A DNA stretch of 64,000 nt. Origin: a virus. Lineage: Duplodnaviria > Caudoviricetes. The stretch covers positions 1 through 64,000 of IMG/VR virus record IMGVR_UViG_3300014031_000001; one strand, 5' to 3'. Position numbers and translations under genes: made by a program. Numbering within the stretch: the stretch's first letter is position 1; each line of letters starts with the position of its first letter. The notes beneath the pieces were generated by a model. The model was not told the DNA's origin. It saw only the letters and a list, made by a program, of their open reading frames with translations, and did not search any database. Shown piece after piece: positions 1 through 64,000 of the stretch.

Positions 1-2
1 GT

Positions 3-110
3 CTTGCCCTCGCTGATGCGGTGATTAACAGAATCGAAGCTGATGGGGGGAACAGTTACCAGGTGCGTGAGCTTGTGAAAGCCTATCGCGCCGCGGAGGT
101 GAAGCCGTGA
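3..110 (+). CDS. 3' end of small hypothetical protein (LALA...AYRAA paralog family), truncated by window edge
   Basis: Frame 3 reads LALADAVINRIEADGGNSYQVRELVKAYRAAEVKP*, the same motifs as the next genes. Confidence 0.6.
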   Translation, partial: LALADAVINRIEADGGNSYQVRELVKAYRAAEVKP

Positions 111-244
111 ATGTCCACACGTGTCAGCGGTGCGGGTCATACTTACACACCGCCTTGAGTTGCCCGCGGGCCGAGGGCGGATGTAGCTCGAGGACAGGCG
201 ACGAGCCAGGCCATCGCCGCCTACCGCGCCGCAAAGGATACGCT

Positions 245-487
245 ATGACCAAGCCCACCAGCGACGAGCAGCTGAACGCATTCGACGACGAGGCGCGAGA
301 TTACTCTGTTGTTACTATGACGGACGATGAGTGGGGCGCCCTCCGCGAGCGCCTAGCCCTCGCTGAGGCGGTGATGGAGGCCGTGGGGGATAGCGTCAAT
401 GCTAATTCTCGCAAGGAGGCATTAGCGTGGCAGCGAACTATTGATGATGCCCTCGCCGCCTACCGAGCCGCGAAGGAGAAAGCGTGA
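245..487 (+). CDS. small hypothetical protein (RLALA...AAYRAA family)
   Basis: AAGGA upstream of ATG 245; stop overlaps the next start (GTGA). Confidence 0.65.
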   Translation: MTKPTSDEQLNAFDDEARDYSVVTMTDDEWGALRERLALAEAVMEAVGDSVNANSRKEALAWQRTIDDALAAYRAAKEKA

Positions 488-765
488 TTTTCGATACGAC
501 AAAAGCTCGAGCCGAAGCCGACTGGTTTCTTGAATACCCGGATGAACTGGATAAGCGGACTAAAAGTTTCGCCATGATGATGCGCGCTGCCTGCAACAGG
601 ATCGATAGCCTACAGGCACGTCTCGCCCTCGCCGATGTTGCTTTGACTCAAGCGGAAGACTGTCTTCGGGACCAGTGTTCCGACGAGCCTCAGTGCGATA
701 GGCATGATTACGACGTGGCGTTGAGTAGCATCGCCGCCTACCGCGCCGAGGAGGAGTCGACGTGA
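484..765 (+). CDS. small hypothetical protein (RLALA...AAYRA family)
   Basis: AAGGAG RBS, translational coupling, shared motifs. Confidence 0.65.
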   Translation: MIFDTTKARAEADWFLEYPDELDKRTKSFAMMMRAACNRIDSLQARLALADVALTQAEDCLRDQCSDEPQCDRHDYDVALSSIAAYRAEEEST

Positions 766-907
766 GCGGCTGGCCCCCAACAAACCTTGACGATGTGCTT
801 CTATGACGCCATTTGCTCGATATACGATCGTATACAATCGTATATGACAACGGCGGGGCTGCGAGAAACGTTGCCAGAAGAGACCACGTGAACGGAGAGT
901 AGCCCGC

Positions 908-1186
908 ATGTCCTCTGACCCCCTGCGCCGCACAACGTTACGCCGCCCCTCCAAAGACATCCTCGTCGACGCCCTTCGGATCGACGAGGACTCTTACGCT
1001 TTCGACCAGCACCAGCCCGACGCCGAGAAGAGCGCCCAGGAGCTTTTCGCGCGCAGCCTCGGCCTGTGCCAAGAGCTGCGGCTCGAGCTGCGGCGCGTTC
1101 TGAAAATCACCCACGAAGCCCCGCACATGCCCTGGTGCACCATGGCAAAGGCGGCGGCCTGCAACTGCTGGAAGTCCAAGCTGTAA
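908..1186 (+). CDS. hypothetical protein
   Basis: GGAG RBS; C-terminal H-x3-C...C-x-C. Confidence 0.55.
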   Translation: MSSDPLRRTTLRRPSKDILVDALRIDEDSYAFDQHQPDAEKSAQELFARSLGLCQELRLELRRVLKITHEAPHMPWCTMAKAAACNCWKSKL

Positions 1187-1202
1187 CTAAAAAGGGGACC
1201 TT

Positions 1203-1925
1203 GTGCCTATCCACTCCGACGAGAAGAGCACGACCATCACCATCGTGCTGGGCTACGGCGACATCGCTATCGGTAACATCGATGATCCGAAAACCGGGCA
1301 TAAGGGCGTAGGGTTCGAACTGCTCGAGCGTGCCTACGCCTACGACGAGAAGGTGCCGCCTGAGGCAGTCAATAAGGACTGGGCGCCGCGCGTCTTCCTG
1401 TCGGTGCGCGACGAGCGCGGGCTCGCTCAGCTACGGCGCGCGGTAAACATCGTTGCCCGAAGCCTAGGTGTTGACGACAGCACCGTCGGCGCGGCGATCA
1501 TGGACCACTACCTAGAGATCGCCGGCGCCGAACGCCAGAAGGTAGAGAAGCTCCGCTGGATGCTTGGCAACCTCTTCGAGGAGCTGCGCCACGGCGAGCC
1601 CGAGCACGAGGCCCGTCTCAAAGAAAAGATCGACAGCTACCTCGAGGGCTTCAAGGAAGAGGCGGCGGTTGCCGGTCCCGCCGAGCTGCGCGACTACCAG
1701 GTCTTCGCCGCCCTGATCCACCAGTCCATCATGCCGCACGAGACCGGCGAAGGCGTGGCGCGCACGCTTTTGGAAAAGGGCAGCCTCGCCTACCTCGAGA
1801 GCTACCTACGCCCCGACGAACTGGAATTCATCCTCCCCCACATCAAAAGGATCCGCCTTGAGCACCGTGACAAAGAGCGCCAAGCGCGCGCTCCGAAACA
1901 AAGTGAGGAGCCACTTCCGCCATAA
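1203..1925 (+). CDS. hypothetical protein
   Basis: 240-aa ORF with GC-rich third positions. Confidence 0.6.
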   Translation: MPIHSDEKSTTITIVLGYGDIAIGNIDDPKTGHKGVGFELLERAYAYDEKVPPEAVNKDWAPRVFLSVRDERGLAQLRRAVNIVARSLGVDDSTVGAAIMDHYLEIAGAERQKVEKLRWMLGNLFEELRHGEPEHEARLKEKIDSYLEGFKEEAAVAGPAELRDYQVFAALIHQSIMPHETGEGVARTLLEKGSLAYLESYLRPDELEFILPHIKRIRLEHRDKERQARAPKQSEEPLPP

Positions 1926-2640
1926 CGCGGTCTGGCTCACCAACAAGCTCGCCGCCCAAAAACAGACTTGGATTGCCGAAGGCAGCTTCGAGGCGGTGGT
2001 CCAAATGGAGCAGGCGGTGAAGGACATGGCCGCCACATTGCGACGCATGCTGACCGCCGGCTACCGGCGAGCCTTCACCCTGCACCGATTGATCGACGAC
2101 ACGATGGCGGATGACAAGGCCCGAGACCCTGCCACCTACGAGCGGGTGCAGTGTAAAAAAGGCTGTGACTTCTGCTGCTACGTACACGTCGGCGTCTCCG
2201 ACGACGAGGCCGACCTCTTGGCGCGCGTGATCGCCGACGGTGAAGTCGAGGTCGACATGGCCAAGCTGGAAGAGCAGGCGAAGTGGCCATCGGACAAGTG
2301 GGCTAAAGAGGACCCGAGAAAGCGCGGCTGCGTGTTTTTGGACTCCGAAACACGCAGCTGCAAGGTCTACGCCTACCGCCCGGCGGCCTGCCGCACCTAC
2401 CTCGTCGTGACGGACCCAGAGCTCTGCCGGATCGAGATAGGCGGCCCACCAAAAAACGTGTCAAGCGTTTGCTCGCCGTCCGTCGAGATACTCGCGTCGG
2501 CCGCCTGCAACATCGTCGTGAAAGACGAGACGCATCAGTCTCTGCCGGCCAAGACCCTAAAGCGCCTGAAGAGCCTCGGGAAGAGGGTCGACCCCAGGGG
2601 CAAGTTGATAGATAGTGAGGTACACGCACTCACAATCTAG
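1858..2640 (+). CDS. YkgJ-like (CxxCxxCC) cysteine-cluster protein
   Basis: CKKGCDFCC...CVFLD...CKVYAYRPAACR signature. Confidence 0.8.
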   Translation: MSTVTKSAKRALRNKVRSHFRHNAVWLTNKLAAQKQTWIAEGSFEAVVQMEQAVKDMAATLRRMLTAGYRRAFTLHRLIDDTMADDKARDPATYERVQCKKGCDFCCYVHVGVSDDEADLLARVIADGEVEVDMAKLEEQAKWPSDKWAKEDPRKRGCVFLDSETRSCKVYAYRPAACRTYLVVTDPELCRIEIGGPPKNVSSVCSPSVEILASAACNIVVKDETHQSLPAKTLKRLKSLGKRVDPRGKLIDSEVHALTI

Positions 2641-2648
2641 AGGTCAAC

Positions 2649-3044
2649 ATGCTCGAGAACTGGCGCCTACGTCCCGTCTATGACCACTGGTATCCGAAGA
2701 TGACGGGCATCTACGCCATCACGCTCTACCCCTACGTGCTGTTCGCCAACCCAGTAGCCCAGTGCCCAGACCTCGTACACAAGCATGAATTTCAACACGT
2801 TCTGCAGATTAGAAAAGAGGGCTACTGGTTTTACGCCAGATACCTGTGGCAGGTGACGGCCGGTCTGTGGAAGAAACGGCGCATGCTTCTTCGCAAAGGC
2901 ATGACAGTGCCCACCTTCTGGAGCGTCTACTGGGACGTCACCTATGAGGTGGAGGCGCGTAGCCACGAGACCGAGCCGCTCACCGAGGCCGAACGACTGG
3001 AGTATGCATTGCCCGCTAACCGCATGATCGCCGAAGCAAGATGA
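2649..3044 (+). CDS. putative zincin-like metallopeptidase (DUF4157-like)
   Basis: HEFQHVLQ (HExxH) and downstream YEVEAR. Confidence 0.6.
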   Translation: MLENWRLRPVYDHWYPKMTGIYAITLYPYVLFANPVAQCPDLVHKHEFQHVLQIRKEGYWFYARYLWQVTAGLWKKRRMLLRKGMTVPTFWSVYWDVTYEVEARSHETEPLTEAERLEYALPANRMIAEAR

Positions 3045-3089
3045 ACCACTACGTGCGCGAACGCGACGCGCTCAAAAAGGAAGAACACA

Positions 3090-4571
3090 GTGAAGCAAGA
3101 GATCGACTTTAAAAAGCCTTTGCGCCACGTCAACCCGAAGACCAAGCAGGTGACTTTGATCGGCCTGCAGACGTCGCGCGACGGTAAGCCGATCACCGAC
3201 GGCTTCGACCGCCTGGTGCTCGTCGGCCGGGCCAACGAGCCTTACTTCGTTAACAGGTTCGGCGAGGCCATGGTAAAGGGCGCGCTCACGCCCGTCTTTC
3301 TACCCGACGAGCCGGTGGTGGAGGCGCCATCGCCACCGCTGGCCGGTGCGGCCGTCAACCTCGACCCGGTTGTAAGGGCTCTCTCAAAGATCGGTGACGA
3401 CCTGGCCGAGACCTTCTCGGCCGTCAACGACTTCGGCGGCGACATGGCGAAGATCGACGACCGCCTTTCAACGCTTGTAAAGCACCTCACGACCGTCGTG
3501 AACCCCAAGCTCGACGACGTCACGTCGTTTGGCAAGTCGGCGGAGGTACACCTAGGAGGCATCCGGCGCGCGGTCGACGACATCTCCACCGCCGCGAGCA
3601 CCTCCTTTAAGGAGATCCGCGACGATCTTGTAACGATCAAGCTTGAGCAAAAGCGCTATGGCCAGGAAGCCACCAGCCGGCTGACGGCGGTGGCGACGAG
3701 CATGGAGCGCATACCCGCGCAGCTCAATCTGACCTGCTCGCAGCTGTCCCAATCTTTCGACGGGGCGCAGCTGGGAATCCTGCGGGGTATAGCGGCCTCG
3801 CTGGCCGAGGACGCTGACCAGCGCAAGGTCTGGATGCACGCGGTCGGTCAGCTCTTTGGTGAGCACCTACGTAAAGCCGTCGAGCTAAGGTCGGCCGCCG
3901 CCCCCGCAGGCCCGGCCCTCTCAGACATTGACCGCCGCGTGCGCGCGCTCGAGACCGACACGCGGGCGCGCTTGGAGAGCGTGCAGGTGACGCTCGACAG
4001 CATCAAGACGGGTCTCGACCTTCTGCTCGAGCCGGAAGACTGGGCGGCCACTAAGGAGTCAGGAAAAAAGCCGGAGGGGGTGTCGGCGAGCAGGCCCGCC
4101 ACCTCCACAACTGACGAGTCTCCTGACTTTGTAGCCCTCCCCCCTACGGCGCACGTCAAGCCGCTAGCCGTCGTGAAAAACTTTCAGGACCTGGCCAAAG
4201 TGCGCGCCTTGCCCGAGGCCTTGGCGCGCGACACGGTCGTACCGGTCGAGAGCAAGATCACTTTCACCACGACGCAGGGTCGCCCCTTGGACCTAGGCGA
4301 CGAGCTGCATCAGTCCATCACTGAGCTCGCCTCTTGCCGCGGCGTCAAGAAGATTCAGTTCGGTACGTCGGCGCGCATGCACCCCGATCCGCGGCGGCTG
4401 GGGCTCATCCGCTACCGCAAGGAAGTGGACGGCGCCGGCGACACAGCCTTCTGCGCGCGCGGCTACGGGAGAGACGGGGTCATTGACCTCTTCATCTACT
4501 GCCAAGACCCCATAGCCAAAGCGGCCGTCCTATCCACCCTGCAGACGGAGGACCGCGCCAATGGGGCTTGA
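3090..4571 (+). CDS. long coiled-coil hypothetical protein
   Basis: 493-aa ORF, heptad-like central region, GGAAGAACACA leader. Confidence 0.7.
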   Translation: MKQEIDFKKPLRHVNPKTKQVTLIGLQTSRDGKPITDGFDRLVLVGRANEPYFVNRFGEAMVKGALTPVFLPDEPVVEAPSPPLAGAAVNLDPVVRALSKIGDDLAETFSAVNDFGGDMAKIDDRLSTLVKHLTTVVNPKLDDVTSFGKSAEVHLGGIRRAVDDISTAASTSFKEIRDDLVTIKLEQKRYGQEATSRLTAVATSMERIPAQLNLTCSQLSQSFDGAQLGILRGIAASLAEDADQRKVWMHAVGQLFGEHLRKAVELRSAAAPAGPALSDIDRRVRALETDTRARLESVQVTLDSIKTGLDLLLEPEDWAATKESGKKPEGVSASRPATSTTDESPDFVALPPTAHVKPLAVVKNFQDLAKVRALPEALARDTVVPVESKITFTTTQGRPLDLGDELHQSITELASCRGVKKIQFGTSARMHPDPRRLGLIRYRKEVDGAGDTAFCARGYGRDGVIDLFIYCQDPIAKAAVLSTLQTEDRANGA

Positions 4572-4923
4572 CCTGACCTTGATCCCGCTGGAGCCTGGCG
4601 ACTTCGCCTTTTCGCACACGCTGCTGCCCATGCCGCGCGCCGGCTTTCTTTTCAAAGAAATCATGGCACTCGAGAAAGTGCGGGGCTTCCCTGTGCCGAG
4701 GCCGTTTCATACCTACATAGCCCGCAACAAGAACGGTGACACGACGTACGGTGACACGCAGGTGACTCCCTACGGGGAGCCGCTGTGCTGCCTGCGCATC
4801 GAAGACTTGTTGGGGCTTCCGGCATGGACGGAGGCTTTCAGGGGCGATCGCTGCGTCACCGCCACCTTCTCGTACCTCATCGTCCTAGACCCTAACCGCC
4901 CCGTGGCTTTGTACTGGAGGTGA
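4561..4923 (+). CDS. hypothetical protein
   Basis: GGAGG RBS, overlaps both neighbours. Confidence 0.6.
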   Translation: MGLDLTLIPLEPGDFAFSHTLLPMPRAGFLFKEIMALEKVRGFPVPRPFHTYIARNKNGDTTYGDTQVTPYGEPLCCLRIEDLLGLPAWTEAFRGDRCVTATFSYLIVLDPNRPVALYWR

Positions 4924-5273
4924 CGCCCGTGACCACGAAGCTGCCTGAGGAGACCCACATTGCTCATCCACATACCCCCTCGCCGTCGGCGCCCGCCGAA
5001 AAGCCCGAGCTTGGCGGAGCGCACGAGCTTCGAGAAGGTGAGCCTTCTGCTGAAGCGGGCCGCCAAGCTTCGTCGTTGGCAGGTCACACGGAAGTCGAGT
5101 TTGAAGAAGAAGAGCGCCAGCTCGTCCTCTTAGCCCTGGCGGAGCTTGCCCTGACAAGGCCGGGGTTCGACTACGCGCTCAACCTGATCGCCCGAAAGCT
5201 CGGCGGTGTCGCCATGTATGAGTCCTTCAAGCAGACGTCGAGCTACATCATGTTCCCGCGGAGTAGACCATGA
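4920..5273 (+). CDS. hypothetical protein
   Basis: GGAGG RBS, coupled to the previous stop. Confidence 0.5.
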   Translation: MTPVTTKLPEETHIAHPHTPSPSAPAEKPELGGAHELREGEPSAEAGRQASSLAGHTEVEFEEEERQLVLLALAELALTRPGFDYALNLIARKLGGVAMYESFKQTSSYIMFPRSRP

Positions 5274-5340
5274 TTTCTAAGGTGAAGGCCTTTGTAAAGC
5301 CATACTGCGAGTACCTTGCGGCCTTCGAAAAGGAGCGGAC

Positions 5341-5574
5341 ATGAGCGGACACACCTGCCACGCCGACGACTGCACGCTGCTTGTGCGCCCCGAGGTCTTC
5401 ATGTGCCGACGACACTGGTTCATGGTGCCCAAGGTCCTGCGCGACGCCGTCTGGCGCGAGTACCGCCCCGGCCAGGAGGTTACGAAGACGCCGACCAACG
5501 GCTACCTGGTGGTGGCGAGGGCGGCGATCGCGGCCGTCGCCAAAAAGGGAGGAAAGGGGCCCAATGACGGCTGA
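5341..5574 (+). CDS. small Cys/His metal-binding protein
   Basis: AAGGAG RBS; C-x4-C...C-x2-HW, similar to 35583..35819. Confidence 0.65.
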   Translation: MSGHTCHADDCTLLVRPEVFMCRRHWFMVPKVLRDAVWREYRPGQEVTKTPTNGYLVVARAAIAAVAKKGGKGPNDG

Positions 5575-5764
5575 CAAGCCCGCGCCGCGATCGCGCACCA
5601 GTGGTCGCGGCGGCCACGGCGGTAGCCAAGGCACGCGCAACGCGCGAGGGCACCATCTGGGCTCTAGGCCACGACGGACGTCCCATGAAAAGGCGGTTTG
5701 GCGAGGCCGACATGTACGCGCTGGAGCAGGCGATTGCCGCGCATGCGCTCGTCGCTAACGGAGG

Positions 5765-5965
5765 TTGCCCATGACTACAAACTGTGAGCACAAGTGGGTG
5801 AGTCAGGCGACGCGGCTTTGGAGCTGCAAGGACCGCTACGTCACGACATTCCACCGCCTCGACGAGTACTTCTGCGAGCGCTGCCTCGAGCACAAAGAGC
5901 GCAAGCAGCAGGTGACCGTCGGTGAGTTCGAATCGCCACCCGGTTGGGCGCGGGAGCCGGTATGA
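5765..5965 (+). CDS. small zinc-finger-like protein
   Basis: GGAGG RBS; CEHKW...CERC. Confidence 0.55.
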   Translation: MPMTTNCEHKWVSQATRLWSCKDRYVTTFHRLDEYFCERCLEHKERKQQVTVGEFESPPGWAREPV

Positions 5966-6141
5966 ACGAAGAACCTACTGACGAGGAAACGTTCGCGCCT
6001 GCAGCTTGCGGGCCAGCTGCAGCTCGACCGCACCGCGAAGCTTGCGGAAGCAGCACTTGCGGAGTACGCCGCTTTGAAGAAGTGAGCTTCGCTGGTATCT
6101 AGATCCCTGTACAATGCCAAAAATCAAACGAGGTCTATGTC

Positions 6142-6498
6142 ATGGTAAGTCTCGACGTCCGCAGCATCGCCGCCATCTGTCACGAAACCAACCGCGCCTA
6201 CTGCGCCACGATCGGCGACCTGAGCCAGCAGCGCTGGCAGGACGCCCCCGAGTGGCAGCAAATCTCGGCGGTCAAAGGCGTCGAGTTCGTTATCGCCAAC
6301 CCCGGCTCCCCGCCGAGCGCCAGCCACGACAGCTGGCTTGACGAGAAGCGCCGGACGGGCTGGCGCTTTGGCGAAGTGAAAAACCCCGAGACGAAAGAGC
6401 ACCCCTGCTTTGTCCCCTACGATGAGCTGCCGGCCAACCAGAGGCGTAAGGACCGGCTTTTCGGAGCAGTGGTGCGCGCCATGATCTTGCCGGAATGA
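6142..6498 (+). CDS. RyR (ryanodine receptor repeat) domain protein
   Basis: SHDSW...GWRFG...KEHPCFVPYDELP..QRRKD signature. Confidence 0.85.
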   Translation: MVSLDVRSIAAICHETNRAYCATIGDLSQQRWQDAPEWQQISAVKGVEFVIANPGSPPSASHDSWLDEKRRTGWRFGEVKNPETKEHPCFVPYDELPANQRRKDRLFGAVVRAMILPE

Positions 6499-6683
6499 CG
6501 CCCGAAGGTCTGCGCACCACCGAAGCAGCCGCAGACGACGCCCGCCTGGTAGTGCTGGCCCGCGGCGTGCTGCCGCTGCTCGTCGAGCTGTGGGATGTCA
6601 TCGACACGCACTTTTGGGCCAGGGAGCGCAAAGACATCCACGCGGCGCTGGAGCGTCTGGCGCAGTTTAAGGAAGAACCGTGA
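6495..6683 (+). CDS. hypothetical protein
   Basis: ATGA coupling to the RyR gene. Confidence 0.5.
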   Translation: MTPEGLRTTEAAADDARLVVLARGVLPLLVELWDVIDTHFWARERKDIHAALERLAQFKEEP

Positions 6684-6836
6684 CTTGGGCCCAAGACTGA
6701 AGAGTCGCGCCTTCGTTGCTTGCCCCGCCCACCTAAGAGTAGAATAGAAACGCCATAATAGCTTTTCTACCTCAAGGTGGGCTGGTGCGGGCCGATGCCT
6801 CACTGCGCTCTACTTTTTAACTGCGAGGGGGTGTCC

Positions 6837-7151
6837 GTGTCCAACTCAGTCTCTTTTGAGGACCTTAAAGCCGAAGTCGCCGAAATGCGCGCGGCACTGC
6901 TCGCGGTCACCGCTGAGCTAAACAGCGACACCGGCGTCTCCCGCCAAGACTACGGCGCGGCACTTCAGCACTACGCCGTGCGTAACACGACGACTGCGGG
7001 CGGCAAGGTCGGTTACGGGGTTAGCGTGACTGACACGGCCGGCGTCCGCTACGTGCTCTTTCCGGGGCACAAGTCGACCGCCGTTAGCGGGATCAGCGCG
7101 GCCATGCAGAAGATGATCGGCCGCGGCCTGATTGCTGTAGAGCTGCTGTAA
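6837..7151 (+). CDS. hypothetical protein, possible virion decoration/fibre
   Basis: GAGGGGG RBS; MRAALLAVTAELNSDTGVSRQDYGAA segment resembles the C-terminus of the next gene. Confidence 0.55.
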   Translation: MSNSVSFEDLKAEVAEMRAALLAVTAELNSDTGVSRQDYGAALQHYAVRNTTTAGGKVGYGVSVTDTAGVRYVLFPGHKSTAVSGISAAMQKMIGRGLIAVELL

Positions 7152-7206
7152 CCCTCCCGCGCGCCAACCACTGCCCTCGGCGCCTAAAAACTAGAAAGGT
7201 GACAGC

Positions 7207-7707
7207 ATGACGACCTCTCCCAGTGCCGTAATCGACAGTCTTTTCCATACTGGTGCCGACAAAAGTCCGCTGCCGGAGGCAACTGAGTACGCCCTCAAAC
7301 TCGTTATGCCAGCGCTGGAGAGGCTCGCCGAGAAGAAGGCCGACAAGGCCGACCTGGCCGACCTGGCCGGTCACCTCCAGAAAAGCGACGTCAGGCCGGC
7401 GGTCAAGGCTCTTGAGGCAGCCCTCCCTCTTCTCGCCGAGAAGAAAGCCGACAAGGCGGCTTTGGCCGAGCTTGCCAGCCATCTTCGGAGAAATGACGTC
7501 CGTCCCGAGATCAACGCTCTGAAGGCCGCCCTTCCTCTGCTCGTCACCAAGGCGGACCTTCAGACGATCACATTGGCCATCGCTGAGATCGACGCGAAGT
7601 GGGGGAAAATGCGCGCTGCTGTGGTGGCGATTGCCACGGCGATCGACGCGAGCACGGCGGCCGGCGGCTACGTTGCGGCCGTCACGACTGAACTGCAAGG
7701 GTTCTAA
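7207..7707 (+). CDS. helical repeat protein, possible fibre
   Basis: Two 36-aa repeats LAEKKADKA.LA.LA.HL...DVRP...AL.AALPL (DNA copies start at 7324 and 7432). Confidence 0.7.
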   Translation: MTTSPSAVIDSLFHTGADKSPLPEATEYALKLVMPALERLAEKKADKADLADLAGHLQKSDVRPAVKALEAALPLLAEKKADKAALAELASHLRRNDVRPEINALKAALPLLVTKADLQTITLAIAEIDAKWGKMRAAVVAIATAIDASTAAGGYVAAVTTELQGF

Positions 7708-7758
7708 AAGGATTTGCCATAGTGGCGCATCCTCTTTTTTCTTTAAGGAGTATCTAGA

Positions 7759-8394
7759 ATGACTCTTCTCGCATCAGGTAAGTCCATCGTCTGTGAAGGC
7801 GTCGGCAGCAGCAACCAACTGGTCCCCGTCATCTGCTTTGGTGGCCTCCCCGCTGATGCGCAGGCCTACGAGGTCTCTTTGTCAGGTCAGCTGTCCGGCC
7901 TGATTTCGGTGGGCGGCGTCCAGAGCCAAGTCTCGGGTACCGGGCGCATTGCCTTCACCTACCAGAAGCCTATGAACGGCACTTGGACGGTTGCTACCCG
8001 TATTGACGGCCTGGTCAACGCCACTGCCTTCAACGGCGCCGTTGACGGTCAAGGCATGCGGTTCTACCCAGCCCCCGACTGCCAAGGCGAGCTGTCGGCG
8101 CGCACGCTTGGCCGCTCGGCGGCGACGGCGTCTGACCTCACGGCGACGACCGGAGTCTTCAAGTCGTTTTTGACGGCTGGGATCATGAACATTGTCGGCC
8201 GCACCCTGTCGGTCAAGCTGGCCGACTTCGTTGGTCAAGCTGTTGGCGTGTTTTCCGGCACTGACAAGGCCGTCACCGTCATTGACGCCGACAGTTGCGA
8301 CTTGATCGCCAACTGCTCGGCGAGCAGCATTGGCCTCGACCTTTGCGGATCGAGCTTCGCCGCCAGCTGCACCATGACCGGCAACTGCCCCTAA
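7759..8394 (+). CDS. hypothetical beta-rich protein
   Basis: TAAGGAG RBS, 211-aa G/S/T/A-rich ORF. Confidence 0.7.
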   Translation: MTLLASGKSIVCEGVGSSNQLVPVICFGGLPADAQAYEVSLSGQLSGLISVGGVQSQVSGTGRIAFTYQKPMNGTWTVATRIDGLVNATAFNGAVDGQGMRFYPAPDCQGELSARTLGRSAATASDLTATTGVFKSFLTAGIMNIVGRTLSVKLADFVGQAVGVFSGTDKAVTVIDADSCDLIANCSASSIGLDLCGSSFAASCTMTGNCP

Positions 8395-8457
8395 TGCCTC
8401 CGCGGCCGCCGGGGCTTTATGCCTCGGCGGCCGTTTTTCTTTTCTGCGAGTTCCACC

Positions 8458-8721
8458 TTGATCAAAGACCTCGCCCAGACCATCGCGCGCAGTGTCGAAA
8501 ACCCGCGCGCCACCGTGTCCGCGGACAGCCGCCAGGAGCGCCTGGCGCTTTGCCTGGCCTGCCCCAAGATCCTGCCACCGCCGGCGCCTTGGGTTAACCT
8601 CCACCGCTGCTCGGTGTGCAACTGCCTGATGGAGGCGAAGACCTGGCTGAGCGGGGCGCGCTGTCCGCTGCCCGAGCCAGTCTGGGACGTCGCGCCTGCC
8701 TCCGCTCCGGTGGCGCCATGA
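8458..8721 (+). CDS. DUF6171-like cysteine-rich protein
   Basis: RLALCLACP...RCSVCNCLMEAKTWL...CP...W. Confidence 0.65.
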   Translation: MIKDLAQTIARSVENPRATVSADSRQERLALCLACPKILPPPAPWVNLHRCSVCNCLMEAKTWLSGARCPLPEPVWDVAPASAPVAP

Positions 8722-9383
8722 TCGGCGTCGTCGAAGAAGTTGTTGGCGCCTACCGCCGCCGCACCTACCTGCGACCCAACGGCGCGGTCGCCCAGGTCTA
8801 CGAGCACCTGCCGCTCGTGATGCGCTTTTCGTCGCCGCTCGTGAGCCCCGAGAACTTCCACTTCATGGGCCTGTGGTCCTGGGGTCCGCGCTTTGGCACC
8901 CCGGAGCAGTCCGAGGTCCTCCTGGCGCGCGTCGTGGCCGGGCAAAAGCCTCTGGCGTCGATCACGCTGGGGATGGGCATGTCGATGGACGAGGCGCGTA
9001 CCGCGGCAAGCGAGCTAAGTCAGCGCGGCGCGGCACTGAGCCTGTCGACACATTACGTCGCCTACAACTGTCAAAACCTGCCCGAGACGCTGTTGGCCTG
9101 CCCGGGTCGCCTTGGCGAGATCTTCGACCTGGAGGCTCTCGCCGCCGACTACCAAGACGCCCTCGACGGTCCTCAGCCCAAGGTCGCCGCCGAGATCGCG
9201 CGCGGCCTAAAGGGCCTCTCCGAGCGCACCATCGCGAGCTTCTTTGCCGAGTGGCTGGCGGCGGGACCGCGGCACCCCAAGATGCCCTACTGGCTGACGG
9301 GGCTTCTCCTTGGCTATCCGCCCGACGACACGATCAGCCACTACCTTGGGCGGGCGCAGCCCTTCAAGGTCTTCAGCGTATAG
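8718..9383 (+). CDS. hypothetical protein
   Basis: ATGA coupling; C-terminal TGLLLGYP. Confidence 0.6.
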   Translation: MIGVVEEVVGAYRRRTYLRPNGAVAQVYEHLPLVMRFSSPLVSPENFHFMGLWSWGPRFGTPEQSEVLLARVVAGQKPLASITLGMGMSMDEARTAASELSQRGAALSLSTHYVAYNCQNLPETLLACPGRLGEIFDLEALAADYQDALDGPQPKVAAEIARGLKGLSERTIASFFAEWLAAGPRHPKMPYWLTGLLLGYPPDDTISHYLGRAQPFKVFSV

Positions 9384-9655
9384 CCAGCACTGCCCCGGTA
9401 ATAGGGGCAGGTTTCGCGCGCTTATCGTTTTGTAGGGCCGGCCCTTCCATAAGACGGGTACGCTCGAGCGTCTTGTCTTGTCTCGCTGGCTTCATGCCGT
9501 GAGGACAGAGCCCTGATCGAGCTCGACTTCGGCGAAAGAAGATCGGGTACAAGAGCTTTGCCAAAGACGACAGTCTGTGCTGAGCCCCGCAGCCTACCTC
9601 AAAAACCCTGTCGACACGGGATAGAGGATCCACAGAAGTTTGAAAAAGGAGTGCG

Positions 9656-10087
9656 ATGAAGCCCCCATTCGACGCGGCGACGAGGGAGTTGGTGGAGATG
9701 GATGGCAAGGTCTACCAGAAGGGAAACGACCTCGGCGGAAAGCAGTACAGCCCCGCGGAAGAGCAGCTCCTGCAGCTGCTCACAAACAAGCTAAAGGCAC
9801 GTGACAAGAGCCACTTCCCGGAAGACCATCGGCTTGACGCCCACTACATCGGGGCGACCAGGCCGCGCGACTACATCCCGCTTTACGTCAAGGCGGCCGG
9901 CATGATCTACGAGACAGCTCGCGCCCTCGCCCAGATGACGCACGACAGCCGCCGTCTTCAAGAGAAGGGCGTGCTGTCGTGGATCGAGACGATGACTGAC
10001 TTTCGCATCTACGAGAGTAGGGGGGTAGAGGCGCCGACGCGTGCCGAGGCCGCCCAGGCGTTGGGGGAGGCCCCCCGTGACGACTAG
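9656..10087 (+). CDS. hypothetical protein
   Basis: AAGGAG RBS. Confidence 0.65.
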   Translation: MKPPFDAATRELVEMDGKVYQKGNDLGGKQYSPAEEQLLQLLTNKLKARDKSHFPEDHRLDAHYIGATRPRDYIPLYVKAAGMIYETARALAQMTHDSRRLQEKGVLSWIETMTDFRIYESRGVEAPTRAEAAQALGEAPRDD

Positions 10088-10231
10088 CCGGCCACCAAGA
10101 GAGCCCTGGCAGTGCCGGGGCTGCGGGGAAGACCTCGGCTACCTGGGTCTTTTCTTCGACTGGATCTTGCACCGCACGCGGTTTGCCCACCGCTGCAGAA
10201 AAGTAGAAATTGTTGTAAACGAGGACAACGC

Positions 10232-10747
10232 ATGAAGCTGTTTAAGGTCGACAACCTCGCGGACTGGTTCGTCCTCAGCCACTCCAACGATCAGATGGTG
10301 CCCACGCGCCTGGGCGGGGTCTACGCCTGCAGCGGCAACAGCGCCTACCGTTTTGCCTACAGCAGTGAGGACATTGCCTGTTGGAAGACCGAAGAGGCCG
10401 CACTAAAAAGCATCGCTGCCGCCAAAGACGTCGATCAGTGGAAGGCGGTGCCGGCTGCCGACGACTTCGACTGGGAGTACCGCTTCATCCGTGACCGCAA
10501 AGGCGGCAGGTACTTTGCCAGGAGCATCGTCGCCAAAAAGGACGCCAGGACCGCGCTGAAGTGCCTGAAAGAAGAGGTCAGCTACGCGAAGAGCTCTGTC
10601 GTGGAAGCGCTGCGCGTCGAGCGCAATGCTCGCGCCGCGCGCGTTAAAGAGGGAAAGGAGCTGAAGGAGCTCGAACGTTACGCAGCGTCCTATCTCAAAA
10701 AGAACCCGCCGACGCGCAAGAAGAAAGCAGCAGCCAAGAAGAAATGA
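10232..10747 (+). CDS. hypothetical protein with basic tail
   Basis: GAGG RBS before ATG 10232. Confidence 0.6.
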   Translation: MKLFKVDNLADWFVLSHSNDQMVPTRLGGVYACSGNSAYRFAYSSEDIACWKTEEAALKSIAAAKDVDQWKAVPAADDFDWEYRFIRDRKGGRYFARSIVAKKDARTALKCLKEEVSYAKSSVVEALRVERNARAARVKEGKELKELERYAASYLKKNPPTRKKKAAAKKK

Positions 10748-10765
10748 CCACCAGCGGGAGAACAC

Positions 10766-11422
10766 ATGGAAGTCGGGCAACAAAAGTTCATGTTAGATAT
10801 CGAGACCGCAGGGCTGGAGTTCAAGAAGTCGGGCGCCCGCCTTCTCGAGATCGGCGTCCTTGAGATGGTCTTCAACGGCGACCACTTCCGCCCCGGGCGC
10901 TCCTTCACCCGCGTTCTGCCGTCGTCGGCCCGTGCCTCCGAGTGGGCGGTGGCCAATGGTCAGCAGGAGCTTTACACCGAGGCCAACCGACTCTTCGCTG
11001 AGGTTGAAGACGCCGGCAGCTACTTTGAGCAGGCGCGCCAGGACTTCACGGCCTTCTTTCGCGAGTGCGGCATCACAAAGCCCGAGGACCTCCACCTTGC
11101 TGGCCGCAACCTCGCGGGCTTTGATCTACCGTGGCTCTATTTCTTCGACTTCCTAGCCAAGGAAGACCACCACTACCGCCTCTATGACGTGACGCCCGCG
11201 CTACTGCTCTTTGCCGACGCACAGTACCTCATCAAAGAAGTGGCCGAGGCAGTCTGCCTGGCGCACGCCAAACCTGGTACGCCGTCGTCCACCTACGACG
11301 CCGCGGCGCACACCGCCCTTGGCGACTGCTACCGTCAGGTCGAGGTTGTCAACGGCCTACTCACAATCATGCGGTCGGGCGTCAACGCCGCTATCAAGAA
11401 GAAAGCACTGGCAGACCTATGA
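10766..11422 (+). CDS. DEDDh 3'-5' exonuclease (DnaQ/oligoribonuclease-like)
   Basis: ExoI LDIETAG, ExoII GRNLAGFD, ExoIII HTALGD. Confidence 0.85.
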   Translation: MEVGQQKFMLDIETAGLEFKKSGARLLEIGVLEMVFNGDHFRPGRSFTRVLPSSARASEWAVANGQQELYTEANRLFAEVEDAGSYFEQARQDFTAFFRECGITKPEDLHLAGRNLAGFDLPWLYFFDFLAKEDHHYRLYDVTPALLLFADAQYLIKEVAEAVCLAHAKPGTPSSTYDAAAHTALGDCYRQVEVVNGLLTIMRSGVNAAIKKKALADL

Positions 11423-11597
11423 TCAAAGTCGACGCGCGCCGCCAGGGCTATTTGACGCCTGGCCATATGCTTTTACGACTGGCGCGCTCACCGGCCCTGC
11501 CGCTCTACTTTTGGATCGGCGTTATCATCGGTGTGCTGATTACGACGTCGGCGGCAGCTTTGTGGTTTGACGTACGCTACCTGCTCTTCTAAATAAC

Positions 11598-11624
11598 GCG
11601 GACCCCTCGGTCCGCTTTTCTTTT
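11598..11624 (+). terminator. intrinsic terminator
   Basis: GCGGAC-loop-GTCCGC followed by TTTTCTTTT. Confidence 0.55.
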
Positions 11625-11686
11625 AGGTGCGCTGGTTTTTCTCCTTTGGTAGACTTCGCTTCATCGAACACCAAGGAGTACTCAGC

Positions 11687-11980
11687 ATGGCGCGCACCGC
11701 GAATGATACGGTCATCGACATTCTTTTGAACGACCTGAACAAGATGCAAAAGCGCCTTGACCGCAGCGAAGACGCCGTCGCCTCAGGCCTCCTGCCCCCC
11801 GACACGTTGAAGTACCACCTGGAGACGGTCACCTTTTACCGGGCCGAGTCGAGCAAACTGCGCTCGACCCTGGTGACGCTGTCGAGCGGCGAATCGGCCG
11901 CGACCTACACGCCGCCCGACCGTACCGCGCGGGCTGGCAGCGGCGCGTCGGCGGGCGACGACCACGACGCCTCGCTGTAA
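11687..11980 (+). CDS. hypothetical protein
   Basis: AAGGAG RBS. Confidence 0.55.
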   Translation: MARTANDTVIDILLNDLNKMQKRLDRSEDAVASGLLPPDTLKYHLETVTFYRAESSKLRSTLVTLSSGESAATYTPPDRTARAGSGASAGDDHDASL

Positions 11981-12217
11981 GGGAGGCCCCGTGCTAAAGA
12001 AGCTGGCCTACTTTGCCTGGACGGCCCTCTCGACCAACGTCCACTGCTTGTGGGCGATGGCGTCGCGCCCGAAGGAGTCCCACCGCCTTTGCGACATCAC
12101 GGCGGCGGGGACATCCAAGATCTTCTGTAGCTGCGGTTTTAACAACCGCGGTGTCACCTTCGACCAAGAGATCCAAAAGTGCGTGTCGAAGCCTAGCCCC
12201 GAAACGCGGGCGACGTA

Positions 12218-12523
12218 ATGGACGACGCCGTCGCTACTGGTAAGGAGCCGCCGGTGCCTAGCCCCCCGTTCAGCCGCGAGACCACGATCGCCGCCGGCGC
12301 GATCCTAGAGAAGGCCGTCGAAGAGGCGGCGGCACAGTACGGCCTGCCGCACACGATGTTGGCCTTCTCTGTCGTAGCCGTGCACACGGCCATGAAGATG
12401 GCAAACCCCTGTGCGGCCCTGGAGCTGGTGCGCTTGCAGATGGACCTCATCATGGCGGGTCTCGAGAGCGAGGCTCGCCCTCATTCAAACGAAGCCGGCG
12501 CAGACGGCGCCATCAACACGTGA
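12218..12523 (+). CDS. hypothetical protein
   Basis: TAATG coupling to upstream ORF 11991..12218. Confidence 0.5.
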   Translation: MDDAVATGKEPPVPSPPFSRETTIAAGAILEKAVEEAAAQYGLPHTMLAFSVVAVHTAMKMANPCAALELVRLQMDLIMAGLESEARPHSNEAGADGAINT

Positions 12524-12532
12524 GGTCCTTCG

Positions 12533-12802
12533 GTGGAAGAGCTCCTGCAAGTCGCCGCCAGTCTCGCCGGACGCGACGTCGAGGTCGAGCAGACGAACGA
12601 CGGCCAGTTTATTGCTGCCTGGTTTAGTTTCGGATTGCCGCCGCCACCAAAGGCCGACACCCCCGAGAAAGCCTTACAGGGCTTTATCTCTATGATGTTG
12701 AATATGCCGCCCTCCGACGCTACTATCGAGCCCGACTCACCTGGAGACACTGCCGATGAAGCTCGAGCTGGACCTACCGGAAACGGTGCTGCGCAAGATT
12801 AG
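12533..12802 (+). CDS. hypothetical protein
   Basis: GAGG RBS, tiles with neighbours. Confidence 0.5.
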   Translation: MEELLQVAASLAGRDVEVEQTNDGQFIAAWFSFGLPPPPKADTPEKALQGFISMMLNMPPSDATIEPDSPGDTADEARAGPTGNGAAQD

Positions 12803-13319
12803 GGCCTACCAGGCACTGTCGGGCGTGCACAGCACCACCATTGAGGGGGTCCTCGTGGGCCTTCTGGACGACGTCGTAAGTCTGCGCTGCGCCGAGCTTC
12901 TCGGCCTCACCGCTGTCGAGGTAGCGGCTCCTCGGCCGCCCGCGCCGCGGCGCACTCAGGCGCGCGCCGACGACGTTACCGGCCTGTCCGCAGGGCTCGG
13001 TGACGCTGACCCGGGCGACGACGACGGCGACGTGATTCCGCCGACAGCCGCCGAGGACTTCATTCCGACGCAGGGCGGCCTCACCGAGGACATGCTCGAG
13101 CACGACCTGGATGTCGACGACCCCGACCACGAGGCGGCCGCGGACGCGCCGGCGGCGCGCGGGGGGCGCGCCCCCGAGGACGCCTTCGCCAGCGCCGTCG
13201 GCTACACCGAGGCGCGCCAGGACTTCGGAGGCCTTGACGGCATCCGCGTGCGCAACCGCAAGCAGCTGCCAAAACGTCGTGGGCGCGTCGTGCCGCTGAC
13301 GCACGAGCCGGCCAATTGA
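12756..13319 (+). CDS. hypothetical acidic protein
   Basis: GGAG RBS, 187-aa ORF. Confidence 0.6.
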   Translation: MKLELDLPETVLRKIRAYQALSGVHSTTIEGVLVGLLDDVVSLRCAELLGLTAVEVAAPRPPAPRRTQARADDVTGLSAGLGDADPGDDDGDVIPPTAAEDFIPTQGGLTEDMLEHDLDVDDPDHEAAADAPAARGGRAPEDAFASAVGYTEARQDFGGLDGIRVRNRKQLPKRRGRVVPLTHEPAN

Positions 13320-13714
13320 GCGGCGCTGAAGGCCGGGCTGTGCACGAAGAGGGCCAGGCCTTCGAGAGGTTTTTCACCAAGCATCTGGTGATGCCGGGCA
13401 GCTCGTGTTGGGAGCGCGACGTCCTTAGAGCCTGCAAGGAGCAGCTGTGGGAGAGGTGGAAGTACCAGGCGGAGACGTCGCACTATCGGCCCAGCTCGGC
13501 GCCAGCGTCGGTCTAGCGCTGCGCTTACAGAAGGTCGACCTGGTGATGGCGACCATCGACGGCGTGCTCGCGCTGCACGGTCTGTGGACCGTGCCGGGCA
13601 GTCCGATGGACCGGCTTAGGCGCAGCTACGAAGCCTATCTCAGCTTCTGCCGCACGGCAGAACGCACGGCATCTGAGGTTGCCAAGTGAGTGCTGGTGGC
13701 CTATTTTGTGACAT

Positions 13715-14098
13715 GGGGCTGTAATGGTTTCGACGGAGATTGTGAAGTGCAGCGTGCGTGTCGTGGACGTCCTGGACCACGTAAATACTCGGGGCAACTA
13801 TTACAAGACAACTCCAACGTTGTTCATGTCAATTTCGCGCAAGCGAAGATGGCAAAAGCGGCCTAAAAACCGTTTTACCCGTCGCCAGAGAACGGGTTGT
13901 TAAAAATCTCGGGCAACGCAGACAACGGGCTAGCAGTGCGCAATCTGCAATTAGTCCAGGGATTCCAGTCCTGCTAAAACTGGATGGTGGAGGCGCAGCC
14001 ACGGCGCCCCAGGTTGGCGGACCAGTAAACCGCCTACACACGTAGACCGCTCAGGGATCAATCTTCGGACGCCGGTTCAATTCCGGCCAGCTCCACCA
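13715..14098 (+). ncRNA. ssrA: tmRNA
   Basis: 5' GGGGCTGTAATGGTTTCGAC; 3' T-arm GCCGGTTCAATTCCGGC plus CAGCTCCACCA (Ala acceptor stem with G3:U); internal tag frame 13807..13866 DNSNVVHVNFAQAKMAKAA*. Confidence 0.95.
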
Positions 14099-14117
14099 TA
14101 ACAATTTGATATGATTG

Positions 14118-14192
14118 ATGTAATTTACGTACAGCAAAGAAGAGATGCGGGAGTACCAGCGCGCGTGGATGGCCGAGCGCCGTGCCGCGTAG
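14118..14192 (+). pseudogene. remnant resembling the N-terminus of phage HNH endonucleases
   Basis: Reads M*FTYSKEEMREYQRAWMAERRAA*; no nuclease domain follows. Confidence 0.4.
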
Positions 14193-14210
14193 CCCAAAGA
14201 AAGCCGCAGC

Positions 14211-14372
14211 ATGCTTGAGACCCTGCTCATCGTCCTGATCGTCCTCTGGCTCTTCGGCCTCCTTGGCCCCGTCAACCTGCCTGACTTCAACCTCGGCCAC
14301 CACGGCAGCGCCCACTTGATCCTTGTGGTCATCGTCATTTTGGTTCTCGTGCGTCTGTTCGATCGGCGCTGA
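14211..14372 (+). CDS. small two-TM membrane protein (lmo0937/DUF3309-like), below the ORF-track cutoff
   Basis: MLETLLIVLIVLWLFGLLG...HLILVVIVILVLVRLFDRR. Confidence 0.75.
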   Translation: MLETLLIVLIVLWLFGLLGPVNLPDFNLGHHGSAHLILVVIVILVLVRLFDRR

Positions 14373-14558
14373 GCGCCCACCCACGGAGACCTCCCACATG
14401 TCGGACCAGCCTCTTGTCAATTTGGACGCGGCCGTAGCGCCCGCGCACCCCCATCTGCTGCGCCGCGTCATCCCCAAGCTCGGCCCAGAGCGCCTCGAGC
14501 AGGCCCTCCTCTTGGCCGACGGCTCGCTCGCGTGGCGCCCCATCCCGACTGTCGTCGA

Positions 14559-14906
14559 ATGATGCCCGGCGACTGTCCGAAGTGCGGCGGCGCGCTCTTC
14601 CTTGCCGTCCCTGACGCCACCGCCGCCGGCCAGCGCCTCTACGGCTGCAAGCTGTGCTTTCACACCTGCCAAGCTGACGGCACGCCGTTCGTCGAGTGCG
14701 ACGACCTAAAAGACGTCTTTCGAGCCGCCACCGAGGGCCAGGCTGTCTATGATAAGATGCTGGCCAGCCAGCATTTTTCACCAGCCGCACGCGCCGTGTT
14801 CCAAGCCGAGATCGTCTCCTACGGCCTACAGATGTGGCAGGACGGCTTCAAGCAGGGACTCCTCATGGGCGCGCTAAAGACGACGACGGCGGAGGCGAAG
14901 GCTTGA
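14559..14906 (+). CDS. zinc-ribbon hypothetical protein
   Basis: CPKCGG...CKLC. Confidence 0.6.
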   Translation: MMPGDCPKCGGALFLAVPDATAAGQRLYGCKLCFHTCQADGTPFVECDDLKDVFRAATEGQAVYDKMLASQHFSPAARAVFQAEIVSYGLQMWQDGFKQGLLMGALKTTTAEAKA

Positions 14907-15194
14907 GTCACGAGCTCCATGAGAACATGGCGCGCCTGCTGCGGTGGCCACCCGGCTGGCAGCTCATCGGCATCCGCGACGTGCTGAATGCCATGCAGCT
15001 GCACTTGGGCGGCATTGGCCCGGACAGCGCCGAGCACCTGCCCGACCGCCTGAAAGACCACATCGCCTTTACGCTGTCGCGCTGCTGGGAGCACGTCCAC
15101 CAGCGCGGCGACGTCAGCCCAGAGATCCCGCTTACGAGCTGGCTCGTCACCGAGCTATCCGCTATTCGTTGGCAAATTGAGGAGATAGCCGCTC

Positions 15195-15392
15195 ATGGAA
15201 AAATACAGCTTGGACAAAGATACGTTGCTCGCGAGCCTCCGGGAGGAGGAGGGTGCCCTCATGCGGAAGGTGTCCCACTATATGATGGTCCCGGAGAAGA
15301 CGGCGAGCGAGGCAGCGACCTTGGCGGCGACCGAGAACCGGCTTGGCCAGGTCCGCAGCAAGATCACCGAGCTGGACCTGGCGACCGACTGA
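15195..15392 (+). CDS. small coiled-coil protein
   Basis: GAGGAG RBS. Confidence 0.55.
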   Translation: MEKYSLDKDTLLASLREEEGALMRKVSHYMMVPEKTASEAATLAATENRLGQVRSKITELDLATD

Positions 15393-15725
15393 GGCTTGCC
15401 GGCAACTGCGGCATCTGTGCGGTCGAGCTCGCGCCCGGTGAGGCGCACTTTTGCGCCCCCTGCAGCAACACGCTCTGCATGGGGGAGCGCGTCGAGGCCG
15501 AGCTTGCCGCCCAGGCAGCCCGCCTTTCGCGCGAGGACGATGCTTCGGTCGACGTGTCCGACAGACACTACGCCTGCGACAGCTGCGGCGGGCGCCTTGG
15601 CATGGCCACGCGTGGGCCCCTCTGCGTCAACTCCTCCTGCCCGTCGAAAAAACCTGGCCACCGCTAGGTACAAGAGACATGAAGCCCCTTTACAGCGATA
15701 GCGACCTCGCGGGAGTACACACGCC

Positions 15726-16877
15726 ATGCCCATTCAGTCCATCACCCAGCGCCAGCGCAACACGCCCATCCTCGGCACGATCCGTCTCGGAGAGCGCAAA
15801 GAGTCCAAGTCGGGAGCCATGTATCCGACGACCGTCGACCACTTCGTCCTCACGGATGCGCCCGAGGTCGCCAAGATCTACGGTGAGGACCCGACGCAGC
15901 TCGACATCATCTTCCCGACCGACGACGTCGACATCGTGCTGCCGACCTGGCTGAAGCTCTGGGGGGCCAACAGCCGCGACGCCAAGGGCGCCATCAAGTC
16001 GGGCGACCTGAAGTGCGTCGGCAACGGCCCGGACGCCGAGGGCAAGCCCGGCACGGCCGACTGGTTTGCGCGCCGCGACCCCAACACCCGCGTCGTCCCG
16101 ACGAGGCCTTGTCTTGGCGAAGCCTGCCCCGACTGGAACGACAGCCAGGGGCGCCGCGCCTGTAAGCAGACGATGCAGGTGCTGGCGATCCTGCCGCGCG
16201 TTTCGTGGTTTGGCGTCTACATCATCTCGACGACCTCGTGGCGTTCCATCCACAACTTCCACACGCAAGTCGAGTGGGTCCGCAGCCTCAACAACAACCG
16301 CTTCTCGATGATGCCCTTCAAGATCGTTCGCGAAGAGGAGACGACGTCCTTCATGGAGAAGGGCCAAAAGAAGTCGGGCACGCAGTTCATTATGAAGCTG
16401 AAGCCCAACGAGAACTTCTTCAACGAGCACGGCGGCGAAGTCCAAAAGAAGATGGCGGCCTCCTTCCAGCAAGCCAAAGTCCTCTTGCCGACAGGCGACG
16501 AGCTCCTCCACGAGCCGATGCCCGACCTCTACCCGACGCTCGAGGCCGGTGCGCCGGCGCCGATCGGTGCGCCGGCGGTGGCCACCGACCGCATGGCCGA
16601 CGTCGCTAGCGTCGTCGCCGATCTCGAGGTCATCGCGGCCTTCGACCAGTACGAGCAGGCCATCGGCCGGCAGTTTCCCCAGAAGAGCCGGGAGATCGCG
16701 GTGAAGAAGAAGATCAACGAGCCCAGCATCAAAGCCGCCGTCTTGGCGACCTTGGCGCAGCTCACTGCGGAAGCGCCAAAGCCCAAGAAACCCGCAGCCC
16801 AGGAGCAGCCGCCAACCATCGACATGGAGCCGGCGCCACCTCTCGCCGCGGCGGCCAACTCCGACGGCATTCTGTAA
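15726..16877 (+). CDS. Gp3-like (recombination directionality factor-like) protein
   Basis: LGTIRLGERK...YPTTVDHF...YGEDPTQLDIIFP; central Cys cluster; GVYIISTTSWRS; acidic tail. Confidence 0.7.
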   Translation: MPIQSITQRQRNTPILGTIRLGERKESKSGAMYPTTVDHFVLTDAPEVAKIYGEDPTQLDIIFPTDDVDIVLPTWLKLWGANSRDAKGAIKSGDLKCVGNGPDAEGKPGTADWFARRDPNTRVVPTRPCLGEACPDWNDSQGRRACKQTMQVLAILPRVSWFGVYIISTTSWRSIHNFHTQVEWVRSLNNNRFSMMPFKIVREEETTSFMEKGQKKSGTQFIMKLKPNENFFNEHGGEVQKKMAASFQQAKVLLPTGDELLHEPMPDLYPTLEAGAPAPIGAPAVATDRMADVASVVADLEVIAAFDQYEQAIGRQFPQKSREIAVKKKINEPSIKAAVLATLAQLTAEAPKPKKPAAQEQPPTIDMEPAPPLAAAANSDGIL

Positions 16878-16883
16878 AGCGAT

Positions 16884-16909
16884 GCGGCCCCCTCGGGCCG
16901 CTTTTCTTT
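16884..16909 (+). terminator. intrinsic terminator
   Basis: GCGGCCC-CCTC-GGGCCGC followed by TTTTCTTT. Confidence 0.7.
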
Positions 16910-16982
16910 AGCCTTGAAAAAATCAGGTCCAGGCTTGAAAATGTCGATAAGCCACAGTCGACATTACCGAAAGGAATCACGC

Positions 16983-17402
16983 ATGGATCGCCGCCAGCTT
17001 GCGGAGTTCTACGAAGACGTCTTCGGAAAAATCCGCCGCCTTACCCTCAACAAAAGCCACGACTACACCGGGGCCTCCACCGACCCCTTCGCCAACCTGT
17101 CGGCTGCCGAAAAGCTCGGCATCGTCTCCACCGAGAAGGGGATCCTAGTCCGCCTTCTCGATAAACTGATGCGGGTCAACTCCTTCGTCGACATCGGCGT
17201 TCTTCTTGTCGAAGACGAAAAGGTGGAAGACACCTGTCTTGACGGCGCCAACTACTTTATTCTCTTGGCTGCTTGGATCAGCACCCGCAAAGACCCGACG
17301 GCCCAGGCCGCGGTCGTAGCCGCTATGGAGAAAGCCCTCGATGCCGACGACGCCAAAGCCGCCCGCACCGCGACCGCCCGGGCTCCAAGGAGCAAGCGCT
17401 AA
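16983..17402 (+). CDS. DUF1599-like nucleotide-modification-associated protein
   Basis: KSHDY...DPFAN...GILVRLLDKLMR...DTCLDGANY. Confidence 0.75.
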   Translation: MDRRQLAEFYEDVFGKIRRLTLNKSHDYTGASTDPFANLSAAEKLGIVSTEKGILVRLLDKLMRVNSFVDIGVLLVEDEKVEDTCLDGANYFILLAAWISTRKDPTAQAAVVAAMEKALDADDAKAARTATARAPRSKR

Positions 17403-17708
17403 CGAGGTCCACTTTGACCGCGACGACGGCGCGCAGTTTGCCGGCCCCGCACGGGCGCGGATCAACGCCATCGTCCGAGACAGCGCCAGTTCGCCGCTGA
17501 CACAAGCCCTCCTGCTGCACCTTAAAAGCGAGATCGAAGAAGTCCTGGCCGACGCCTGGGCCACCCACAAAGAGCGCAAGCTCTTTCGAGGATGGCCCGA
17601 GGTGCGCGTCACCATCGACCCCGAGACCAAGCGCCCGATCGTCACCTGCATGAACGAGGCGGCCGTGCTGCTTGTCGAAAACCCCGAAGACGCGAGCACC
17701 GTTTACGA

Positions 17709-18530
17709 ATGAAGCAGTACCTGGACCTTCTGCGCACCGTGCGCAACGAAGGCGTGCGGCGCCCCAACCGCACCGGCATCGATACCTTTGGCCTCTTTGG
17801 CGCGCAGATTCGAATCGATCTGACGAAGGGCTTTCCGCTTCTGACGACGAAGAAGGTCTACTGGAAGGGCGTTCTCCACGAGGCCCTATGGTTCATCGCC
17901 GGCGACACCAACGTCAAGTACCTGCAGGATAACGGCGTCAAGATCTGGAATCAGTGGGCCGGCAAAGACGGCGAGCTCGGGCCTGTTTATGGACATCAGT
18001 GGCGCCGCTGGAGCAACCTTACCTACGATGACATGGGCCGCTTTGCGCACGCCGACATCGACCAGCTCAAAGCCGTTGTCGAGCGCATCAAGACCAACCC
18101 CGAGTGCCGCCGACTCATCGTGTCGGCCTGGAACCCCGCTGACATCCCCAAGATGGCGCTTCCGCCCTGCCACTGCTTCTTCCAGTTCTACGTGCAGGAT
18201 GGCCGACTCTCGTGCCACCTCTACATGCGCTCGGCTGACCTCTTCCTTGGCTTATCTTTCAATATCGCAAGCTACGCGCTGCTCACCCACATGGTGGCGC
18301 ATGCGACCGGCCTCAAGGTCGGTGACCTGGTCCAAAGCTTTGGTGACGTCCACATCTACGAGAACCACCTGGAGCAGGTCGACGAGCAGCTCACGCGCAC
18401 GCCCACGGATCTGCCGCAGCTTGCCTTCATGGACGACGCCCCGCGCGACCTGTTCGCCCTGCGCGCGAGCCACATCCTGCTTATGAACTACGCCCCGCAG
18501 CCCGCTATCAAAGCCGAAGTCGCCGTCTAG
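17709..18530 (+). CDS. thyA: thymidylate synthase
   Basis: MKQYLDLL, RTG, FPLLTTKK, LGPVYG.QWR, RRLIVSAWNP, MALPPCH, RSAD, FNIASY, HIYENH. Confidence 0.98.
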   Translation: MKQYLDLLRTVRNEGVRRPNRTGIDTFGLFGAQIRIDLTKGFPLLTTKKVYWKGVLHEALWFIAGDTNVKYLQDNGVKIWNQWAGKDGELGPVYGHQWRRWSNLTYDDMGRFAHADIDQLKAVVERIKTNPECRRLIVSAWNPADIPKMALPPCHCFFQFYVQDGRLSCHLYMRSADLFLGLSFNIASYALLTHMVAHATGLKVGDLVQSFGDVHIYENHLEQVDEQLTRTPTDLPQLAFMDDAPRDLFALRASHILLMNYAPQPAIKAEVAV

Positions 18531-18538
18531 GAAAACAC

Positions 18539-19375
18539 ATGGAACAGCCGCGCTACCTAAAAGACCTCGACTACCGGGCCAACGAGCGGCCGAGTGCCGA
18601 CCAGCTGAAAAAGAGGTGGAAGGACCTCTGCCGCAAGCACCACCCGGACGCCAAGGGCGACCCGCGGGACTTTCGGCGCGTGACGCACGCCTTCAACATG
18701 CTCACCGACGCCGACTACCGCCACCAAGACCAGCTGCGCGAGCTGCGGACCAAGCGCAATGCCAAGGGCGACCTGAATCTGCGCATCCAGGTGCCTGTCA
18801 CCTTCGAGGACGCTTTTTTCGGGCGCGAGATCTCAGTCTCCTACAACCGCATCGAGATCGACGGCGAGGGCACCCCCATCGTCAAAACCGAGATGGACGT
18901 CGTCTACCAAAGGGTGGTCCTGCCGGCCGGCTGCGTCGGCGGCCTCGAGGTGGTGATCGAAGGTGGCGGCCACTCGTCGGGCGACGACCGCGGCCTGGCG
19001 CACCTGCTCTTCATGCCACTGCCGCACCGGCGCTTTCGTGTCGAGGGCGCCGACGTCGTCTCGACCGAAGAGATCCCTCTCGACGTCTTGCTGAAGGGCG
19101 GCAAGATCGAGGTGGCCACGATGTACGGCGTCCAGGCCGTGCGCATCCCGGCAGGCACGGCGCCGGGCACCAGGCTGCCCATTCCCGGCTGCGGCGTCCA
19201 GAAGATCGGCGCCCACCAGGTCGAAGTCCAGCCGCGCTTTCCGACCAAGGGCGAGCTGCGCGGCGCTGCCTGGAAAGGGCTCGAGGTCGACTGGGGCGAG
19301 ACCCCGGCCGAGCGCGTCGTGGACGACGAAGCCGAGCAAATGATGAACCTCTTTAAAAAGCTTGGAGGTGCCTGA
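18539..19375 (+). CDS. DnaJ/CbpA-like co-chaperone (J domain plus DnaJ C-terminal domain)
   Basis: HHPD motif; VTFEDAFFG; H..F.V.G.D; GG.IEV.T.YG...V.IPAGT.PG. Confidence 0.85.
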   Translation: MEQPRYLKDLDYRANERPSADQLKKRWKDLCRKHHPDAKGDPRDFRRVTHAFNMLTDADYRHQDQLRELRTKRNAKGDLNLRIQVPVTFEDAFFGREISVSYNRIEIDGEGTPIVKTEMDVVYQRVVLPAGCVGGLEVVIEGGGHSSGDDRGLAHLLFMPLPHRRFRVEGADVVSTEEIPLDVLLKGGKIEVATMYGVQAVRIPAGTAPGTRLPIPGCGVQKIGAHQVEVQPRFPTKGELRGAAWKGLEVDWGETPAERVVDDEAEQMMNLFKKLGGA

Positions 19376-19923
19376 TGGAAGACGTGCCCGCAGTGCAGGG
19401 CTTTGCCGAAGACCCGATCACGGCCCAGACGTGTGAGGAGCTGAAAAAGCTCGACAACCGCCCCGTGGCGACGCGCTACACGCCCGACGGCGAGGTGGTG
19501 ATCCGTCGCGTCGATGGGCGCGACCAGGACGAGCCGCTCGACTTCCCTGACCCGGTCTTGCCGCTGGGCTTGCGGCCCTCCGACAAGGGGGCTATGGCCA
19601 TCTTGCACAGCGCCGTCTGCCAGGTTCGTGATATGCCCAAGCGCAACGTGCCGGTGACGCGCGGCGAGCTCGAGCGGCGGAAGGTGACCAAGACAAGCCT
19701 GACGCGCCTGGAGCGCCTGGGGCTTGTGCAGACCCGCCTCGTGCGACTTATCGACGCCACCGGCAAAGCCAAGCGTGCCGTGGCCGTCTGCTATCCGACG
19801 TCACAGGGGCGCGCCTTCGTTTTGAAGAACTTTGACCCCGAATACGAAAGGGACCTGCGTGCCTACGAAGCCAAAAAAAGAGCCGGTGCCGGCAAAGCCC
19901 GCGCCAGCGAGCTCCCCAGCTGA
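19375..19923 (+). CDS. hypothetical protein, possible winged helix
   Basis: GGAGG RBS; LTRLERLGLV...YPTSQGR. Confidence 0.55.
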   Translation: MEDVPAVQGFAEDPITAQTCEELKKLDNRPVATRYTPDGEVVIRRVDGRDQDEPLDFPDPVLPLGLRPSDKGAMAILHSAVCQVRDMPKRNVPVTRGELERRKVTKTSLTRLERLGLVQTRLVRLIDATGKAKRAVAVCYPTSQGRAFVLKNFDPEYERDLRAYEAKKRAGAGKARASELPS

Positions 19924-20365
19924 GATCGTCGAAGCTCTGCAAGACACCGTCGAGATCTTCAACGAAAGTTTCCAGCGCTGGACGGACGACCACGGCTGCG
20001 TCGCAAGCTTCGTGTGGAAGTACGCTGAGCTGGATGGTCAGCCCATAAAGGTCATGGAGCTGCAGTCGGCGATCCGCCTGGAGCTCGGCCAGGTCGACAA
20101 GATTCTCTACCGCCGCGACGCCCCCACCGACGCGGTGATGGAGCGTGTCATGGAGGAGGCCAAGAAGGCCGCCGCCGAAAAGCTAACCCCCGACGAGTTC
20201 GTCGTTGAAGGGCTGAAGGCGCCCCTCGCTAGGGTCGACGGGCTGAAGCTGCTGCTGAAGATCGGCATCTCGGAGGTGCGGATCACCGCCACCGAGTGCG
20301 ACGACCTGGCGACGTGGCTCAAATCGAAGGCGCATCACCTACGCATGGTGGCCTTCGGCACCTAA
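19859..20365 (+). CDS. hypothetical protein
   Basis: Fills the interval before the 20384 promoter motif. Confidence 0.55.
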   Translation: MPTKPKKEPVPAKPAPASSPAEIVEALQDTVEIFNESFQRWTDDHGCVASFVWKYAELDGQPIKVMELQSAIRLELGQVDKILYRRDAPTDAVMERVMEEAKKAAAEKLTPDEFVVEGLKAPLARVDGLKLLLKIGISEVRITATECDDLATWLKSKAHHLRMVAFGT

Positions 20366-20383
20366 AAAAACGTTACATCTCCT

Positions 20384-20433
20384 GGCATAAGACATTAGCG
20401 CAGGCGTTTCCGTTGGGGAGACGCCTGCGCTTT
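20384..20433 (+). promoter_or_regulatory. GGCATAAG promoter-like motif followed by a strong leader hairpin
   Basis: Motif 20384-20391 shared with other operon starts; AGCGCAGGCGT (20397-20407) pairs with ACGCCTGCGCT (20421-20431). Confidence 0.5.
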
Positions 20434-20458
20434 ATCGCTATGGCTAAGGAGTACGGAG

Positions 20459-21091
20459 TTGAAGACTGTCGATGTTGTGATTCAGGGTACGACGCCGCTA
20501 CTGATCAACCGTTTTAAGGAGCAAGACGAGATCCCTGCGACGATGGTGACGAAGGGCAAGAAGGACTACGGCACGCCGCGCTACCAGGCGGAGATGACGG
20601 CCTACCGTGACGAGGACACCAAGCGCCTTTGGGTGCCGTGCAGCTGGATCAGCGGGTCGATCGCCACGATCGCCTCTGACTACAAGCTCACTGGCAGCAA
20701 AAAAAGCGTGAAGTCGGTGTCCGGCGGCGCCATCGTCCCGACCGCCGAGAAGTGCTACTTCGTCGAGGAGTTTACCGTCGACGATGTCGAGATCGACTCG
20801 CGCCCCGTTGTCGTCAACCGCGCGCGCATCATGCGCCACCGCGCTCGTCTGGAAGAATGGACACTAGCGTTCTCGCTCGAGATCGACGAAAACATCCTGC
20901 CGACCGACCGCGTCAAAGAGATCCTGGACGACGCCGGCCGGCGTTCTGGCATGGGCGACTACCGCCCGCCGAAAGGTGGGCCGTTCGGTAAGTACATCGT
21001 CGTCAGCTGGCAGGTCCAGAAGGGCGACATCCCCGAGCCGAAACCGAAGCCGGTGCTCGTAGCGAAAGAGCGTAAGAAAAAGGCGTTGTAG
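20459..21091 (+). CDS. stand-alone RAMP/Cas7-like RNA-binding protein (Vipr-like)
   Basis: TAAGGAG RBS with TTG start; first strand V.IQGTTPLLI; WVP.SWISGSI; thumb-like DSRPVVV..ARIMRHR; W.L.F.L; Gly-rich loop AG..SGMGDYRP..GGPFGKY. Confidence 0.8.
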   Translation: MKTVDVVIQGTTPLLINRFKEQDEIPATMVTKGKKDYGTPRYQAEMTAYRDEDTKRLWVPCSWISGSIATIASDYKLTGSKKSVKSVSGGAIVPTAEKCYFVEEFTVDDVEIDSRPVVVNRARIMRHRARLEEWTLAFSLEIDENILPTDRVKEILDDAGRRSGMGDYRPPKGGPFGKYIVVSWQVQKGDIPEPKPKPVLVAKERKKKAL

Positions 21092-21136
21092 CGTAAGTGC
21101 TTTGACCACCGCCCTACTCCGGCGGGGGCCATTCGC

Positions 21137-21416
21137 GGCATGGTGCGGACGGCATGGCTTGGCGTGGTACGGCTCGGTAAGGCATGGCACGCAGCGGTTT
21201 GGACGACGGGGTTCGGCGTGGCACGGCTGGGCGGAGTACGGCTCGGACGATTTGGTATGGCTACCTCTGGTGAGGCATGGTTAGGCTCGGTAGCGTGCGG
21301 AAGGCACGGCAAGGTGGGGTCTGCAATGGTATGGCAAGGCGGGGCAGGGTCCGCAGCGGTAAGGACGACGCGACATGGTTTGCTGTGGCACGGTTTTTAA
21401 AGGCGCGGTGAGGCCC
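21137..21416 (+). repeat. GGY-NN pentamer array 1 (candidate guide-RNA array)
   Basis: ggcat ggctt ggcgt ggtac ggctc ggtaa...; 4-nt GGAH units at 21147, 21201, 21245, 21299, 21363. Confidence 0.92.
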
Positions 21417-21417
21417 T

Positions 21418-21843
21418 ATGCACACGGTCTCCGACGATGACATCGATCTGCTTGTGGCTACGAATTTCTGCAAGATGTTTCGGCACAACGGCAGCTGGTG
21501 GGACCGAAATGGCAACCTGTACCCAAACTCCTGGAGTCCCGCCAGGAACGTGACGTTGTGCATGGGACTCCTATCTCGCTTCACGGCCAAGGGCTGGACC
21601 GTGGAGATTTTTGACTCGCCCCTTCCCACGTGTGTTCTCTCCAAAGACGAGCGACGATTCAGCGGCGAAGATCGGTCGGAAGCGCGTGCGGCGGGCATCG
21701 CCGTGCTGAAGACCAAGGGCCTATGGAAAGGGCAAGGTACGGATGGTTTGGTAAGGCAGGGCCAGTTGAGGCGGGGCGTGGTGGGGCTCGGACGATTAGG
21801 CGCGGTCGGGTCGGGCAAGGACCGGCATGGTCGGGTGAAGTGA
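21418..21843 (+). CDS. hypothetical protein whose last ~37 codons run through array 2
   Basis: GAGG RBS formed by the end of array 1. Confidence 0.55.
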   Translation: MHTVSDDDIDLLVATNFCKMFRHNGSWWDRNGNLYPNSWSPARNVTLCMGLLSRFTAKGWTVEIFDSPLPTCVLSKDERRFSGEDRSEARAAGIAVLKTKGLWKGQGTDGLVRQGQLRRGVVGLGRLGAVGSGKDRHGRVK

Positions 21844-21921
21844 GGCAGGGCAAGGTCTGGACGACACGTAGTGGTTAGGGGCGGCGGGGCAAGGCAAGGC
21901 AAGGCAAGGACGGTAAGGCAG
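21731..21921 (+). repeat. GGY-NN pentamer array 2
   Basis: 5-nt period; GGAH units at 21741, 21790, 21859, 21908. Confidence 0.92.
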
Positions 21922-21943
21922 ACAACGTGCATGGAGGTGTGGC

Positions 21944-22261
21944 GTGCTACAGGTTCATTGCCAGGATTATCTGGCAACGGTGCGCGAGTTTGCGAAGGAA
22001 CATGGGCTAGAAGAAGCATTGGAAGAAAAGCTCGACTGGCTCAAAGATTATTGTGGCGGCACGTGCGTGTGCGACCTCTATAAAGATTTTGCGCCGCAAA
22101 GCTTCGGCTTCACCCTGGCCAAGATCGAAGACGACGGACGTCGCAACCACTGGTTCACGGGTGGGCTCATCTACCAGGGGCCGGACTCCCCAGGAGATGG
22201 CTCTTATCCGGCGCTTTCCGTAAGTCTGACCCCCGGTACAGGCTGGCAGATACACACGTAG
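21944..22261 (+). CDS. DUF4120-like protein
   Basis: GGAGG RBS; LYKDFAPQSFGF...GGLIYQG...SVSL...GWQIHT. Confidence 0.7.
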   Translation: MLQVHCQDYLATVREFAKEHGLEEALEEKLDWLKDYCGGTCVCDLYKDFAPQSFGFTLAKIEDDGRRNHWFTGGLIYQGPDSPGDGSYPALSVSLTPGTGWQIHT

Positions 22262-22274
22262 GAATTTCAAGGGA

Positions 22275-22472
22275 GTGACTGTGGCGACGAATGCAGAGGG
22301 TGGTTGGACAGCCAAGAGGGCGAAAGAGCTGCAGGCGGCGATCGTCGCGCTCGAGCTCGAAGCCGAGCAACTGAGGGTGAATAACCGTCCCGCACTGGCG
22401 CTAGAGGCCTCGCGCAAAGCCGTGCGCCTGCGCCGGCGCCTTGAAGAAGAGCGCGCCGCACAAGGAGCATAG
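22275..22472 (+). CDS. small helical hypothetical protein
   Basis: AAGGGAG RBS. Confidence 0.5.
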   Translation: MTVATNAEGGWTAKRAKELQAAIVALELEAEQLRVNNRPALALEASRKAVRLRRRLEEERAAQGA

Positions 22473-22483
22473 CCCTTCAGATC

Positions 22484-22753
22484 GGTGTGCTAGGGCTCGG
22501 CAGGGCGGGGAAGGGCGTGGTTTGGCAAGGCTTGGTTCGGACGAAGCGTTGCGGCTACGCACGGCATGGCACGGTGGTGTACGGCAAGGTCAGGACGATC
22601 AGGTGTCGCATGGCATGCCATGGCGAGGCGTCGTACGGCATGGTGACGAGAGGCGAGGTGTGGCAGGGTTAGGACGCTGTGGCAAGGTTAGGCTGGCACA
22701 GGTGAGGTGTGGCATGGCTCGGATGCACAGACGAGGTGAGGCAAGGGAGGCGA
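22484..22753 (+). repeat. GGY-NN pentamer array 3
   Basis: 5-nt period; GGAH units at 22539, 22593, 22672, 22721. Confidence 0.92.
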
Positions 22754-23001
22754 TTAAAAAATTCAAAGAGTTCACAAGCACCTGCCACTACTGCGGCTGG
22801 CTCGTGATGATGAAGAGCGAAGAGGCGCCGCCATACAGGCCGCGCCCCGACGACTGCTGGTGCCTGGGGTGCGGCCAGCGCTACTTCTGCGCTGTATCGC
22901 TGGCCGAAGAAAAATCGTCGGCGACTGACGCCGCCGACGACCATATGGAGAGGACAAGCACCGAAAGAGGCGGCTCTTCTAGCACAGCCCCGGGGCTTTG
23001 A
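22754..23001 (+). CDS. small CxxC...CxxC protein, start uncertain
   Basis: TCHYCG...WCLGCG in the frame following array 3. Confidence 0.4.
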
Positions 23002-23118
23002 CGAGCGCTGCGCGAGCGTCGCCCAAGCCCTAGGTTTTATGGGTATAAGACTGGTGAGCCGCTCTACTTCATCGTGAAGCATTGCGGCTTTCTTTTTTCC
23101 CTTTTTAAGAGGTGCCCC

Positions 23119-23541
23119 ATGAAAGGTCCGAAGAAACCCAAGCGTCTTTTGAAGCTTGCGGTGACGCCCAAGGCCGGCACACGCGTCAGTAAGCGCGCCA
23201 ACTCGCGCGGCTACAAAGGCATGGTGTTGCGCGTGCACCACCATGCGCAGGTGCTGGAGCCGATGCTGGCCCACATCGCCAGCTGCATCCCGACCTGGGA
23301 CTTTGCCGAGTGGCGCACGAGTGAAACGGCGCAGGTTTTCTGCACGGCCGACGGCCGCTACTTTCGCCTCGAGCCTATTCTCGACAAGAAGGGCTACGCC
23401 GGGATCCGTCTGCTGAGCTGCTCGCAGCTGCGCGGCGGCACCAAGCTGCGCCTGTTGGAGATCTTCCACGATCTGCGCAACGGCACGAAGTGGGAAAGTC
23501 TCACCGACTTTCTAACCGACACGACGAAGGTCGCTGTCTAA
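23119..23541 (+). CDS. hypothetical protein
   Basis: GAGGT RBS; downstream of GGTATAAG at 23042. Confidence 0.65.
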   Translation: MKGPKKPKRLLKLAVTPKAGTRVSKRANSRGYKGMVLRVHHHAQVLEPMLAHIASCIPTWDFAEWRTSETAQVFCTADGRYFRLEPILDKKGYAGIRLLSCSQLRGGTKLRLLEIFHDLRNGTKWESLTDFLTDTTKVAV

Positions 23542-23550
23542 GGAGCCGCA

Positions 23551-23874
23551 ATGAACCTAAAGAGCAATGTGACGGTGCGCTACCCCCACGACGAGGGCTT
23601 TACCAACAAGGAGCTGCGGACTCTTCGTCGGCTTAGATGCTACGAGGAGATGTTGCTGCCGTCCCGAGGCGGCTCGCCTAAAAAAGCGCGTGCCTTTCTC
23701 GAAGAGAACGACCGGCAAGAGGTCGCCAATTTACGCCGGCACGTGGAAGCGCGTGAGGCGGAGCGTCGGCGAACGAGCCAACCGGCACCAAGATCGTCGT
23801 GGTGGTCGTGCGACGACCACGAGCTCATCCCGCTTTTGACAGCGTTCCTGATGGGCTGGAATATGAACAAGTAA
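23551..23874 (+). CDS. hypothetical protein
   Basis: TAAGGAG RBS. Confidence 0.6.
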   Translation: MNLKSNVTVRYPHDEGFTNKELRTLRRLRCYEEMLLPSRGGSPKKARAFLEENDRQEVANLRRHVEAREAERRRTSQPAPRSSWWSCDDHELIPLLTAFLMGWNMNK

Positions 23875-23920
23875 AAAAAATCCGCAGAGCTTGGGTGCTC
23901 GGCGGACCTTTCAGTCGTGG

Positions 23921-23957
23921 CCGGCAGCACACGTAAGTGTGCTGCCGGTTTTTCTTT
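23921..23957 (+). terminator. intrinsic terminator
   Basis: CCGGCAGCACAC-GTAA-GTGTGCTGCCGG followed by TTTTTCTTT. Confidence 0.85.
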
Positions 23958-24028
23958 AGCCTATGCGGGTTAGCCCAAAACCCGTCGGCCTCAACTATGG
24001 TGATATGGTGACAACTGAAAAGCTGGTC

Positions 24029-24590
24029 TTAGTGGATCGAGTGCAGGTGCCGGGCTGCCGCCAAGCGCCGGCCAGCCGCCGAGACTTCAAGGCCGAGCAT
24101 CTGGTCATACACCGCGTGCCGAGACGCCGCCTCGTCTTGCTTCGCCAACAGTCCCGCGACTTGCTCTTGGAGTTGCTCGACGAGCTGCTTCAAGAAGGCC
24201 ACGGCCTGGTCGTTAGCCCGTCCGGAGAAGTGGTTGTGCAGTGCGAGGTGGCACTCCTCTTGAAACTGCAGAAGCTTCTCGCGAAGCTCCGGCTTCACCT
24301 TGTTGGCGTTGATGCCGTAGAGCCAGCCGTTGAGCTGACGCACGGGAAGAGCCAGCATAGTCCTGTTTTTCCCGTCATTTGCAACTATGGTGATATCACC
24401 ATAGTTGAAGCGCGGGTCCTTGATGAGCTTCGCGTGCTGGCTCTTCCAGTCAACGCCGATAGCTTCGGCAATGGGCTTTACCGCCACCATATGCTCGCCG
24501 CCATATGCTCGCCGCCATATGCTCGCCGCCATGCTCGTTAATCCATGCCACTAAATCCCAGCCCTTAAACGGAATCCTAATCTCCTGCAT
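24029..24590 (-). pseudogene. P22 Ant-like N-terminal domain antirepressor, frameshifted by a 14-bp repeat expansion
   Basis: VAVKPIAEAIGVDW..Q...DGKNR.MLALP...LNGWLYGINANKVKPELREKL..FQEEC..AL..HF; natural start ATG 24590 with GGGGAG RBS is out of frame. Confidence 0.8.
24487..24537. repeat. tandem repeat (CCATATGCTCGCCG)x3 plus partial copy
   Basis: Exact copies at 24487, 24501 and 24515. Confidence 0.95.
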
Positions 24591-24789
24591 CTGTCTGCTC
24601 CCCAAGTGATGTTGCGCCGCCATGTACGGCGTGCGGTTAGGTACTTCAAAGGACTTATACCTGCTACTTGCCTCGTTCAGAGAATCGTAAACAACGGTAT
24701 GACCGCGCGCCGTTGTGCAAAAAATATCCGCTTAGCAGGTATAAGCAAAATAGAAAACCCATACATAACTACAGGATGGAGTGCAGCAC

Positions 24790-25275
24790 ATGTCGAAGAC
24801 GCATGTTGTCGTTGGGGGAATTGTTGTGGGCGTTGTCGGTGCCGGTCTCTTTGCTTTCTTTCGTTGGCATCATCGCCGCAAGCGCACAAGGGCCCTGCCT
24901 CTTGAGCCGCAGACGGTGCTGCCCGTTACAGAGACTGCCGGCGTAATACCCGTACTAGAGAAAAGTTTTGATCGGCTCCGAGCCCTCCTGCCTGAGGTCC
25001 ACCACGGCCTCATCGACGCCCACCAGACGCTCGTCACAACGCTTGCAGCGAAGCACTGTGATCCCGCCCACGTCATAGAAACGGTAAACCCGGTGCTGGC
25101 AGATCTCATCGCCGCACTGGAAGACAACCGCGAGATCGTACTCGACGAGCTCATTGCGGACCTGGTCGAGACGACGCGCGACATCCTGTCAGGGGTCGCG
25201 ATGAAAGATCTTGGCCTTCTTCTGGAAGCTGGTAGACGGTCCACCGCCTTGGCCATGGCCAGCGGCTTCCTTTGA
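24790..25275 (+). CDS. N-terminally anchored membrane protein
   Basis: GGAG RBS; VVVGGIVVGVVGAGLFAFF followed by a basic run. Confidence 0.6.
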   Translation: MSKTHVVVGGIVVGVVGAGLFAFFRWHHRRKRTRALPLEPQTVLPVTETAGVIPVLEKSFDRLRALLPEVHHGLIDAHQTLVTTLAAKHCDPAHVIETVNPVLADLIAALEDNREIVLDELIADLVETTRDILSGVAMKDLGLLLEAGRRSTALAMASGFL

Positions 25276-25640
25276 ACCTTGTGTATTCGGCCGCGCTTCA
25301 TGGGTGCACCCTGAGCGCGGCTTTGTTTCGTACCGTCTTTAGTCCGGGGCTGTGCGGATTTTCAATGTCGGACTTACTGCAGTAGGAGTGCGAGATGGAG
25401 AGCGGAAAGATCGTTACGAAAGACAGGGCAATTGCTTTTGGACTTGGCGCCGTCACCATGTGGGGGCTCAGCAAGGCCTTCCGCTTCGTTCGCTTCGCAT
25501 GGGCGGCGTCAAAAGACGGCGTAGCCATTGAAGTGTCGCGTGATACGCGGCACGTCGCCTAACGGCAAAAAGGAGTGGGGCTTCATGCCCCACTCTGCTA
25601 TTTTTTAGCGTACACGGGAAAACACAGTTCGGAGGTGCTT

Positions 25641-26759
25641 GTGGGACACGTTGCCGGGTTCGTCGTGGAGCGCGAAAAGCTCCATGCGGCCATTGGAAAG
25701 ATTGCGATCGCGCTGGAGAACAAAGACGAGCTCGAGGCCTACACGCTTCTAGCCCTCACCGTCGTCGACAAGTCACTGACCTTGTCAGCGGCCAACCAGA
25801 AGATGTCGGCGCAGGCCTGCGTGCCGCTTGAGGGCGCCAACGGTCCCACGTCTTTTTGCGTCTCGGGGAGCCTCCTCAAAAACATCGTCTCGTCCATTCC
25901 CGAAGGGCACCTCAGCTTTAGCGTGCCGGCCGACGGCAGCACGATTACTCTGACGGCCCGCGGATCGCGCTTTGGTCTGCACCAGACGTCCAGCGACAAG
26001 TTCCCGCCGCTAGCGGTCGACTACCGCCAGGTGGACTTCTACGAGGTCAGCTACACGGAGCTGATGACGGCCCTGCGCAAGGTCGAATTCTCCAGCGGCG
26101 ACGGCCCGCTCTCCAAGGACGTCTTCAAGGGCGTCTACGTCGACCAGACGAACTTCACGGCGACCGACGGTCGGCGGATTTCGATCTACCCCAACCATAT
26201 CCTGCGGGTGCCGCAACCCTTCATCATTCCGAGCGCCTCCGTCGAGCGCCTGCTCAAGCTCTACCGCGGCATGGATGAAGTCGGCGGATTCTACGGCTCG
26301 ACGTCGGGCCTGCACTTTATGAACAAGGGGGTCTTCGCCTCCAGCCGGACGCTCGTCGGTATTTTCCCCAACTACCGTCAGGTGATTCCGGGGGGCCTCC
26401 ACGTCGAGGCCCTGATCGACCGCGAGGCGACCCTTCACGCCATCAAGCGCATGCTGATCATGGCCGACAAGAAGGGCGACCGCAGCGTCGACTTTCTCTT
26501 CCAAGACGGCACGCTACGGGTCGCCTCGTCGGGGGCCGCCGGCCTTGGTAACGAGGAGCTCGACTGCCAGGTGGAGGGCCGCCACGCCTTCACTCTAAAC
26601 GGCACCTACGTCACCGAGGTCTTGGAGCGCATGGACGCGGCGACGGTCTGCGTGCAGCTGCGGCGCCCGCGCGTGCTGCCCGACGGCAGCGAGTCGCCGA
26701 GTGCCGTCGTTTTAACAGAAGGGGCCTATGTCAATGTCATCCTCCCTCTTAAGCGATAA
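25641..26759 (+). CDS. dnaN: DNA polymerase III beta sliding clamp
   Basis: GGAGG RBS; ~370 aa; FP, ATDGRR, IIP, FPNYRQVIP, LNGTYV.EVL, terminal VILPL. Confidence 0.9.
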   Translation: MGHVAGFVVEREKLHAAIGKIAIALENKDELEAYTLLALTVVDKSLTLSAANQKMSAQACVPLEGANGPTSFCVSGSLLKNIVSSIPEGHLSFSVPADGSTITLTARGSRFGLHQTSSDKFPPLAVDYRQVDFYEVSYTELMTALRKVEFSSGDGPLSKDVFKGVYVDQTNFTATDGRRISIYPNHILRVPQPFIIPSASVERLLKLYRGMDEVGGFYGSTSGLHFMNKGVFASSRTLVGIFPNYRQVIPGGLHVEALIDREATLHAIKRMLIMADKKGDRSVDFLFQDGTLRVASSGAAGLGNEELDCQVEGRHAFTLNGTYVTEVLERMDAATVCVQLRRPRVLPDGSESPSAVVLTEGAYVNVILPLKR

Positions 26760-26976
26760 AGAAAAGACCGAGAAGATGGCGCTGCTGAAAGAGCAGCGCA
26801 CGAAGACGATGCACCAGCAAATCCGCTCGGATCTGCGCCTCGTTGTACTGAACTACCTGACCAACCAGCAGTCGCTCGACGTAGCCATTGACAAATCCTT
26901 GCACGTTGACCGCACGGAGCTTTTGATCACGGCGCTGCACGAAATAGCCGATGAGCTGGAAAAGCATCGGCGCTGA
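26728..26976 (+). CDS. hypothetical protein
   Basis: Overlaps the end of dnaN. Confidence 0.5.
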   Translation: MSMSSSLLSDKEKTEKMALLKEQRTKTMHQQIRSDLRLVVLNYLTNQQSLDVAIDKSLHVDRTELLITALHEIADELEKHRR

Positions 26977-27168
26977 AAATGAATCCTTGGTACGATGGAT
27001 GAAACCATGTCTGGGTAACCAAAATGACGACCTTTAGACCAGGGGCCCACGAGGCACCGGCCGACCCCCAAGCCTTCGACCCCAAGGTGCCGGCACTTGT
27101 TGACGCCATCCCGCGGGCAAGCTACGACCCCCACGAATACCTTTTTGGCGACAACCAGGTGAGGCCTG

Positions 27169-27507
27169 ATGATGATGACGACTGAACAGCTCAGCACTGT
27201 ATACCTTCATTACGACCTCGGCCTGCGCCAGCAGTTCGAGATCTTTCTCGTCCTGATCGACGCTGGCCACTTCGAGGCAGCGGCGACGCTGGCACCGAAG
27301 ATCCGCGAGGCCCTGGACAAATACGGCGCCTTCCTGGCGAGCCTCGACGTCGAAGAGGAAGCCGCGGCGACCGACGCCCCGCCGCCGGGCGCGTTACATC
27401 CTGCACCAGAGAACGTGGAGCAGCGGCGCACGAAGAAGAAGGAGCGCGTGAATGTCGTCACCCCAGCGAGCGGCCCTGATCTTGAAGCCGAGAGCGTTCA
27501 AGAATAA
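27169..27507 (+). CDS. hypothetical protein
   Basis: GAGG RBS. Confidence 0.5.
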   Translation: MMMTTEQLSTVYLHYDLGLRQQFEIFLVLIDAGHFEAAATLAPKIREALDKYGAFLASLDVEEEAAATDAPPPGALHPAPENVEQRRTKKKERVNVVTPASGPDLEAESVQE

Positions 27508-27799
27508 AAGGATCGGGGCGGCCTTGGCTTGGCTGGAGCAGGAAAGCTGCCAGCTCGTCGATCTGTTCGCTGTCGACTTGACGGTGGACAACGTCTACAG
27601 CTTCTACGAGGCCATCGCGTACTACCCCGACCAGGCCGAGGTTGAGACCTACACGGGCGGGCCGGCGCTGGTCGTCGGCCTCTTCAGCAAAGTCGGTTTT
27701 TCTGAAGTGCTCAAGGTCCAAGAACTCTTCCCGTGTAAGCTCTTTCCGCAAACGTCGGCCATTCAGTTTCTGTTTGGGGCTGGTAAGATGGGAACATGA
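27452..27799 (+). CDS. hypothetical protein, possibly a degenerate NDP-kinase-like fold
   Basis: AAGGAG RBS; ALILKP.AF..K.IG....WLE...FY...YTGGP recalls the NDK N-terminus but no catalytic His motif is seen. Confidence 0.4.
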   Translation: MSSPQRAALILKPRAFKNKRIGAALAWLEQESCQLVDLFAVDLTVDNVYSFYEAIAYYPDQAEVETYTGGPALVVGLFSKVGFSEVLKVQELFPCKLFPQTSAIQFLFGAGKMGT

Positions 27800-28182
27800 A
27801 AATCACGCTCAATACGAAGAACGCCGAGCAGCTCGCCAAGCGCCCCGACGCCGACGAGTTCGTGAACAGCGTGCTCGCGACCTACCTCACCGACGGCTTC
27901 ATCCGCCGCTCGGAGGTCGCCGGCATGGTGGTGACGAAGCCCTACTTTCGCTCGAGCTTCCAGACGAAGCAGAGCTACGACGAGACGACCCTGCAGTTTG
28001 AGGGGGTCGTCGTCGAAGGCATCCGGCCAAGCGAAAGCCTTTTTGTCTCGAGTCCCGCGCTCTTCGAGCTTCTGCGCGACCACCAGGTCGTGCTTGTCAT
28101 GCAAAGCCCCCGCTCTAAAAAGCCCGAGATGAAGCGCCCGAGCGAAGCCTCCGCCCCACCCCAGCACCAAGAACTTTCCTAG
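27796..28182 (+). CDS. hypothetical protein
   Basis: ATGA coupling. Confidence 0.55.
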   Translation: MKITLNTKNAEQLAKRPDADEFVNSVLATYLTDGFIRRSEVAGMVVTKPYFRSSFQTKQSYDETTLQFEGVVVEGIRPSESLFVSSPALFELLRDHQVVLVMQSPRSKKPEMKRPSEASAPPQHQELS

Positions 28183-28192
28183 GGAGCCCGCC

Positions 28193-28393
28193 GTGACAAC
28201 TGAAGAGACGCCGAAGGTCCGCCGGCTAGCGCCCCCCGTCGTCAAAGAGCTTGAGCTGAAGAACGCCGCCCGGCGCGACGCCGGCTTGCGCGAGATCCGG
28301 GTCAAGGTGCGTACCTGCCTGGCCTGCGGACGGTTTTTCGAGTCCATGGGCAACCGCACCTGCGGGTGCCTCGCGCCGCGCGGCACCGACTAA
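28193..28393 (+). CDS. small zinc-finger protein
   Basis: RTCLACGRFFES.GNRTCGC. Confidence 0.6.
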   Translation: MTTEETPKVRRLAPPVVKELELKNAARRDAGLREIRVKVRTCLACGRFFESMGNRTCGCLAPRGTD

Positions 28394-28478
28394 AGCAAAT
28401 ACTCCTTTGGGTATAAGGACTTTGTAGCGGTTGCCAGCCGCGGGCGAAGTGCTTATTATGAACCCACCGGAGGACACA

Positions 28479-29687
28479 ATGCGTTTAAAGTACGGGCCTT
28501 ACAGCCCATCGCGGCTGGAAACGGCCCTTTGCGGCCACTCTTTTTTTCGCACCTATGTCGACCCGCAGCGTAAACCGCGCGAGCTTTCGAGCGAATCTGT
28601 CCCGCAGGCGCGCGGCAGCGTGGTCCACGAGGTCTTCGAGGTGATGACGCGTCGGCGCATCGCCTCGCTCGCCGCCGGCGAGTCCGCCCTGGTCTACGCC
28701 GACGGTGAGCTGCGCCAGCTGGTGGTGGACGCCATGCGGCGCCACCCGGCCGCCTACGAGGAGCTCGACAGCATCCTTGCCATGGTGCGCCGCTACATCG
28801 ACCGGCCGCTGAAGATCCTGACGACCGACGCCGAGGTCGAGCTCCGCTTTGCCGTAAAGCACGCCGCCGGCGCCTTCGTCGAGTGCTCCTACGACGACCC
28901 CGACGCCTTTGCGCGAGGCCGCTCCGACGTCTTTATGATCTCGGATGACCAGAAGATCGGGCTCATCTACGACCACAAGACCCAACCCAACATCGAGGAC
29001 GCCGACACCTTCCAGATGGGGGTCTACGCCTGGCTCACGAGCAAGATCCACCCCTACCTCGAAGAGATCCACACCGTCCTGCACTTCGCCCAGATGGGGA
29101 TCTACTCCGCCCCGCACGTTTGGACGCGCGAGGCCCTGGCCCAAATCGAAGACGCCTTCCTGACGAGAGTCGCCATCATCGAGGGGCGCGAGAGCTGGGA
29201 GGCCACCCCCAACAAGATGTGCCAGTACTGCCCCTACATCAGTGAGTGCCCGGCCGTGGCCGAGGTCTTCGAGATCGACGAGAAGTCGGGCAAGGCCAAG
29301 GTGAAGGCCAAGACGCCCAAGATCCTAGGCTCGGTCGAGAAAGCCGTCCAGATCGCCGGCGTCATCACCGTGCTCGACGAGTTCATGTCGGCCGCCAAGA
29401 AGGCGCTGAAGGACCACACCGATCTTTACGGCCCTGTCGCCATCCCCGGCATGATCTACGAAAGCCGCGCTAAAGAAGCTATCGACTGGGACAAGGTGAA
29501 CAAGGCGTACCGGCTTTTGGCCTTCGAGGTCTTCAAACGCCACAACGTCGACCCGGCCGACTACATGGCCTTTGGCGCGACGGCAAGTAAACCCATCTGG
29601 CTTCTCGGCAACGCCAAGCTCGTGGAGGAGCTGTCGGCGCTCTTCCCGCGCACCGTGAGCCGGCGCTTTGACGGCTACAAAGCATGA
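28479..29687 (+). CDS. PD-(D/E)XK (RecB/Cas4-like) exonuclease with Cys cluster
   Basis: YSPSRL...C, RGSVVH, E, RGRSD, DHKT, QMGVY, CQYCPY...C. Confidence 0.88.
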   Translation: MRLKYGPYSPSRLETALCGHSFFRTYVDPQRKPRELSSESVPQARGSVVHEVFEVMTRRRIASLAAGESALVYADGELRQLVVDAMRRHPAAYEELDSILAMVRRYIDRPLKILTTDAEVELRFAVKHAAGAFVECSYDDPDAFARGRSDVFMISDDQKIGLIYDHKTQPNIEDADTFQMGVYAWLTSKIHPYLEEIHTVLHFAQMGIYSAPHVWTREALAQIEDAFLTRVAIIEGRESWEATPNKMCQYCPYISECPAVAEVFEIDEKSGKAKVKAKTPKILGSVEKAVQIAGVITVLDEFMSAAKKALKDHTDLYGPVAIPGMIYESRAKEAIDWDKVNKAYRLLAFEVFKRHNVDPADYMAFGATASKPIWLLGNAKLVEELSALFPRTVSRRFDGYKA

Positions 29688-30016
29688 AGGTCCTGCCTGT
29701 CGACACGGTGCTAGCGACCGAATGGCTCTCGTCGCAAGACGTCGCCGTGTCGATCGATGGCAACCCGCTAGTCATCATCGAGTTGGCGGCCGGTACGGTC
29801 TGCCTCTGCTACGACGCCAGCGCCGAAGTCATCGGCGAGACCCAATCCTTCCTGGCCGCCATCACCCTCTTTCCTATGTCACTGCGCGATCAGACAGTTT
29901 ACGATGGAGCCTTCAGCGCCATCAATGAGGGCGTCGTCGGTAAAATGGTTGTGCGTGGCGGCCGCTTCGACGGCTTCGTCGGGTACTTCGTCAAGATGGA
30001 GAAGAGCTGTGAATAG
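29684..30016 (+). CDS. hypothetical protein
   Basis: ATGA coupling. Confidence 0.55.
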   Translation: MKVLPVDTVLATEWLSSQDVAVSIDGNPLVIIELAAGTVCLCYDASAEVIGETQSFLAAITLFPMSLRDQTVYDGAFSAINEGVVGKMVVRGGRFDGFVGYFVKMEKSCE

Positions 30017-30440
30017 CTGGCTTGCGGACCTAGAGCGCGTCTTTCGCTACGAGTGCAAAAGCTGCGCGCAGAAGCACTTCTTCACAATGAAGACCTCCGA
30101 CCACGACCAAGACGCGACCGAGACGCGGGGCCTGTGCGGCAGCTGCGGCGCCCAGGGGCTCGACTATCTTGGCCAAGACCTCGCCGAGAAGTTCAACATC
30201 GCCAACCGGACAAAAGAGGCTTTCGACCAGAACGGCCGCCTCGCCTACAAGGTCGGCGACAGCTATATCTCGAAGACCAAGTACGACTACATGGAAACCG
30301 GTAAGATCGAAAACCAGTACACGCCGGCCTACCGCGAGCACCTGCTCAAGGACTTCGTCAAAAACGAGCAGCTGCTGACCACCGAGAAGAACCGCCGCCG
30401 CGCCATTGTCACCAAGGCTCCGCTCCTCGCGGAGTTCTGA
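30009..30440 (+). CDS. zinc-ribbon protein (FmdB-like N-terminus)
   Basis: YECKSC...CGSCG. Confidence 0.6.
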   Translation: MNSWLADLERVFRYECKSCAQKHFFTMKTSDHDQDATETRGLCGSCGAQGLDYLGQDLAEKFNIANRTKEAFDQNGRLAYKVGDSYISKTKYDYMETGKIENQYTPAYREHLLKDFVKNEQLLTTEKNRRRAIVTKAPLLAEF

Positions 30441-30460
30441 GCCCAAAGGGTATAAGACTA

Positions 30461-30850
30461 ATGAAGATCAAAGGTGTAGAGGGCGGGAGAAATCGCGGCG
30501 AGCCTATCGAGTACACGCCACCCGAGAAGGTGGTTTTGGCCGTCCAAGACGCCGTGTCGCACGACGCCGTCGGCCACCGGGCGTATTTTCCGGGACTGCT
30601 TGCCGCCGTCGAGCGGCCGAGCTTCGTCACCGAGAAGTTTAACTACTCGCCGAAGGGGGACCTCCTCAAGGGCAAGTGGCAGAACAACACCTACAGCGCC
30701 GAAGGTATGGCGAGCATCCTGATCGTCGACCTTAAGTCGGACACGGCGCGCCCCACGCGCAAGATCCGCTACCGCATCCGCTTTGAGGATGCCCTCGACA
30801 CGTTGGGCCAGCCCGACCTCACCGTCTCGCACTTCGAAATAATTCCATAA
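30461..30850 (+). CDS. hypothetical protein
   Basis: ATG 4 nt after GGTATAAG; possibly leaderless. Confidence 0.6.
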   Translation: MKIKGVEGGRNRGEPIEYTPPEKVVLAVQDAVSHDAVGHRAYFPGLLAAVERPSFVTEKFNYSPKGDLLKGKWQNNTYSAEGMASILIVDLKSDTARPTRKIRYRIRFEDALDTLGQPDLTVSHFEIIP

Positions 30851-31186
30851 CAGGCTGCCTCCTCTGGGGACAGCCCCGAGGAGGTTTCATGGATTTTTGG
30901 AGTACACTCCTTCCCCGCTTTCGCTCCCACGACAACGGCTACGGCTTTCGCGTGCGCTCCATGCGCTGGCGCAAGACCGGTTACGACTGCGTGCGCGACG
31001 CCGCTGGCCGCCTGATGATCCAGTACGGTCGTCGCCCCGTGCGGTTCGTCTGCGTCGTCCCCAGGGGCACGCCGGCCCCTCCCATCCTGATGTCGCCCAG
31101 CTGGACGGTGCTTTGGCGCCGCGGGCGGGTGCGCGTCGGCACGACTAAAAAACCCCTGAATCTGGCTAGCATTTGGAGAGACCAAG

Positions 31187-32296
31187 ATGAGGCACGGGCC
31201 GAAAAGCTACATGATCAAAGAGGTGGACGAGCTGTCCAGCTGGACGGCCGAGACCGGCAACGGCATCTTCAACTTCCCGTTCTATGACCGCGTCCCGCCC
31301 GAGTGCATGGCCTTCATCCAAGAGCAGTTCGCGCGGTTTAACGTCCCTCTTCACGAGGAGCTCCTCGAGCTGGCCGACGCGGCGGGCTACGTGCCGTTTT
31401 GCGTCGTCGATGGTTTCGCCCCCTACCTGATCTTCAGTGGCATCTCGGACGTCGACATCACTGACGATTGGTGCCGGCACGCCTACGAGATGATCGAGTA
31501 CGAGGGGGCCACGCCGCAGGAGCTCGACGCCGAGCGCCTCGAGACCTACATCTACATCCCCGGCCAAGCCGAGCGCGTCTTTATGGACTGCCTCTCGCGC
31601 CCCGGTCTTGACGCTCTGCCGTACGACGCCGGTGACATCCTGCGCGAGGCTTCGGGCAAGTACAACGACGATTGGATTTCCGACGTCTGGAGCAGGCTTT
31701 CCGAGGAGTGCAAGCAGGCCTGCTTTCGGCACATGCCGGCCCCTCCAGGCAGCGAGTTTTCCCTCTGCGAGACGACCTTTACCGGCTACACGGAGCTCGC
31801 CATGTGGGCGGCCTTTCTGTGGCTAATCGGGCCCCCGGGCCGGTCTCTACGAGCGGGCACCTGCGAGATCTTTGATGCGGCCATGGCCAGCGGCGAGTGT
31901 CTCTTGGCGGAAGGCTGCGTCATCGATGCTATCCACTACCGTAAGCTCCAAAGGGCGCCGAAGAGCTGCCACCGCTGCGGCCTTGACGCTTGGTGCGTCG
32001 AGCTGACGAGTTCGGGCCCCTCGATGGTAGGCCAGAGCGCCCGCCATATCTGCGAGCACTGTTTGACGGAAGGTATGCCCGTCTACCGGCCCGCCAACTG
32101 CGGCGGCAAGATGTGCCGGTGGCTGACCTGCCCCTACCACCCCGACCACGGCACGCAGCGTGCGGGGATGCACGGCTGGTACGGTCAGCACGGCCAGCTC
32201 GCCGGCGGTAGCCTGCGGGTGAATTCGATGGTCCGGCGTGCTAGTTTGGATGGTACGCGACAGCCAACAATGAAGCAGCTAGAGGGGCCACGATGA
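31187..32296 (+). CDS. hypothetical protein with Cys-rich C-terminus
   Basis: GGAG RBS; CHRC...C...CEHC...C...C...CPYH. Confidence 0.65.
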   Translation: MRHGPKSYMIKEVDELSSWTAETGNGIFNFPFYDRVPPECMAFIQEQFARFNVPLHEELLELADAAGYVPFCVVDGFAPYLIFSGISDVDITDDWCRHAYEMIEYEGATPQELDAERLETYIYIPGQAERVFMDCLSRPGLDALPYDAGDILREASGKYNDDWISDVWSRLSEECKQACFRHMPAPPGSEFSLCETTFTGYTELAMWAAFLWLIGPPGRSLRAGTCEIFDAAMASGECLLAEGCVIDAIHYRKLQRAPKSCHRCGLDAWCVELTSSGPSMVGQSARHICEHCLTEGMPVYRPANCGGKMCRWLTCPYHPDHGTQRAGMHGWYGQHGQLAGGSLRVNSMVRRASLDGTRQPTMKQLEGPR

Positions 32297-32589
32297 GCTT
32301 CTGGGATGGATTTGAGAAGAGTGTGCTTTCCCCTCCTGGTGCACTTAGGATCGGCGAAAAGAAAGCTGGCCTTGCCAAAGGCTTTCTTGCCGGCGTGCTC
32401 GGCGTCGAGGACTTGGCGACTGAGACGCTCGCGCGCCAAGCAGGCAAGGCCGCCCGTCACACGGTCGCACCCGTCGTCGCCGCCGGCGGCACGGCAGCTG
32501 TGATTCGGCACAAAGACAGGTCGGAAAAGAAAGAAGAGGCCGCGGCCGAGAAGACCGCCTTCTGGCGCGGCTTCGGTAAAGCCGTTTAA
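32293..32589 (+). CDS. small protein with FWxGFxK motifs at both ends
   Basis: MSFWDGFEK...EKTAFWRGFGKAV. Confidence 0.7.
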   Translation: MSFWDGFEKSVLSPPGALRIGEKKAGLAKGFLAGVLGVEDLATETLARQAGKAARHTVAPVVAAGGTAAVIRHKDRSEKKEEAAAEKTAFWRGFGKAV

Positions 32590-32646
32590 TTCAGTGACCT
32601 GCCGTGGTATTTTGGTGCAAACCGAGATAGCGCGGAGAGACGAACC

Positions 32647-33066
32647 ATGGACACCAACAAGGTCTGGCTGACCGGTCTTGTCATTTCCAGGCCGATTCTG
32701 ACAAAATCTCCGAAGACGACGTTCGCGTCGTTCACGCTTCTCGTGCAGGAGAGCTTCAAAGATCGCGCCGGCGTCAACAAGATCCACCCCAACATCGTCA
32801 TCGTCGAAAGCCTCGGACGCAGCGCCGAGACGGTGGCGGCAAGGGTCGTCGAGGGCCAGCGCTTCGGCGTCGAAGGCTACATGCGGCAAGACGAGCGCGA
32901 CGGGCACAGCAACGTGCGCGTCCGCTCGTTTTCCGTCTACCCGGAAAAATCAGCAGGGGCAGAAAACTATCGCCAGGGCCTCGTCCAGGCCCTTAGCATC
33001 CTCGCCAAGCATGGGAGCCTCGGCAGCGCCGTCAAGGAGCTGGAGGCGCTCGTCTCGGCCGGGTAG
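32647..33066 (+). CDS. ssb: single-stranded DNA-binding protein (OB fold)
   Basis: NKVWLTG....P...ASFTL.V...G..AE......G....VEG.MR. Confidence 0.75.
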   Translation: MDTNKVWLTGLVISRPILTKSPKTTFASFTLLVQESFKDRAGVNKIHPNIVIVESLGRSAETVAARVVEGQRFGVEGYMRQDERDGHSNVRVRSFSVYPEKSAGAENYRQGLVQALSILAKHGSLGSAVKELEALVSAG

Positions 33067-33078
33067 GAGAACACAGCA

Positions 33079-33762
33079 GTGCTAAAGCTTCAGCGCCACT
33101 ACGAGTCCTACGGAGCCTCCGTCAGGGCTAGCCTTCCCGACACCTACGACGCCTTCGCCAAGGCCACGCCCACGGAAGTCCCCGAGCGCTTTCCCACCAT
33201 CTTCGACTTTCTGGCCTACGCCGCCTCGCATGTCAAATCAGCCATCGACCTGGGCGACGAAGCCCACTACCAGCACACGCTCAAGGTCCACCAGAAGGCC
33301 TTGCTCCACATGTGCCTCACCATGGTGGAGCGCGAGCTTGCACTGTTGGGAGAGCCCTCGTCGGAGTCCTTAATGAAGCTGCTCAACGGAAAGGGCTACC
33401 TGTGGTATCGCTACTGCCCGCTGTCGGTCACCTTCGACATGCGCCGCCCTGACGGCACGCCGCGCTCGGTGGCGATCCTGCCGCGCTACGACGAAGCGCT
33501 GGTGGCGCGCGTGCCCGAGGGCTGCGAGTACATGGACGGCGAGGAGGCCGAGGCGATCCGCAAGGCACAAGATCCCGTCTTTGCCGATGCGCTGTTCGCC
33601 GCCAAGCGCGGCACAGCCGAGGGCCACTGGAAGCTCCTGCCATCCGATGCGCCCAGCATCTCGCCGCATGCCCAGGTCGTCATTGCCCCCTGGCAGACCT
33701 TCAACGCGGGGCTCGTGCGCGACTGGACCTTGCCGCTCTTCCCCGAGGTGACTCGTGGGTAG
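33079..33762 (+). CDS. hypothetical protein
   Basis: AGGAGAACACA leader. Confidence 0.65.
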   Translation: MLKLQRHYESYGASVRASLPDTYDAFAKATPTEVPERFPTIFDFLAYAASHVKSAIDLGDEAHYQHTLKVHQKALLHMCLTMVERELALLGEPSSESLMKLLNGKGYLWYRYCPLSVTFDMRRPDGTPRSVAILPRYDEALVARVPEGCEYMDGEEAEAIRKAQDPVFADALFAAKRGTAEGHWKLLPSDAPSISPHAQVVIAPWQTFNAGLVRDWTLPLFPEVTRG

Positions 33763-34183
33763 CACCGAAGGGGACTTCAACGCGAGACTGACGCGGGGCT
33801 TTAAGCCCCTGTCGCCGGACCTGCTGGCGTTGAAAACGTCGGACCGTTTTCACGCGGGCGTGCCCGACTTCATCTTGGTCTACAAGGCGCAGACCGCGGC
33901 CCTCGAGGTCAAGTACGTGTCGTCTTGGCCCACCAACCAAGCCAAGCTTCTGGGGCACCCCTTCCAGGGTCCGCAGATCACCTACCTTCGGCGCCTTCAC
34001 CTTGCGGGTGCGCGCGCCTTCGGCCTGGTGGGCATCAAGCCGGCGCACGCGATGTACCTCATCGCCCACGACGAGCTTCCCGAAGACGGCAACTGGTCGG
34101 TCGCCGAGTTCACCCGGCGGTTCGGGGACAGGGCGTTGCCGACCAGCAACGCGGTCGAGCTGGTGCGCAGGATCTTTTTTTAG
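33755..34183 (+). CDS. Holliday-junction resolvase / VRR-NUC-like nuclease
   Basis: E..F, GVPD, LEVK, Q..YL......G..A. Confidence 0.75.
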   Translation: MGSTEGDFNARLTRGFKPLSPDLLALKTSDRFHAGVPDFILVYKAQTAALEVKYVSSWPTNQAKLLGHPFQGPQITYLRRLHLAGARAFGLVGIKPAHAMYLIAHDELPEDGNWSVAEFTRRFGDRALPTSNAVELVRRIFF

Positions 34184-34194
34184 GAGAGACACAC

Positions 34195-34686
34195 GTGAGC
34201 TCGCGCGACCTTCTGGGCGACATCTTCCGGGCGAAAGAGTACGACGTGCGGACGTTCATGGACGTCATCCGCGACGAGACCTTGCGCGAGACGCCGACAG
34301 ACATCGGGTCGGCCATCGCCAACGAGCCGGTGGCCGACGTGCACTCGACGGCGACTTCGGTCGTCCACACGTCAGGCTTCATTCGCATCGAGTGCGTCAC
34401 CAACAAGGACGACGTCGCCTGGCACGTGGCGCCCCTGCACCCGAAGAAGCCCTGGAGGGTCAACGAGGACCGCGTGATCTACACAATCATGCGGGTGATG
34501 GCGCAGACCCTGCCCAACACGCTGAAGGTCGAGGTCGGACTGCCCTACCATGACCCCGAGGGCAAGTGGGACATTAAAGAGATGACCTTCCGCGCCCGCG
34601 GCGTCAAGAAGGTCTGGAACGTCACCAGCCGGGACCTCGACAAGATGGTGGAGCGGCTCTTCGTCGCCCTCAACCAGCTGGTCTAG
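34195..34686 (+). CDS. hypothetical protein
   Basis: AGGAG RBS. Confidence 0.6.
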   Translation: MSSRDLLGDIFRAKEYDVRTFMDVIRDETLRETPTDIGSAIANEPVADVHSTATSVVHTSGFIRIECVTNKDDVAWHVAPLHPKKPWRVNEDRVIYTIMRVMAQTLPNTLKVEVGLPYHDPEGKWDIKEMTFRARGVKKVWNVTSRDLDKMVERLFVALNQLV

Positions 34687-34771
34687 GCAGCGGAGAAACG
34701 GCCGCGTCGGGGTAAAAGCTTCCTAGCGGGGACGCGGCTGCTACAATGTGGCAAACACCGCGAGGTTCCCT

Positions 34772-35032
34772 ATGACCACTAAGGCTTTTAGTAGCGGGGC
34801 CGTAGCTCTGCTTTTGTCGGCGTGTGCGACCGCCAGCCCACCGCGAACGCGTCAGCAGCAGCTCGAACGCCGCGTGCTCCAGCTAGAGACCTGGAAGTCG
34901 GACGTCGAGCTGCGCATCGACGCCATCGAAAAGTTGCCGACGCGGTCGGCGGCACGCGTCTCCGAGCTGGAGAGCCTGCTTGGGCTGGCCTTGGCGACGC
35001 CGCGGGACGCCTGCCCGGCGAGTTCAGAGTAG
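34772..35032 (+). CDS. possible lipoprotein with coiled coil
   Basis: ALLLSAC lipobox-like segment. Confidence 0.45.
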   Translation: MTTKAFSSGAVALLLSACATASPPRTRQQQLERRVLQLETWKSDVELRIDAIEKLPTRSAARVSELESLLGLALATPRDACPASSE

Positions 35033-35065
35033 CCATACTTTTAGTCGAGGCAGGGAGAACACAGC

Positions 35066-35332
35066 ATGGAATTAGACCCGAAGGAGCTACGAAAAACGAT
35101 AGCGGACCGCCGACACGCGCGCCTTGGCGTACCATTTATCCATATGGCGGTGACAGATTTGCGCTTGGCGCTGCCGACGCCCGAAGAGCTGCGACGCTTG
35201 GCCGCTTACGTCGACGTCGCCGTTTTGCGCAGGATAGACGACCCCGACGTCATTGCCGAACAGTTTGATGAGCTCAAAAATAAGCTGCTTCTCTGGGCGA
35301 CGGCCCTCGAACTGTTCGATGCCAGCACTTGA
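35066..35332 (+). CDS. hypothetical protein
   Basis: GGGAGAACACA leader. Confidence 0.55.
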   Translation: MELDPKELRKTIADRRHARLGVPFIHMAVTDLRLALPTPEELRRLAAYVDVAVLRRIDDPDVIAEQFDELKNKLLLWATALELFDAST

Positions 35333-35582
35333 AAGTGGTATGTGTAACCTTAAACCTACGGCGGACGCCCATGCCACGACGGCCACTCCTTCTGCTCGTA
35401 TTGCTCGGCTCGTGCGCACACCACGCCAAGCCGCACCACAAGCCGCAGCGCGACAGCTGCAGCGACCGTATGGGCGACCTGCAAGACAAGTTTGACACGG
35501 CGATCTTCGCCTGTCGCAACGACCTGGCCGCCTGCGAGCGCGCCTGCCCGGCGCTTCCCGGCCGCCCCCGAAGGAGACGCTG

Positions 35583-35819
35583 ATGGAAAAGTGCCGAGCA
35601 CGTACCTGCAAAGAGGTGGCCTTGCGCCATCAGCCGCTGTGCCAGGTCCACTGGATGAAGGTGCCGTGGCCCATGCGCCGCAAGCTCAGTAAGATGCTGC
35701 GCAAAAACGACCTGATGGCGCACTCTTTTCACAACGGCCTGGCGTCAACCGTCGTGGCCTACGTGAACAAACTTGAGATGGCGGCCAGGAGGCCGCTCCC
35801 GGGAGAACACAGTGCTTGA
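35583..35819 (+). CDS. small Cys/His metal-binding protein
   Basis: AAGGAG RBS; C-x4-C...C-x2-HW..VP. Confidence 0.6.
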   Translation: MEKCRARTCKEVALRHQPLCQVHWMKVPWPMRRKLSKMLRKNDLMAHSFHNGLASTVVAYVNKLEMAARRPLPGEHSA

Positions 35820-35843
35820 GCTTAGCTTTGAGGAGGCCATGTC

Positions 35844-36422
35844 ATGAAAGAGCTGTTTGACAACCCCAGCCCGCCGCTTGAGCTTTACGTCAAAGAGCCC
35901 GACGGAACGCTAAAGATTACGACCGCCATGGCGTGCGCCCACTGCCGTGCCGTGCGCCACTCGGAGGCGGCCGCTCTCAGGTGCTGCCTACAGCAAAAGT
36001 GCGCCGACTGCGGCGCCAACGTCGACCAGAGCGCCATGCGCTGTAACGACTGTCACGAGGTTCGTCGTGAGGGGCGAGCTGCCGAGGTGGCCGATGACGG
36101 GCACCCTGTGTTCGACGACAGCCGCGGCGAGTACTACGACAGCTTGGACGCCTACCTCGACGAGGTGCCGCCGGAGAACCGTAGCGAGTTCGTCTACGCC
36201 TGCAGGGCCCACGAGTACCCGGGAATCAACGTCGACGCCGTGCTAGAAAACATCCAAGAGGCCTACCACGAGGAGGCCGACTACACGGTCGTTGACCGCC
36301 TCGAGCTTGTGGACTTCATTGACGCCTGGAACGCCAAGCAGCCGAAGATCGAAGGCTGGGACGGCGACTACTCTCGCAAGATTCGTGTCCCCGCAGAGCC
36401 CCCAAAGGAAAGCGCACCATGA
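35844..36422 (+). CDS. Cys-rich hypothetical protein
   Basis: GAGGAGG RBS; several CxxC. Confidence 0.65.
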   Translation: MKELFDNPSPPLELYVKEPDGTLKITTAMACAHCRAVRHSEAAALRCCLQQKCADCGANVDQSAMRCNDCHEVRREGRAAEVADDGHPVFDDSRGEYYDSLDAYLDEVPPENRSEFVYACRAHEYPGINVDAVLENIQEAYHEEADYTVVDRLELVDFIDAWNAKQPKIEGWDGDYSRKIRVPAEPPKESAP

Positions 36423-36752
36423 CTTTTGTTCCCGGAATCCGCGCCATCGAAGGAGTCTTCCATGTGGCAAGAAATGAAAGCGTTCAGCTATCCAACAAAT
36501 GCGTGGGACTACCGCGGCGCACGCTTCCTCTTCTACTGCCCGGACCATGGCGTCGTCATTGGTGTCTGCATTCTCGAAGACGCTGAAGATGCAGACAACA
36601 AGGACTATTCATTCCGCGACGGCGAGAGAACTTTTTCGCCGACTCATTGGATGCCTCTGCCTCCGGCTCCGTGAGTCGAGTTGCTCGCGAAGCGCCGCAA
36701 CCTGTAATTACTTCTACCACCGCGATTTCATCGCAACCACTAGTAGGCCCCC

Positions 36753-37478
36753 ATGTCGATAAACCTGACGCCCCCTGACGCAAGCTTCGTGTTTCCGAGC
36801 CGCCAGCCCGCCCTTGGAGGGGCGATGGGGCTGTCCGCGCACGAGATCGCCGAGATTCTCGGCACGACCTTCTCGAAGGTCAAAAAAAAGATGGGAGGCG
36901 ACGACTTTGCCGAAATGGTTAAGTGCCTGCAATCGCAAACAAACCCGTATGGGATGGTTCACGATGTCAACGGGTTAGCCTTCACCACGATTGTGGTGGA
37001 CGAACTGACGGCGCGCGCCTTCATCGCCAAGTGGAACTGCCCCAAGGGGTACGCCTACCTGCGCTGGCTTTTCGCCTGCGAGCAGGCCGTGCCGAAACTG
37101 ATCGCTCGGCTGCACGAGGCCGAGCAGAAGATTAGCTTTCTGTGTAGACCGCGCCGGCGAGTACAAAGCGGCCGCACCGTGCACATTGGCTACAAGGTGC
37201 GCGAGCGCAAGAACATCTTTGGCGAGACCGAGTATTACCGCGAGGAAGTGCGCGAAGCGCTACTCGCACTCGGACAGGCCGACCGCAGTCTTTGGCAGCT
37301 GCGCCACATGGCCTCGGTCGGCGAGGGCCTGCTACGCCGCTCTAAGGAGCTGCAGGAGCAGCTGAGCCTGCTGGGCCTGCCCCCGTACGAGGAGCGCGTA
37401 AAAGACATGCCCCACAAGGTCTTTACCAAGCTCGAGGGGCCCCCAGGCCGCGAAGGCGCCCCCCTTACGAAACACTAG
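36753..37478 (+). CDS. putative Rha/antirepressor-like DNA-binding protein
   Basis: LSAHEIAEILG HTH-like; ARAFIAKW...G..Y..WL..CE followed by coiled coil. Confidence 0.5.
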   Translation: MSINLTPPDASFVFPSRQPALGGAMGLSAHEIAEILGTTFSKVKKKMGGDDFAEMVKCLQSQTNPYGMVHDVNGLAFTTIVVDELTARAFIAKWNCPKGYAYLRWLFACEQAVPKLIARLHEAEQKISFLCRPRRRVQSGRTVHIGYKVRERKNIFGETEYYREEVREALLALGQADRSLWQLRHMASVGEGLLRRSKELQEQLSLLGLPPYEERVKDMPHKVFTKLEGPPGREGAPLTKH

Positions 37479-37488
37479 GAGCGCGCGG

Positions 37489-37869
37489 ATGTCGACACCA
37501 CCTATGAGCGACCCTGACAAGATCCTCCTGCCCTGCCCCAACACGCTCTGCAAGCTCACGGTGGAAGACCTTACCTTCGACTGGAAAGACCAATTCTTCA
37601 GCAGAGCCGTGCGCGTTGCCTGCCCTTGTGGCACGTCCGGCCCATGGTACGAAAGACGCCGGCCGGTAGTCGCGGCGCGCGTCGCCGCCAACGCGTGGAA
37701 CAAGCTACCGCGGCACAGCGGAAAAAGCGGCTGCTTACTCCCTGCCGCCGATGAAAGTGAGCTCGCGTCAGACCTTACGCTGTACGGAACCGCGTACAAG
37801 TACGCCTGTCCTTGCGGGCTCTTTCATCGCATGGTTCCCGACCGCGTGACGCTGGAGTTTAAGCGGTGA
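37489..37869 (+). CDS. Lar-like zinc-binding protein
   Basis: LLPCP...CPCGTSGP...A..AWN. Confidence 0.5.
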   Translation: MSTPPMSDPDKILLPCPNTLCKLTVEDLTFDWKDQFFSRAVRVACPCGTSGPWYERRRPVVAARVAANAWNKLPRHSGKSGCLLPAADESELASDLTLYGTAYKYACPCGLFHRMVPDRVTLEFKR

Positions 37870-38144
37870 CCGCCAAAAAATCGACCGCCCGCGCCGACGT
37901 AAAAACCATGGGCGCCACGTTCGTCGCGGGCGAGCGCGCACCAAAAAAGAAGGCGCGGCGCGCCACAACCCTCCTGCCATGCCCATTCTGCGGTCACCGT
38001 CCCAAGGTGCTGCCCTCCGAATGGGACGAGCTTTTCTACTACTTCATTTCCTGCGAGGCGTTCAGCTGCGGCGTGCGCCCGCGCACTCAGCTCTTCTTTG
38101 CCCGCAGCGGCGCAGTATCCGTCTGGAACACGAGGAAGCCGTGA
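37866..38144 (+). CDS. Lar (restriction alleviation)-family zinc finger
   Basis: LLPCPFCG...C....CG...A...WNTR. Confidence 0.7.
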   Translation: MTAKKSTARADVKTMGATFVAGERAPKKKARRATTLLPCPFCGHRPKVLPSEWDELFYYFISCEAFSCGVRPRTQLFFARSGAVSVWNTRKP

Positions 38145-38198
38145 CAGTGCGGCCCTTTCCGCGATACTTTGGTGGCATCCACCGACTGGAGAAAACAC

Positions 38199-38606
38199 AT
38201 GCTGCCCACTTGGACTGCAGGGACCGGCTCGGCCTATGATCTTGCGCTGCTGTGCACCTTGATCGCTGGCGCTGTCTGCGGCATGCTAGCCCTCTTCCTC
38301 GCTGCGCGCAGCGACCGAGACTGCAAAAAGCTTCGCACCGCATCACAGTCCTTCGCCGACGTGGTGCGCAAGCGCTGGGCCGATGAAGACCAGGGCGGCA
38401 CACGCGAAGCGCTACGCTTCCAGGCGGAGTCGGCGCTCTCGAGCTGGCACCTGGAAATCAAGCGGACCGGGGGGTTGGTGGGCGAGAACAAGAAGCTGCG
38501 CGCCGCCCTTGGCTGGTACGCCGGCCTCGAGGGCGCCGTGTACCCGCATGCTGTAAACAGAGACGAGGGCAGCCGGGCGCGCGAGGCGCTAAAGGGAAAG
38601 GCATGA
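38199..38606 (+). CDS. membrane-anchored hypothetical protein
   Basis: GGAGAAAACAC leader; one TM segment. Confidence 0.5.
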   Translation: MLPTWTAGTGSAYDLALLCTLIAGAVCGMLALFLAARSDRDCKKLRTASQSFADVVRKRWADEDQGGTREALRFQAESALSSWHLEIKRTGGLVGENKKLRAALGWYAGLEGAVYPHAVNRDEGSRAREALKGKA

Positions 38607-38854
38607 CAAGATTTAGAAGTCGAGACCGCATGGTAAGAGCCGTTCAGTGGCTAGTCAACGACGCCAGCTTTGAGGCCGTTGAGCGTATGGCCAGCGGGTT
38701 GCTCGAGGACATCAATGGCCGTGATCTTTACATCTTCGAGCGCTTCGAGACGATGACGCTGCTGCCGGGCTACTGGCTTGTCGACGACGGCCGGAGTCCC
38801 CCCTTCGTCATGCCCGATGACGCCTTTGCACAAGCCTATGAACAGCAAGACTAG
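38603..38854 (+). CDS. small phage protein
   Basis: V.AVQW...PG.WLV........D.F...YE. Confidence 0.6.
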   Translation: MTRFRSRDRMVRAVQWLVNDASFEAVERMASGLLEDINGRDLYIFERFETMTLLPGYWLVDDGRSPPFVMPDDAFAQAYEQQD

Positions 38855-38867
38855 ACAGGACGCCGCC

Positions 38868-39116
38868 ATGACAGCTGCCAAGAAGCAACCACCGACCGGC
38901 GTATTTTGCTGCGAGTCCCTTCGAAACGTGACGCAAGAAGAGCCCCTTACCAAAGGCATCGTCCGCGCCTACGCGCTCAGCTCCCGCAAGAAGGTGGGCG
39001 ACCCGTCGGCCGTGTCGTCCAGCCTTGCCTACCGCAGCGGCACGGGGCGCACGGCCCTGCAGCTGCGGCTGCTCTTTTGCCCCTTTTGCGGAGCTGTCCT
39101 GCAGTACGAGGGCTGA
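38868..39116 (+). CDS. small CC...CPFCG protein
   Basis: FCCESL...FCPFCG. Confidence 0.6.
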   Translation: MTAAKKQPPTGVFCCESLRNVTQEEPLTKGIVRAYALSSRKKVGDPSAVSSSLAYRSGTGRTALQLRLLFCPFCGAVLQYEG

Positions 39117-39117
39117 T

Positions 39118-39540
39118 ATGTCGAGTCACCTCTGCAAGCGCCACGGCCAGCGCAGCTGGCTATACGTGAGGGCTGCCGGCGGCAAGGTCTGCGTGCGCGA
39201 GGGCCACTACAGCATCCTCGTGCGGCTCGAAACCGAACACGTCTACCCCGACTACTTCACCCAAAACGAGACAGGACAGCTTGTGGCAACCATCGATAAA
39301 GTGACGCTCCGCAACCTTCGCCTAGAGCTCATCGAGGCGGCCAACGACGAGCCCGGCGTTTTTCTTGCCCTCGACACGCCGCTGGAAGAAGTCCTGCCCT
39401 ACATCATCCCGGTCGTTCGCCGCCAGGTGAAGGTGACCGAAGACCGGCTCGACCTTGAGACCAAGGTTGAGGACTTGGAGCAGGAGCTCGCCGAGCTGAG
39501 AAGAACCCTCGGTGGTCTTAGCGGCAAGCCCGTGGCATGA
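39118..39540 (+). CDS. hypothetical protein
   Basis: Tiles between neighbours; C-terminal coiled coil. Confidence 0.55.
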   Translation: MSSHLCKRHGQRSWLYVRAAGGKVCVREGHYSILVRLETEHVYPDYFTQNETGQLVATIDKVTLRNLRLELIEAANDEPGVFLALDTPLEEVLPYIIPVVRRQVKVTEDRLDLETKVEDLEQELAELRRTLGGLSGKPVA

Positions 39541-39818
39541 AGTGGGGTCGCGGCTGGAAGCCAGAGTTTTCGCCGAGCTCAGCCAGCACGGAGCTGCTAC
39601 GCCACAGCCTCTCGAAGGCTGGCGTGACGCGGGCCTTCATCGTCGAGAGCAGCCTCACTTTAGAGATCTTTGTGCCGCGGTCTGAGAAGAAAAAAGCCTT
39701 AAAGATCATGACTAAAATCATGCCGCGCGGAATCTACTGGGAGGTGTCGGGCACTTTGCCTTGGTGGCGGTGCCGGCTTCGCCGTATCCGTGTCAGGTAC
39801 GGCTAAAAAGGGGCACCC

Positions 39819-40190
39819 GTGAACTGCTTTTTCAGCCTTCCCCTCGCCTTGATCGCCGCCGTGCTCGCCACCGCTGCCTACGCGTTCTACCGCAGTCACG
39901 CGGTCTTTCGCTACCGCAGCAAGGTTCGCGAGGCCATCTACACCTACAACATGTCGGTCGTCGAAGAGTGGTCGACGCTGGACCCGATGCCCCACCTGCT
40001 TGACCACGACCTCTGCCTACCCTACGACTACGACACCATGATGCGACGCTTTTGGGTGTGGCCGCTGGCGCGCTTTCATGCCTGCCAGCGCGGACGCAAC
40101 CACGACGGCTGCCTCATCTGCGGCGAGCCTGTCGCGGAAGGGGGTAGCGCTAACCAAGCCAACCTAGGAGGCCACCCTGATGTCACCTGA
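39819..40190 (+). CDS. membrane-anchored hypothetical protein
   Basis: N-terminal hydrophobic helix. Confidence 0.5.
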   Translation: MNCFFSLPLALIAAVLATAAYAFYRSHAVFRYRSKVREAIYTYNMSVVEEWSTLDPMPHLLDHDLCLPYDYDTMMRRFWVWPLARFHACQRGRNHDGCLICGEPVAEGGSANQANLGGHPDVT

Positions 40191-40426
40191 CGACACAAGG
40201 CACTTCACCCTTGCGGACGTCGTCGCGATGACCGCACACAACCCGATCGTTGCGAAGTGCTGGCGGCTGCCGATCCCCGAGACGGAAAGGCTCGCGACGA
40301 TGATCGTCCACCTGGCCCGTGCCAACACAAGGCTTATCGACGAGGTGTCGCGCATGTACATGACGCGTGCCTTTTCTCCGGCGAGCATCGACGACATCCT
40401 GATTTTGCCAAAGGGAGGGGGGTGAC

Positions 40427-41083
40427 GTGCTCCCGATCAAGACCTCCTGCCGATGCGGCGGCGCCGGCAAGATGCGAATAGACGACCCGCAGACCCCCCG
40501 CTACTCGGTGGTGTGCGAGCGTTGCAAGGTCTCGACAGAGCGCAGCTGGTACACGATGACAGTGGCGCTCCTCGACTGGGAGGCCTTCGTGCAGACGGGG
40601 CGAGTCGTAAACATGCCGGAGAGAAAAAAGGAGGCGCCCTACGTGGAGCTTACGGAAGAGGAAAGAAAAGCCATCGCCGCGCTTGTGGCCTATGCCGAAC
40701 AGCACCCGGTCTCGCTCGGAGACCTGCAAAGGCAGATGGCTGGCCGCGGCGCAAGCCCCGAGGTCAACCCGCTGCGCGTGCTGAAGCTGCGCGACTACCG
40801 CATCGTGTTCACGATCGAGCATCAGCCGATGGGGTGGTGCCGCCACGCGAGCCTCTCGTTCAACCGTGCCAAGCCGCAGAGCCCCGCCGAATCGCGCGCC
40901 CTGCTCAGCGCGCTCGGCTACCAGTTTGACTCGTCTACCGCCATCGACAAGACGGCGCGTTGGAACGAGGAGGGCCACACCATCACCGGCGAGGCCTTCG
41001 CCGCCGTCAACTATGTCCAGGCCATCGAAGGCCACTTCGCCCCGCCGGTCGTGACGCCGGCGACGGAGGAGCGCATCAATTGA
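40427..41083 (+). CDS. hypothetical protein with N-terminal zinc ribbon
   Basis: GGAGG RBS; CRCGG...CERC; RHASLS. Confidence 0.55.
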   Translation: MLPIKTSCRCGGAGKMRIDDPQTPRYSVVCERCKVSTERSWYTMTVALLDWEAFVQTGRVVNMPERKKEAPYVELTEEERKAIAALVAYAEQHPVSLGDLQRQMAGRGASPEVNPLRVLKLRDYRIVFTIEHQPMGWCRHASLSFNRAKPQSPAESRALLSALGYQFDSSTAIDKTARWNEEGHTITGEAFAAVNYVQAIEGHFAPPVVTPATEERIN

Positions 41084-41108
41084 AACCCTATAGCCTGGAT
41101 AAGCCCCC

Positions 41109-42350
41109 ATGGAAGAGACGCTCAACTCCTGCCAGATCGCCGCCAACGTCGCCATGCACAGTCCGCGCAACGTCTTCCTGACCGGCGCCGCCGGCACCGG
41201 CAAGAGCTGGCTCACCCGCCACTACCTCTCCTCGCGCGCCATGGAAGACTTTCCCGTCGTCGCCTCCACCGGCGCCGCCGCCATCCTGGTCGGAGGCCGC
41301 ACCTTCCACAGCTTCTTTGGGCTCGGCGTCTCCGGCCGCTCGGTCGCCCGTATGGTCGAGGCGGCCTGCCGGCGCCAGGACGTCGTGGAGCGCATGCAGC
41401 GCGTTTCGGGGATTCTGATCGACGAGGTGTCGATGATCCCGGGGCGCCTGCTCGACACCGCCGAGTGGATCGCCCGGCGCGCCCGGCACGACAAGCGCCC
41501 CTGGGGTGGCCTCAAGATCATCGCCGTCGGCGACTTCCGCCAGCTGCCGCCCATCGCCCGCGGCTCGGAAGCCAAAGACTGGGCGTTCCTATCGGAGGCC
41601 TGGGGCGATAGCGAGTTCGTGCCAGCCATGCTGAAGACGCCCGTACGGACGCCCGACCCGGTGTTCTTTCGCATCCTAAACCTCGTGCGCGCCGGCGTCA
41701 TCAACCAGGAGGTCAAAGACGCCCTCGACTCGCGCGTCTGTAAGCGCGTCGACGACTTCGACGGCACGCGCCTTTTCGCCTACAAGGGCGAGGTCGCCCT
41801 CTTCAACGAAGACCGCCTGGACGAGCTTTCGGGCGAGCCCACGTGCTTTCCCACCACCTACAAAGGAGACCCGACCGAGCTTGAAGCGCTGAAAAAGAAC
41901 GTCCCGATCCCCGAGGTGCTGCGCCTAAAGATCGGGGCGCTCGTCATGGTTCGCAAGAATTACGCCGATGCGGGCCTTGTGAACGGCACGCTCGGCCACG
42001 TCATCGAGATCAAAAGGGACCTCGTTTTCTTGGAACTCCTCTCCGGATCTGGCAAAGTGATAGCGTTGGGCCCCGACGCCTTCAACGTGGTGGACGACCA
42101 CGGCAAGCCGATAGCCACCGCCACTAACTTTCCTCTTTCGCTCGCCTGGGCTACGACCATCCACAAAAGCCAAGGCTGCACCTTGGACCGCGTGTTGGTC
42201 GACGTCAGCTCCCTCTGGGAGCCCGGCCAAGCCTACGTGGCGCTGTCGCGCGTCAAGACGCTCGACGGCCTACACATCTCTCGCTGGCACCCGCGATCCA
42301 TCAAAACCGACGCGGCTGTGACAGAATTTCACAAGCGCATCTTTGGGTGA
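41109..42350 (+). CDS. Pif1-family SF1B DNA helicase
   Basis: FLTGAAGTGKS, ASTG.AA...GG.TFHSFFG, IDEVSM, GDFRQLPP, LKIGA.VM..N...LVNG, FPL.LAWA.TIHKSQG, GQAYVALSR. Confidence 0.95.
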   Translation: MEETLNSCQIAANVAMHSPRNVFLTGAAGTGKSWLTRHYLSSRAMEDFPVVASTGAAAILVGGRTFHSFFGLGVSGRSVARMVEAACRRQDVVERMQRVSGILIDEVSMIPGRLLDTAEWIARRARHDKRPWGGLKIIAVGDFRQLPPIARGSEAKDWAFLSEAWGDSEFVPAMLKTPVRTPDPVFFRILNLVRAGVINQEVKDALDSRVCKRVDDFDGTRLFAYKGEVALFNEDRLDELSGEPTCFPTTYKGDPTELEALKKNVPIPEVLRLKIGALVMVRKNYADAGLVNGTLGHVIEIKRDLVFLELLSGSGKVIALGPDAFNVVDDHGKPIATATNFPLSLAWATTIHKSQGCTLDRVLVDVSSLWEPGQAYVALSRVKTLDGLHISRWHPRSIKTDAAVTEFHKRIFG

Positions 42351-42361
42351 GGGGATCAGTC

Positions 42362-42700
42362 ATGCAGAGCGTAAGCGCCGACTTGGCGCATTTTTTGGAC
42401 TCGTTCAGTTTGGAAGCCCTGGTAGAGGCGAAGCTCCGCCGCGAAGCCCGTCAGCCGGGGGCGCTCGCGCCGGACCGCGAGCTCCACCGCCGGGTGATGG
42501 GGGCCGTCGAGCGCCCTTTGATGCGGATCGTCCACGAGCACACGAACGGCAACCAGGTGCACAGCGCCGCAATTTTGGGGCTGAACCGTACGACGGTGCG
42601 CAAGAAAATGCATCAACACGAGGTGATCGTCTGCCGCCCCCTAGCGGGTTTTACCGCTCGAGGTCAAGACAAGGGACCGGGCTTAAATTTGCCAAGTTAA
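42362..42700 (+). CDS. Fis/NtrC-type HTH DNA-binding protein
   Basis: VERPLM......TNGNQVHSAAILGLNRTTVRKKM. Confidence 0.85.
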   Translation: MQSVSADLAHFLDSFSLEALVEAKLRREARQPGALAPDRELHRRVMGAVERPLMRIVHEHTNGNQVHSAAILGLNRTTVRKKMHQHEVIVCRPLAGFTARGQDKGPGLNLPS

Positions 42701-42755
42701 TAAGAACTAGGTATTACCGTCGGGTTCGACCCCTTTCATGGGAGGAGGGCCAGTG

Positions 42756-43166
42756 ATGTCTTGCCGGAACCTGCGAGTACTCGTTGTCGAGGGGGACCCC
42801 CTTCTGCGCGCCACCTACGGGCGGCTGCTGAAAGGTCTGCGCGTCTACGACCACCAGGAAGTGGAGTCCGGAGCGGAGGCGCTCGGCGCGGCGGTCTATT
42901 TCCGCCCCGACGTCGTCATCGTGAACCTGGCGCTGTCGGCGGAGATGGGGGGCCAGGAGGTGCTAGAGCGCCTGCGCGGCAGCCCGCTGTTCGACCGCAC
43001 GGCCATCGTCGCCGCGACGCCGATGGTTCGGTGGATGCGGCGGGCGCCGTGCATCACCACCTTCGACGACGTCCTGGCGACGCCCCTTTCAGGGCAAGCC
43101 CTAGTCGGCCTGCTCGAGCGCGAGGCCGGCCGCCGGCGCGTGCTCGGGGAAGCCCTGGCGATATGA
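42756..43166 (+). CDS. stand-alone receiver (CheY-like) domain, degenerate active site
   Basis: RVLVVEGD, SGAEAL, PDVVIVN, MGG.EVL..LR, FDDVLATP. Confidence 0.8.
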   Translation: MSCRNLRVLVVEGDPLLRATYGRLLKGLRVYDHQEVESGAEALGAAVYFRPDVVIVNLALSAEMGGQEVLERLRGSPLFDRTAIVAATPMVRWMRRAPCITTFDDVLATPLSGQALVGLLEREAGRRRVLGEALAI

Positions 43167-43192
43167 GCGGGCCGCAGGGCCTGCTCTTTTTT
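43166..43192 (+). terminator. intrinsic terminator closing the + strand half
   Basis: AGCGGGCC...GGCCTGCT hairpin followed by a T-run. Confidence 0.65.
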
Positions 43193-43210
43193 AGCCTACA
43201 TGCCTAAAAT

Positions 43211-43226
43211 TGTTCCACGTGGAACG
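43211..43226. promoter_or_regulatory. parS: parS-like site
   Basis: TGTTCCACGTGGAACG; perfect palindromic core GTTCCACGTGGAAC matching the bacterial parS consensus. Confidence 0.75.
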
Positions 43227-43376
43227 ACGACGAATCGCGGCGTATCCCGTCAGCTTGCTGCGCCTTGGGGCCAATTTTAGTGTTCGGCTTTCAAACACTG
43301 ATGTTTGAAAGCGACACAGCAGGTGCGCCCTGGAGAGCCTCGGCCAGCCGGACCTGTTGCACTTGGCGCTATCTGC

Positions 43377-43904
43377 TCAAACTGCAACACCGTGGACCGG
43401 CCCGAAGCCCCGCCAGAAGGCGGCCTTCTGCAGCGGTGCCGCAGCGTCGGCGCGGTCAGCGCCGAGGGCCTTCATGAGCACGTTGCGCTCCATCGGCACG
43501 TGCAGGTTGCCCGCTATTTGAGCAGACAGCCCACCGGCGTAGTTGACCCAGTGCCAGCGGTGGACCTCGCCATCGGGGTCGCCGCGCATCGTCGTGCGCT
43601 GGGCGCCGCCGAGGTGGAGGCAGTAGGCGTGGACGGTGAGCTTGCCGCCGTCGGGCTTCACGACCTTGACGGTCTTCAGGTGAGACAGCTGCTTAGGATC
43701 CGCCTCGAGGCCGGACTCCTCGCGGAGCTCGCGTACGGCGCCCATAAGGGGGTCTTCATGATCTTCCAGGTGACCACCTGGGCAGGTCCAGCGACCGTTG
43801 TCGCGGCGGCGACCCATCAGCAGCTTGCCGCCGCGGACGACGGCGACCGTCGAGACAGCCTTGTCGGCTGCGGCGCGCTTGGCGAAGCCCGTCCAGAAGC
43901 TCAT
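43377..43904 (-). CDS. NUDIX hydrolase with FWxGF tags
   Basis: Nudix box GGHLEDHEDPLMGAVRELREESGL. Confidence 0.92.
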   Translation of the reverse strand: MSFWTGFAKRAAADKAVSTVAVVRGGKLLMGRRRDNGRWTCPGGHLEDHEDPLMGAVRELREESGLEADPKQLSHLKTVKVVKPDGGKLTVHAYCLHLGGAQRTTMRGDPDGEVHRWHWVNYAGGLSAQIAGNLHVPMERNVLMKALGADRADAAAPLQKAAFWRGFGPVHGVAV

Positions 43905-44056
43905 GGGGATTCCTCAGGCGGTTTCGAATCCGTAACCGGGGCCGGGTCCTGCGGCGCCGGCGCGGCGATGGGCGACGCCGGACCGATCTTCTTCGCGAAG
44001 CCTGTCCAAAAGTTGCCCTTCATGGCCTCGGCCAGCGCCTCGAGCGACTTTTTCAT
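43901..44056 (-). CDS. 51-aa protein with FWTGFAKK motif (not in ORF track)
   Basis: MKKSLEALAEAMKGNFWTGFAKKIGP...; ATGA coupling at both ends. Confidence 0.65.
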   Translation of the reverse strand: MKKSLEALAEAMKGNFWTGFAKKIGPASPIAAPAPQDPAPVTDSKPPEESP

Positions 44057-45144
44057 GCAGGCCTCTTAAGTAGTTGGGAGGCTGCGGGCTGGAGGTTGCC
44101 AGCGCGCGCCGCGTGCGCGGCCTCGGTTACGGGGTGCGTCGCGAAGGCGTGGGCCAGCATGTTCCCGGTGTTGGCCGCCTCGCCGGTGACGGGGTTGAAG
44201 GCGTAGTTCTGGACCGCACGGTTCACTGGTGACATGCGCTCGCCCGCCTTCCCGGCGGCGACGGCGGCGCTGACGGGTGCTTGGACGAACCGCTTGTCGG
44301 CCCAGTCGAGGGCCCGCTGGCCGCCCGGTAGCTTGCCAATGCCGGCGCGCGCCGTCGGGTTGGTAAGGCCGATCTTAAAGGCGTTGGCGGCCCCCAGCCC
44401 CGGTTCGACGGCTCCGCTGGCGGCCGCCCCCATCGCCCCGGCGACCAGGTTGGAGCCGTGGCGCGGCGCCGCCGCCGCGGGGTTCACCGGCACGGCCATG
44501 GTCTGGGCGACGCCGCCGCCCTTGCCGCCGCGGGTCAGGTTGGCCATGACGTTGGACGTGAAGGGCGAGTCAGGGCTCTTCCAGGTCTTCTCGAGGTCCT
44601 TCAGGGCGCCGATGGCGGCTGGGTGCTTGGCGCTTTGGGCCAGGTGGATGCCCTGGGGGGTCAGGTTGGCGCCAAACTTCTTGTTGAAGGCGGCGAGGAT
44701 CGCCTGGTGGGCGGGGCTCTTGGCGTCGAAGTACTTGGGGCTCATCAGCTTTGAGAAGTCGCCCTGCGTCAGTGCGCGCCCGAGCACCATGTCTCGCGGC
44801 GTGATGTGGGAGACGCCGTGGTCGCGCAGCGCCTGCGCCACGTCGACGCCCATCTCGCGCGCATGGTCGCGAAGCAGCGAGAGCTCTGGCACCGTGGCGC
44901 CCGCGGCCATGTTCTGGAGGAACGACCCGACGCGGCTTGGCGCCTGACCGGCGACGCCCTGACGGAATTCGTGGCCGAGCCCGCGTGCAAAGCCCTTGCG
45001 GTTTAAAAGAAACCGCATCGCCGTGTTCTGTCCGCCGTGGGCGACGCCAGCGGCGCCGAGACCCGCGGCAAGCGTCCCGAGGACCGCGCGCTTCTCGAGC
45101 GGATCAATCGCGCGCTCGTAAAAGCCGCTCAGAAACGGGCTCAT
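44053..45144 (-). CDS. Ala/Gly-rich putative internal virion protein
   Basis: GAGGT RBS; MSPFLSGFYERA...EKRA. Confidence 0.65.
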   Translation of the reverse strand: MSPFLSGFYERAIDPLEKRAVLGTLAAGLGAAGVAHGGQNTAMRFLLNRKGFARGLGHEFRQGVAGQAPSRVGSFLQNMAAGATVPELSLLRDHAREMGVDVAQALRDHGVSHITPRDMVLGRALTQGDFSKLMSPKYFDAKSPAHQAILAAFNKKFGANLTPQGIHLAQSAKHPAAIGALKDLEKTWKSPDSPFTSNVMANLTRGGKGGGVAQTMAVPVNPAAAAPRHGSNLVAGAMGAAASGAVEPGLGAANAFKIGLTNPTARAGIGKLPGGQRALDWADKRFVQAPVSAAVAAGKAGERMSPVNRAVQNYAFNPVTGEAANTGNMLAHAFATHPVTEAAHAARAGNLQPAASQLLKRPA

Positions 45145-45203
45145 CCGCACCTCTCAAAGTGGAATGCCCCTATCCTACTGCAGTCTTTGGGGGCCAGCTA
45201 CGG

Positions 45204-45416
45204 CTATGGGCCGTAGTGGTCGTAGATGTCAGGGGCGGCGTTGCAGCTCGCTTCGCGCGGGTCTATCTGGTCGGTGTTGGTCTTCTGGTCGCGCGCGAGG
45301 TCACGCTGACTAGCCTCCTGCTCGTCCATCCAGCCGGAGATGGCGGACGGTCCTGGGTCGGCTTTCTTGTAGAAGCCGGCCCAGAACGAAGAGGCGTAGG
45401 TAGTAGGGACGTGCAC
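45204..45416 (-). CDS. small protein with FWAGFYKKA motif
   Basis: Motif shared with neighbours. Confidence 0.6.
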   Translation of the reverse strand: MHVPTTYASSFWAGFYKKADPGPSAISGWMDEQEASQRDLARDQKTNTDQIDPREASCNAAPDIYDHYGP

Positions 45417-45426
45417 CAGGAGAGCC

Positions 45427-46140
45427 TCAGGTGATCATTTCGATGGGGCGCAGCATGTCGTACTGGAGGCTGGCGCCTTCCATGATCAGCACCGAACCCG
45501 ACGAGATCGTCATTTGGTGGCCCTGCACGTAGGCGTTCTCGAGGTAGAGCGCGCCGACGTCGTTGTGGCGGATGTCTTTGAAGTAGATCGCCATGCCGAT
45601 CGGCTGGGCGAACAGGTCGCTCGCCAGGTCGATGAAAAGGCTGTCGGCACCCGGAGCGCGGCGCAGCGACTTCAGGTCCTTAGGCGTCGACACGAGCCGC
45701 GCGTGCGGGTCGATGGCGATGGTGCCGTCTGGCAGCTCGACGGTCTTGTTGAGGTCGGCGTCGCCGAAGTCGGAGCCCGAGGCGTAGTAGGCGTAAAGGG
45801 CCCGCAGGAGCGACGGTCCAAAGAAGAAGGTGCGGCCGAGGCTGAGCGAGCCGATGACGCGCCCGGGGACGAAGTAGCTGCGCGACGAGCCGATCTCGAA
45901 GATGCGCTGCAGCTGCTTTGACTGCTGGAGGGCCGCCTGCTCGAGAAGGCCGATCGGGTAGACCTCGGTGGAGCTCGGCGCCTTGCCGGCCGTCTCGGCC
46001 GAGCCCGCGAGCTCCGGTGCGCCGGCGGCGACGAGCGTCGACTCGGCCGAGACGAAGTGCCCGCCGGTCACCTCGCGCTGGATGTGGTAGTTGGAAAAGT
46101 CCCAGTCGCCGAAGGCGGATGTCGCCGGAGTAGTCGCCAT
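45427..46140 (-). CDS. putative tail tube protein
   Basis: Directly after the sheath; PIG..EQ...QQ......IFEIGS...YFVPG; YLEN.YV..H. Confidence 0.7.
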   Translation of the reverse strand: MATTPATSAFGDWDFSNYHIQREVTGGHFVSAESTLVAAGAPELAGSAETAGKAPSSTEVYPIGLLEQAALQQSKQLQRIFEIGSSRSYFVPGRVIGSLSLGRTFFFGPSLLRALYAYYASGSDFGDADLNKTVELPDGTIAIDPHARLVSTPKDLKSLRRAPGADSLFIDLASDLFAQPIGMAIYFKDIRHNDVGALYLENAYVQGHQMTISSGSVLIMEGASLQYDMLRPIEMIT

Positions 46141-46173
46141 GATCTCCCTCTACTTCGCTTGGATGGTTAGAGA

Positions 46174-48357
46174 TTACGCTTCGATGGCGATGTCGATCCC
46201 GTTAAGGGGGACCGGGAAGTCATAGCGAAAGCGCAGGAGGACCGTGTCGATCTGGTCAGGCGACTCAACCAGGGTCTTCAGGGCGCCGGCGCGGATGACG
46301 CCGCCGAACTTAGCAATGCGCGTCGTATCGCGCAGGTAGAGGGTCGCGGCCTTCGCCGTGGACTTCAGCTCGGTGATCGTCGTGTCGACGATGTTGTACT
46401 GGCCCACGAAGCGGCGGTAGGTCGAGCGCAGGAACTTCGACGCGAAGTCGACGTTCTTCGTGATGCTGTACTCTTGGAACTTGATCGCCGAGCGGTCGGT
46501 CGTCAGCTGGTGGCGGCAGTAGAGCGGCTGGTCGCCGCCGTCCTGGGCCATGACCATCGTGCCGCCCTCGGCAACGGCGTCGAGCTGGTCGTCGTTGAAG
46601 TACTTGGACCCGTGCTCGCTGCCGAGGAAGCCCGAGAGCGCCAGGTTGGTGAGACCCTGCTGCGGCGGCAGGCCAGTCGTCAGCGCCGCGACGGCGGCCG
46701 TCAGGTAGTAGCCAGGGACCTTCTGGATCGTCTGCCCGACCGGTAGCTTCACGACGTCTGGCCAGACGTGGACGACGCGCCGGCTGCCAAGCGCGCTGCT
46801 GAAGCCGGCGACCAGCGCCGCCTGCTCGGACTTTTGCAGGTCGCGGTCGATCTGGTAGCTGAGCTGCGGCGTCACGGCCGAGACGCCGATGATGGCCGCA
46901 GAGAGCACCAGCTTTTTTTCGCTAAGAACGGTGGCGATCTTAAAGCGGCCGGCGTCGGCCCCCGCCAGCACCGTCAGGTAGTGGCCGGCCGAGACGCCGT
47001 TGCTCACGAAGGCGGCGTTGCGGTCGTAGAAGGTCTTGCCGTCGGCCTCGAGGCCGTCCTGGCGAGCGACCGTGTAGCTAAGGTCCGTCTGGCTGGCACC
47101 CGTGAGAAAGCTCGCGCTGAGCTGAAGGCTCGTCGCCGAGGGCTTCGCAAGGACCGTGTAGGTCCCGTCCGTGATGCCGGAGTGCGCCACCAAGATGACC
47201 GAGTCGCCGACCTCGACGGCGTCGAAGAGCCCCGACGTCACGTCGTTCAGGACGTCGGCCGAGCCGCTTGCGGCCGCGCCGACAGCGCTGGTGGCGACGA
47301 CGCGCGCCGCGAGCAAGTCACTCGTGGTGATCTCGCCGTCCTGAAGGACCTGCACCGACTTCAGGGTCGAGCTGAAGAGGGCGACGCGCTCGCGCTTCTT
47401 ACCGGGTGCCGACAGCTGCTCGGCGTGGTTTTTAAACGTCGTGGCGACCACGGGGTTTTGCGACAGCAGCGAGATGGCGTACATCTCCGTCTGGGAGAGC
47501 ACGTCGGCGGCGGCGACAAAGGCCGTCACCTCGTCGGTGGCGTAGTCGAGGCTGAGGCCGAGCCCGTTGACGGGACTCACCGTGTTTTGCTTCATGATCT
47601 GGAGGGCGAAGGCCAGCGGGTTGGCCGGGTGGATCTGGCCGCTTCCGAAGAGGGCTTCGATGTCTCCGATACGGCCGATCTCGTGCACTTCAGCGGCCAA
47701 GTCGCCGCGCAGCGCGCGGTAGCTCGCCTCGACGCGCGCGGACGTCACGTCGAAGGCGACGCTGTTGATCAGCACCTGGAGGCCCAGGGGCAAGGTGACG
47801 GCGGAGGCATCGGCCGTGAAGCCGCTGGCGCCCCGTGCGAGCTCGACGTCGACGGTAAGCGTGCGCGTCACCTTGTAGGCGATGCTGGCGCCGTCGACCG
47901 GAACCGGGATCTGCAAGGTGAGCGTGTTGGCGTCGACCTTGGCCATGACCAGGTAGGAGCCGGCGTTGGCGCCGGTCGTGACGACGACATAGTCGCCGGG
48001 CAGTACGGCGGCGAAGGCTGCGGAGGTAGCGTCCGTGAAGGCCGCGCCGGCGCCGACGCCGGTGGAGCGCGGGGCGATGATCTCGAGCGTGGGGCGCTGG
48101 AGAACCACGGTGAGGGGCTTTTTGGTGATCGGGAACTTCTCGTCGGGGGCAAGCACGGCCAGGTCAACCGCGGCACCGGCGATCACCGAGGCGTAGGCGT
48201 AGGCGTGCTGCGTACCGTCGTAGAGCCCAAGGTAGTCGTTATCGACGAGCTGGTAGGCCGGCCCCACCGTGACGCTTGGCAGAGCCGAGGCGCTGAGGGC
48301 AGGAACGAGGCCGACGAATTCTTGAGTGACGGTCACTCCTGGACGGCGGTACGCCAT
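46174..48357 (-). CDS. contractile tail sheath protein
   Basis: MAYRRPGV.V.QE N-terminus; AAVAAL...P.QGLTN; RHQLTTD...QEYSI....DF; PVPLN.I.I. Confidence 0.88.
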   Translation of the reverse strand: MAYRRPGVTVTQEFVGLVPALSASALPSVTVGPAYQLVDNDYLGLYDGTQHAYAYASVIAGAAVDLAVLAPDEKFPITKKPLTVVLQRPTLEIIAPRSTGVGAGAAFTDATSAAFAAVLPGDYVVVTTGANAGSYLVMAKVDANTLTLQIPVPVDGASIAYKVTRTLTVDVELARGASGFTADASAVTLPLGLQVLINSVAFDVTSARVEASYRALRGDLAAEVHEIGRIGDIEALFGSGQIHPANPLAFALQIMKQNTVSPVNGLGLSLDYATDEVTAFVAAADVLSQTEMYAISLLSQNPVVATTFKNHAEQLSAPGKKRERVALFSSTLKSVQVLQDGEITTSDLLAARVVATSAVGAAASGSADVLNDVTSGLFDAVEVGDSVILVAHSGITDGTYTVLAKPSATSLQLSASFLTGASQTDLSYTVARQDGLEADGKTFYDRNAAFVSNGVSAGHYLTVLAGADAGRFKIATVLSEKKLVLSAAIIGVSAVTPQLSYQIDRDLQKSEQAALVAGFSSALGSRRVVHVWPDVVKLPVGQTIQKVPGYYLTAAVAALTTGLPPQQGLTNLALSGFLGSEHGSKYFNDDQLDAVAEGGTMVMAQDGGDQPLYCRHQLTTDRSAIKFQEYSITKNVDFASKFLRSTYRRFVGQYNIVDTTITELKSTAKAATLYLRDTTRIAKFGGVIRAGALKTLVESPDQIDTVLLRFRYDFPVPLNGIDIAIEA

Positions 48358-48361
48358 GGGC

Positions 48362-49009
48362 TCACCTCACATTGAAAAGAGTTTCGATGACGATTTGTTG
48401 AAGCTTACGTGCAGCTGTGTCAGAGAGCACCCAACGATCCTGCACCAGTGCCGTCACGTAGACCGGCACGAGCGTAGTCTTGTCGTTTGCTCCCTCCGTT
48501 TCGATCAACGACTCGGCACCGATGTTGAGGCTTTTGATGGTAAACAGGCCGTACTGTTGAAGGACCGGACGGAAGAATTTCAGCGAGTTGAACACGATGT
48601 GCCCAAGCTGCTCCGCCTCGACGCCTTCGCGGCTGATACACGAGAAAGCCACTGAACCGGTAAGCAAAGTGCTGAACGTAGTATCCCCGGAACGCATGTT
48701 GCGGCCTTCTACGGCGCTACCGCCGAGACCGCCCGCATCCTGCCAACCGAGGGGACCCCTTACTGCAATGATCGCGGGCCTGACGCTGATGGCGTCAAGG
48801 TCGACCGCGTGCAAGTCGCAGATTTGGAGCTCTGTCGCTGTGTTATCCGGGTCGTAGTGAAACGACCCTTTGTCGCGCTGTGCAAAGAGGATCTGCAAGA
48901 ATTCTAGCAGTGTACGTCTTAGAAATATAGCCAGATTGGGGATCTTCTCCCCTGTCGCGATGCTGCGCGGTTCGGTCGATACAGCGAAGCCTTCGGTTAT
49001 TTTGCTCAT
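48362..49009 (-). CDS. putative tail completion/terminator protein
   Basis: Position upstream of the sheath; RPAIIAVRG...CISREGVEAEQL. Confidence 0.5.
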   Translation of the reverse strand: MSKITEGFAVSTEPRSIATGEKIPNLAIFLRRTLLEFLQILFAQRDKGSFHYDPDNTATELQICDLHAVDLDAISVRPAIIAVRGPLGWQDAGGLGGSAVEGRNMRSGDTTFSTLLTGSVAFSCISREGVEAEQLGHIVFNSLKFFRPVLQQYGLFTIKSLNIGAESLIETEGANDKTTLVPVYVTALVQDRWVLSDTAARKLQQIVIETLFNVR

Positions 49010-49173
49010 CGGCGGCCCCTGCCGCGCGGTTTAGCGGCGGCCTTGTTGTGGTGGGCTTCCAGCGTCTTCACGACGTGCTGAAGCGCCCCCTGGAGGGACT
49101 TGAAAACCTGAATCCCCGCCAGGTTCTTGAGGGCTATCGGGGACTTCTTCGCCGCCGTGGCGTCGGTCGTCAT
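49006..49173 (-). CDS. 55-aa basic protein (not in ORF track)
   Basis: ATGA coupling at both ends. Confidence 0.45.
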   Translation of the reverse strand: MTTDATAAKKSPIALKNLAGIQVFKSLQGALQHVVKTLEAHHNKAAAKPRGRGRR

Positions 49174-49496
49174 ACGGCCATGCTCGGCACGCCACGGCCG
49201 GTCACCCTGGAAGTCGGGCCACCGCCGGTCGGCGCCACGGTCGGCGGCTTCGTCGTCGTCGCCGTCACCTGTACGGGGGTCGCTGCGTGCGAGGGCTTGG
49301 GCGTCGGTAGCGGCGTGGGGGTCGCGCGCGAGGCGATGGTGATGCCGCTCGAGGGCTTCGCCATCGGCACCTTGCCCGACATGCTAGGCGCCTTCGGTAG
49401 CCCCGAGCGCAGCCCCGGCATCATCCCGATCAAGGTGTTGCCCTTGGCGAGCTTCTCGTGAAAGCCCGTCAGGAAAAAGCCCAGTGCGTTCATCAA
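49170..49496 (-). CDS. Pro/Thr-rich protein with FLTGFHEKLA motif
   Basis: ATGA coupling; motif variant. Confidence 0.55.
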   Translation of the reverse strand: MMNALGFFLTGFHEKLAKGNTLIGMMPGLRSGLPKAPSMSGKVPMAKPSSGITIASRATPTPLPTPKPSHAATPVQVTATTTKPPTVAPTGGGPTSRVTGRGVPSMAV

Positions 49497-50362
49497 AATT
49501 CGGTCTCCTTGCGGCGCTCTTCCAGAAGCGCCAGCATGGCGAGACAGCGCTCCTCGGGGAGGTCGAGCTTGTACTCGATGTCGGAGCGGTTCACGGCGTC
49601 GCCGCGCGCGAACTGCAAGGTCGTCGCGCGGTTTTTCTCGGCGCTACTCACCTGGGTCAGGTTCCAGAACTTGTGGGTCTGGGCCTCGTACAGCACGTCA
49701 TCGACGCGCAAGACCGGGTGGTTGGTAAACCGCAGGTCGGTCTGGTTGGCCTGGCGCAGGCCCCAGTCGGCCACCTGGACCACCTTCGGGTCAGGCTCGA
49801 AGCCGACCCAGGCGTCGATCGGCGGGTAGTAGCCACCGGTGACGCCCGTGCCAAAACAGACGGTACAGCTGGAGCTCGTGACCCGCTTTAGGACCGGATC
49901 AAAGCAGTTGGTGCAGCGCTCGCCGTCGTGTCTTTTTTGGAAGATGAGGCACGGCGTCCCGGCCGACGTGTAGCGGTAGAGGAAAAGGTGCTCCTCCACG
50001 ACGTAGAGGCCGACCAGGTCGAGGCTACCCGTCCACGTGAAGAGTGGCGACGTGAAGGTCTGTACGGCGGCGCCGGCGATGATCTCGACGGCGCGCACGC
50101 GGTAGTAGTAGACCTTGTGAAGGTCCAAGAGATTGGCCGTGTAGTCGACGAACTCACGCTTGGCCGACGTCGGGATGGCGTCGGTGTGGAGCTGGTGCAT
50201 TTCCTCGGGGCTCTCGCCGCGGTCGACAAAGAAGACGAGCCCGCGGATGTTCTGGGCCGTCTTCTCGAGCTCCCACTCGACGAGCACGCGCGAGATGTGC
50301 TCCACCGAGAGGATGGTAGCCGTCGCCGACTTGAAGCTAAGGTTTTTGAGGTTCCCGGCCAT
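49493..50362 (-). CDS. putative neck/head-closure protein with zinc finger
   Basis: YYYRVRA FN3-like N-part; RCTNCFD...CTVCFGTG..GGY; position between head and tail genes. Confidence 0.55.
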   Translation of the reverse strand: MAGNLKNLSFKSATATILSVEHISRVLVEWELEKTAQNIRGLVFFVDRGESPEEMHQLHTDAIPTSAKREFVDYTANLLDLHKVYYYRVRAVEIIAGAAVQTFTSPLFTWTGSLDLVGLYVVEEHLFLYRYTSAGTPCLIFQKRHDGERCTNCFDPVLKRVTSSSCTVCFGTGVTGGYYPPIDAWVGFEPDPKVVQVADWGLRQANQTDLRFTNHPVLRVDDVLYEAQTHKFWNLTQVSSAEKNRATTLQFARGDAVNRSDIEYKLDLPEERCLAMLALLEERRKETEF

Positions 50363-50830
50363 TTAGTAGCCGCGTCCATCGTCCTGCTCCTGGGCTTGGG
50401 ACTGCTGACGCTGCTTGTGGGCATGGTGCTGAGCCAAGCCCGCTAACGCGGCGGCCGTGGCTGTGCGGACCATGCGGTTTTGCCCGTCCGACTGGGAGTC
50501 CTGGATCTCCGCCGGCATCAGCTCGACGCGACGGCGGTGCTCCGTTTCATTGCTGGCGTCGATGCTGTTACGAACGCTCGGGCGCGTGCGCAGCATGTGG
50601 TCGGCAACGTCGCGCGAGGCGTTGGAGCGGCTGATCGCCGGCCACAGGCCCAGCGTTGGAATGCCGGTGAGCCACGGGTGCTTAAGGCCCGCGCGGCTGT
50701 TGTTCTCGCGGTCCAGCTCCGTCTGCGCCGCGGGAGCATCGTCGCCCGTCAGATAGTGCCCAAGGTGGGTCTCGACGTCGCTGAGGCGCGCCTTTGCCTG
50801 CTTTTCGAATCCGTTCCAGAAGTGGCTCAT
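50363..50830 (-). CDS. putative internal virion protein
   Basis: MSHFWNGFEKQA N-terminus. Confidence 0.6.
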   Translation of the reverse strand: MSHFWNGFEKQAKARLSDVETHLGHYLTGDDAPAAQTELDRENNSRAGLKHPWLTGIPTLGLWPAISRSNASRDVADHMLRTRPSVRNSIDASNETEHRRRVELMPAEIQDSQSDGQNRMVRTATAAALAGLAQHHAHKQRQQSQAQEQDDGRGY

Positions 50831-50840
50831 GTTCCTGTCC

Positions 50841-53573
50841 TTAAGCGATGGTGTCGATGCCTAGCTCTTTTTTCGTCTCAAACTCGTTCACGTAGCTCTT
50901 GGAGCCCACGTACTTGCGCTCCATCTTCTTGCGCAGCTTGTCGCTGTAGCGGGTGATGCCGACGTCCAGGTCCTTGCCGCCGCCGACGGCGCCCGACAGG
51001 ATCTTTTGCTTCGCCAGGGCCGACAAGATTGGAGTTGCGAGCCCAAAAGTGATGCCGGCCGCTACGGCAGGCACCGCCGCACGCGCGATCGGGTTGTTTT
51101 TCCACTTGGCAGGCAAGATCGTGGTAAAGGCCTTGTCGAGGGTGCTGTTGATGGCCTTTGTGGCCTTACCGCCCCCGCCGCCCATGCTGTGTAGCTGCCA
51201 AAGAATCGGCAGGCCCGTCATCGCGAGCTCCAGGCCTGCCTTAGCGTCGATGACGCGCTCGTCGAGCTTCGACTCTGCCAGGATTTTGGAGTAGTGCTGC
51301 TTTTTGGTGAGCGACTCCATGCCGCGGTCGAGCAGCATCTGCTTCATCTTGGCCTCGACCGCCTTCTCGGCGCCGGCGCTAACGCGTCTGCCGATAAAGT
51401 TTCCGGGGATGCTACCGACAATCCTTCCGATGGTATGGCCGTACTGATCGACCAGCATGTCGGCAGCCGCATCCAGGACAAGTCTTTCGGAGCCAGGTGC
51501 GAGCTCCTCTATGCCCAGAAGGGAGTGGTCGCCGGAGCTGCGTGGGAGGCCCAAAGTTCTCGGTTGGCCGACTTGGTGCGGACTTCTCGCTTCGTGGGCG
51601 GGCTTTTTACCCTCCCCGCCCAGCGCACCAATGACTGACCCAACATTGGCGCGAAGCTCGGCGGGCATCTCGCCAAACGCAGAGGTGGCCCGCTCTTGAA
51701 GCCCTTTCAGCAGACTGCCCATATCGACGGCGTCGTCGTCGCTTGCGCGCTTTTCGATGACGTCGCGAAAGTCCTTGTTGAGGTCGTCTTTCCTCTTTGC
51801 GATCGAGTAAATCCAGTGGTCGACGCCCTTGTTGCCCTTGGGCATAAACTTGGCGAGCCCGGAAGCCTCCGGCACGGCGTAGTAGCGGCGGATCTCGACC
51901 TTGCGCTCAGCCTCAGGGCGGTGGGCGAGAGACCCCATGCGCATGACGCGCGCTTCGGCCTGCTGAATCATCTCGGGGTTGTAGTGCCCCTCCATCATCT
52001 GCATCATCGTGCCGTGCTTTAGGTCAAGACCCTGGGCGCCAGCACTCGAGAGCAGCAGGATTCTCGTCTTATTGGCGTTGAAGTCCTTGATGGCCTTGGA
52101 GCGCGTGTCGGCCGTGACGCCCTCTTGGCCCGAGCCTACGAACTTGTCGTAGTGCATGTCTTCGGCCTTGAGCGCCTTTTCCACCGCGTCAAGCCCGCCG
52201 CGGAGCAGGTTGTGGTAGATGACGGTACGGTTTTCCGGGTGCGCCGCCAGGTGCGCCTTGGCGTCGTCCAGGACGGCACGCACCTTGGGCGAGTAGTCAG
52301 CGGGGTTTTTACCCTCGAGTCGCTTGTCGAAAAGGCCAGGGTCAGTCGCGACTTGACGCGCCTGCAGGAGCTTCGAGAAGGCGTCTCTGGCCTCGCGCTG
52401 GCCGACCGGGATGTTGTTGCGAATCTTCCAGCGGGTGATCGGGTCCACTGACGACATCGAGAAGTCGTAGAGCTTTTTTTGGTCCGGCGTCATCGTGACT
52501 TCGACGTCGATGGTCTTCTTGTCGGGCATGTCGCCCGAGACTTCGTCGCGGCCGACGTAGTCGATCTTGTTGCCCAGGTACTTGGCGAGCTGGGGCTTAT
52601 TTTTCAGGCTCTTCGTGATCTCGACTTTGGGGCTAAAGAAGCCGACCTTCTTCGCGTCCTTTTGGACAAAGAGGTTGTCGAAGAACTTCTTGTTCACGAG
52701 CTTGTGGCTGCCAGGACCGAAGGTGACGTCCATCAGCGGCACGACGTCGGCCGGCTCGTTATTCACGATGGAGCCGGTGAGAGTGATCGCCTGCTTGAAC
52801 TTGGGCCGCACCTCGCGCAGCATGTTGTAGGTCGACCCCTGTTCGTCGCGCACCTTGTGGACTTCGTCCATGATGAGCGTGTCGGCGCCTGTGTCGGCCA
52901 GGATCTGTGCGTGATGCTGGCGGAAGAGTTCGTACGAGACGACGTTGTAGTCGGCCTTGGAAGGCTGCCCGACGTCGAGGTTGTGACGCTCGTTCTTCGG
53001 GCCGTAGACGGCCGACGTCGAGTTGGTGAACTTCTTCACGCCGTTTTCGACAAAGTTCTCGCGCAGGCTGGCGGGCACGACGACGATGGCGCGCACGGCC
53101 TTGCCGGCCTTACGCAGCTTTTCAAAAGAGGCGATCGCCGTCAGCGTCTTGCCGCTCCCCGTTGGGTGAGCGGCCAGAAGACTGTTGTTGTTGCCCGGGT
53201 CGTCGAGGCGCTCGAGGGCGCGTGTCTGGTGCGGCTTTAGCTGGACTTCGGCGTTGAGTGCGGCTGCCTTGTAGAAACCGCGCAGGACGGGGTGCCCGAG
53301 CTTTCCCATCATCTTCTTGCCGACGCTATGACCGTACGCGCCGCCACCGACTATGCCGGCCAAGGCCCCTAGGAGCGGTGCCTTGGACAAAAGTTTGTCT
53401 TTGGTCGTGTGGTCGCGTTTGTCCTTGAGCTTGTCTTCGTAGCGGGCGCGTAAGAGTAGGCCGGCGCCGGTGCCGGTGATGGCCCCGCCGAAGCCGCCGA
53501 GCGCACTCGTCGCGAGGCGACCCATCAGGTCAAGTTTATCTGGTACCAACCCGGCTGTCTTCTCGTCTGCCAT
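50841..53573 (-). CDS. SNF2-family (SF2) helicase/ATPase with Gly-rich extensions
   Basis: LKPHQ, HPTGSGKT, VVPASL, DEVH, LTGS...N, GAQGLDL, QAEARVMR.G. Confidence 0.9.
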   Translation of the reverse strand: MADEKTAGLVPDKLDLMGRLATSALGGFGGAITGTGAGLLLRARYEDKLKDKRDHTTKDKLLSKAPLLGALAGIVGGGAYGHSVGKKMMGKLGHPVLRGFYKAAALNAEVQLKPHQTRALERLDDPGNNNSLLAAHPTGSGKTLTAIASFEKLRKAGKAVRAIVVVPASLRENFVENGVKKFTNSTSAVYGPKNERHNLDVGQPSKADYNVVSYELFRQHHAQILADTGADTLIMDEVHKVRDEQGSTYNMLREVRPKFKQAITLTGSIVNNEPADVVPLMDVTFGPGSHKLVNKKFFDNLFVQKDAKKVGFFSPKVEITKSLKNKPQLAKYLGNKIDYVGRDEVSGDMPDKKTIDVEVTMTPDQKKLYDFSMSSVDPITRWKIRNNIPVGQREARDAFSKLLQARQVATDPGLFDKRLEGKNPADYSPKVRAVLDDAKAHLAAHPENRTVIYHNLLRGGLDAVEKALKAEDMHYDKFVGSGQEGVTADTRSKAIKDFNANKTRILLLSSAGAQGLDLKHGTMMQMMEGHYNPEMIQQAEARVMRMGSLAHRPEAERKVEIRRYYAVPEASGLAKFMPKGNKGVDHWIYSIAKRKDDLNKDFRDVIEKRASDDDAVDMGSLLKGLQERATSAFGEMPAELRANVGSVIGALGGEGKKPAHEARSPHQVGQPRTLGLPRSSGDHSLLGIEELAPGSERLVLDAAADMLVDQYGHTIGRIVGSIPGNFIGRRVSAGAEKAVEAKMKQMLLDRGMESLTKKQHYSKILAESKLDERVIDAKAGLELAMTGLPILWQLHSMGGGGGKATKAINSTLDKAFTTILPAKWKNNPIARAAVPAVAAGITFGLATPILSALAKQKILSGAVGGGKDLDVGITRYSDKLRKKMERKYVGSKSYVNEFETKKELGIDTIA

Positions 53574-53584
53574 GCCACAAACCC

Positions 53585-54058
53585 CTACCAGCTGTATCCG
53601 ATAGTGTCGTACTCGGAGCTAACGCCGCCCCAACCGCCGCGGATGTTTTGGAACATCTTCATGTTGCGCTTTTTGAGCTCGTACTCGTTGGCGAAGTTGA
53701 TCGCCCAGGTCATGTAGTAGTTGCTCTTGTTGGAGCGCATGAAGCTCGAGCCGCCTGCGTTGTACTGCAGCTCGTTTCGAGCTTGGACGATGCTCTGCGT
53801 CTTGAGCACCTGGATGGCGGCGCCGTGCATCAGCATGTAGAGGCTCGGGTAGTTCCCGATGTCCACAGAGCCGCAGAACGGCGCCGTCGCGTTCCAGTCG
53901 CTCAGCGCCATCTCGATGGCAAAGGTCAAAAGCTCGTCGTCCGTCTCTTCCTTGCGGATGAGCCGGTTGATCTCTTTGGTGTCACGTAAAAAAAGGCGAA
54001 GATACCGCTTCGCCTTTTGCAACCGTGCGGTCGCCTCTGCCGTCAAGCCAGCCATCAC
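53585..54058 (-). CDS. putative head-tail adaptor
   Basis: LRLFLRD..EIN.L...E..D.LL...N.LQY..GG; two genes downstream of the MCP. Confidence 0.55.
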   Translation of the reverse strand: MMAGLTAEATARLQKAKRYLRLFLRDTKEINRLIRKEETDDELLTFAIEMALSDWNATAPFCGSVDIGNYPSLYMLMHGAAIQVLKTQSIVQARNELQYNAGGSSFMRSNKSNYYMTWAINFANEYELKKRNMKMFQNIRGGWGGVSSEYDTIGYSW

Positions 54059-54594
54059 ACCCCCGTTGGGACCGCGTCAAGAGTGCTGCTTTTTTCTTGC
54101 TTGTCTTTTTTGCCGTTGCCGCTGCGGTTAGGCGCAGTGACGACGAAGTTCGGCGCACCGTCAGGGTTGACGGCGCCCGGGTACTCCTGGGTGCTCTCGG
54201 GGCTGCTAGCCTCGTTGCCCTTGCCCATCTCGTTGACGACGGCGCGGCGGCGGCCGTCGTCACCCTTCGCGGGCTGGCCAGCTTCCGAGACGGGGGCATT
54301 GGCCGTGCGGCTTTGCGCGTGGTCGCGCAAGACGGCGGCGACGCCGTCGATCTCTTCGATGGAGATGAGGCCGCCCGCCTGCAGGCGGTACATGCCCTCC
54401 GAGACTTCGTTCATGATGCGCGGGTTGTCGCGCGCATGGATAGCGATCAGGCCGTTCTTGTCGTCGCGAAACGAAACGCCGTGACCCACTTTTTCGATCG
54501 CTTTGCGCACGTCGACGCCATCCGCGTTGAGGCGGGGGGCTTTGATCGTCGTGTTCGTGATCTTGTACTTCGTCCGTTGTTGCTGCTGCGCCAT
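54055..54594 (-). CDS. hypothetical head-region protein
   Basis: AAGGAG RBS. Confidence 0.6.
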   Translation of the reverse strand: MAQQQQRTKYKITNTTIKAPRLNADGVDVRKAIEKVGHGVSFRDDKNGLIAIHARDNPRIMNEVSEGMYRLQAGGLISIEEIDGVAAVLRDHAQSRTANAPVSEAGQPAKGDDGRRRAVVNEMGKGNEASSPESTQEYPGAVNPDGAPNFVVTAPNRSGNGKKDKQEKSSTLDAVPTGV

Positions 54595-54620
54595 GCTGAA
54601 TACTCCTTGAAAAGTGAGAA

Positions 54621-54647
54621 GGCGGCGGCCCTTTTGAGGCCGCCGCC
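54621..54647 (-). terminator. GC hairpin after the MCP gene
   Basis: GGCGGCGGCC arms pair (9-10 bp), followed on the - strand by TTCTCACTTTT. Confidence 0.6.
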
Positions 54648-54656
54648 GATGTCAGA

Positions 54657-55586
54657 TCAGATCGTGCCGCCGACGGGGATCGGGTTCGGAACGTCGAGCT
54701 CGATCTTGGCGATCGACTTGATGTTTCCGAAGCCTTCGGCGATGTACTCCCAGCTCTTCCAGAGGACCAGGTCGGCCTCCTTCTTGATCCAGAACTTGAT
54801 GTCGTTCAGGATGAAGAAGTTTCCGAGGTAGCTCGGCTCCGTATAGGCCCAGACTTCGCCTGGGGCCACGATGTCGTGCTTGTTGGTGACAACCAACTTA
54901 CGCTTCAGGATCGTCTGGTACTTGTAGCCGTCGACCGTGATCTCGGACGCCAGGGGCGAGCCGATTTCAGTGGCGGGCTGGATCAACCAGTCATCCCAGT
55001 CGACGGTGTTCATCAGCACGGTGCCGACGGACAGCTCATCGTAGTCGATCATCTTGAAGAGACTGTTGATCTCTTTACGGTCGATCGCCGTCGCCGCGGA
55101 AACGAGGCGCTTGCCCGTGATGGACACGGCCGCTTCCGAGTACTCGATGAACTTCTCGTCTTCGACGCGCTGGATGTCCTTGACCGAGTTCTCTTCGATG
55201 ACCTTGGTGATCGCGTAGTCGTAGGCGAGGAGCTCGCCTTCGGACTTCACGAACTTCTCGGACTCGACCTTGAAGAACGGCAGGGCGTAGCGCTTGCCTT
55301 GCAGGTAGCGCTCGTCGGCTTCGGAAGCGAAGTTGACGGGCATCGCCTTCGAGTTGTGCTCGATGTCGACGATCTTGATCAGGGTGTCGTGGTTCGTCGC
55401 GCGGGTCAATTCGGCCCGGGTGACGTTCTCCGGTGGAAGGACCCGCCGGGCAAACCCGATTTCACGGATCTTGCTACGGACGAAGGAGGCGCCGGCGGCG
55501 GCGGTCTTCTGGAGACCTTCGGTCGTATCCAACCGCTCAATGAAGAGGTTGTTGAACGTTTGCGCGTCCAAATCGTTGTTATGCAT
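54657..55586 (-). CDS. major capsid protein (HK97/encapsulin-like fold)
   Basis: AGGAG RBS; 309 aa; IRE.GFARRVLP...KDIQRVED.KF; preceded by cement/scaffold/protease genes, followed by a hairpin. Confidence 0.8.
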   Translation of the reverse strand: MHNNDLDAQTFNNLFIERLDTTEGLQKTAAAGASFVRSKIREIGFARRVLPPENVTRAELTRATNHDTLIKIVDIEHNSKAMPVNFASEADERYLQGKRYALPFFKVESEKFVKSEGELLAYDYAITKVIEENSVKDIQRVEDEKFIEYSEAAVSITGKRLVSAATAIDRKEINSLFKMIDYDELSVGTVLMNTVDWDDWLIQPATEIGSPLASEITVDGYKYQTILKRKLVVTNKHDIVAPGEVWAYTEPSYLGNFFILNDIKFWIKKEADLVLWKSWEYIAEGFGNIKSIAKIELDVPNPIPVGGTI

Positions 55587-55664
55587 CTAGTGCATTCTCC
55601 TGCGATGTTTTTTATGTGGCTTTTAGAAACGGGGAGCGTCGAGCCTTGATCAGGTCACTGCGAC

Positions 55665-56144
55665 TTAGGCGTTGGCCATTTCGCAGATCAGGTAGCCGGT
55701 GCCGACGGTCTGGACGACCGCAACGCAGGCTTCGGCGCTGACGACGGGCGCAAGCCACGCCTGGCCAGTGCCGCCGGACTTCGCCGCCAGCTTCACGCCA
55801 GGCGTGTAGGATCCCGCAGGGTCGTACACGGTGGTCTTGAAGATGACGCCAGGTCCCATGATCAAAGTGACAGCGCCCGTCGCATGGACGTCGAAACGGT
55901 CCGTGCCACAAAACACCGGGTAGGAGTTACGAACGCCAGTCGCGCCGGGGCGCTGAACTTTGTCGTCCGAGTTGAGAACGGCCCACTCGCCCTTGAGGAG
56001 CGTCGTGGTGTTCAGGTCAACGAGCTTCTTGTCGACGCGGTGCATGCTTTCCAAGCCGCGAAGGACTTGGAACGCATCGTCGTCGAGGGTCAGATCGGCC
56101 GTGACCGGTGCGACCCGGGTAGGATCGATTGCATTGAGCGACAT
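55665..56144 (-). CDS. putative capsid decoration/cement protein
   Basis: GGAGG RBS; directly upstream of the MCP; GEW...D...TG.VT...Y..G..L. Confidence 0.6.
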   Translation of the reverse strand: MSLNAIDPTRVAPVTADLTLDDDAFQVLRGLESMHRVDKKLVDLNTTTLLKGEWAVLNSDDKVQRPGATGVRNSYPVFCGTDRFDVHATGAVTLIMGPGVIFKTTVYDPAGSYTPGVKLAAKSGGTGQAWLAPVVSAEACVAVVQTVGTGYLICEMANA

Positions 56145-56164
56145 CTCTTGCCTCCAGACAATGT

Positions 56165-57025
56165 TTAAACTTCATCCCCAAGGATAGCGGCCTGGAATTC
56201 TTCTGAGGCGTTAAGCGTGCGCGAGTCGAGTCTAGCTGCGACCTCACCAAGCTTCGTCGTACCACCTGTCAATTCCAGCGCCTTCTCGACAATCACAAGG
56301 TCTTGGTTGATCAGCGTTGCGAGTTTTTCCTCGAATTCGCCGAAAGAACGCGGCATCTCGCTTAGCCCCATCTCCACCTGGCGGTAGAGCAGTCGCGTAG
56401 CGTGAGCCCGCTTCCTGTGCCCCTTGTTCTCCGAGTGGAGATGAAGCATTGCAGAAGCAACTTTTTCGCGAAGCTGTCGATCGGCCATTCCGACCTCAGC
56501 AGACGCATCTTTTTCCATAGGGTTCTGTCCCCGAGTATGTCGGAAGTCCCGAACCTTTTCTAAACCTTTTTCTAGACCATACCCGATAATAAACGGTTCG
56601 CTGACATCCCGCAATTTCGTAAGCGGTGCCAAGGCCGAAGCGCGTTCAACATCTTTGTGGAGCTTGTCGCCCCAGGGGAGCTTCTCGGTCGTGCGAAAGA
56701 GCTTCTTGCCGACCAGCGGGATCTTCGAGAGAACGTGCCCCGCGCCGATGTCAGCCATCAGCGCCGGCTTGCTTACGTACTTCCACAGGGCGTCGTCGAC
56801 CTTGCCCTTGCCGAGCAGCTTTTCGGCGGCCCAAATAGCAGGAGTTGCCAGCAGCGAGTCAGGCCCGCCGCTGTGGGTCGCCTGGTGCTTGTAGCCGGCC
56901 AGCGCCTTCATGTGGTCGGGGTCGCCGACCGCCTTGGCGAAAAACTTGGGCACGTGCTCGGCGGCCTGCGCCACCTGGTGGCCAAGGCCCTTGAGTAGGG
57001 CGGTCTTGGAGGACTCTTTCTGCAC
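56165..57025 (-). CDS. putative head assembly/scaffold-associated protein
   Basis: SKTA, EKDA and EKVA sites; head operon. Confidence 0.55.
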   Translation of the reverse strand: MQKESSKTALLKGLGHQVAQAAEHVPKFFAKAVGDPDHMKALAGYKHQATHSGGPDSLLATPAIWAAEKLLGKGKVDDALWKYVSKPALMADIGAGHVLSKIPLVGKKLFRTTEKLPWGDKLHKDVERASALAPLTKLRDVSEPFIIGYGLEKGLEKVRDFRHTRGQNPMEKDASAEVGMADRQLREKVASAMLHLHSENKGHRKRAHATRLLYRQVEMGLSEMPRSFGEFEEKLATLINQDLVIVEKALELTGGTTKLGEVAARLDSRTLNASEEFQAAILGDEV

Positions 57026-57034
57026 GATCCCTCG

Positions 57035-57583
57035 TTATTCGCCCGACTGGCCGCGGCGGTAGCCTTCGACAAAGCCCAAGGCGGCGCCTTCGCGGCGGCC
57101 CTCGTCTTTGCCCTTCTTCTTACCGCGCGAGTGCCCGACGGCACCTGCCGTCAGAAGGCCGGCGGCGCCGCCGGCGAGCCAGGGGGCAGCGCGCGCGAGG
57201 TTGGACTTCTGAGCGCCGGCCGTCTTGTCGAATTGGGCCTGGATCGCCTCGTCCGAATGCCCGGCGGCGCGCGCCTTCTCTTCAAACTGCGCCATCTTTA
57301 CGAGCAGCGGCAGGTTGGCCAGCGTGTCGTTGATGGCCGTCGCCCAGGCGACCTTCTCGCTTAGGGTCTCGAGGGCGTCGTCGCCGGCGGGGTCCGCCAA
57401 GTCGGGGGCTGCGACCTTCGCGGTGCCAAGAGGTGTACGAATCTGCTCGGCAAGCTTGAAGATGTCGTCATCGGCGAACTCGGGCTTCGCTCTTTGGGCC
57501 GCGGCCGTCTTGCTGTGGCCGCCGGCGCGCGTTTCCACAAGCAGGTCAGCTTCCGCGAGGAGCTGCTCCAGCGTCTGTGCCAT
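57035..57583 (-). CDS. putative internal head/scaffold protein
   Basis: GAGG RBS; SKTA, AKVA, EKVA, VKMA, DKTA. Confidence 0.6.
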   Translation of the reverse strand: MAQTLEQLLAEADLLVETRAGGHSKTAAAQRAKPEFADDDIFKLAEQIRTPLGTAKVAAPDLADPAGDDALETLSEKVAWATAINDTLANLPLLVKMAQFEEKARAAGHSDEAIQAQFDKTAGAQKSNLARAAPWLAGGAAGLLTAGAVGHSRGKKKGKDEGRREGAALGFVEGYRRGQSGE

Positions 57584-57643
57584 GTCGTCCTCGATGGTGG
57601 GGGAAGAAAGGCCGGGACCGCACGGTCCCGGCCAGGCGAGAAC

Positions 57644-58384
57644 TTAGTCTTCTTTTTTGCCGAAGTAGCGGCTGGCACCGTAGCCAGCACCGCCGGCCGC
57701 GGCGACGCCGCCTGCGACGGGGGCCATCTTCTTGGCGCCCGAAGCCGCCAAGGCGAGCCGCGAGCCGCGGTCCATCTTGCCGACCATGTGCTCAGTGTTG
57801 CCGGTCACGGCGCGGCCGACTTCCTTGGCACCGGTGCCGGCCCTCGAGACCGCGCCGCGAACGGCGTCGCCGGCGCGCTGCGCGCCCTGGCGGGTTGCCG
57901 CGAACGCATCAGCGCCGTGCGCCTTCACCCGGTTTTTCGCTTGGCCGAGGGCGTTGCGGAAAACCTTGAGGGCCGAGTCGGCGCCAGCCGCCGCGACCTT
58001 CTGCTCGAGGTAGGGGTAGAGGTAGTGAAGCTGGTCGCCATGCTCCGAGGCGCCCTTCTCCATCAGGGAGTCGAGCGTGCCGCGCGCGATGAGCTTGCCG
58101 AGCTCGGAGGCGCTTTTTTCGGACTCGGGGTCCATCTTGCCTTCGTGCTCTTCTTTTTCTTCGTGCTCTTCCTTGTCCTTGGCGGCGAAGGGGTTTTCCT
58201 TCTTCTCGTCTTCGGAGGCGGTCTTGTTGAGCTGGTCGACGATCGCCGTGGCGATGACGTCGTAGCCCTGCTGGTACATTTCGTTGGCAAGGGCAACGCG
58301 CTCGGCAGCAATTTTTTCCACATCATCGCCGAAGTTCGTCTTAACGAGACGTTGATCTTCGGGCGACAGGTCTTGAAAACGCAT
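57644..58384 (-). CDS. putative internal head/scaffold protein
   Basis: GGAG RBS; EKIA, NKTA, EKSA, QKVA. Confidence 0.6.
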   Translation of the reverse strand: MRFQDLSPEDQRLVKTNFGDDVEKIAAERVALANEMYQQGYDVIATAIVDQLNKTASEDEKKENPFAAKDKEEHEEKEEHEGKMDPESEKSASELGKLIARGTLDSLMEKGASEHGDQLHYLYPYLEQKVAAAGADSALKVFRNALGQAKNRVKAHGADAFAATRQGAQRAGDAVRGAVSRAGTGAKEVGRAVTGNTEHMVGKMDRGSRLALAASGAKKMAPVAGGVAAAGGAGYGASRYFGKKED

Positions 58385-58448
58385 GACTATCTCCCAGGAT
58401 AATTAGTGGTTCGTGACAGAGGCTCTCAGAGAAGCGGCACCGCGCAGC

Positions 58449-59015
58449 TTACCTGGTAAGCTGGCTCAGGATCATGTGCTTACGGACCGCGGCGGCCGTC
58501 TTCTGGCTCGAGACCGGGGTCGACTCGTAGTGGCCGACGGTCCGGCTGTCGTTGAGCTTCTTCACTTCGTCCGTGTACTCGGGCGTCGTGTCGATGGCCT
58601 GGCCGCCTTGGCCGGCGTAGTTGCTCGGCTGGGACTGCTCAGGGCGCGTGTCGCTGTGAACGTTGCCCTTGCCCATCTTGGCGACGGGGCCGAGCACTTC
58701 GGAGGCGATCTTGTCCATCGCTTGATCGAAGTAGTAGCCGAAGTAGTCGTGGGCGCGGGCGCCTAGAGCTTCCTGGTAGCTCGCCACTTTGTCTTCTTCG
58801 GCGCTTTTTTCGGTGCCGAAGGTGTCGTCGCCGCCGAAGAACTCGCCGTAGAGCCCCTCCAGGCTGCCAGCGGTCTTTTCCGTACCGACGTCATCGGTCA
58901 GGCCGATTTCGGTCGCCAACGTCTCGAGCGCCGGATCATAGGTCTCCGTCTGGCTCGCCACTTTGGTTTCGCCGAGCAGGTCCATGTCATCCATCAATTC
59001 TTGCAACGTAGGCAT
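58449..59015 (-). CDS. acidic putative scaffold protein
   Basis: GGAGG RBS; TKVA, EKTA, EKSA, DKVA, DKIA, QKTA. Confidence 0.6.
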   Translation of the reverse strand: MPTLQELMDDMDLLGETKVASQTETYDPALETLATEIGLTDDVGTEKTAGSLEGLYGEFFGGDDTFGTEKSAEEDKVASYQEALGARAHDYFGYYFDQAMDKIASEVLGPVAKMGKGNVHSDTRPEQSQPSNYAGQGGQAIDTTPEYTDEVKKLNDSRTVGHYESTPVSSQKTAAAVRKHMILSQLTR

Positions 59016-59039
59016 TCGTTCCCCTCCGAAAAGTTGAGT

Positions 59040-62000
59040 TTAGGCCTGCGGCACACGCGGTGCCGACGGACCTTTGTTTCTTTCGACCAGCTTCTGACCT
59101 GCTGCGAGGACAGCCTGATCAAACAAACCACCGACAATCTTGCCGGGGAGTGCCGACGATCCGCGCGCGAAGGCCAGCGGCCACACGAGCGCCTGCGTCA
59201 ACACGTCCTCGACCGCTGCCACCTTGGTCAGGGAGGAGGAGCTTGCCCACCGCTTGGCAAGGTCGACGCCTTTGCTGCCCATCGTGCGCAGCGCGGGGCC
59301 GACCTTCTGCAGGTGCGGGTGTGTTCCCTTCCCTCTCAAGTGCAGCATTGCATCGGCAATCAGAGCACCGCTAACGACGTCGGGGTTCAAACGGAAAAAC
59401 CGCTTGAGTTGGCCCTCTTCTTCGTTGGGGTTGAGCTCTCGATGCTTCTGCAACATCCCTGAACCTACATAAGCCCCGACAGGGCCTATAATCAGCCGAT
59501 TCATCAAAGGTGAGCTTGGAAACGCCACCTTATACATCGGCTTTTGCTTATGCTCTTCGATCCGGTCGTAGACGTCTTTGTTGGTGTCGGGGCTCTCGAC
59601 GCCGGGCTGCGCGTACTGCCCTTTCGCCTTGTCGCCCACGATTTTATTGAAAATAGCCGCAAGGCCGATGCCAAGCGCGGCCGCAAGCGGCGCGTGCTCT
59701 CCAACGACTTTATCGATACCGGACAGCGCCTCGCGCGGACCGCTCTTTGCTGCTGCGGCGTAAAGGCCAGCAGCAAGCATCATCATTGGCAATAGACCTA
59801 TGGGTTTTCTTTCCCGTTCATTATTGTCCGCGGCGAGCTTTTCCTCAAGCGCCTTGGCGTTCGTGGCGTTGATGAATGTCGGCAGAGGCTGGCGCGCGCC
59901 GCCCTCTTTGATCAGAATAAAAAGCCGCTTGCCAAGCGGCGGGGCGAGGTAGCTGCGATCGGCCAGAAACGGCTGCAGCAGCGAGAAGATCGATGGGTCA
60001 AAGCGCCGGTAGTCCATACCGACAGCTTGCGTCTGTGCCAGCGTCGGCTCGTCGACCAGCCCGGGGTCAAAGCAGCAGCCCATCTGGTCGAGCTGATCGG
60101 CCAGGCCGGGGCGCCCCATCTTGCGCAGGACGATCCTCTGAAACTCTTGGGGTTTCAAAAGCATGCCGCTCAGGGCGGTCGTGGACAGCAGCTCCGGCAG
60201 AGGCGCGCGCGCCAGCTGGTCCAAGGTCTGGCGCGGCAGGGAGGGCTCGTAGGACTTCACCTCGCGGATGCCGTCGGCCAGATCCTTCAGCGCCTCCTGG
60301 CTGAAAGGCGGCTCGTCGGCCGGGATCTCTTTTTCGATCGTCGCGGCCTTGTCGGCCACCGCCATCTTCTCGGCCAAAAGCGCGGAACTCGGCACGATGA
60401 CGCCCCCGGGGGTCGAGGTGTGCGCCACCTTCATCAAAGTCTTGGCGATGCGGTCGGCGCCGATGAAGACGATGCTGATATCGTGAAAGCGCGGGAACGT
60501 GTTGAGGACGTAGACGACCTTGTTGTACTTCGGGTGCCAGCGGCCAAGGTAGTAGCGGGCGCACTCGCAGTACTGCTTTCTCGTCGGCGCTTTGTTGCCG
60601 CAGCAGTTACAGACGTCGTAGGGGACGCGGCAGTTGTGCAGCGCGACGCCGTTGACCACGTACGAGTCGCTGTCGTAGGTTTCCGACCTAATGGCGACGT
60701 TGTAGACCGGCTCGTCGCAGACCTCGGTGCTGATCGCCACGATGGGGGACCAAAGATGTCCGTCGTAGATAAAGCGGTGGTTTTTCACCATTTTATTGGG
60801 GCCAGCGAGCTTGCGCGTTTTAAACGAGTAGCCCTTGAGCGCCGGCGCGGTGTCGCGCCCGACCCAAATCTGGTACTCGACCGTGTCCTTAAAGACCGCG
60901 GTCGAGGGCTTGTGCAAGTTGACGTTCATGGACGAGATGCAGCCTAGGCGCAGCAGCACCATCTGCACCTGGCCAGCCAAGTGGCGGTTGCACGTCGAGA
61001 AGTAGACGGCGTCCTTGTAAACGCCCCCGTCGCCGTCACAGTAGGCGCCAAGCAGAATCTTCTGGGACTCAACGTCCCAGCGCATAGCGGTCGCCGACAG
61101 CCGTTTCGTGCCGGCACCCCGCCCGGCGTGAGTGTCCACGTAGCGCGCGAGCGCTTTGTCGTAGATGTTGATCCTGGCGGCGTTGGTACTGTTGGTGCGG
61201 GGCGTCCACTTGATGCTCACGTCGGGAAAGTACGACGCCAGCTTATCGAGCAGCTGGCCCTCCGCCGCATTGACGTTAAGCTCGATATAGCCATCGGCGG
61301 TGATGTGCCCTTCAGCCAGGTAAAGGCCGAGAAGGTACGCCATCCTAGGCTCGGGTACTTCGCTGATCCCTTGAATCACCGGGGTGGCCACGTAGTCGCC
61401 CAGCTCAAGCTCGGCCGCGGGCTTCCACACCTTGGCGTACTGCCGCGCTTCTTCTGGGCAGGCGACGCAGCCCTTTTTTTGGCCCCTGTTTGGCAGGCAC
61501 AGGTTGATACGCCGGCTTTTGTTGTTCGGATTACCCGAGCACTCCGTCTCCTTGGCGGGGATGACAAGCCACGGGTGCTCTTCCGTCGTGGGCTCGAGCT
61601 CGGCACTGTGCATGCCTAACACGGTGACGTGGTACCACGTGCCCTTGTGGTGGTGGCTGTGGGGGTAGTCGACCTCAGAAATCCCACCGAGGCCGTTAAC
61701 CACGCGGTCGCCAGGTTGCAGCTCGGACACAGCCCTCGACGTGAAGTCTTCCAGAAGCACCGGAGCGTCGGCGCGTAAGCAGCCCATCGACCAATCTGGA
61801 TACTCGCCGTGCTCGATCTTTTTCACGACGTCGAGCGAGCCGGCGTTGTCCAAAAGGACGATCAGCTCGACCCGGTGATAGGTCGGGTTGTAGACGGCGA
61901 GCGCGACGGTGCCGAAGCTCGCGGTCGGGTCCTTGTTGACGTGGTGCTTGTAGATTTTGGCGTTGGTCTCGAACGTGCGAAAGCCGTACTGGGGGCCGTC

Positions 62001-62243
62001 AAAGGCCAGGCCCGCCTCGGTGAAGTAGTCGCCATTGACGTTGTGGCCCCACCACTCTCCGGCGCCAAGTGCGGTGATCAGTAGCTGCGTCTTGCCCTTG
62101 ATGGGCTTGGCGGCGTGGATGTAGGCGGCGATCGTCGGGTGATACTCGGCAGCCGTCTTCTCCAGAAAACGATGCTCGGCGTCGATCACGTAGGTGAAGA
62201 CGCCGCGGTCGGTCTTGCCGGGGAAAAGAAGGAGCTTATCCAT
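59040..62243 (-). CDS. putative prohead maturation protease precursor containing an intein
   Basis: N.NGD.F, Y.HH.NKD, spliced WSMG/CRVPYDVCNCCG, P.F.DIS.V..GAD..AK; upstream of scaffold and MCP genes. Confidence 0.75.
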   Translation of the reverse strand: MDKLLLFPGKTDRGVFTYVIDAEHRFLEKTAAEYHPTIAAYIHAAKPIKGKTQLLITALGAGEWWGHNVNGDYFTEAGLAFDGPQYGFRTFETNAKIYKHHVNKDPTASFGTVALAVYNPTYHRVELIVLLDNAGSLDVVKKIEHGEYPDWSMGCLRADAPVLLEDFTSRAVSELQPGDRVVNGLGGISEVDYPHSHHHKGTWYHVTVLGMHSAELEPTTEEHPWLVIPAKETECSGNPNNKSRRINLCLPNRGQKKGCVACPEEARQYAKVWKPAAELELGDYVATPVIQGISEVPEPRMAYLLGLYLAEGHITADGYIELNVNAAEGQLLDKLASYFPDVSIKWTPRTNSTNAARINIYDKALARYVDTHAGRGAGTKRLSATAMRWDVESQKILLGAYCDGDGGVYKDAVYFSTCNRHLAGQVQMVLLRLGCISSMNVNLHKPSTAVFKDTVEYQIWVGRDTAPALKGYSFKTRKLAGPNKMVKNHRFIYDGHLWSPIVAISTEVCDEPVYNVAIRSETYDSDSYVVNGVALHNCRVPYDVCNCCGNKAPTRKQYCECARYYLGRWHPKYNKVVYVLNTFPRFHDISIVFIGADRIAKTLMKVAHTSTPGGVIVPSSALLAEKMAVADKAATIEKEIPADEPPFSQEALKDLADGIREVKSYEPSLPRQTLDQLARAPLPELLSTTALSGMLLKPQEFQRIVLRKMGRPGLADQLDQMGCCFDPGLVDEPTLAQTQAVGMDYRRFDPSIFSLLQPFLADRSYLAPPLGKRLFILIKEGGARQPLPTFINATNAKALEEKLAADNNERERKPIGLLPMMMLAAGLYAAAAKSGPREALSGIDKVVGEHAPLAAALGIGLAAIFNKIVGDKAKGQYAQPGVESPDTNKDVYDRIEEHKQKPMYKVAFPSSPLMNRLIIGPVGAYVGSGMLQKHRELNPNEEEGQLKRFFRLNPDVVSGALIADAMLHLRGKGTHPHLQKVGPALRTMGSKGVDLAKRWASSSSLTKVAAVEDVLTQALVWPLAFARGSSALPGKIVGGLFDQAVLAAGQKLVERNKGPSAPRVPQA
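60633..61781 (-). mobile_element. intein with LAGLIDADG homing endonuclease (383 aa)
   Basis: Block A CLRADAPV, block B TTEEHPW, YLLGLYLAEG and LLGAYCDGDG, block F VYNVAI, block G VALHN followed by Cys+1. Confidence 0.95.
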
Positions 62244-62256
62244 GCGTCTGTGCTCG

Positions 62257-63369
62257 TTACGGCCTAGGGTGGAGGCTCGGCATAATTTCGCGGTTGAACT
62301 GCTTCACGTTTTCCACGAGGTGGCCGCCAAGCCCCATGGAGGCGGCGCCCGACGTGAAGCCTGCCATGAACGGCGACGGTCCGCCGGCCTGGCCGATGTT
62401 GCGCTCGATGTCGGTGAGGTCGCGCACGTCGGCCGTCTGGATGCCCATGTCGTAGGAGACGATCTTCTCCATGAAGGCGCGCGCCGCGTTGGGCTCGGTC
62501 GCCACGTGGGGGGCGAAGTGCACGAGGCTTTGGAAGGCCTGGAGTGCCTTGGCACGGTCGTTGTGCAGCGGCGACGTGTCGGGGTTGGCCATCTTCATGG
62601 CGGCCTCGAAGGTCTCCCGGTGGCGCTTCGCCATCGCCTCGGCGTTGCGGCCAGACATGGCGACGTTGAAGGCGCCGGCGCCGGCGGCGACCATCAGCGG
62701 GATGGCCGCGACGGTAAGGTGGGCGCCGAGCATGCGCTTGGTGGCGGCACCCACCTGGGCGACGCTGGCGGCTTCCTTCACCATGGTGAGCGCGTCGGCG
62801 TACATCTCGCCTAGGCGGCAGGCGGCGGTGACGTTGACCACGGCCGACGCCATCTTCTCACGGCCGAGGGCGGCCTTGAGCTTGGGGTCGGCGTAGCTCG
62901 CCTGCATCATCGCCAGCGACATGACGTCTTGGTCGGTAAAGCCGCCGTGCAGCTTCGCCTTCACCAGGCGCATCGAGAGGGCGCGATTGGCGGCGACCAG
63001 CGGGGCGAGCTCGGCCAGCTCGACAAAACGCGCCTGGGCCTTGTCCTTGTCCATGGCGAAATCCGCGTGGCCAAGGATGTGATCGCGGTTTTCGGTGATG
63101 GCCTTCATGGTGCCGGTGACCAGCATCCGCTGCTTCACCTTGTCTTCGGCATGCTCGAAGAGAGCGCCGGCGCCGAGGCCGGCAAAGCTACCCGCCAAGG
63201 AGCCGGCGGCGTTGCCGAAGAACTGCTCGCCCTTTGCCAGGAAGGCGTCGACCTTTGCGGGGTCCATCGCCGTCTTCAAGATCTCGCCGCAGTCGGCGTA
63301 GATCTTGATCATGGCGCGCTCGCTGATGATGCCGTCAGCCGCCAACTTCTCGACCCAGGAAATCTGCAT
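62257..63369 (-). CDS. putative internal head protein
   Basis: GAGGAG RBS before ATG 63369; EKLA, LKTA, EKMA, VKEA; two similar helical halves. Confidence 0.6.
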   Translation of the reverse strand: MQISWVEKLAADGIISERAMIKIYADCGEILKTAMDPAKVDAFLAKGEQFFGNAAGSLAGSFAGLGAGALFEHAEDKVKQRMLVTGTMKAITENRDHILGHADFAMDKDKAQARFVELAELAPLVAANRALSMRLVKAKLHGGFTDQDVMSLAMMQASYADPKLKAALGREKMASAVVNVTAACRLGEMYADALTMVKEAASVAQVGAATKRMLGAHLTVAAIPLMVAAGAGAFNVAMSGRNAEAMAKRHRETFEAAMKMANPDTSPLHNDRAKALQAFQSLVHFAPHVATEPNAARAFMEKIVSYDMGIQTADVRDLTDIERNIGQAGGPSPFMAGFTSGAASMGLGGHLVENVKQFNREIMPSLHPRP

Positions 63370-63379
63370 CAGCCTCTCC

Positions 63380-63589
63380 TCAGAACGTCTGCATTGGCCG
63401 CGCGGCGCGGGCCATGTTGTAGTAGAGGCCCTTGTTTTCGGTACCAGCTTTGGCGCCCTTGGCGGCGGCGCCGAGCATGTCGGCGCCCGTGCCGATCGCA
63501 CCGAGAGAGCCCACGACCTTGCCGAGGACGGTGCCGGCCGTGCCGAGCACGCCCGCCCTCTTTGAGAACCCCGCCCAAAATGGCGTCAT
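63380..63589 (-). CDS. small Gly/Ala-rich protein with FWAGFSKRA N-terminus
   Basis: TGATG coupling; motif. Confidence 0.65.
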   Translation of the reverse strand: MTPFWAGFSKRAGVLGTAGTVLGKVVGSLGAIGTGADMLGAAAKGAKAGTENKGLYYNMARAARPMQTF

Positions 63590-64000
63590 CAGAGGGCCCG
63601 AATTTTCTGACCCATGATGTGCAGGCGGTCGTCGATCGTTTGGTAGCGCTCACGGTGGAGATTCAAGGCGGCGCTGTAGCCGTGGTAGGTCTTGAGCGTG
63701 ATGTAGAGCGGGTGCTCGCCGTTCACGACTTCGGCGGGCAGGAAGCCGCTGATGAGCTCCTGGGGGGCCTTCTGGTCGGCGGTCTTCGTCAAGAAGAACT
63801 CGACCACCTGGTTGCCAAGCCGTGGCTCGACGAGGCCTTCCCCCTTGAGCACGTGCGCTAGCTTGCCAAGCGCCGGGCGCGCCAGGTCGGCCATGCCGGC
63901 CGCCTTCGTCATGTGATAGACCGTGCCGAGAAGCGACGTGCGCTCGGGGCCGCTGCCGCCGGAGAGGACCACCTGGCGGGCCTCCTTGATGAAGGCGCGC
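63589..64000 (-). CDS. 3' part of a head-region protein, truncated by window edge
   Basis: Frame open to the window end; TKAA and TKTA sites; VVNGEHP. Confidence 0.55.
   Translation of the reverse strand, partial: RAFIKEARQVVLSGGSGPERTSLLGTVYHMTKAAGMADLARPALGKLAHVLKGEGLVEPRLGNQVVEFFLTKTADQKAPQELISGFLPAEVVNGEHPLYITLKTYHGYSAALNLHRERYQTIDDRLHIMGQKIRAL

What the first reader, a model, noticed from the sequence alone, without database searches (positions are those of the whole stretch)
21147..22724. A 4-nt GGAH unit punctuates the arrays into discrete guide-sized segments
Seen: every internal phase slip in the three arrays is explained by one 4-nt unit (GGAC x10, GGAT x2, GGAA x1) at 21147, 21201, 21245, 21299, 21363, 21741, 21790, 21859, 21908, 22539, 22593, 22672 and 22721. 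The pentamer after it is often degenerate (GANNN). Decoded NN strings: 21151 AT TT GT AC TC AA AT AC GC TT; 21205 GG TC GT AC TG GG AC TC; 21249 TT AT TA CT GA AT TA TC AG GC; 21303 AC AA GG CT AT AT AA GG AG CC GC AA; 21745 TT AA AG CA GA GG GT GG TC; 21794 TA GC CG CG AA CC AT CG GA GA AG AA CT; 21863 AC GT TA GC GG AA AA AA AA; 22484 GT AG TC AG GG AG GT TT AA TT TC; 22543 GC GC TA AC AT AC GG AC AA CA; 22597 CA GT AT AT AT GA GT AC AT GA GA GA GT AG TA; 22676 GT AA TA TG CA GA GT AT TC. All differ, and each carries 16-30 variable nt. Inference: GGAH is a processing site or filament boundary giving at least 11 separate RNAs of 44-79 nt. If every third target base is skipped, recognition could ignore codon wobble positions.
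Basis: partly seen in the sequence, partly recalled or inferred. Interest (0 to 1): 0.88.

Follow-up and report, generated by a model that had tools for sequence, protein, structure and literature searches.

The report
Staggered VIPR guide-RNA arrays in phage
The five-letter repeat arrays are the guide-RNA arrays of a phage VIPR system, a CRISPR-related RNA-guided DNA silencer first described in 2026 preprints. The 4-letter GGAH units are the junctions that split the arrays into about 11 guides, so this is a new example of a known kind.

Summary
Three + strand arrays of GGYNN pentamers (21136-21377, 21725-21927, 22474-22735) are the only such tracts in the 118.6-kb phage record. All 13 phase slips are 4-nt GGA[C/T/A] units followed by G, at the stated coordinates.

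The gene just upstream (20459-21091) is a Vipr protein. Its family profile hits PDB 36pp 'SUSP1 Vipr protein' (E 2.6e-12), its model has a Cas7/Csm3 fold, and the GGY-reading residues are conserved. The locus is therefore a VIPR system (bioRxiv 10.64898/2026.04.26.720920). In VIPR, GGY is held by the protein and the NN pairs read DNA while skipping every third base, usually the wobble base.

The 4-nt slip matches that paper's 'staggered arrays' of vrRNAs that overlap by 1 nt (fig. S18 legend), which the paper does not list among the architectures confirmed by RNA-seq. The same GGAH+G junction recurs in related loci. I infer that a purine in the pyrimidine-only pocket, plus the -1 shift, ends each filament.

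I found no natural target: there is no self-match, and only chance-level hits in IMG/VR. This scan had already found VIPR in at least 11 other genomes. Verdict: new member of a known kind.

The parts
20459..21091 (+). vipr gene: a 210-aa lone RAMP (Cas7-like) protein that would bind one YNNGG unit per protomer
   Evidence: A profile of 30 homologues hits PDB 36pp_D 'SUSP1 Vipr protein' at E 2.6e-12 over residues 1-182. The AF2 model (pLDDT 81) matches Csm3/Cas7 chains at E 5e-7. The G-loop D167-Y168-R169 aligns with SUSP1 D177-W178-R179 and R128 with thumb R138. It matches phrog_4652, function unknown.
21127..21406 (+). vrRNA array A: a 4-unit leader stub, then guides A1 (10 units), A2 (8), A3 (10) and A4 (12), then a degenerate last segment. 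GGAH junctions at 21147, 21201, 21245, 21299 and 21363.
   Evidence: As RNA it is no more structured than shuffles (z +0.97).
21731..21916 (+). vrRNA array B: a 2-unit stub, then guides B1 (9 units), B2 (13) and B3 (9). Junctions at 21741, 21790, 21859 and 21908.
   Evidence: The last 37 codons of ORF 21418-21843 read through this array.
22484..22754 (+). vrRNA array C: guides C1 (11 units), C2 (10), C3 (15) and C4 (9), then a short degenerate end. Junctions at 22539, 22593, 22672 and 22721.
   Evidence: The ATG of ORF 22723-23001 lies inside the last junction, GGATG.
21418..21729 (+). Small ORF between arrays A and B. No family match, and not conserved next to vipr elsewhere.
21944..22472 (+). 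Two small ORFs between arrays B and C: a DUF4120 protein (21944-22261) and a 65-aa ORF (22275-22472). Neither is conserved next to vipr elsewhere.
   Evidence: Pfam PF13496, E 8.9e-12. tblastn against 83 vipr loci finds no hit.

Best explanation
This is a VIPR (Viral Interference Programmable Repeat) system carried by a roughly 118-kb tailed phage.

Known from the published family: Vipr protomers polymerise along an RNA made of YNNGG/GGYNN pentamers, one protomer per unit. They hold the two G and the pyrimidine in protein pockets and present the two variable bases. The NN pairs then pair with double-stranded DNA that has one unpaired base after every two (the xNN rule, with x usually the codon wobble base). 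This silences transcription of rival phages or satellites.

Shown or inferred here: the three arrays are read as about 11 separate guides of 8-15 units. The guides are separated by a GGAHG junction, that is, a pentamer with a purine (A) in the pyrimidine slot whose last G is also the first G of the next guide, which gives the -1 phase slip.

Inferred mechanism of the junction: the pocket for position 3 sterically excludes purines, and the next units are one base out of register. A filament that grows on one segment therefore cannot continue into the next, and the junction sets guide length. In this role it replaces the pseudoknot tail of type II systems and the hammerhead ribozymes of other types.

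Whether the RNA is also cut at the junction, by a host RNase trimming unprotected bases or by Vipr itself, is not known.
For: Protein identity. The profile hits the solved SUSP1 Vipr at E 2.6e-12. The model has a Cas7/Csm3 fold. The residues that read G1, G2 and Y3 in SUSP1 are conserved.

Array grammar. G1 92%, G2 85%, Y3 91%, NN near maximum entropy.

Linkage. In 83 loci that encode relatives of the protein, most carry GG-pentamer arrays. These always lie on the vipr strand, usually directly downstream, and never on the opposite strand. In L001 the array ends in an intrinsic terminator, so it is transcribed with the gene.

Junction. All 13 slips are -1 and GGA[C/T/A]+G, against 2 of 91 in-phase GG units with A3. 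The same junction occurs in every slip of the at least 60% identical clade, L001-L007. Segment sizes of 8-15 units compare with the published 9-16.

Literature. The GGY/NN code, the 1-nt skip, the purine-excluding Y pocket and the staggered arrays with 1-nt overlap are all described.

Other clades. A purine at position 3 also marks the repeat-to-tail junction in type II arrays of phage Alf5 (GGG or GGA). It also marks the conserved end (GGAAT GGYTT + AT-rich tail) of vrRNAs in a marine clade.

Absence of other caps. The array RNA has no excess structure, and Rfam finds no ribozyme.

Phage context. Tail sheath, major head protein and helicase are present, and the tool classes the record as a virus record.
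Against: There are no RNA data for this locus. The source paper says that only the ribozyme-interspersed and single-vrRNA architectures were confirmed by sRNA-seq, so staggered boundaries are themselves an inference there.

No natural target was found, so targeting is not demonstrated for these guides.

Two in-phase units inside guides, GGACC in B2 and GGAAG in C1, also have A at position 3, so a purine alone may not stop a filament.

Some close relatives have runs of 20-35 units with no slip at all (L004, L005, L215), so the junction is not the only way this clade sets guide length.

No conserved accessory (vap) gene lies beside vipr.
Confidence: 0.8

Rival explanations
1. The locus is a VIPR system, but the GGAH units are not guide boundaries. 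They are tolerated irregularities or hinges inside a few very long guides, or the RNA works uncut with other determinants of guide length, such as a ruler or host RNase sites elsewhere.
For: Close relatives carry in-phase runs of 20-35 units without any slip (L004, L005, L215). Two in-phase GGA units occur inside segments B2 and C1. RNA ends were not mapped.
Against: All 13 slips share one direction and one sequence, and this recurs in related loci. The spacing gives 8-15 units, close to the 9-16 measured for vrRNAs. The Y pocket is reported to exclude purines. The paper draws such junctions as vrRNA boundaries.
Confidence: 0.12
2. The slips are neutral decay: random 1-nt deletions in old repeat arrays, with no role.
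For: Individual units inside the arrays are often degenerate, for example GCAGC, AGTAC and CCTCT.
Against: Random indels would give +1 and -1 slips at arbitrary units. Here 13 of 13 are -1, all in a GGA[C/T/A]G unit (Fisher P 9e-15 against in-phase units). The same holds in independent related loci.
Confidence: 0.03
3. The arrays act as DNA, for example as binding sites for a partition, packaging or replication protein with half-turn spacing, rather than as RNA guides.
For: The 5-bp period is half a helical turn. No promoter or terminator was found inside the locus.
Against: The arrays keep a strict strand relation to vipr in the related loci that carry them, and none lies on the opposite strand. 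An intrinsic terminator directly follows the array in L001. The family's RNAs were sequenced, co-purified with the protein and solved in complex. The neighbouring protein is a RAMP with conserved RNA-reading residues.
Confidence: 0.02

Closest known systems
VIPR systems with 'staggered' vrRNA arrays (bioRxiv 10.64898/2026.04.26.720920 = PMC13142463, fig. S18)
   Same: A lone Vipr RAMP gene. GGY/NN pentamer arrays on the same strand beside it. Hypervariable NN. Guides that abut and overlap by 1 nt, which is the -1 slip seen here. Phage-encoded. No CRISPR repeats or other cas genes.
   Different: I could read only the figure legend, so I cannot say whether the published example uses the same GGAHG junction or belongs to the same Vipr clade or type. 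Here the three arrays are separated by small protein genes and partly overlap them, and no conserved vap gene is present.
Type II VIPR of coliphage SUSP1 and the P. fulva prophage (characterised experimentally; PDB 36pp)
   Same: Homologous protein (profile E 2.6e-12) with conserved G1, G2 and Y3 contacts. The same GGYNN code. Similar guide length.
   Different: Type II vrRNAs each end in a conserved tail of about 40 nt with a pseudoknot that caps the filament, and the locus has vap1. This locus has no tail, no excess RNA structure and no vap1-like neighbour. The protein aligns over residues 1-182 but is distant: tblastn with the window protein did not reach SUSP1-like phages.
Class 1 CRISPR-Cas backbone (Cas7/Csm3 filament on crRNA)
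   Same: RAMP fold with G-loop and thumb. One protomer per fixed number of guide bases. Periodic flipped bases that interrupt guide-target pairing.
   Different: The period is 5 nt with 3 of 5 bases buried, against 6 nt with 1 flipped. There are no CRISPR repeats, Cas6, Cas1/2 or large subunit. Guides are hard-wired in a repeat scaffold rather than acquired spacers.

Membership tests
VIPR system | Vipr protein: a minimal RAMP (RRM core, glycine-rich loop, thumb) homologous to characterised Vipr | tested here: met
   Profile of alignment A1 against PDB: 36pp_D 'SUSP1 Vipr protein', E 2.6e-12, residues 1-182. The AF2 model matches Csm3/Cas7 chains at E 5e-7.
VIPR system | Residues that read the GGY motif (SUSP1 D177, W178, R179 in the G-loop; R138 in the thumb) | tested here: met
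   They align with D167, Y168, R169 and R128. D167, R169 and R128 are invariant in 30 homologues.
VIPR system | Tandem GGY/NN (YNNGG) pentamer arrays with conserved GGY and hypervariable NN, beside vipr and on its strand | tested here: met
   for the window. Most of the 83 related loci carry such arrays, always on the vipr strand.
VIPR system | Guide length of about 9-16 repeats | tested here: met
   8-15 units between GGAH junctions, mean 10.5. This depends on the junctions being boundaries.
VIPR system | vrRNAs are expressed and bound by Vipr | not testable with these tools
   No RNA data. Indirect support only: an intrinsic terminator directly follows the array in L001.
VIPR system | Guides match rival mobile elements under the 1-nt skip rule | tested here: inconclusive
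   No match above shuffled controls on the phage's own 118.6-kb record or in 83 vipr loci. Exact seeds of 8-9 units from 6 guides (7 scans) in IMG/VR gave only chance-level extensions. NN composition fits codon positions 1-2, but only z about 2 against uniform NN.
VIPR system | Accessory vap gene next to vipr (typical, not universal: six vap families across seven types) | tested here: not met
   None of 11 neighbouring ORFs has a tblastn hit in 83 related vipr loci, and there are no DNA-binding or nuclease Pfam hits.
VIPR, staggered-array architecture | Adjacent vrRNAs abut with a 1-nt overlap, with no tail or ribozyme between them | tested here: met
   All 13 junctions are 4-nt units, which equals GGAHG overlapping the next pentamer by its G. 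No Rfam ribozyme and no excess structure.
VIPR type II (SUSP1-like) | Conserved structured 3' tail (pseudoknot) of about 40 nt after each repeat tract | tested here: not met
   Segments follow one another directly. Compare the Alf5 arrays, which have tails.
CRISPR-Cas (class 1) | CRISPR repeat-spacer array | tested here: not met
   No repeat-spacer array among the tandem repeats of the window. The gene is stand-alone. A full cas-gene scan was not run.

The most novel reading that the evidence does not exclude
In this Vipr clade the structured 3' cap of the guide (pseudoknot tail or ribozyme) has been replaced by a 5-nt stop signal, GGAHG. A purine that the pyrimidine pocket rejects, plus a -1 register shift, is enough to end one Vipr filament and start the next. 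Guide length would then be set purely by protein-RNA register, and the array might even work uncut, as filaments strung on one transcript. This would be the smallest known delimiter of guide RNAs in any RNA-guided system.
Probability: 0.35. Interest if true: 0.5.

Novelty: new member of a known kind. Interest (0 to 1): 0.3.

Why it matters
VIPR is a very recent discovery: a gapped-code, RNA-guided DNA silencer proposed to be older than CRISPR. This locus adds a clean, well-resolved example of its least documented array form, the staggered form without tail or ribozyme.

It also gives an explicit junction grammar, GGA[C/T/A]G with a -1 shift, that is conserved across a clade. From this follows a testable idea: a purine in the pyrimidine pocket ends the filament. 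If that holds, guide arrays could be engineered with 4-5-nt delimiters.

Tried and rejected
Early ideas, dropped once the protein was identified:
- A CsrA-type GGA sponge RNA.
- A target for a TRAP-like ring protein.
- G-quadruplex tracts.
- DNA iterons.

[quoted passage not shown] The skip-3 'hits' are the arrays themselves.
- Our guides against 83 vipr loci, and 1904 nine-unit windows from those loci's arrays against our record: nothing.
- IMG/VR exact seeds for guides A4, C3 (two seeds), B2, C1, A1 and C2, with the extension scored.
  - The best result is C1 at 20/22, in a contig of 45-48% GC. A perfect 9-unit run is about what chance gives, and the host GC does not fit.
  - C3 reached 24/30 in one contig, about 0.3 expected by chance.

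- A genome-contig scan with the single protein found nothing. With the alignment it found one MAG locus, L215.
- The genome search 'relatives' is not available for a virus record, so the host's relatives could not be searched with mismatches.
The other contigs that encode the identical protein could therefore not be compared for guide turnover at junctions.

Other checks:
- Rfam: only the tmRNA.
- Promoter and terminator scan of the locus: nothing above shuffles.
- Search for a vap gene by conservation: none.

Full report
**Observation.**
The region 21100-22760 holds three tracts in which GG recurs every 5 nt on the + strand. A count of in-phase GG in 50-nt windows reaches 7 or more of 10 only at 21136-21377, 21725-21927 and 22474-22735, and never on the - strand. 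The remaining 54 kb of the record has no further tract.

The slip at 21741 sits at the start of array B and was confirmed by reading.

The units are GGAC x10, GGAT x2 and GGAA x1. Each is followed by G, and the next base is A in 7 cases, G in 4 and C in 2.

Across 116 in-phase units, G1 is 92%, G2 85% and position 3 is a pyrimidine in 91%. Positions 4 and 5 have 1.86 and 1.98 bits of entropy. A at position 3 is found in 13 of 13 slip units but in only 2 of 91 in-phase GG units (Fisher P 9e-15). Segments hold 8-15 units.

**What it is.**
The ORF that ends 36 nt before the first array (20459-21091, 210 aa) matches only phrog_4652, of unknown function. It has hundreds of metagenomic homologues and about 1,900 representative clusters at E 0.001 or better.

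A profile of 30 homologues hits a single solved structure, PDB 36pp 'SUSP1 Vipr protein', at E 2.6e-12 over residues 1-182. The AlphaFold model (pLDDT 81) matches Csm3/Cas7 subunits of type III CRISPR complexes at E 5e-7.

A literature search on that name leads to three 2026 preprints on VIPR, Viral Interference Programmable Repeat. They report the following:
- A lone ancestral RAMP, Vipr, polymerises on vrRNAs made of 9-16 YNNGG repeats.
- The GGY bases are buried in protein pockets.
- The NN pairs read double-stranded DNA while skipping one base after every two, generally the codon wobble base.
- The complex silences rival phages and satellites.

The residues reported to read G1, G2 and Y3 in SUSP1 Vipr are D177, W178 and R179 in the G-loop and R138 in the thumb. 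They align with D167, Y168, R169 and R128 here, three of which are invariant in the family alignment.

The record is a tailed phage: tail sheath, major head protein and helicase are present, and the tool classes it as a virus record.

**Linkage of gene and arrays.**
In 83 loci that encode relatives of the protein, most carry GG-pentamer arrays. These always lie on the vipr strand, usually directly downstream, and never on the other strand. In L001 the array is followed at once by a hairpin and T-run, so it is transcribed with the gene.

None of the neighbouring ORFs of the window is conserved in those loci. In this clade the module is therefore vipr plus arrays, without a recognisable vap gene.

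**The GGAH unit.**
The first preprint lists, besides tailed arrays (type II) and hammerhead-interspersed arrays, 'staggered arrays with overlapping vrRNAs'. [quoted passage not shown] S18 legend). It states that only the ribozyme and single-vrRNA forms were confirmed by sRNA-seq.

A 4-nt unit is the same thing as a pentamer GGAHG whose last G is shared with the next pentamer.

It is conserved. In the clade at least 60% identical to the window protein, every slip is GGAT, GGAC or GGAA followed by G, with one 3-nt GGA exception (L001, L002, L003, L006/L007).

The array RNA has no excess secondary structure (z +0.97), Rfam finds no ribozyme, and there is no tail between segments.

**Mechanism of the junction (inference).**
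The structural paper reports that the pocket for Y3, formed by the next protomer, sterically excludes purines. A junction unit with A at that position, followed by units shifted by one base, should stop a filament from growing across it. The junction would then fix guide length.

Two comparisons fit this:
- In type II arrays of phage Alf5 the unit at the repeat-to-tail junction is GGG or GGA.
- In a marine clade each guide ends in GGAAT GGYTT plus an AT-rich tail.

Three cautions apply:
- Two in-phase GGA units lie inside guides B2 and C1.
- Some close relatives have 20-35 in-phase units with no slip.
- Nothing here shows whether the RNA is cut.

**Targets.**
Under the 1-nt skip rule no guide matches the phage's own record better than unit-shuffled controls. 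This agrees with the published absence of self-targeting. There is no match in the 83 vipr loci in either direction.

Seven exact seeds of 8-9 units, taken from six guides, gave 6-51 hits each in IMG/VR. Scoring the rest of the guide gave only chance-level extensions. The best was C1 at 20/22, in a contig of 45-48% GC, against 62.5% for this phage.

The NN composition fits codon positions 1-2 far better than any phase that includes the wobble base (+24 and +15 bits against -27 to -81). Most of that reflects GC3 bias. Against uniform random NN the excess is only about 2 sd.

Targets therefore remain unknown.

**Verdict.**

The locus is a new member of a known kind. Its modest added value is the explicit GGAHG junction grammar and the purine-in-the-Y-pocket idea.

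The scan's own index already lists VIPR loci in at least 11 other genomes with the same verdict. One has 4-nt delimiters of another sequence (GGC-A-GGY) and one an AACA punctuation, so junction sequences appear to differ between clades.

Noticed in passing
window 13715-14098: A full-length tmRNA gene (Rfam RF00023, 127 bits) lies in the record, and the ORFs tested on both sides gave no cellular-gene family match (CxxCxxCC domain and unknown ORFs upstream, Gp3-like recombination directionality factor downstream). Either the phage encodes its own tmRNA, or this is an attachment site inside a longer provirus.
   Followed up: partly
window 21418-21843 and 22723-23001: ORF 21418 has no stop before array B, so its last 37 codons are a translation of the pentamer array. 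The ATG of ORF 22723, a CxxC...CxxC zinc-ribbon-like 92-aa protein, lies inside the last junction, GGATG. Guide arrays and small genes therefore overlap.
   Followed up: partly
window 21944-22261: A DUF4120 protein (PF13496, E 8.9e-12) sits between arrays B and C. It is not conserved beside vipr in 83 related loci, so it is probably an inserted cargo gene and not a vap.
   Followed up: partly
L013, L017, L027 (marine metagenome contigs): Vipr relatives at about 40% identity carry arrays of up to 1 kb. Each guide ends in a conserved GGTAA GGAAT GGYTT plus AATGAATTTAAT tail, a third kind of delimiter, distinct from the pseudoknot tail and the GGAHG junction.
   Followed up: partly
L004 4586-4725, L005 727-836, L215 3800-3974: Close relatives (62-65% identical Vipr) have 20-35 in-phase units with no phase slip. 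How guide length is set there is unclear. In L215 the array lies upstream of vipr.
   Followed up: no
L216 (Escherichia phage Alf5, NC_031082.1 55237-60404): The SUSP1-type vipr locus is present at 95% identity or more in 118 of 130 matching phage records (mostly Felixounavirus) and is annotated only as hypothetical proteins. The record named Staphylococcus phage SA1 (GU169904.1) also carries an identical fragment.
   Followed up: no
window 7323-7543 and 24482-24532: A 108-bp tandem duplication (2 copies, 76% matches) and a 14-bp tandem repeat (3.6 copies, 97% matches) were reported by Tandem Repeats Finder.
   Followed up: no
window 18539-19375: A phage-encoded DnaJ-like co-chaperone (DnaJ and DnaJ_C domains) lies two genes upstream of vipr.
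   Followed up: no
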